In this document: piece after piece, positions 1-7,390 of the stretch
Numbering within the stretch: the first letter of the stretch is position 1
Layout: each line of letters begins with the position of its first letter
Origin: Candidatus Krumholzibacteriia bacterium
GTDB lineage: Bacteria; Krumholzibacteriota; Krumholzibacteriia; LZORAL124-64-63
NCBI GenBank assembly: GCA_036351155.1
Contig: JAZBOO010000040.1
Coordinates: 1-7,390 of the forward strand
Direction of reading: 5' to 3'
Length of the DNA: 7,390 nucleotides
Position numbers and translations under genes: made by a program
The notes under the pieces: generated by a model
Seen by the model: only the letters and a program-made list of their open reading frames with translations
The model's database searches: none
What the model was told of the DNA's origin: nothing

Positions 1-585
1 GAGGACATCCTCTACAAGCTGGGCGACCGGAACCTGGATCAGCTGAAGTACCAGCTGGCCCTGGGTCTCAAGCCCACCAGCGACCTGCGGATGGATCTGG
101 GCTTCCAGGCCATCGACCAGACCTACGAGCGCCTGGACGAGGCCGTGGAAACCACCTGGGCCACCCAGCGCGGTTACCTGATCGCCAACTGGACCGTGAT
201 GCCCCGGCTGACCGTGCTGGCCTCGGCCAGCCTGGGCCAGGACAAGTACGAACTGACCGACGGCCCGGTGTCCACAGGCACCATCGGCCCGTTGATGTAC
301 GACGGCAAGACCCTGCGCTACGCCCCCGGCGTGGTGTTCAGCGCCACGGACAAGCTGACGCTGGAAGCCATCTACGAAGGGATCGACTTCGAAGACAAGG
401 CGGACCGGGACGACGACAGCTACAAGCTGCAGTCGGACCACAGCCGCGTGTTGCTGCGGGCCGGCTACGATGTGGGCGAGAACGCCCGCGTGACCGCCGG
501 TTACCGTCGTCAGGAATTCGATGAGAACCGCTGGGATGACTACATCCTGGACATTTATTCACTGTCCGTGTCGGGCACGTTCTAG
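1..585 (+). CDS. Outer-membrane beta-barrel protein, C-terminal part (5'-truncated by window edge); possibly the porin of a porin-cytochrome system
   Basis: Frame 1 is open from base 1 (EDILYKLGDRNLDQLKYQLALGLKPTSDLRM...), so ATG 91 is internal. Alternating amphipathic strands with aromatic residues (GYLIANWT, LTLEAIYE, VLLRAGYD, RVTAGYRR). Ends in a beta-signal-like terminal Phe (IYSLSVSGTF, TAG 583-585). Exact family not identifiable by eye. Confidence 0.8.
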   Translation, partial: EDILYKLGDRNLDQLKYQLALGLKPTSDLRMDLGFQAIDQTYERLDEAVETTWATQRGYLIANWTVMPRLTVLASASLGQDKYELTDGPVSTGTIGPLMYDGKTLRYAPGVVFSATDKLTLEAIYEGIDFEDKADRDDDSYKLQSDHSRVLLRAGYDVGENARVTAGYRRQEFDENRWDDYILDIYSLSVSGTF

Positions 586-600
586 AAACCGAGGCCGAAC

Positions 601-1218
601 GTGAACACACTGCATCGACCCGAATCCCGCAAGGACCAGTTGCTGGCGCAGGCGACCCTGCTGTTCAGCAACCACGGGTTCGATGGTACCAGCATGCGCA
701 TGATCGCGCGTGCCAGTGGCATCACGGAAGCGGCCATTTACCGGCATTTCGACAACAAGTCCCATCTGTACGAAGAAGTGATCCGGGCCAAAGCCCGTTG
801 TCACGACATCGCGCAACTGCGTGAGGAAACTCCCGCCGGCGAGGACGTGGAAGGCCTCCTGACCAGGATCGCCCACCACATCCTCAACCTGGCGGCCCAG
901 GATCCTCAGCTGATGCGCCTGATGTTCCATAACAGCCTGGAGCGCGGGGCCTTCTCGGCCCTGCTCTTCATGGAAGTGCGCCTGCCGTATATCGAGTTTC
1001 TGGCTGAGGAACTGGCCAACCGCATGAAGGTTGGCGAGGTGCGCAGGGTTGATCCGCTGATCACAAGTCGCTGTTTCGTGGGCATGGTCATGGACTGTGC
1101 GCTGAACATCGGCGTGTGGACAAAGATGTTGGATTCCCAGTTCGAGGCCAACGACGTGGTCTGCAATAACGTGCCGATCTTCGCTCGTGGCCTCTTGACC
1201 GAACAGGCCGCCCACTAG
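601..1218 (+). CDS. TetR/AcrR family transcriptional regulator
   Basis: Typical N-terminal HTH (LFSNHGFDGTSMRMIARASGITEAAIYRHFDNKSHLY), 205 aa, GTG start with GAGG at 591-594, helical C-terminal domain containing 'GEVRRVDP'. Confidence 0.95.
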   Translation: MNTLHRPESRKDQLLAQATLLFSNHGFDGTSMRMIARASGITEAAIYRHFDNKSHLYEEVIRAKARCHDIAQLREETPAGEDVEGLLTRIAHHILNLAAQDPQLMRLMFHNSLERGAFSALLFMEVRLPYIEFLAEELANRMKVGEVRRVDPLITSRCFVGMVMDCALNIGVWTKMLDSQFEANDVVCNNVPIFARGLLTEQAAH

Positions 1219-1231
1219 GGCGCCTGCAACC

Positions 1232-1237
1232 GGGGAG
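1232..1237 (+). promoter_or_regulatory. Ribosome-binding site of the cytochrome gene
   Basis: GGGGAG 6 nt upstream of ATG 1244. Confidence 0.75.
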
Positions 1238-1243
1238 TAACCG

Positions 1244-2767
1244 ATGAAACGCATGATTCCTTTCAGCATCCTGGCGGTTCTGCTGGTGCTGACCTTCCTG
1301 TGCGGGTGTGAAAACGACACCGGCAACGATCTGGGCGAAGGCCCGGGCGGCGGTGGCACCACCACCGACATGTCCTGCCTGGGTTGTCACTCCAGCCAGA
1401 CCATGCTCGAGGAGGCGCTGGGCGAAGAAGGCGCCAAGGTGGAGGTGGCCATCAAGTCGGATGGCTGAGGCGGCGAAGTACCCCCGCTGGAAGCGTGGGA
1501 AAAAGTCATCATCACCGGCAACAATGGCACCCAGTTCCTCAACAGTGCGCATGGACCCGACTATGAAGGGGACCTGGTCCCCCACGTGCTGACCTGTCAG
1601 CATTGCCACGCCGGTCCCGCCGATTTCACCTTCGAAACCGCGGCCCAGGCCCACGACGGCATGATTGCCGACCCCAGCAGCTTCGGCACCTCGGGCTGTG
1701 TGCAGTGTCACGCACCCGACTTCGCGGAGAACGCCTGCGACGGCTGCCACTCCCAAGCAGTGGACGCCACCCGCAACAGCCTGCACACCAACCTGTGGGG
1801 CTACAAAGACGCCATCGAGGCGCGCTGTACCGCGAACTTCGACGAGCTGGGCGTGGAAGAGGGCTTCCAGGCCAACTGCGCCGGTTGCCACACCACTTGC
1901 GGACAGTGCCATATCAGCCGTCCCAAGAGCGTGGGCAGCGGTTTCATCCAGATCGCCGGTTCCCCATACTCGCACCGTTTCCGTCCCTCACCGGACATGA
2001 ACGAGCAGTGCATTGCCTGCCACGGCAGCCGCATCGGCAACGACTTCCTGGGTCAGTCCGAGGGTAACGTGGAAGACACGCACCGCCAGATGCAGTGCAA
2101 GGGCTGTCACACCATGGAAGAGATCCATGGCGACCCCACGCACACCGAGGAGAACCACTACAACGATCGCTACGAGGTGACCAACATGCCTCGTTGCGAG
2201 GAATGCCATGGAACCGAGGCCGAGTGGGACAATAGCTACCACAACGCCCATGTCGACGGCTTCGCCTCGAACCTGCAGTGCCAGGTCTGCCACTCGCAGC
2301 CCTACAAGAACTGCACGAATTGCCACAACCTGGGATCGGGCGAGAAGAGCCCCGACAAGTACGACATCGACCCCAGCATGGTGCAGCTGAAGATCGCCCC
2401 CAACGATGGTGGTCCTTCAGGCCTGAACAACCCCAACCGTGCCGAGTACGATTACGTGCTGGTGCGCCACACGCCCGTGGATCCCGGCACTTTCGACGAC
2501 TGGGGACTGTCTTTGCCCAACTACACGGCCGTGCCCACCTGGAAGTACACCTCGCCGCACAACATCGTGCGCTGGACCGCCCAGACCACGGTTGAAGCGG
2601 GGCAGAGCTGCGGCACTTCCTGCCATGGCACGCCCGACAGTCCGGAAGGGTTCTTCCTGCGGGAAAGCGACCTGTACGAGACCGATGGCGTGACCCGGCT
2701 GCCCGACTATGACGCCAATATCAATTTCGTGATGCCGGACCCCGACAAAGTGAAGTCCGACAAGTAG
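1244..2767 (+). CDS. Multiheme c-type cytochrome lipoprotein (11 CxxCH + 1 CxxxCH), probable selenoprotein with Sec75 encoded by TGA 1466-1468; 507 aa
   Basis: ORFs 1244-1468 and 1586-2767 share a frame, and the 39 codons between them are open (GGEVPPLEAWEKVIITGNNGTQFLNSAHGPDYEGDLVPH). The N-part has a lipoprotein signal (FLCG|C22) and CLGCH. The C-part has CQHCH, CVQCH, CDGCH, CAGCH, CGQCH, CIACH, CKGCH, CEECH, CQVCH, CTNCH and CGTSCH but no export signal. A SECIS-like hairpin follows the TGA. The cytochrome call is secure; Sec read-through is inferred. Confidence 0.85.
1482..1499 (+). promoter_or_regulatory. Candidate bacterial SECIS element
   Basis: CCC-CGCU-[GGA]-AGCG-(U bulge)-GGG: 7-bp stem starting 14 nt after the UGA, with an apical loop whose first G is 21 nt after the UGA. 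This fits the general bacterial SECIS geometry. Folded by eye only. Confidence 0.7.
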
Positions 2768-2781
2768 TTTCGTTCGCAAGA

Positions 2782-2847
2782 CTCCCCGCAGAACACTCTG
2801 CGGGGAGCATCAACAGGGGATCTTCCCCGAACCGGATCGCTGATCCG
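2782..2847 (+). repeat. Three tandem inverted repeats (hairpins) in the cytochrome-rhodanese intergenic region
   Basis: CTCCCCGCAGA-acac-TCTGCGGGGAG (2782-2807, perfect 11 bp); GGGGA-tct-TCCCC (2816-2828); CGGATC-gct-GATCCG (2833-2847). None is followed by a U-tract. Confidence 0.8.
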
Positions 2848-2851
2848 CGCC

Positions 2852-2857
2852 AAGGAG
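2852..2857 (+). promoter_or_regulatory. Ribosome-binding site of the rhodanese gene
   Basis: AAGGAG lies 7 nt upstream of ATG 2865 but only 1 nt upstream of ATG 2859, favouring 2865 as the start. Confidence 0.8.
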
Positions 2858-2864
2858 AATGACA

Positions 2865-4754
2865 ATGTTGAAACGCTGGTTCCTTCTTGTGATCATGATG
2901 CTCGCCCTGGTGGCCTTTACCGGTTGCTCCGACGACGACGACCCGGTTAACCCGCCCTCCGGCGACACCGCCTTCGAAGTCATGGTGGCCGCCGGCAAGG
3001 CGTACATCAACGACAGCGCCCAGTGCCCTGGCGTGATCAGCGCCCAGGCTGTTTATGATAACTTGGACGACTACACGGTCATCGACGTCCGGTCCATGGA
3101 CCATTACCTGGCCGGTCATATCCCCGGTGCCTACCAAACCACCTGGTCCACCTTCCTGGACGACCTGGCCAACAACATCCCCACCGGCAAGCCCTACGTC
3201 ATCACCTGTTACACGGGCCAGTCTGCCGGTCACTACAAGATTGCCGCCGAGATGATGGGCTACGATGATGTTTATAGCCTGCTCTGGGGCATGAGCTCCT
3301 GGAACGAGAACACCGCCGGCAACAAGTGGCAGGGCAACGCCATGGTGGATGACGCCCTGGGCGCCGCCAATGCCGAGCAGACCAACAACAACGGCGATCT
3401 GGTCGAGCATGACTTCCCCGTGCTGACCGAAGACGCCAGCACCGTGGTGGCCGACCGCGTCGAGGCCATGCTGGCCGCCGGTTTCCAGGCCACTTCCTAC
3501 GCGGCCATCCAGGACAACCTGGACGACTACTTCGTCATCAACTACTTCGGCGAAGCCGACTACCTGGGCACCGGCGGCTCGGGCGTCCCCGGCCACATCC
3601 CCGGCGCCTTCCAGTTCACCCCCTACGCCAGCCTGGGCGACGACCAGATGCTGAACAACCTGCCCAGCGACGGCACCACCATCGTGGTGTACTGCTGGAC
3701 CGGACAGCACAGCAGCCAGGTCACCGCGTACCTGAACATGCTGGGCTACAACGCCAAGAGCCTGGCCTACGGCAGCAACAATCTGTTCTACAGCAGCCTG
3801 ACCGCCCACAAGTGGAACGACGCCAACTGCATGAACTTCGACATGGAAATGGGCCCGATGATGACCGGCGACTTCGCCGCTCTGGTCGACGCGGGTGACG
3901 ACTACATCAACGACAACACCGACTGCCCCGGCACCATCAGTGCTCAGGCCCTGTATGACAACCTGGACGACTACACCGTGATCGATATCCGTGGAGCCAC
4001 CGATTACGCCGACGGCCACATCGTCGGCGCCATCAACAGCTCGCTGACCGACCTGATGACCGACCTGACCGACGGCACCATCCCCACCGGCAACCCCTAC
4101 GTGGTGGCTTGCTACACCGGCCAGGCCGCCGGCCACGCCAAGCTGGCCATGGAACTGATGGGTTACGAGAACGTCAAGACCCTGGCCTGGGGCATGAGCT
4201 CCTGGAGTCCTGATGTGACGGGGACGAACTGGGCAACCTCGACCATGGTCGCCGACGCCTTGGGCGCCGCCAATGCCGAGCAGACCAACAACAACCCGGA
4301 CCTGGTCTGGGGCGACTACCCCACCACCACCGGCACCATGGAAGACCGCGTGAACGCCATGCTGGCCGCCGGCTTCCAGGGCGTCAGCTACGCCTCGATC
4401 CAGGACAACCTGGATGACTACTTCGTGGTCAACTACTTCGGCGAAGCCGACTACCTGGGCGAGGGCATGTCCGGCGTGCCCGGCCACATCCCCGGCGCCT
4501 TCCAGTACACTCCCTATGCCAGCATGGGCATGGGCGAGATGCTGGCCTACCTGCCCACCGACCAGACCATCGTGGTGTACTGCTGGACCGGCCAGCACAG
4601 CAGCCAGGTCACCGCGTACCTGAACGTGCTGGGCTACACGGCCAAGAGCCTGGTCTACGGCAGCAACAACCTGTTCCACAGCAGCCTGACCGGCCACAAG
4701 TGGAGCAGCGCCAACGTCATGGACTTCCCGCTGCACAACTCCGTCACCAACTAA
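2865..4754 (+). CDS. Four-domain rhodanese (sulfurtransferase)-like lipoprotein
   Basis: Lipoprotein signal MLKRWFLLVIMMLALVAFTG|C21. Rhodanese signatures VIDVR...Y..GHIPGA and VIDIR...DY..GHIVGA, plus two further GHIPGA. Active-site loops CYTGQSA (Cys 3207), CWTGQHS (3693), CYTGQAA (4110), CWTGQHS (4581), with 'LWGMSSW' and 'LAWGMSSW' after loops 1 and 3. Stop is TAA. Confidence 0.92.
   Translation: MLKRWFLLVIMMLALVAFTGCSDDDDPVNPPSGDTAFEVMVAAGKAYINDSAQCPGVISAQAVYDNLDDYTVIDVRSMDHYLAGHIPGAYQTTWSTFLDDLANNIPTGKPYVITCYTGQSAGHYKIAAEMMGYDDVYSLLWGMSSWNENTAGNKWQGNAMVDDALGAANAEQTNNNGDLVEHDFPVLTEDASTVVADRVEAMLAAGFQATSYAAIQDNLDDYFVINYFGEADYLGTGGSGVPGHIPGAFQFTPYASLGDDQMLNNLPSDGTTIVVYCWTGQHSSQVTAYLNMLGYNAKSLAYGSNNLFYSSLTAHKWNDANCMNFDMEMGPMMTGDFAALVDAGDDYINDNTDCPGTISAQALYDNLDDYTVIDIRGATDYADGHIVGAINSSLTDLMTDLTDGTIPTGNPYVVACYTGQAAGHAKLAMELMGYENVKTLAWGMSSWSPDVTGTNWATSTMVADALGAANAEQTNNNPDLVWGDYPTTTGTMEDRVNAMLAAGFQGVSYASIQDNLDDYFVVNYFGEADYLGEGMSGVPGHIPGAFQYTPYASMGMGEMLAYLPTDQTIVVYCWTGQHSSQVTAYLNVLGYTAKSLVYGSNNLFHSSLTGHKWSSANVMDFPLHNSVTN
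3003..4727 (+). repeat. Intragenic tandem duplication of about 0.9 kb (unit 1 ~3003-3839, unit 2 ~3903-4727)
   Basis: Matching blocks at offsets of 888-903 nt, e.g. TACATCAACGAC at 3003/3903 and ATCCAGGACAACCTGGA at 3507/4398. Segments 3681-3815 and 4569-4703 differ at 8 of 135 nt by manual count. Confidence 0.95.
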
Positions 4755-4769
4755 TCCTGGCTGGGACGC

Positions 4770-4803
4770 AAAAGGGAGGGCCTTCGGGCCCTCCCTTTTT
4801 TTT
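4770..4803. terminator. Rho-independent terminator, probably bidirectional
   Basis: AAAA-GGGAGGGCC-TTCG-GGCCCTCCC-TTTTTTTT: 9-bp stem, cUUCGg tetraloop, U8 on + and U4 on -. It lies between the convergent stops at 4754 and 4820. Confidence 0.95.
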
Positions 4804-4819
4804 CTCCACCGCTGAAGCC

Positions 4820-5590
4820 TTACCGCACCGGCCGCGTGAACAGCCAGTTCCCCCCGTCAGCGGGCGGTTCCTCCGCAGCCTCCCAGCCCAGCGCATTGAA
4901 CCCCAGCAAATCTTGCGGCGTGGTCGCTCCCGACTCCAGCGCGTACTTGACCAGCGCGCCGCGGGCCATCTTCGAATGCACCGCGACGGTCTTCAAGCTG
5001 CCGTCCGGCTTCTCTTCCTTGAACACCAGCGAGATCAGGGGACCTTTCAGCTGCTTCAGATCCAGGGCCTTGATGTACTCCTGGGCTGCCACGCTGATCA
5101 CCGGCTCGCCCTTTTTCAGGTCGGCGTTGAGCGCCGCGGTGAGCGGTTCCTTCCAGAACTCGACCAGATTTCGGCACCCCCTGGGCTGCAGCTTGCTCCC
5201 CATTTCCAACCGGTAGAACTCGATCAGATCGAGCGGGCGCAACAGACCGTAAAGGCCCGACAGGACACGCACATCACGCTGAGCGTGCTTGAGCTGGGCG
5301 GGGGTCAATGTCTCCGCCTCGATGTACTTGTAAACCAGTCCGGTGAAGGCGAAGAGGGCCGGTGCCTGAGGTTGCCCAGCCTGCCCCCACAGCGCGGCAG
5401 CGGCCTTGGTCTCGGTGGCCAGCTTGGGACTCACCGACATCAGCTTGGCCAGCTTTGCTTCACTCAGGGGCCGCAACTGATCGGCCAGCTGCTGGGCCTG
5501 CTCCAGCTGCCGGGCCTTCGTGGCCCGAGGTGCACGCGGATAGGCGATCCCCGCATCCATGGTCTTGGTGGAGTTCAACAGGATCTTCAC
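4820..5590 (-). CDS. yaaA: YaaA / UPF0246 (DUF328) peroxide-stress DNA-binding protein
   Basis: 256 aa with family motifs 'LAKLMSVSPKLA', 'PALFAFTGLVY', 'VLSGLYGLLRPLDLIEFYRLEMG', 'SKMARG' and terminal 'FTR'. The GTG start overlaps the uup stop (GTGA), with GGAG just upstream. Confidence 0.93.
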   Translation of the reverse strand: MKILLNSTKTMDAGIAYPRAPRATKARQLEQAQQLADQLRPLSEAKLAKLMSVSPKLATETKAAAALWGQAGQPQAPALFAFTGLVYKYIEAETLTPAQLKHAQRDVRVLSGLYGLLRPLDLIEFYRLEMGSKLQPRGCRNLVEFWKEPLTAALNADLKKGEPVISVAAQEYIKALDLKQLKGPLISLVFKEEKPDGSLKTVAVHSKMARGALVKYALESGATTPQDLLGFNALGWEAAEEPPADGGNWLFTRPVR

Positions 5591-7368
5591 AGGGACTCCA
5601 GCTCCTCCCAGCGGGCATAACCCGCCTCCAGTTCCGCCTCGATTTCCTCGAGCCGCTTCTTCAGATCGACCACCCGGGCGGGAGCTTCCTGGTACAGCTT
5701 GGGGTCGGCCATCTGCCCGTGGATCTGCTCCTGCTCGGCCTCCCAGACTTCGATTTGCCCGGGCAGCGCCTCCAGCTCCTTCTTTTCCTTGTAGCTCAGG
5801 CGGCGCGGCTGGTCGACCCTGGGCTTGGCTTTGCCCTCTTTTTTCTTGGGCTTCTCGCCGGCTACGGTCTGCCGCGAAACCCGCGCCCAGTCCGAATAGC
5901 CGCCCACCGTCTCGGTCACCCGGCCGTCCCCCTCCAGGGCCAGGGTGCTGGTGGTCACGTTGTCCAGGAACTCGCGATCGTGGCTGACCAGCAGCATGGT
6001 CCCCTCGAAGTTGACCAGCAGCTCCTCCAGCAGTTCCAGGGTTTCCAGGTCCAGGTCGTTGGTGGGTTCGTCCAGCACCAGCAGGTTGGCCGGCTGGGTG
6101 AACAGGCGGGCCAGCAGCAGGCGGTTCCGCTCGCCTCCCGACAGATGGGTGATGGGCGACCGCGCGCGATCGGGCGAGAACAGGAAGTTCTGCAGATAGG
6201 TGATGATGTGCATGGGCTGGCCGTTGAAGTTGATGGTGGGGTTGCCCTCACTCACGTTCTCCAGCACCGTCTTGGTTTCGTCCAGCTGGGCGCGCTGCTG
6301 ATCGAAGTAGGCCACCTGCAGCTTGGTCCCGGTCTGGATAGTGCCCTCGGTGGGCGCCAGCTCTCCCAGCAGCAACCGCAGCAGGGTGGTCTTGCCCGAG
6401 CCGTTGGGGCCCAGAATACCCACCTTGTCCCCGCGCATGATCATGGTGTTCAGGCCCTGGACCATCACCTTGTCCGGCCAGGAGAATGCCAGGTCCCGGG
6501 TGCGGATCACCAGCCGGCCGCTCTGGTCGCTGTCCTGCAGCTGAATACGCGCATCACCGGTCTGGGTCCGGCGCGACTGCCTCTGCTCGCGCATCTCCAT
6601 CAAGGAGCGCACCCGGCCCTCGTTGCGGGTCCGGCGGTCGCGCACCCCCTGGCGGATCCACACCTCTTCCTCGGCCAGCTTGCGGTCGAAGGCCGCCCAC
6701 TGATTCTTCTCGTCGCGCAGGTGCTCGTCGCGGCGCACCAGGAAGGTGTCGTAGTTGCAGGTCCAGTCGCGCAAACGGCCGCGGTCTAGCTCGATGATCC
6801 GCTGGGCCACCGCCCGCAGAAATGCCCGGTCATGGGTCACGAAGAACAGGGCCCCACTGAAGCGCGCCAGCTGATCTTCCAGCCAGGCGATGGCGTCGAT
6901 GTCCAGGTGGTTGGTGGGTTCGTCCAGCAGCAGCAGATCCGGCTCGATGACCATGGCCCGCGCCAGCAACACCCGGCGCTTGTTGCCCGCCGACAGGGTG
7001 GAAAACTCGGCACCTCCGTCCAGCCCGGCGCGGGTCAGCACCTGGGCCACCTGGTTGGCCAGCTCCCACGGTCCGGCATCTTCCAGATGGGCAGCCAGCC
7101 CCTGGGCCACCACCTCTTCCACCTTGCCCGTCAGATCGCGAGGCACTTCCTGAGGCAGATACCCCACCCGCAGGCCGCTTTGACGCAAGATCTCGCCGCC
7201 ATCCGGCTTGAGCTCACCGCTCATGATGCGCAACAGGGTGGTCTTGCCTTCACCGTTGCGGCCGAGCAGACTGGCCCGTTCGCCCTTCTCCACCCGCAGG
7301 TTGACATCCTGCAGGATGGCCGGGCCGCCGAGGGCCAAGGTGAGGTTTTTGAGTTCGAGTATTGCCAT
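5587..7368 (-). CDS. uup: ABC-F family ATPase, Uup-like
   Basis: Two ABC domains (GRNGEGKT / LSAG / LLLLDEPTNHLD / VTHDR and GPNGSGKT / LSGGE / LLVLDEPTNDLD / VSHDR), linker 'EEVWIRQGVRDRRTRNEGRVR', C-terminal coiled coil 'LSYKEKKELEALPGQIE...RWEELE'. No transmembrane segments. Confidence 0.93.
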   Translation of the reverse strand: MAILELKNLTLALGGPAILQDVNLRVEKGERASLLGRNGEGKTTLLRIMSGELKPDGGEILRQSGLRVGYLPQEVPRDLTGKVEEVVAQGLAAHLEDAGPWELANQVAQVLTRAGLDGGAEFSTLSAGNKRRVLLARAMVIEPDLLLLDEPTNHLDIDAIAWLEDQLARFSGALFFVTHDRAFLRAVAQRIIELDRGRLRDWTCNYDTFLVRRDEHLRDEKNQWAAFDRKLAEEEVWIRQGVRDRRTRNEGRVRSLMEMREQRQSRRTQTGDARIQLQDSDQSGRLVIRTRDLAFSWPDKVMVQGLNTMIMRGDKVGILGPNGSGKTTLLRLLLGELAPTEGTIQTGTKLQVAYFDQQRAQLDETKTVLENVSEGNPTINFNGQPMHIITYLQNFLFSPDRARSPITHLSGGERNRLLLARLFTQPANLLVLDEPTNDLDLETLELLEELLVNFEGTMLLVSHDREFLDNVTTSTLALEGDGRVTETVGGYSDWARVSRQTVAGEKPKKKEGKAKPRVDQPRRLSYKEKKELEALPGQIEVWEAEQEQIHGQMADPKLYQEAPARVVDLKKRLEEIEAELEAGYARWEELESL

Positions 7369-7390
7369 GGTCCGCCAAAGATGACCGAAC

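Follow-up and report, generated by a model that had tools for sequence, protein, structure and literature searches.

A candidate sulfur-respiration operon in Krumholzibacteriia encodes an MtrAB-like conduit, a multihaem selenoprotein and a tetra-rhodanese lipoprotein

Gene order and completion of the operon

The DNA analysed here, referred to as the window, is an entire 7.4-kb contig (C40; 7,390 nt) from the genome of an uncultured Candidatus Krumholzibacteriia bacterium. Four genes are read from its + strand: the 5'-open gene for an MtrB/PioB-like outer-membrane barrel (1-585, C-terminal 194 aa), a TetR-family regulator of 205 aa (601-1218), a multihaem cytochrome c of 507 aa that is a predicted lipoprotein and selenoprotein (1244-2767), and a lipoprotein of 631 aa with four rhodanese domains (2859-4754). 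A preliminary description of this DNA had four co-oriented genes closing at one terminator, which we confirm: on the + strand at 4770-4799, a stem of 13 pairs, 8 of them G-C, leads into a T run and marks the operon end. Terminator-like sites are not in excess in the window (4, against a shuffle mean of 4.6), so this hairpin counts by its strength and position only; a sub-threshold Rfam match to 'sbrA' at 4721-4803 (33.3 bits, gathering score 45) is the same hairpin. The intergenic gaps measure 15, 25 and 91 nt. The first two agree with the earlier figures, and the third, previously put at about 97 nt, takes that value only if the rhodanese protein starts at the second ATG, at 2865, which fits the M-x-K-R-W consensus N-terminus of its homologues.

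The first 117 nt of the window match, base for base, the final 117 nt of C175, a second contig from this genome, and the operon can therefore be completed. As had been expected, its 5' part lies beyond the window and adds a further cytochrome: C175 holds the remainder of the barrel gene (N-terminal 477 aa) and a gene whose product is homologous to MtrA (6r2q_A, E 1.3e-37) and has 10 CXXCH motifs. The joined operon has five genes, encoding an MtrA-like decahaem cytochrome, an MtrB-like barrel, the TetR protein, the selenocysteine (Sec) multihaem lipoprotein and the tetra-rhodanese lipoprotein. We lean modestly towards regarding the four window genes as the downstream end of a five-gene operon for respiration at the envelope.

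The barrel fragment in the window gives, by itself, only a sub-threshold match to OMP_b-brl (17.4 bits), and a sequence-profile search of the PDB did not find MtrB, the divergence being too great. Six of 29 barrel homologues match PF11854 (MtrB_PioB), and the model of a same-genus homologue (pLDDT 83.9) has 26 strands, with MtrB (6r2q_B) as its best PDB match (E 2.9e-16, TM 0.68/0.66). TonB-dependent receptors reach TM 0.46 at most with the same model, and an unrelated nutrient transporter, raised earlier as a possible identity, is thereby rejected. Judged by its homologue's model, the barrel is an MtrB-like outer-membrane porin. The TetR protein matches PF00440 at 57.2 bits and reaches no equivalog in NCBIfam; its gene lies between barrel and cytochrome in all 20 relatives' loci and is found in 36 of the 80 best loci. 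It would repress the operon until some signal arrives.

The in-frame TGA of the cytochrome gene

A single in-frame TGA (1466-1468, + strand) falls at residue 75 of the cytochrome. Of the relatives' matches extending over this position, 25 of 26 keep it, as do 75 of the 80 best loci, which come from many phyla. A SECIS-like hairpin on the + strand (1481-1499; CCCCCGC, loop UGGAA, GCGUGGG) begins 12 nt 3' of the UGA, and RNAalifold extends it by a lower stem that spans the UGA to about 1514. The single-sequence fold of the window hairpin is no better than shuffles (z 0.46). Paired cells amount to 92.1% across 18 sequences, and C-G to A-U compensation occurs in four; in 23 sequences from more distant phyla, where the hairpin sits 2-3 nt closer to the UGA, 94.9% pair and five of the six hairpin pairs show changes on both sides. 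This covariation persists through amino-acid changes. The genome encodes one tRNA-Sec together with selA, selB and selD (452.7, 329.7 and 362.3 bits, all above their cut-offs). Finally, the sole signal peptide lies within the N-terminal 74 aa, as does the first haem motif; only read-through would therefore allow export of the downstream 432 aa.

None of 68 aligned rows has Cys at the Sec position, the nine rows without Sec having W, Q, P, R, G or a gap, so the Cys homologues by which selenoproteins are usually recognised are lacking. Although this absence, the unremarkable single-sequence fold and the splitting of the gene by gene callers, which leaves database homologues mostly as 3' fragments of 71-83% of the query, could suggest a genuine stop in a broken gene, that reading is scarcely credible given the conservation of frame, flanking residues and TGA across phyla, the covarying hairpin, the 3' part without a signal peptide of its own and the complete Sec machinery. 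On this comparative evidence the TGA is a selenocysteine codon, and the earlier reading of a UGA-encoded Sec within a multihaem cytochrome is upheld.

The cytochrome, the rhodanese protein and their pairing

The cytochrome begins with a signal peptide and lipobox Cys (…FLCGC-ENDT, read directly from the sequence) and has 11 CXXCH motifs and one CX3CH, of which 11 of 12 are conserved across the family. Its Sec lies in the motif D-G-U-G-G-E-V-P-x-L-E-A-W. A D-G-U loop also holds the Sec of MccSep (ExtKL, GSU2937-2936) from Geobacter sulfurreducens, a multihaem polysulfide and selenite reductase (PMC13510729). The window cytochrome was considered as an MccSep/ExtKL homologue and rejected: no NCBIfam family matched it, NF040886 included, and the best NF040886 score in the genome (18.8 bits) is on another contig. 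The family alignment contains no conserved extra Cys able to ligate haem as in MccSep. Conserved are 11 haem motifs and 10 extra His, a count that would suggest a special haem only with haem truly bound at the CX3CH site.

An AF2 model of the cytochrome (pLDDT 82.8) has octahaem tetrathionate reductase (OTR, 1sp3_A) as its best fold match in VIA, with a Z of 7.4, in the range the tool terms common, against 3.4 for the second-best match. The match (rmsd 4.2 Å, 267 residues) spans residues 100-507 and leaves the Sec loop outside. The genome already encodes a full-score OTR on a further contig (C206; TIGR04315, 599 bits), to which hhalign aligns the cytochrome at 94.5% (E 7.7e-8, 96 columns), with four consecutive haem motifs in register; the cytochrome itself scores 19.7 bits against TIGR04315, where the family cut-off is 375. 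Fold model and profile alignment together indicate that the Sec cytochrome is a remote relative of OTR.

The rhodanese protein also begins with a signal peptide and lipobox Cys (…AFTGC-SDDDD, read directly from the sequence). It has four PF00581 stretches (163.2 bits), its loop cysteines C117, C279, C418 and C575 are shared by all of 29 homologues with four domains, and its halves match each other in tblastn; from these repeats it is, by sequence, an internal duplication of a two-domain unit. The best PDB matches are single domains of the Alr3790, GlpE and PspE type (E about 1e-5). Acidic residues follow the lipobox cysteines of both lipoproteins. The mature rhodanese N-terminus, C-S-D-D-D-D, resembles the Bacteroides surface-export signal CS(D/E)3 described in passages of PMC6222051, by analogy with which cytochrome and rhodanese may both lie at the cell surface; the signal is established for Bacteroidota, and the host here belongs to another phylum. 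Among the best 80 loci, many in other phyla lack MtrAB, so that a surface location would not be general.

Co-occurrence of these genes in other genomes, one of the points on which the preliminary description's proposal was to be judged, is observed. In each of 20 relatives' loci the TetR gene adjoins the cytochrome gene, and 19 of these loci also have the rhodanese. Across many phyla, 72 of the 80 best loci have a rhodanese match (67 by clustering of ORFs), and of the eight without, four end just past the cytochrome. Where downstream DNA is available, the rhodanese accompanies 70 of 72 Sec loci and is missing from 2 of the 3 loci without Sec; the relatives without Sec have two additional CXXCH motifs. 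One natural fusion (P0122) joins a PKD domain and two rhodanese domains to the cytochrome module, with 33% identity to residues 162-462 of the window cytochrome (E 4e-45). In other lineages the pair adjoins quinol-side modules, either cytochrome c/b561 fusions or Fer4 with cytochrome b, and also an ArsR-rhodanese regulator. The cytochrome-rhodanese module is present in at least 551 species genomes, from ordinary sediments, mats and wastewater according to the run labels of four runs.

Proposed function and comparison with known systems

Overall, the operon probably serves the respiration of sulfur (or selenium) compounds at the cell envelope. Our main reading, to which we give a probability of roughly 0.55, is that the cytochrome is a reductase that depends on Sec, needs no molybdenum, acts on polysulfide, S0 or related chalcogen species and is fed through the MtrAB-like conduit; we infer both substrate and direction. 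Electrons from the quinol pool would reach the MtrA-like protein, possibly via a CbcL-like cytochrome c/b fusion such as is encoded elsewhere in the genome, cross the outer membrane within the barrel and pass into the Sec cytochrome's haem chain, this cytochrome being the putative terminal reductase. The rhodanese cysteines would bind sulfane sulfur and pass it on as persulfides, and Sec75 would attack a chalcogen-chalcogen bond beside a catalytic haem, as Sec does in MccSep. Candidate substrates are polysulfide or sulfane sulfur derived from S0, with tetrathionate and selenite as further possibilities. The operon would couple an outer-membrane electron conduit to an unannotated Sec multihaem enzyme and a four-domain sulfur carrier.

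The reverse direction is unlikely, although the sequence itself leaves direction unfixed. Here the Sec cytochrome and rhodanese would oxidise sulfide, S0, thiosulfate or metal sulfides, and the conduit would carry electrons inward, as proposed for MtoAB/PioAB-type systems; the single family PF11854 takes its name from MtrB and PioB alike. The inner-membrane modules of other lineages are, however, CbcL-like c/b fusions, described as quinol oxidases of metal reducers, and the loci we read contained no sox, dsr or sqr genes. While the His/Cys-haem enzymes TsdA and SoxAX do oxidise thiosulfate (PMC13510729), OTR and the characterised Sec multihaem enzyme MccSep are reductases.

Somewhat less likely again is a selenium or tellurium oxyanion reductase or detoxification system, with the rhodanese as selenium carrier and selenite reduced by the Sec cytochrome in the envelope. 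The organism uses selenium, MccSep reduces selenite too, and loss of extI impairs selenite and tellurite reduction (passages of PMC6148476, citing PMC5877670); but MccSep does so less efficiently, preferring polysulfide (PMC13510729), the module is widespread in ordinary habitats where selenite is scarce, and the rhodanese keeps four invariant sulfane-carrier cysteines.

We consider it decidedly unlikely that the cytochrome is a general terminal cytochrome of extracellular electron transfer (to Fe(III), Mn(IV) or humics) that substitutes for MtrC, with Sec and rhodanese protective or accessory. Its gene occupies the outer-cytochrome position beside MtrAB, a weak match to MtrC/MtrF II-IV falls below threshold (23.8 bits, cut-off 30), and the Sec-less relatives, with their extra haem motifs and, in 2 of 3, no rhodanese, resemble plain electron-transfer cytochromes. 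On this view there is no reason for 75 of 80 loci to keep an expensive Sec together with its hairpin, or for the rhodanese to stay beside the cytochrome where MtrAB is absent. It is very unlikely, finally, that the protein is an OTR-like reductase of nitrogen oxyanions (nitrite, hydroxylamine) or tetrathionate only, with the rhodanese unrelated. Fold and profile do link it to OTR, which acts on nitrogen oxyanions as well as sulfur substrates (PMC13510729), but the rhodanese pairing and natural fusion, the genome's own OTR and an added N-terminal Sec module absent from OTR all speak against this.

Returning to the chalcogen-reductase reading, the operon resembles MtrCAB of Shewanella (6r2q) in its MtrA homologue, its predicted 26-strand MtrB-like barrel and an outer lipoprotein cytochrome within the same operon; it differs in having Sec cytochrome and rhodanese in place of an MtrC/OmcA-type decahaem cytochrome, and in its internal TetR gene. 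In Wolinella succinogenes, the extracytoplasmic rhodanese-type carrier Sud (polysulfide-sulfur transferase) feeds sulfane sulfur to the respiratory polysulfide reductase Psr. The same carrier-to-reductase logic is proposed for the window pair, although Psr is a molybdoenzyme and Sud is not among the PDB matches of the window rhodanese at E up to 0.001. OTR of Shewanella oneidensis is the closest structural match to the cytochrome and likewise has a sulfur compound as substrate, and a review table lists Sec-containing TIGR04315 members (part of PMC13188914). By comparison, the window cytochrome has three to four more haems and is lipid-anchored; its haem 1 and Sec loop belong to an additional N-terminal module, and in most loci the cytochrome has a rhodanese neighbour.

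A lead, compared by description only, is that DealDRAFT_1917 of Dethiobacter alkaliphilus may belong to the same family. Passages of PMC10376724 describe it as an OTR/SirA-like cytochrome with rhodanese genes, proposed as a determinant of sulfur reduction in an organism that reduces sulfur and thiosulfate without molybdopterin and Dsr enzymes; the word 'selenocysteine' is absent from that paper. Both systems pair a multihaem cytochrome with rhodanese-domain proteins, and DealDRAFT_1917 was earlier misnamed a thiosulfate sulfurtransferase, the same wrong name that JGI gives to 12 of the 120 cytochrome homologues listed.

By analogy, the best functional counterpart of the window cytochrome is MccSep. 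Each is a multihaem cytochrome c in which a single UGA-encoded Sec sits in a D-G-U loop, with a hairpin following, and each has a rhodanese lipoprotein and an outer-membrane barrel encoded alongside it, which in Geobacter are ExtH and the porin ExtI (PMC13510729; passages of PMC6148476, where some ext clusters also have TetR-family regulators nearby). MccSep, however, is soluble and periplasmic, with five haem motifs against 11-12 and with its Sec in a C-terminal Ig-like domain rather than near the N-terminus, and its haem-ligating Cys has no conserved equivalent in the window lipoprotein. ExtI, with 21 transmembrane domains (same passages), differs from a 26-strand MtrB-like porin with MtrA inside. 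In short, the preliminary description of a module analogous to ExtHIJKL but of different architecture was accurate.

Gene order across two contigs and the predicted outer-membrane conduit

The genome is a metagenome-assembled genome of 405 contigs (4.19 Mb, 62% G+C), and the window is the whole of one of them, C40. Four genes lie in a row on its forward strand. The first (1-585) encodes the C-terminal 194 residues of a barrel protein whose only family signals are sub-threshold matches to outer-membrane barrels. It is followed by a TetR-family regulator (601-1218; PF00440, 57.2 bits over residues 14-60, the N-terminal helix-turn-helix), which reaches no NCBIfam equivalog, then by a cytochrome c gene read through a single TGA at 1466-1468 (1244-2767), and by a gene for four rhodanese domains (2859-4754; PF00581, 163.2 bits in four stretches). 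A hairpin of 13 pairs with a T run (4770-4799, forward strand) closes the row, and the sole Rfam match in the window is a sub-threshold sRNA falling on this terminator. The preliminary description gave the gaps correctly as 15, 25 and some 97 nt, the third being 91 or 97 nt depending on the choice of ATG. In both the cytochrome and the rhodanese, the signal peptide as read from the sequence ends at a lipobox cysteine. Beyond the terminator lie two convergent reverse-strand genes, yaaA (4820-5590; PF03883, 228.8 bits) and the ABC-F gene uup (5587-7368), which overlap by 4 nt and whose synteny with the operon is common only to the closest relative (locus L034).

The 5′ part of the operon was found on another contig of the same genome, C175, the final 117 nt of which are identical to window positions 1-117. 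This contig ends with an mtrA-like gene and, after a spacer of 12 nt, the part of the barrel gene that encodes residues 1-477. The overlap gives a full operon comprising the mtrA-like gene, the barrel gene (about 632 aa), tetR, the selenocysteine (Sec) cytochrome gene and the rhodanese gene. Upstream of the mtrA-like gene there is an AT-rich gap of 265 nt, bounded by the terminator belonging to an unrelated gene. A few kb further upstream, C175 carries an ApbE gene with a cluster of Rnf type (RnfA/E-, RnfB- and RnfC-like; L139:3447-9712) and, after these, genes for a 4HBT thioesterase and for a secreted protein resembling chalcone isomerase; a terminator lies between all of these and the operon. 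A 6.7-kb contig from a wastewater metagenome (run X3, record 24) matches window positions 1-2302 and reaches 4.4 kb further upstream, so a near relative with an intact 5′ part is present in public reads. The gene order is well kept in loci from related genomes: TetR and cytochrome adjoin in 20/20, the rhodanese follows the cytochrome in 19 (the contig of the twentieth stops there), and the barrel C-terminal fragment is matched in 13. All eight loci in which the reading frame before the barrel was scanned have an MtrA-like gene there.

The preliminary description had expected a further cytochrome in the upstream DNA, and one is there: the C175 gene encodes a 304-residue protein with ten CXXCH motifs that matches MtrA of the solved MtrCAB complex (6r2q_A) at E 1.3e-37 (phmmer). 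By sequence, 6 of 29 homologous barrels reach Pfam MtrB_PioB (PF11854) by themselves, 9 of 29 reach OMP_b-brl, and a barrel profile searched against PDB sequences found no MtrB. The AlphaFold model of a same-genus homologue (47% identical to the window fragment; pLDDT 83.9) has 26 strands, and its best PDB match in a fold search is MtrB (6r2q_B; E 2.9e-16, TM 0.68/0.66), with TonB-dependent receptors ranking behind at TM ≤0.46. On the strength of this model the barrel is MtrB-like and not an unrelated nutrient transporter, the outcome that the preliminary description had named as a refutation. A plain metal-reducing outer cytochrome, the rival suggested by such a conduit, would draw on these MtrA and MtrB likenesses; the outer decahaem family of MtrC/OmcA type (PF22113) gave 23.8 bits, under the cut-off of 30, and neither Foldseek nor an exhaustive aligner returned MtrC as a structural match for the Sec cytochrome model. 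The genome also holds a second candidate conduit on contig C5 (L140:5133-10605), in which a 698-aa multihaem/cytochrome b561 fusion (CbcL-like) is divergent from a 329-aa MtrA-like cytochrome, alongside a 616-aa protein that lacks any Pfam match and may be a barrel, and a reading frame of 126 aa.

For the regulator, two copies of the palindrome TGTTAACA lie within 130 nt in the presumed promoter region, the 265 nt ahead of the mtrA-like gene (L139:11453-11461 and 11576-11584), and the whole 4.19 Mb has only five. Due to the presence of GTTAAC upstream of the operon in only 6 of 28 relatives, this pair stays a candidate for a TetR operator. RNA libraries X16 and X18 contain contigs from relatives, at least 90% alike, that match 1412-1634 (across the UGA), 1159-1399 (the TetR/cytochrome junction) and 2727-2938 (the cytochrome/rhodanese junction); since such libraries may contain DNA and a contig that reaches over two genes does not amount to one transcript, we do not take these as proof of expression or co-transcription.

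Selenocysteine at the in-frame TGA

Reading the TGA as Sec gives a 507-residue cytochrome with U75 in the sequence S-D-G-U-G-G-E-V-P-P-L-E-A-W, around which the family conserves D-G-U-G-G-x-V-P-x-L-E-A-W. Because both the sole signal peptide and haem motif 1 fall within the 74 residues ahead of the codon, the remaining 432 residues could be exported solely by read-through. The genome has one tRNA-SeC, and selA, selB and selD each score above their curated cut-offs. TGA is the commonest ordinary stop in the loci read, which indicates that the genome is not recoded. The selD gene (C334:1256-2173) itself has one in-frame TGA and probably encodes the selenoprotein form of selenophosphate synthetase.

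The codon recurs across relatives. A homologue of the cytochrome is present in 28 of 61 related genomes, with exactly one in-frame TGA in 25 of the 26 matches that cover the site. In a scan of one genome per species, at least 551 stretches encode a relative; the closest are labelled Candidatus Krumholzibacteriia, and further labels include Eisenbacteria, Latescibacterota, Gemmatimonadota, KSB1, Calditrichia, Phycisphaerae, Ignavibacteria and more. Among the best 80 of these at least 551 loci, 75 have a single in-frame TGA, four have none and one is cut at its 5′ end, although these loci come partly from the same genomes as the 61, and the relatives counted are not mutually independent.

A SECIS-type hairpin follows the codon. 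In the clade of the window it takes the form CCCCCGC / UGGAA / GCGUGGG, about 11-13 nt 3′ of the UGA (12 in the window), with 92.1% of cells paired over 18 sequences and a C-G to A-U double change in four of them; RNAalifold adds a lower stem that takes in the UGA. In 23 sequences from distant phyla the hairpin sits 2-3 nt nearer the UGA with 94.9% of cells paired and changes on both sides in five of six pairs (18 cells). At most 1 in 500 shuffles of this set does as well, and in slid controls only 38-62% of the cells are paired. Some of the changes recode amino acids (residue 80 together with residue 84), and paired changes that alter the protein argue for selection on the RNA. The fold after the UGA in the window's sequence alone is no better than shuffles, and only this comparative test of the hairpin is informative.

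The single-sequence fold, together with the lack of Cys homologues, counts against the Sec reading and speaks for the rival that the TGA is a true stop codon. Cys occupies the Sec position in 0 of 68 aligned homologue rows, and the nine rows without Sec have Trp (2), Gln (2, probably one protein listed twice), Pro (2), Arg, Gly or a gap. A true stop would have to be set against the read-through needed for export, the complete Sec machinery and the paired changes in the hairpin, and we consider it very unlikely. The non-Sec homologues are P0009, P0032 (the protein of locus L082), P0046, P0051 and P0059, which all carry an insertion with two further CXXCH motifs, and those of loci L078, L116 and L120. 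In the Trp form of the related genome G006, the Sec site reads TGG and the local context is altered; loss of the Sec trait was ruled out as the cause of this variant, as G006 keeps selA (449.5 bits).

The cytochrome and its rhodanese partner

The window protein has eleven CXXCH motifs and one CX3CH, and eleven of the twelve are kept in 66-68 of the 68 aligned rows. The same alignment has ten further conserved histidines. If the CX3CH binds haem, one haem would be left without a conserved His partner, and its sixth position might be taken by Sec75, by K383 or by nothing; K383 is the sole nearly invariant Lys in the family. The active-site haem of octahaem tetrathionate reductase (OTR) is Lys-ligated.

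No NCBIfam family matches the cytochrome at E up to 0.01, so it belongs to none of ExtKL (NF040886), the GSU2204 family (NF041027) or OTR (TIGR04315), the three entries for Sec-related cytochromes in the table of a 2026 review (PMC13188914). TIGR04315 gives 19.7 bits on the window gene against a cut-off of 375, at C40:2075-2293. Searches of PDB sequences with phmmer and with a 68-sequence profile returned local haem-motif matches only, the best being UndA (E 1.6e-4) and flavocytochrome c3. For the AlphaFold model built from the 68-row alignment (pLDDT 82.8, pTM 0.80), Foldseek found nothing in the PDB below E 1. The exhaustive aligner VIA ranked OTR (1sp3_A) first, with Z 7.4 and an rmsd of 4.2 Å over 267 residues from model residues 100-507, where a Z below 8 can reflect a common arrangement, and the next matches had Z 3.4. 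In hhalign, the family aligned to the genome's own OTR with 94.5% probability over 96 columns and four haem motifs. Tentatively, we read the protein as a remote branch of the octahaem fold seen in OTR, to which an N-terminal module bearing haem 1 and the Sec loop has been added. The genome has a true OTR (C206:4462-5763; TIGR04315, 599 bits) and a second OTR-like gene (C338:3966-5243; 318 bits, under the cut-off), and neither has an in-frame stop.

The rhodanese consists of a duplicated pair of domains, giving four in all, with catalytic-loop cysteines C117, C279, C418 and C575 invariant in 29 four-domain homologues and loops that read CYTGQ and CWTGQH. Other phyla have a two-domain form. A rhodanese match is present in 72 of the best 80 loci, and four of the eight that lack one end just past the cytochrome. 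Clustering of reading frames in these 80 loci gave rhodanese in 67, TetR in 36, the MtrA-like protein in 35 and the barrel in 31, which indicates that the cytochrome and the rhodanese form the core shared across phyla and that the conduit is a lineage-specific addition. Where downstream DNA is available, the rhodanese is absent from two of three non-Sec loci and present in 70 of 72 Sec loci; these numbers are small, and the co-loss is a hint that ties Sec to the rhodanese. A natural fusion is also seen in P0122, a 946-aa JGI metagenome protein with a lipobox, a PKD domain and two rhodanese domains followed by a cytochrome module, which is 33% identical to window residues 162-462 and leaves the N-terminal Sec module unmatched; it was the only match of a search for longer homologues.

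Elsewhere the pair adjoins cytochrome c/b561 fusions, a pair of Fer4 protein and cytochrome b, an ArsR-rhodanese regulator or sigma-54 activators. Two loci labelled Deltaproteobacteria/Myxococcales (L085:2318-3145 and L088:6053-6826) have, immediately before the Sec cytochrome gene, a fusion of an ArsR-type helix-turn-helix with a rhodanese domain; this fusion may be a persulfide-sensing regulator in the place of TetR.

The mature rhodanese begins C-S-D-D-D-D (residues 23-28; window 2925-2942), a stretch that the 29 homologues with four domains conserve (S24 and D26 at 90% or more), and the mature cytochrome begins C-E-N-D. In Bacteroides, CS(D/E)3 is described as a surface-export signal of lipoproteins (PMC6222051), and the fit of the rhodanese to it makes a surface location plausible in an organism of the FCB group. 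To judge from these N-termini, the two lipoproteins could plausibly both lie on the cell surface.

Proposed function and relation to known systems

Taken together, we favour a respiratory reductase for chalcogen-chalcogen bonds, at a probability of a little over one half. In a scheme drawn from the protein families and the MccSep precedent, a c/b-type oxidase would take electrons from quinol and hand them to the MtrA-like protein within the barrel, from which they would reach the haem chain of the Sec cytochrome. Sec75 would attack sulfane sulfur derived from polysulfide or S0 (perhaps tetrathionate or selenite), presented to it by the rhodanese cysteines, and TetR would gate expression of the operon. 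A fuller version we put forward only tentatively, as a possibility below even odds: a very widespread molybdenum-free respiration of S0 or polysulfide (or selenium species), carried out by an OTR-derived cytochrome that uses Sec without a partner cysteine as catalytic nucleophile, perhaps also as sixth ligand of one haem, and is fed by rhodanese lipoproteins. In Krumholzibacteria it would be mounted outside an MtrAB conduit, which would allow reduction of insoluble sulfur at the cell surface. The family occurs in at least 551 species genomes and is routinely split by gene callers.

Of the rivals on substrate and direction, sulfur oxidation would run the same components in reverse; they fit either way, and it is the precedent of MccSep that favours reduction. 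Selenium detoxification shares selenite as a possible substrate with the favoured reading. The metal-reducing alternative must in addition place a rhodanese that accompanies the cytochrome across phyla, conduit or none. Nitrogen oxyanion reduction, which would lean on the multihaem reductase fold, faces the same rhodanese core. For the reductase of chalcogen bonds, the attachment of a Sec cytochrome system suggests that MtrAB-type conduits serve chalcogen substrates as well as metals.

The family is spread over uncultured phyla, of the FCB group and others, that live in sediments, mats and wastewater. UGA stops gene callers, NCBIfam has no model, and the fragments go by the name ‘sulfurtransferase’ in some pipelines, so that sulfur cycling and selenium use as judged from genomes under-count it. 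The JGI label ‘thiosulfate/3-mercaptopyruvate sulfurtransferase’ stands on 12 of the 120 homologues listed, which are cytochromes, and this misnaming may spread further. Dethiobacter alkaliphilus, a cultured sulfur reducer, has rhodanese genes next to the gene of an OTR/SirA-like cytochrome that was formerly misnamed thiosulfate sulfurtransferase, with no mention of Sec (PMC10376724). The 12 homologues bear the same wrong name, and the Dethiobacter protein is a candidate member of the family.

Full-text literature searches returned MccSep and ExtHIJKL and no account of this cytochrome family as a selenoprotein. Until MccSep was reported in 2026, it was an open question by what means sulfur is respired in bacteria that lack molybdenum polysulfide reductases. 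MccSep (ExtKL of Geobacter sulfurreducens) is a soluble periplasmic pentahaem protein that reduces polysulfide and selenite; its Sec lies on a D-G-U-P loop in the Ig-like domain at the C-terminus, beside a Cys-ligated haem (PMC13510729). The cytochrome described here is not MccSep, and NF040886 finds nothing real in the genome (best 18.8 bits, on contig C368, outside the window). MccSep has five CXXCH motifs, whereas the window protein has 12 haem motifs, 11 of them conserved; Sec lies in the C-terminal domain of the former and at residue 75 of 507 in the latter; and the active-site haem of MccSep is ligated by a strictly conserved non-motif Cys, whereas in the present family only the lipobox Cys22 is conserved outside the haem motifs. 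If the reading is true, this family is a second selenium-haem solution, unrelated to MccSep. The operon would then set a multihaem reductase that uses Sec, together with its rhodanese carrier, on a porin-cytochrome conduit, a variation on a kind of system already described.

Follow-up and report, generated by a model that had tools for sequence, protein, structure and literature searches.

Two cytochrome c open reading frames annotated separately on this DNA very probably form a single gene, whose in-frame UGA codon encodes selenocysteine (Sec) and whose product is an exported lipoprotein with twelve haems. The gene occupies positions 1244-2767 of the window, the whole stretch of 7,390 nucleotides from a Candidatus Krumholzibacteriia bacterium that was analysed here. 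We infer the insertion of Sec at UGA 1466-1468 from comparison with related sequences. Even with its predicted role included, that of a chalcogen-reducing terminal cytochrome of an electron conduit, we hold this explanation with good confidence.

Gene layout and conservation of the UGA codon

A sequence-only reading of this DNA had described one frame broken by a single TGA, 117 open nucleotides behind it, eleven haem motifs in the downstream piece and an export signal on the upstream piece. Translation and motif counting bore out this layout. ORF 1244-1468 and ORF 1586-2767 (GTG start, 393 aa) share one frame and are separated by a single TGA, which is the sole in-frame stop until the TAG at 2765-2767, and the 117 nt from 1469 to 1585 are stop-free and in frame with the called downstream ORF. 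Around the UGA the sequence reads KSDG-U-GGEVPPLEAWEKV. The 507-aa read-through product contains 12 haem sites, 11 of the CxxCH type and one CxxxCH (C456-H461), and 11 of the 12 are encoded by the downstream piece. The export signal on the upstream piece ends in the lipobox L-C-G-C22 (consensus across relatives, L-W-G-C), whose Cys22 is kept in all 68 aligned Sec-type sequences.

The TGA is also found in relatives. It occupies the aligned site at 97 of 100 related loci and in 78 of 80 distinct 63-nt segments, down to 36-40% identity, and exactly one TGA was present in 25 of the 26 relatives' matches covering residue 75. The reading frame was unbroken across both parts at every related locus, and the similarity within the family spans the full length of the cytochrome. 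When one genome each of 185,579 species was searched, the family was confirmed at 289 places, mostly in uncultured Krumholzibacteriota, Eiseniibacteriota and neighbouring groups. Residues G74, U75, G76, G77, V79 and W85 are unchanged in 68 of 68 Sec-type sequences. Judged from these alignments, the conservation of the TGA in the family is far beyond chance. A reassigned genetic code was ruled out, since 26 of 73 of these cytochrome genes terminate with TGA.

Seen alone, one in-frame stop on a metagenomic contig of low coverage could be taken for a nonsense mutation, the mark of a pseudogene or an assembly error. The same codon at nearly all related loci, which come from many phylum-level labels, makes this scarcely credible, and contigs of sequencing run X1, possibly the source sample, match positions 1200-1507 without a difference; the comparative data already refute this reading. 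In the same comparison, which used assembled contigs, one contig of run X4 spanned the whole cytochrome gene at about 93% identity, and a contig from the RNA library of run X7, possibly DNA carry-over or a relative, spanned 1412-1634.

We also considered that the TGA might be a true stop between two separate genes, the 11-haem part being made from an internal start. Gene callers split nearly all database entries in this way, and a GTG is present at 1586 with a distant AGGGGA upstream of it. Export is, however, required for haem attachment to c-type cytochromes, and the downstream piece by itself lacks a signal peptide. Moreover, the residues GGxVPxLExWEKV right past the TGA are among the best conserved and lie ahead of any start codon, the frame is continuous at all loci, and the starts chosen by the callers differ between relatives. 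We regard two separate genes as very improbable.

A Cys form is the usual, though not obligatory, mark of selenoprotein families. The sequence-only reading had proposed a search for homologues with TGA or Cys at residue 75 and conservation on both sides: TGA and both conserved flanks were found, whereas Cys was detected neither among the 100 loci nor among called homologues that read through the site. A search of a representative library with residues 41-130 gave nine matches and no Cys form; two of them read through the site, both with Pro. A homologue search limited to residues 40-115 returned 30 candidates, none significant. The broader claim, that gene callers have split a 507-aa lipid-anchored multihaem selenoprotein, is supported by every test named along with it except that for Cys homologues.

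At the three loci without TGA the residue is Trp, Trp and Gln, the two Trp loci having identical sequence, and called proteins that read through the site show Trp, Gln, Pro or a deletion. These forms are nested within TGA clades. Lys355, present in 99% of the 68 Sec-type sequences, is replaced in all six non-Sec forms (by N, T, R, R, R and Q), and Arg263, found in 68 of 68, is changed in four of the six. Because of these replacements, both are candidate active-site residues. The non-TGA forms look like secondary losses, as they are rare, are nested in TGA clades and have lost further, otherwise invariant residues, and as the two with available DNA sequence have also lost the hairpin that follows the UGA. 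Trp or variable residues at this site had been put forward as grounds for rejecting Sec. Such forms do exist, but being rare, nested and degraded elsewhere they do not refute it. selA is present in the genomes that encode the Trp-type and the Gln-type forms alike, indicating that Sec was not lost from the cytochrome through loss of the machinery.

Downstream hairpin and selenocysteine machinery

A SECIS-like hairpin begins 12 nt past the UGA; here seven of eight pairs are formed and one position is a C·U mismatch. Pairing holds in 90.9% of cells across 78 sequences, versus 22-54% when the 3' partners are slid. At one of the pairs, 36 sequences have A-U and 29 have C-G. The hairpin is register-shifted in 14 divergent sequences, where one pair is G-C (6), C-G (5) or A-U (3) and in no case unpaired. 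It is by this comparison between sequences that the hairpin is demonstrated and not by energy, the single-sequence fold of 1460-1540 being no more stable than shuffles (z = +0.94). Of the hairpin anticipated just after the UGA, the covarying stem was thus confirmed and an unusual local fold stability was not. The Rfam scan of the whole window detected no SECIS family, its only match with E < 0.01 being the terminator-like sbrA, below the gathering score. We take the position of the hairpin and its G-rich loop to fit the published bacterial SECIS consensus. The selD gene of the same genome has a 6-bp hairpin with the loop GGG behind its UGA, at almost equal spacing. No hairpin was predicted in either of the non-TGA loci for which DNA sequence was available.

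The genome encodes selA, selB, tRNA-Sec (selC) and selD, the four genes that the earlier reading had asked after, and its selD has an in-frame TGA of its own. The genome yielded no Sec-type formate dehydrogenase. selA is present in 60 of 61 relatives, carriers of the cytochrome gene and non-carriers alike, and being near-universal does not discriminate. All five distant carrier genomes tested have selA; the exception among carriers, G009, has only a C-terminal fragment of the gene.

The UGA could in principle be read through without Sec, for instance by tRNA-Trp, or act as a leaky regulatory stop, giving a 74-aa monohaem lipoprotein together with some full-length protein, while the hairpin would merely promote read-through. 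This would suit the occurrence of TGG at the site in two independent non-TGA lineages, the lack of any Cys form and the unremarkable energy of the hairpin. However, TGG is one transition away from TGA and would be expected to be common if Trp were functional, yet TGA is kept in nearly all distinct segments. The TGG forms are also altered at the flanking Gly residues and at Lys355, and the one with DNA sequence (L016) is without a predicted hairpin. The resemblance of the cytochrome hairpin to that of selD in position and loop, and selA in every carrier genome tested but G009, also argue against such a mechanism, which we consider unlikely. Taken together, the retention of TGA, the degradation of the TGG forms and the missing hairpin of L016 mean that Trp is no stand-in for the normal residue.

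Gene cluster

The features of the window are listed in Table 1. The porin piece is 61% identical to the end of an ORF of a same-genus genome (L032:763-3330) that matches Pfam PF11854 MtrB_PioB (E 1.5e-11); alone, it gave weak OMP matches in Pfam. The order in the same-genus genome is MtrA-like periplasmic multihaem cytochrome, MtrB/PioB porin, TetR regulator, Sec cytochrome and rhodanese lipoprotein. A TetR homologue lies upstream of the cytochrome at 72 of 99 loci.

Table 1. Features of the window related to the cytochrome gene and its neighbours.
Feature	Position	Strand	Basis or remark
MtrB/PioB-type outer-membrane beta-barrel porin, C-terminal 194 aa, running off the contig start	1..585	+	Homology
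TetR-family transcription regulator, ending 25 nt 5' of the cytochrome gene	601..1218	+	Pfam TetR_N, E 1.4e-15
Shine-Dalgarno-like GGGGAG, 6 nt 5' of ATG 1244	1232..1237	+	Sequence itself
Lipoprotein signal peptide to lipobox Cys22 (codon 1307-1309)	1244..1309	+	Alignment
Cytochrome c gene, multihaem lipoprotein, 507 aa, putative Sec75	1244..2767	+	TGA read-through translation
In-frame TGA, putative Sec75 in motif G74-U75-G76-G77-x-V79…W85	1466..1468	+	Aligned relatives
SECIS-like hairpin, arms 1481-1488/1492-1499, loop GGA 1489-1491	1481..1499	+	Covariation
Arg263 codon, just past haem motif C256-x-x-C259-H260	2030..2032	+	Conservation; candidate active-site residue
Lys355 codon, between two haem motifs	2306..2308	+	Conservation; candidate active-site residue
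Perfect 10-bp inverted repeat between cytochrome and rhodanese genes	2781..2806	+	Sequence itself
Four-rhodanese-domain lipoprotein, lipobox F-T-G-C23 followed by SDDDD	2859..4754	+	Pfam
Strong intrinsic terminator, 13-bp stem, flanking A-run and T-run	4770..4799	+	Closes the cluster; the sbrA Rfam match

The rhodanese lipoprotein matches Pfam Rhodanese (E 2.5e-48) in four stretches. Each domain has an active-site Cys, in the loops CYTGQS (twice) and CWTGQH (twice), and these residues, C117, C279, C418 and C575, are unchanged in 29 of 29 sequences. A rhodanese homologue lies directly 3' of the cytochrome at 93 of 99 loci; of the six exceptions, five are contig ends. A natural fusion of PKD, rhodanese and cytochrome core was found once (P0132). 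The one Sec-less form with enough flanking sequence has no rhodanese gene within 4 kb downstream. No T-run follows the inverted repeat between the two genes, which is absent from the list of terminator-like structures. The terminator that closes the cluster is possibly bidirectional, given the A-run and T-run on either side.

This gene set resembles MtrCAB of Shewanella and OmbB-OmaB-OmcB of Geobacter, a porin-cytochrome conduit with the regulator OrfR (PMC4282303), in combining a periplasmic cytochrome, an MtrB/PioB-type porin, a transcription factor and a lipoprotein cytochrome. Conduit features were indeed present, namely the lipoprotein signal and adjoining MtrA-like and MtrB-like genes, the MtrA-like one being that of the same-genus genome. 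Unlike in those conduits, the lipoprotein cytochrome here has a predicted Sec and a rhodanese lipoprotein as its neighbour.

The protein might also be a genuine selenoprotein with another job, either reducing metal oxides or electrodes in the manner of MtrC/OmcB, its Sec then being redox-active or structural, or oxidizing sulfide, polysulfide or thiosulfate. The make-up of the cluster as a porin-cytochrome conduit favours this, as does a weak match of the cytochrome to the Pfam domains II/IV of MtrC/MtrF (PF22113; 23.8 bits, below the cut-off of 30). In a profile search of the PDB, the best solved relatives were the surface undecahaem cytochrome 6qvm (E 2.9e-5) and SoxA (E 0.0012). Against this stand the tight linkage of the gene to a lipoprotein with four rhodanese domains, the fusion of rhodanese with the cytochrome core and the Sec-less form without a rhodanese gene nearby, which together link the Sec with the chemistry of sulfur or selenium and not with that of metals, whichever way the reaction runs. 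Another job therefore appears rather unlikely, though by no means as improbable as the readings without Sec; this estimate competes with the functional part of our explanation only and is not to be added to those for the other three.

Comparison with known multihaem cytochromes

The AlphaFold2 model of the cytochrome had a mean pLDDT of 78.7 and a pTM of 0.74, with moderate confidence near residue 75 (pLDDT about 62). Foldseek detected no match in the PDB at E <= 0.001; its match to octahaem tetrathionate reductase (OTR) had an E value of 0.89. OTR (1sp3) was nevertheless the best structural match of the model, with Z 7.3 and an rmsd of 4.7 Å over 272 residues, a Z below 8 that may reflect a common arrangement only. 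The VIA-align match to OTR covers model residues 100-506, so that the Sec-bearing N-terminal module (residues 1-99) lies outside it, and the next entry had Z 3.8. In a PDB sequence search the best match was flavocytochrome c3 (E 0.027). Neither MccSep nor OTR was among the matches of the PDB profile search, in a copy of the PDB from which the MccSep entries may be missing.

OTR is a catalytic multihaem enzyme for sulfur and nitrogen compounds, in which it resembles the role proposed for the window cytochrome, and its family, TIGR04315, includes Sec-containing members according to a review (PMC13188914). Membership of that family was rejected: TIGR04315 scored 19.7 bits on the window, over model positions 183-250, versus a cut-off of 375. 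The genome has a true OTR elsewhere, which scored 599 bits and has no internal stop.

The sequence-only reading had named ExtKL of Geobacter sulfurreducens (GSU2937-2936) as a precedent with fewer haems. A recent paper (PMC13510729) characterises ExtKL under the name MccSep and shows it to reduce polysulfide and selenite in a Sec-dependent way. Its Sec lies in a D-G-U loop, and its activity was lost in Arg and Lys mutants and nearly abolished by the U325C exchange. The precedent holds as a likeness, and for the haem count, five in MccSep versus about twelve here; as a family assignment it fails. The model of the MccSep/ExtKL family, NCBIfam NF040886 (cut-off 250 bits; see also PMC6148476), was searched against the genome and gave no match in the window, and the read-through cytochrome matched no NCBIfam family at E <= 1. 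Membership was rejected on this ground and on the differing haem count, Sec site and Cys pattern.

Both proteins are multihaem cytochrome c selenoproteins, the one here by prediction, that annotation splits at an in-frame UGA, and both place Sec in a D-G-U loop. Arg and Lys residues beside Sec are important in MccSep, and Arg263 and Lys355 are candidates for such roles here. The near-inactive U-to-C variant of MccSep fits the absence of Cys forms from the window family, whereas Cys-type relatives are known in the MccSep family. The MccSep/ExtKL cluster also contains a rhodanese-family lipoprotein, ExtH, and a beta-barrel, ExtI, comparable to those of the window in context and not in sequence. 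Between the two cytochromes themselves no sequence relation was detectable. The Sec of MccSep is residue 325, in a C-terminal Ig-like domain, versus residue 75 near the N-terminus of the window cytochrome, and MccSep is soluble and periplasmic whereas the window cytochrome is predicted to be a lipoprotein. Finally, MccSep has a His/Cys-ligated haem, while the 68 aligned Sec-type cytochromes have no invariant Cys outside the haem motifs to supply such ligation. The alignment contains 11 invariant haem motifs versus 10 invariant non-motif His.

Discussion

We propose that translation would begin at ATG 1244 and that the UGA would be decoded as Sec by SelB and tRNA-Sec, guided by the hairpin. The 507-aa product would then be exported, lipidated at Cys22 and loaded with about twelve c-type haems, to serve as the terminal catalytic member of an outer-membrane electron conduit. 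Electrons would reach the catalytic site through the haem chain of the cytochrome. There Sec75, with Lys355 and Arg263 and next to a haem without a conserved His distal ligand, would attack the chalcogen substrate, either polysulfide or elemental sulfur passed on as a persulfide by the rhodanese, or selenite or selenium. Such a conduit would be analogous to that of MccSep/ExtKL with ExtH and ExtI in Geobacter, but built on an unrelated protein. In Wolinella succinogenes, the rhodanese-like polysulfide-sulfur carrier Sud pairs with a respiratory polysulfide reductase. The pairing of carrier and reductase is alike, although in W. succinogenes a molybdoenzyme serves as the reductase and the two proteins are both located in the periplasm.

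By analogy with these systems, the cytochrome most likely functions as a terminal reductase that depends on Sec and acts on polysulfide, sulfur or selenium compounds. We infer its substrate and topology from analogy and gene context, and we put forward in the same conditional sense which way the reaction runs, what Lys355 and Arg263 do and where in the cell the protein is located.

A more specific arrangement is possible, and we offer it tentatively. The Sec lipoprotein, at the position of MtrC in an MtrAB-type conduit, and a surface-anchored four-rhodanese lipoprotein might together reduce insoluble elemental sulfur, polysulfide or selenium species outside the cell. Sec75, with Lys355 and Arg263, would then sit at the haem without a conserved His distal ligand, to which it could even bind as a ligand. 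If true, such an outer-face selenoenzyme would be of a new catalytic design and would share no sequence kinship with MccSep. How extracellular sulfur species get to the enzyme, a question left unanswered in the work on MccSep (PMC13510729), would then also be explained.

Multihaem cytochrome selenoproteins were shown only recently, in 2026, to be respiratory enzymes, with the polysulfide reductase MccSep. The family described here would be a second one, unrelated to MccSep in sequence and about twice its size. The literature searches brought up no paper describing it, and it is missing from the selenoprotein catalogues checked. Nearly all of its members are truncated in public gene calls, and some carry the wrong label of sulfurtransferase. 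Once the family is recognised, these annotations could be corrected, and the selenoproteome would gain a family. U75, K355 and R263 offer themselves as testable catalytic residues. For phyla about whose physiology little is known, the family also suggests respiration of sulfur or selenium by way of an outer-membrane conduit.

One gene interrupted by a UGA

The window is one entire contig of 7390 bases in an assembly of 4.19 Mb and 405 contigs. The sequence-only reading had claimed that two called open reading frames, 1244-1468 and 1586-2767, are parts of a single selenoprotein, a lipid-anchored cytochrome c with about 12 haems. Translation bore out every coordinate of this description. The two pieces (74 aa, and 393 aa with a GTG start) share one frame and the 117 nt separating them are open; from the ATG at 1244, preceded by GGGGAG (1232-1237), the TGA at 1466-1468 is the sole internal stop before the TAG at 2765-2767. 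The read-through product has 507 residues. Its lipoprotein signal lies at the N-terminus, on the upstream piece as anticipated, and residue 22 is the lipobox Cys. Of its haem motifs, 11 are CxxCH and one is CxxxCH (C456-H461); one of the twelve precedes the TGA and eleven follow it. The region is one gene, whose product is a lipoprotein that is exported and has 12 haem sites.

Features of the window
Feature	Position	Strand	Remark
Porin C-terminus	1-585	+	
TetR regulator	601-1218	+	
Cytochrome	1244-2767	+	
Perfect 10-bp inverted repeat	2781-2806		CTCCCCGCAG…CTGCGGGGAG, between cytochrome stop and rhodanese start; no T-run after
Lipoprotein with four rhodanese domains	2859-4754	+	
Terminator	4770-4799	+	13-bp GC-rich stem flanked by A-run and T-run
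YaaA	4820-5590	-	
ABC-F ATPase	5587-7368	-	

Conservation of the UGA

When 61 related genomes, counting the window's own, were searched in six frames, 28 had the protein; exactly one TGA was present in 25 of the 26 matches covering residue 75, and none in the other. A pattern scan covering 185,579 species, with one genome each, confirmed 289 relatives, the best 80 of which were fetched for comparison. Residues 41-112 were aligned to 100 loci from two overlapping source sets, with some loci therefore duplicated. The codon at the aligned site was TGA in 97 loci, TGG in 2 (one sequence, twice) and CAA in 1; among distinct 63-nt segments (n = 80) the counts were 78, 1 and 1. Carriers range down to 36-40% identity and are labelled Krumholzibacteriia/-ota, Eisenbacteria/Eiseniibacteriota, Latescibacterota and Gemmatimonadota, besides other labels of metagenome-assembled genomes, some probably unreliable. 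G74, U75, G76, G77, V79 and W85 were invariant across 68 aligned Sec-type sequences, that is, those with TGA at this site. This alignment left out both non-TGA loci and three sequences that were truncated or had wrong bounds; ten more loci had been excluded beforehand (seven failing the start-codon rule, one without lipobox, two running off the contig). The homologues thus show the conserved TGA and flanks that the selenoprotein claim called for. TGA in 97 of 100 loci, together with the invariant flanks of the aligned sequences, excludes a sequencing error, a pseudogene or a chance stop. Reassignment of TGA in the carriers was rejected, as 26 of 73 of these same cytochrome genes use TGA as their terminal stop. 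The comparison of loci shows the UGA to be under selection.

A hairpin after the UGA and the Sec machinery

An 8-bp stem with loop GGA lies 12 nt past the UGA; in the window its arms (1481-1488 and 1492-1499) form 7 of the 8 pairs, with one C·U mismatch. Across the 78 TGA-type sequences 90.9% of cells paired, versus 22-54% when the 3' partners were slid by 1-3 columns. At one stem position 36 sequences have A-U and 29 have C-G; this switch alters the amino acid encoded on the 5' side (Glu or Ala), and the coupled 3' change is synonymous, within an Ala codon. In 14 divergent sequences the hairpin has moved 2-3 nt upstream over the same peptide, with loop GUU (GGU in two); here 93.9% of cells pair, and one pair is G-C in six, C-G in five and A-U in three, never unpaired. 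Neither of the two non-TGA loci represented by DNA has the predicted hairpin. The hairpin expected immediately downstream of the UGA was therefore recovered by pairing and covariation, whereas the stability of a single-sequence fold of the region was unremarkable and Rfam gave no match, so that the case for it rests on the comparison across sequences. By that comparison the hairpin, too, is under selection.

All four genes of the Sec pathway proposed for verification are present in the window's genome: selA, selB, selD and, as selC, one tRNA-Sec with anticodon TCA. The selD gene (locus L004 on contig G000:C334) itself encodes a selenoprotein, with an in-frame TGA in the motif SAG-U-AAKL; 11 nt past this UGA begins a hairpin of 6 bp with loop GGG, at nearly the same distance as in the cytochrome gene. 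selA was found in 60 of the 61 relatives and in all five further genomes reached via loci. The latter include genomes of Trp-type and Gln-type forms, so that co-occurrence of selA fits Sec decoding without having discriminating power.

Forms without selenocysteine

A Cys form, which had been considered among the possible homologues, was found neither among the 100 loci nor among called proteins reading through the site. The residues seen instead were Trp (P0006, the protein of locus L016, and P0009), Gln (P0032, the protein of locus L078), Pro (P0046, P0051 and P0126) or a deletion (P0059). Trp or variable residues might have pointed to a nonsense mutation or a sequencing error, and a few such forms do exist. 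However, in a quick maximum-likelihood tree (74 rows, branch support by SH-aLRT only) they are nested within Sec-type clades, implying at least two to three separate losses, and they have changed elsewhere: Lys355, present in 99% of the 68 Sec-type sequences, is replaced in 6/6 non-Sec forms, and Arg263, present in 100%, is changed in 4/6. Gly76 is changed in 5/6. The Gln-type locus L078 (CAA) is the sole relative with 4 kb of downstream flank yet without a rhodanese gene, and it also lacks TetR upstream. The series from Trp through Pro to deletion looks like decay following a TGA-to-TGG change. In our reading the non-Sec forms have given up a Sec-dependent activity and do not count against Sec. 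In MccSep, the ExtKL selenoprotein of Geobacter sulfurreducens, the U325C variant is described as almost inactive (PMC13510729), which would explain why Cys is an unacceptable substitute in such chemistry.

Haem sites and structure of the cytochrome

Eleven haem motifs were invariant in the 68 Sec-type sequences. The extra twelfth, C152-H156 (1697-1711), co-occurs with His114 (1583-1585) in 22 of them, the window's included; the haem and this His, probably its distal ligand, seem to have been acquired or lost together. His residues outside the motifs are conserved at ten positions (103, 137, 181, 244, 280, 295, 333, 336 and 439 in 68/68; 409 in 67/68), against eleven invariant motifs, leaving one core haem without a conserved His partner. 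No non-motif Cys was invariant in these sequences.

Pfam gave generic multihaem matches only, NCBIfam did not match the read-through protein at E <= 1, and the ExtKL model NF040886 had no match within the window. The model of octahaem tetrathionate reductase (OTR, TIGR04315) scored 19.7 bits on the cytochrome, against a cut-off of 375. Foldseek returned nothing at E <= 0.001 for the AlphaFold2 model (mean pLDDT 78.7, pTM 0.74, pLDDT about 62 around residue 75). The best VIA-align match was OTR (1sp3; Z 7.3 over 272 residues, model residues 100-506; next entry Z 3.8), a match that excludes the Sec-bearing N-terminal module.

The window's genome also holds a canonical OTR that scores 599 bits and has no internal stop, and another OTR-like protein of 318 bits, on contigs G000:C206 and G000:C338 (loci L110 and L111). 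A 1063-aa lipoprotein-like protein, P0124, matches residues 52-89 of the query fragment but is probably an unrelated repetitive multihaem protein; it has 16 matched stretches and consists of tandem repeats with paired CxxCH. Many truncated C-terminal cytochrome pieces without a rhodanese domain bear the JGI label 'thiosulfate/3-mercaptopyruvate sulfurtransferase', probably carried over from fused or neighbouring genes.

A conserved rhodanese partner

A rhodanese homologue lies directly downstream of the cytochrome in 93 of 99 related loci, and five of the six exceptions stop at a contig edge; upstream, TetR is found in 72 and a porin in 54. In a same-genus genome a 224-aa protein without Pfam match comes first, then an MtrA/NrfB-like multihaem cytochrome of 303 aa and a porin of the MtrB/PioB type (PF11854); TetR, the Sec cytochrome and the rhodanese follow in that order. 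The four rhodanese active-site Cys were invariant in 29/29 aligned sequences. One natural fusion, P0132 (a 946-aa metagenomic lipoprotein), joins a PKD domain, rhodanese and a haem core 33% identical to cytochrome residues 162-462; the N-terminal Sec module is absent. The Sec cytochrome is in fixed partnership with a four-site rhodanese lipoprotein, inside a porin-cytochrome cluster. The inverted repeat between the two genes might act as an attenuator, or as a hairpin for processing or stabilisation. The terminator, to which a sub-threshold Rfam sbrA match corresponds, is probably bidirectional, judging from its flanking runs, and would serve yaaA, which converges on it, as well as the rhodanese gene.

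All 39 distinct full-length rhodanese orthologues (loci L027-L102) have a signal peptide and lipobox Cys, followed in 38 by an acidic stretch, mostly C-S-D-D-D-D (C-S-E-S-T in L072); the cytochrome family has C-[ED]-N-D-T. We take such a stretch to resemble the surface-export signal of Bacteroidota lipoproteins. A location of the cytochrome on the cell surface is a tentative and rather doubtful suggestion.

A probable selenoprotein family and its possible function

The family very probably consists of selenoproteins. In the available portion of a 2026 review of prokaryotic selenoproteins (PMC13188914), the only cytochrome-type entries are ExtKL, the GSU2204 family and the OTR family, and none of their models matches the cytochrome. 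Cytochromes are not mentioned in Haft's preprint, which covers eight selenoprotein families, and no description of the family was found in the openly accessible full-text literature; members might in principle be listed in the supplementary tables of the MccSep paper. This multihaem cytochrome family is genuine and widespread, and absent from the selenoprotein catalogues checked, as far as their available parts go.

We slightly favour a function as sulfur or selenium reductase. Electrons would arrive through the outer-membrane conduit at a terminal reductase in which Sec75 would be the catalytic nucleophile, with Lys355 and Arg263 in the active site beside the haem that has no His distal ligand. 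The substrates would be chalcogens, either selenite or selenium, or else polysulfide or sulfur that the rhodanese would hand over as persulfide. The cluster would thereby copy, on an unrelated scaffold, the logic described for MccSep with its partners ExtH and ExtI (PMC13510729; PMC6148476).

Follow-up and report, generated by a model that had tools for sequence, protein, structure and literature searches.

A probable bacterial SECIS hairpin encoded within a conserved peptide motif of a multihaem cytochrome c gene from Krumholzibacteriia

Introduction

The SECIS element of E. coli fdhF, the experimentally defined prototype, is a minimal upper stem-loop about 11 nt after the UGA codon with an exposed loop G. 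SelB recognises SECIS elements in a species-specific manner. The consensus model for bacterial SECIS (bSECIS) elements of Zhang and Gladyshev (2005), as summarised in Fig. 2 of PMC13188914, specifies a loop of 3–9 nt, an upper stem of 4–16 bp, a distance of 16–37 nt from UGA to loop and a minimum free energy (MFE) of −7.5 or lower; the loop has at least one G in its first two positions, mostly G followed by G or U (PMC13188914).

The cytochrome-type selenoprotein families listed in PMC13188914 are only ExtKL, the GSU2204 family and the octahaem tetrathionate reductase (OTR) family, the last of which (TIGR04315) is given there as having selenocysteine (Sec) members. ExtKL, also named MccSep, is the only one of these to have been characterised, in 2026 (PMC13510729): the Geobacter sulfurreducens protein has five haems, with Sec near the C-terminal quarter, and, from a reference title in the same paper, the Geobacter system includes a rhodanese-like lipoprotein, ExtH.

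Here we analyse a hairpin in a 7,390-nt stretch of DNA from a Candidatus Krumholzibacteriia bacterium (GenBank assembly GCA_036351155.1, contig JAZBOO010000040.1), hereafter the window. Positions 1481–1499, beginning 12 nt after the UGA at 1466–1468 of a multihaem cytochrome c gene, very probably constitute a bacterial SECIS element inside the coding region, to which SelB would bind and at which Sec would be inserted.

Results

A cytochrome gene with an in-frame UGA

The analysis concerns the following features of the window:

91–585, + strand: conserved 164-residue open reading frame (ORF) upstream of the TetR gene (homologues of 32–62% identity in the same place in most loci compared)
601–1218, + strand: TetR-family regulator gene directly upstream of the cytochrome gene (Pfam TetR_N; likewise in most homologous loci compared)
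1244–2767, + strand: gene for a 507-residue lipoprotein multihaem cytochrome c (translation with TGA as U; Pfam multihaem families)
1466–1468, + strand: in-frame UGA, very probably read as selenocysteine U75 (TGA in 63 of 64 distinct homologous contexts)
1469–1480, + strand: 12-nt spacer GGC GGC GAA GUA from the UGA to the start of the helix (alignment without indels in 63 sequences)
1481–1488, + strand: 5′ arm of the putative SECIS helix, CCCCCGCU (starting at 1482 in the bulged form of the initial annotation)
1489–1491, + strand: apical triloop GGA (loop counts over 63 TGA contexts)
1492–1499, + strand: 3′ arm of the putative SECIS helix, AGCGUGGG (here with U1496 bulged, or mismatched with C1484)
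2859–4754, + strand: partner gene of 631 residues with four rhodanese domains (Pfam Rhodanese, four stretches)

The frame 1244–2767 is open only when TGA 1466–1468 is read through; its product has a signal peptide, a lipobox (LCGC), 11 CxxCH motifs and one CxxxCH motif, with Sec75 in the context DG-U-GG. Homologues of the cytochrome are found in 71 of 208 genomes of the phylum; by hand count, of the 68 genomes with a match reaching across the N-terminus, 66 have TGA at the Sec site. Many TGA-type representatives also occur in other phyla. Global reassignment of TGA is ruled out, as the ABC-F gene of the same window ends in TGA as its ordinary stop. Wherever the downstream sequence extends to 2.5 kb or more (41 loci), the rhodanese gene lies directly 3′ of the cytochrome gene; the 164-residue ORF at 91–585 had no Pfam or NCBIfam match.

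Geometry of the hairpin

Sequence reading and folding place a helix (1482–1488/1492–1499) and its triloop GGA (1489–1491) downstream of the UGA: C1482–C1484 pair with G1497–G1499 and C1485–U1488 with A1492–G1495, U1496 being bulged. The gap from UGA to loop is 20 nt (1469–1488), G1489 lies 21 nt from A1468, and the hairpin codons (1481–1498, in frame with 1244–2767) read P-P-L-E-A-W. The pairs, the GGA loop, the distance of the loop G and the PPLEAW codons had all been described in the initial annotation, and we could reproduce each of them. The bulge that it drew at U1496 can indeed form in the window, but the lower stem of the family is better drawn without it: the family-wide register is an unbulged 8-bp helix (1481–1488 with 1492–1499) that pairs 95.1% of 488 cells, compared with 84.5% for the bulged register, and the latter, which requires 1484:1497, can form in just 9 of 61 distinct sequences and was rejected as the family consensus. 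Both registers are possible in the window because 1484:1496 is a C/U mismatch there.

RNAalifold showed no conserved lower stem of the kind that a longer SECIS would have; a 7-bp closing helix (1460–1466/1504–1510) seen in one folding of the window was absent from its consensus and was set aside. The program also predicts a small hairpin across the UGA itself (1464–1467 with 1471–1474), which we dropped, as it has no double-sided change and is dictated by Gly codons.

Conservation and covariation among TGA-type homologues

Folding of the 25-nt segment 1478–1502 recovered the hairpin in all 65 distinct TGA-type homologues, with energies between −9.4 and −14.0 kcal/mol (mean −12.2). A loop of 3 nt occurs in 64 of them and one of 5 nt in the remaining sequence; the first loop base is G in every sequence except this 5-nt variant, UGGAC. 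At the alignment positions 1489–1491, the letters are GGA in 58 of 63 TGA contexts; the other five have GUU (two), GGC (one) and, for L036 and L037, GGA and UGA; in these two the hairpin is displaced by 3 nt and the true loop is GGU. Sliding the partners by 1–3 columns lowers the pairing of the unbulged helix from 95.1% to 17–51%, and none of 500 shuffles reached the observed pairing or covariation score.

The pair 1485:1495 covaries, being A-U in 31 sequences and C-G in 28–30. Where codon 1484–1486 is GAG (31 sequences), the Ala codon 1493–1495 is GCT in 31 of 31; where it is GCG, CCG or ACG (30 TGA sequences), Ala is GCG in 30 of 30; mismatched combinations of the two codons number zero. When mapped onto a tree of the remainder of the protein, this pair switches state 10 times, and well-supported branches force 7 of these switches; both sides change together in 7 of 7 independent pairs (sign test, p = 0.016). 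The switch from C-G to A-U, made through a synonymous Ala codon, has thus occurred as a compensatory change in at least seven independent lineages. Two further pairs vary in a wobble-compatible manner: 1488:1492 is U-A in 51 sequences and U-G in 9, and 1484:1496 is G-U in 49 and A-U in 3. Within the main clade, double-sided change is seen at only 1 of the 8 pairs; the other seven are uninformative either way because they are fixed by Pro, Leu and Trp codons.

Divergent members of the family, which encode other amino acids here, rebuild a hairpin: GUCCCUCC-GGU-GGAGGGAU in L036, AUCCCUCA-GGU-UGAGGGAU in L037 and UGUGGCUCC-GGU-GGAGUCACA in L129 and L130, the last folding at −16.4 kcal/mol (z = −3.34). 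In these four, the distance from UGA to loop is 17 nt, compared with 20 nt in the window, a shift of one codon.

Synonymous-codon choice

The initial annotation had proposed that the stretch is under dual protein and RNA constraint, and the codon choices bear this out. Ala 1493 is never GCC, although GCC makes up 57.6% of the Ala codons elsewhere in these genes and GCT only 7.7%. At Pro 1481, CCC accounts for 60 of 62 Pro codons (44% elsewhere), and at Glu 1490, 48 of 59 codons are GAA (34% elsewhere). The Val codon 1478–1480 is GTA in 38 of 61 cases, whereas GTA has a share of 3.6% among the Val codons of the remainder of the genes. Across 411 scored columns, the six 7-codon windows with the highest anomaly all overlap the helix (top score 1.07, median 0.24), so that the hairpin codons are the strongest outlier of the gene.

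Homologues without the TGA

DNA was available for three non-TGA homologues, one each with TGG, CAA and TGC at the site, and the SECIS hairpin is lost in all three. In the TGG form, L023, CCG is replaced by CCT and the fold reaches only −3.9 kcal/mol. The CAA form, L098, retains the peptide PPLEPWEK, while its codons have drifted to CCG CCG CTC GAG CCG and the GG triloop is gone; the hairpin that it does form, at −10.1 kcal/mol, is another one, whose loop is the 4-nt UCGA. The TGC (Cys) form, L131, retains PEMEAWEK with the codons GAA ATG GAA GCA, which break the three core pairs.

Among distant full-length homologues, 9 of 28 have Cys in the Sec column, 8 of them as C-G-G. Cys in homologues is the usual mark of a Sec position. 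Non-TGA homologues that are closer carry W, Q or P there rather than Cys, with Trp in two of the close ones (P0006 and P0009).

Selenocysteine machinery and the selD element of the genome

Of the Sec genes, selA, selB, tRNA-Sec and selD are present in the genome, selD being of the Sec type and itself containing an in-frame TGA. Its SelB (ORF L001:697–2697) carries SelB-wing_2 and SelB-wing_3 domains, the winged-helix part being C-terminal at about residues 460–666. The SECIS of selD has an 11-nt spacer, 6 bp, a GGG triloop and 17 nt between UGA and loop, and in its spacer and triloop resembles the cytochrome hairpin. A Sec-type FdhA, sought in the genome as a further comparator, was not found (best match 43 bits, without an internal stop).

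Thermodynamic strength of the single sequence

Taken singly, the window hairpin has an MFE of −9.6 kcal/mol (z = 0.00), and equal or greater stability is reached by 91 of 200 dinucleotide shuffles; a second z-score for folding of the window, 0.25, gives no discrimination either. The bona fide selD SECIS of the genome is equally unremarkable in thermodynamic terms (−10.4 kcal/mol, z = 0.01). Hairpins of the same geometry, defined as a 9–15 nt spacer, at least 7 pairs, a loop of 3–6 nt that begins GG and an energy of −8 kcal/mol or lower, follow 73 of 20,000 randomly sampled TGA trinucleotides of the genome (0.37%). The genome is GC-rich, and it is in that setting that these chance hairpins were counted.

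Because it folds no better than shuffles, the window hairpin alone is not independent evidence. The initial annotation had held that the hairpin supports Sec decoding independently of the ORF; this fails for the single sequence, with its z of 0.00, and holds across homologues. Judged from the alignments, it is the comparative data, not the single-sequence fold, that carry weight for the hairpin. An Rfam scan of 1300–1700 at E values up to 10 returned five unrelated weak matches and no SECIS family, in a database that may or may not hold bacterial SECIS models.

Discussion

Relation to known SECIS elements

As far as sequence can tell, the hairpin is an evolutionarily maintained SECIS of the ordinary, canonical bacterial kind. 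Its setting is that of a SECIS, namely an in-frame UGA with Cys in homologues and a genome encoding SelA, winged-helix SelB, SelD and tRNA-Sec. Like the canonical bacterial element, it is an in-coding stem-loop just 3′ of the UGA with a small loop beginning G-G, and like the fdhF SECIS it has an exposed loop G, after a spacer of 12 nt compared with about 11 nt in fdhF. It differs from the canonical element in being very short (19 nt, without a conserved lower stem), in sitting within a peptide motif that is itself conserved, and in having its loop at 17 or 20 nt from the UGA within the family. From the fdhF element it differs in sequence, with no similarity between the two, in its 3-nt loop, fdhF having a larger one, and in that the family does not conserve the bulged U (formable in 9 of 61). 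The values for the window, a 3-nt GGA loop, a 4-bp upper stem lying within 7–8 pairs in all, 20 nt and −9.6 kcal/mol, fall within all four ranges of the bSECIS model as given in PMC13188914. The SelD SECIS shown as an example in PMC13326102 and the selD SECIS of this genome are of like build, with a triloop starting GG.

We propose the following sequence of events. Entry of the UGA into the ribosomal A site would position the hairpin at the mRNA entrance, where the C-terminal winged-helix domains of the genome's SelB may bind its G-G apical loop; SelB binding would deliver Sec-tRNA(Sec) in competition with release factor 2, and the ribosome would afterwards melt the hairpin and translate its bases as P-P-L-E-A-W-E. 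Translated as this peptide and acting as a SECIS, the 19 bases would therefore be under two constraints: they would encode part of the conserved peptide P-x-L-E-A-W-E-K-V and would form an RNA helix kept by synonymous codon choice.

Alternative explanations

Could the conserved peptide P-x-L-E-A-W-E, written in GC-rich codons, have produced the hairpin incidentally, with no function as RNA? The peptide motif is conserved in non-Sec homologues as well, the Pro (CCC) and Trp-Glu (UGG G) codons by themselves dictate the outer C-G pairs, and the window folds no better than shuffles, all of which would be expected if this were so. However, the codons chosen are unusual, with no GCC for Ala and with GCT only opposite GAG; the 1485:1495 switch is compensatory in all seven independent pairs; homologues with a like peptide but no TGA use other codons and have lost the helix; and homologues with different peptides rebuild a hairpin. 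We give this explanation a very small probability, and it appears largely refuted in this analysis. Somewhat less improbable, and still very unlikely in our view, is a functional hairpin that acts without SelB, through ribosome pausing, near-cognate read-through of the UGA (as Trp, Cys or Arg) or protection of the mRNA. Trp at the site in P0006 and P0009 would fit near-cognate read-through, and Sec insertion is itself deduced; against this stand the complete Sec machinery of the genome, a loop signature (G-G or G-U) and spacing (17 or 20 nt) that are those of a canonical bSECIS, Cys at the site in 9 of 28 distant homologues, and the persistence of selA in genomes with the TGG and CAA forms.

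The UGA at 1466 might, on the other hand, be a true stop that separates a 74-residue haem lipopeptide from a 393-residue cytochrome, the hairpin being unrelated to Sec, for example an attenuator. In gene calls and public databases the downstream part does stand alone, as a protein of about 350–450 residues, an N-terminally truncated "hypothetical protein". Yet the two parts share one frame without indels in all 63 sequences, and homologues lacking the TGA run through as one uninterrupted protein. The downstream part also lacks a separate signal peptide, and its called start, GTG 1586, falls 39 codons into conserved sequence; a true stop here seems extremely improbable. The SECIS, which we prefer to all three, would settle the reading of the gene as one exported selenoprotein with 11–12 haems that is split in public annotation.

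Relation to known selenoprotein cytochromes

Like MccSep/ExtKL as described in PMC13510729, the protein is a multihaem cytochrome c selenoprotein with an in-frame UGA, a SECIS-like stem-loop and D-G-U at the Sec site; it differs from MccSep (PMC13510729) in having 11 CxxCH motifs and one CxxxCH and in the place of Sec, at residue 75 of 507. Both systems also include a rhodanese-type protein. Searched against the MccSep profile of NCBIfam, NF040886, the cytochrome gave no match at E values up to 10, and the best score in a six-frame search of the whole genome was 18.8 bits (cut-off 250), for a site on another contig. With no NF040886 match in the protein, and none above the cut-off in the genome, MccSep was excluded both as the family and as a comparator; the true MccSep homologues of Krumholzibacteriota in Data S1 of PMC13510729 are a different protein.

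The best structural match of the AlphaFold model is OTR of Shewanella oneidensis (PDB 1sp3, chain A), with an only middling Z of 8.1 (rmsd 4.2 Å over 266 aligned residues, model residues 100–507; the next entry has Z 4.3). Sec and the first haem would lie, by this model, in an N-terminal extension (residues 40–100) outside the part aligned to OTR. The cytochrome had no match to the TIGR04315 profile at E values up to 10, Foldseek of the model against PDB returned nothing at E ≤ 0.001, and a sequence search of PDB returned only flavocytochrome c3, at E ≥ 0.03. We found no description of this cytochrome family in the literature, where the supplements of PMC12013277, PMC13326102 and PMC13188914 might list it; the word "cytochrome" is absent from the main text of PMC12013277 and PMC13326102.

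These comparisons suggest a broader picture, for and against which we see the case as evenly balanced: a selenoenzyme family of OTR-like lipoproteins with 11–12 haems and Sec in an N-terminal extra-haem extension, always accompanied by a four-domain rhodanese under a TetR regulator, which would act as a Mo-free reductase for compounds of sulfur or selenium, in Krumholzibacteriota as in other uncultured phyla, and whose minimal 19-nt SECIS shares its bases with the codons of a conserved peptide and has shifted by a codon among family members. Adding a rhodanese-linked family that is present in 71 of 208 genomes from an uncultured phylum would broaden the connection among selenium, haem and sulfur respiration. 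This locus would also offer an unusually clean natural case of an RNA helix kept through synonymous codons, useful for benchmarking selenoprotein gene finders.

As for the variants without TGA, the genomes with the TGG and the CAA forms both still have selA, which rules out loss of the Sec machinery as their cause; because selA remains there, these forms are probably simple losses of the Sec codon.

A probable selenocysteine codon and its SECIS in a multihaem cytochrome gene

As an RNA element, the hairpin 3' of the in-frame UGA is a canonical bacterial SECIS. It is very probably functional, binding SelB and directing selenocysteine (Sec) insertion, and the comparison of homologues added here is proof that selection acts on it as RNA and goes with the TGA. 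The elements concerned and the neighbours of the host gene are as follows:

1244-2767 (+), multihaem cytochrome c gene, predicted Sec at residue 75
1466-1468 (+), UGA probably read as Sec
1481-1488 with 1492-1499 (+), helix of the candidate SECIS, GGA triloop at 1489-1491
2859-4754 (+), 631-residue protein with four rhodanese domains
neighbour, 164-residue ORF without family
neighbour, TetR regulator
neighbour on the opposite strand, ABC-F ATPase, its own stop codon being TGA
4700-5620, 306-residue ORF overlapping the end of the rhodanese gene, no family matched

The window is a whole contig (7,390 bases) from a genome of 4.19 Mb and 97.6% completeness. This genome encodes SelA, one tRNA-Sec, a SelD with its own in-frame TGA, and a SelB that scores above the family cut-off and contains SelB-wing_2 and SelB-wing_3 domains. 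The frame 1244-2767 (+) is open only when the TGA at 1466-1468 is read through; its 507-residue product carries a signal peptide with the lipobox LCGC, has eleven haem motifs of the CxxCH type and one of the CxxxCH type, and places the recoded residue, position 75, within D-G-U-G-G-E-V-P-P-L-E-A-W-E-K-V.

The hairpin judged from the window alone

The initial annotation described pairing of C1482-C1484 with G1497-G1499 and of C1485-U1488 with A1492-G1495, a GGA loop and a bulged U1496, with the first loop G 21 nt from the UGA; sequence and folding reproduced the hairpin, and the distance is correct when counted from the A of that codon. Judged by the window sequence alone, the hairpin is not beyond chance: its fold energy of -9.6 kcal/mol corresponds to z 0.00 (91 of 200 shuffles fold equally well or better), z in the 61-nt context is 0.25, and a hairpin of the same geometry follows 73 of 20,000 random TGA trinucleotides in the same genome. 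Even the accepted SECIS of this genome's selD does no better, at z 0.01, so thermodynamics cannot decide the matter at 63% GC. RNAalifold also proposed a 4-bp hairpin that includes the UGA itself (GCUG-AGG-CGGC, 1464-1474); we rejected it, since none of its pairs changes on both sides and the Gly codons dictate its sequence.

Conservation of the UGA and the hairpin

A six-frame search with stops read through found the cytochrome gene in 27 of 61 relatives with a first query and, with a second query, in 71 of 208 genomes of the phylum. By hand count, the match extends over the N-terminus in 68 genomes, of which 66 contain exactly one TGA in it and two, G006 and G136, contain none; the remaining three of the 71 hold C-terminal pieces only. 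With 52 loci of the species-representative collection added, 78 loci covering the UGA site were available; they reduce to 64 distinct contexts (63 TGA, one TGG), and three further contexts lie beyond these (two TGA, one CAA). The stretch from TGA to hairpin is free of insertions and deletions in 63/63 aligned sequences.

The hairpin proved to be kept in every one of the 65 distinct TGA-type sequences (25 nt, 1478-1502; -9.4 to -14.0 kcal/mol), among which that of the window is one of the weakest. Its location stands as first described, whereas the bulged register does not hold as the family form: an unbulged 8-bp helix with a triloop is adopted by 47 of the 65 and the window's bulged form by four; the unbulged helix 1481-1488/1492-1499 pairs 95.1% of alignment cells, against 84.5% for the bulged register and 17-51% when the partners are slid by 1-3 columns; and the bulged-register pair 1484:1497 is possible in only 9 of 61 distinct rows. 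At 1484:1496, 49 sequences have G-U and three A-U, the window having a C/U mismatch.

Outside the main clade the hairpin is rebuilt. In two class-level relatives (L036 and L037; peptide V/I-P-P/Q-V-E-G-W) the helix has 8 bp and a GGU loop and is displaced by three bases in the 5' direction; a C-G to A-U change distinguishes the two. Two metagenome homologues with 37% identity (L129 and L130; peptide V-V-A-P-V-E-S-H-L) share the position of the TGA and form a 9-bp helix with a GGU loop (-16.4 kcal/mol, z -3.34). Pairing is retained although the lower-stem amino acids differ completely. The apical loop lies 17 nt from the UGA in these four loci and 20 nt in the main clade, two positions that differ by exactly one codon although the protein family is the same.

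Covariation and codon choice

At 1485:1495, 31 sequences have an A-U pair and 28-30 a C-G pair. Where residue 81 is Glu (GAG; 31 sequences), the Ala codon two codons downstream is GCT in 31/31; where it is Ala, Pro or Thr (GCG, CCG or ACG; 30 TGA sequences), that codon is GCG in 30/30. On a maximum-likelihood tree of the part of the protein C-terminal to the hairpin codons, computed on 60 of the 64 rows (the other four offered fewer than 250 residues), the state of this pair changes 10 times, at least 7 of the changes being forced by well-supported branches. Both sides changed together in 7/7 phylogenetically independent pairs (p = 0.016), L036 and L037, which use a different hairpin register, being excluded from the comparison; the check on covariation thus returned compensatory change. 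Two other pairs show pairing-preserving changes (1488:1492, U-A to U-G; 1484:1496, G-U to A-U). On the opposing side stand the other five pairs, which are invariant or have no freedom to change, fixed as they are by Pro, Leu and Trp codons.

The proposal that this stretch is under dual protein and RNA constraint is borne out by codon choice, scored as the per-column departure from gene-wide usage (411 columns, 59 genes): the six top 7-codon windows all overlap the helix (top score 1.07, median 0.24), and six of the nine most anomalous columns are hairpin-region codons. At Pro 1481, CCC makes up 60 of 62 Pro codons (44% elsewhere), Glu 1490 is GAA in 48 of 59 (34% elsewhere), and codon 1484-1486 invariably ends in G. 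GCC is used by no sequence for the Ala codon at 1493; in the rest of the genes Ala is GCC in 57.6%, GCG in 29.8% and GCT in 7.7%.

The most anomalous column of the gene is the Val codon 1478-1480, just 5' of the helix, which is GTA in 38 of the 61 Val codons at the site; elsewhere in these genes GTA accounts for only 3.6% of Val codons. A1480 is unpaired in the hairpin model; GTA might keep the C-run from slipping out of register, or might provide a SelB contact.

Homologues without TGA

Of the homologues that lack the TGA, three were compared at DNA level, and the SECIS helix is lost in all three, but they are three sequences only. In L023 (G006, TGG), CCT replaces CCG and a core pair is broken (-3.9 kcal/mol). 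L098 (G136, CAA) retains the peptide P-P-L-E-P-W-E-K, encoded with CCG CCG CTC GAG CCG, and loses three of eight pairs and the GG loop, an alternative fold reaching -10.1 kcal/mol. In the metagenomic Cys-type L131 (TGC), P-E-M-E-A-W-E-K is encoded with GAA ATG GAA GCA and the three core pairs are broken. L023 and L098 are recent losses of the Sec site, because their congeners keep TGA; selA is present in both genomes. The Sec codon is replaced there by Trp and Gln codons, not by Cys.

Full-length close homologues without TGA have W, W, Q, P, P or a deletion at the site. Cys occurs in 9 of 28 more distant full-length representatives (eight as C-G-G), which is the expected Sec/Cys pattern, and many other representatives start at query residues 79-84, where a gene caller would restart after the TGA. 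In databases the family is stored as truncated hypothetical proteins.

Comparison with known SECIS elements and selenoproteins

In the bacterial SECIS model of PMC13188914 (Fig. 2), the loop measures 3-9 nt, lies 16-37 nt from the UGA and has G in its first two positions, mostly with G or U after it; the upper stem spans 4-16 bp, and the minimum free energy is at most -7.5 kcal/mol. The window's hairpin fits this model throughout. Comparison with another SECIS of the genome, as initially suggested, led to selD (L011, G000:C334), a selenoprotein gene (S-A-G-U-A-A-K) whose SECIS, GAGUCC-GGG-GGACUU, lies 11 nt after the UGA and has 6 bp and a GGG triloop, the same build as the SelD example in PMC13326102. 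A second selenoprotein candidate lies on contig C21 of this genome (minus strand, near 12606 of the reverse strand), with two in-frame UGAs (L-U-E-Y-G-U-V-I-P-Q-E-W); after them come two triloop hairpins of 8 bp, one with a CCA loop and the other with GUU.

The table passages of PMC13188914 name ExtKL, the GSU2204 family and the OTR (octahaem tetrathionate reductase) family as cytochrome selenoproteins, and the present family is absent from these passages. Pfam returned general multihaem families only; NCBIfam gave no match at E <= 0.001 and none relevant at E up to 10, and profile searches place the protein in neither ExtKL/MccSep (NF040886) nor TIGR04315. MccSep, as described in PMC13510729, has five haems and a C-terminal Sec, whereas the window's cytochrome has 11-12 haem motifs and Sec at residue 75; the true MccSep homologues in Krumholzibacteriota listed in Data S1 of that paper are a different protein.

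An AlphaFold2 model built on a 78-sequence alignment (mean pLDDT 85.5, pTM 0.83) had no Foldseek match in the PDB at E <= 0.001. The best VIA-align match was the octahaem tetrathionate reductase 1sp3_A (Z 8.1, with 266 residues aligned at rmsd 4.2 A across model residues 100-507; next entry Z 4.3). Sec and the first haem lie in an N-terminal extension outside the match. Given the gene neighbourhood and the OTR-like fold, we infer that the cytochrome would reduce sulfur or selenium compounds.

Gene neighbourhood

The order ORF164 - TetR - Sec-cytochrome - four-domain rhodanese (window 91-4754) is conserved across loci, the rhodanese gene lying directly downstream of the cytochrome in 41/41 loci with at least 2.5 kb of room. 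The 306-residue ORF at 4700-5620 has a homologue in only one examined locus (L050) and may not be a real gene. Several homologues (P0036, P0043, P0046 and others) bear the JGI name "thiosulfate/3-mercaptopyruvate sulfurtransferase", and open frames of 700-840 residues occur in some genomes, which together suggests that the cytochrome is fused to the rhodanese in some lineages.
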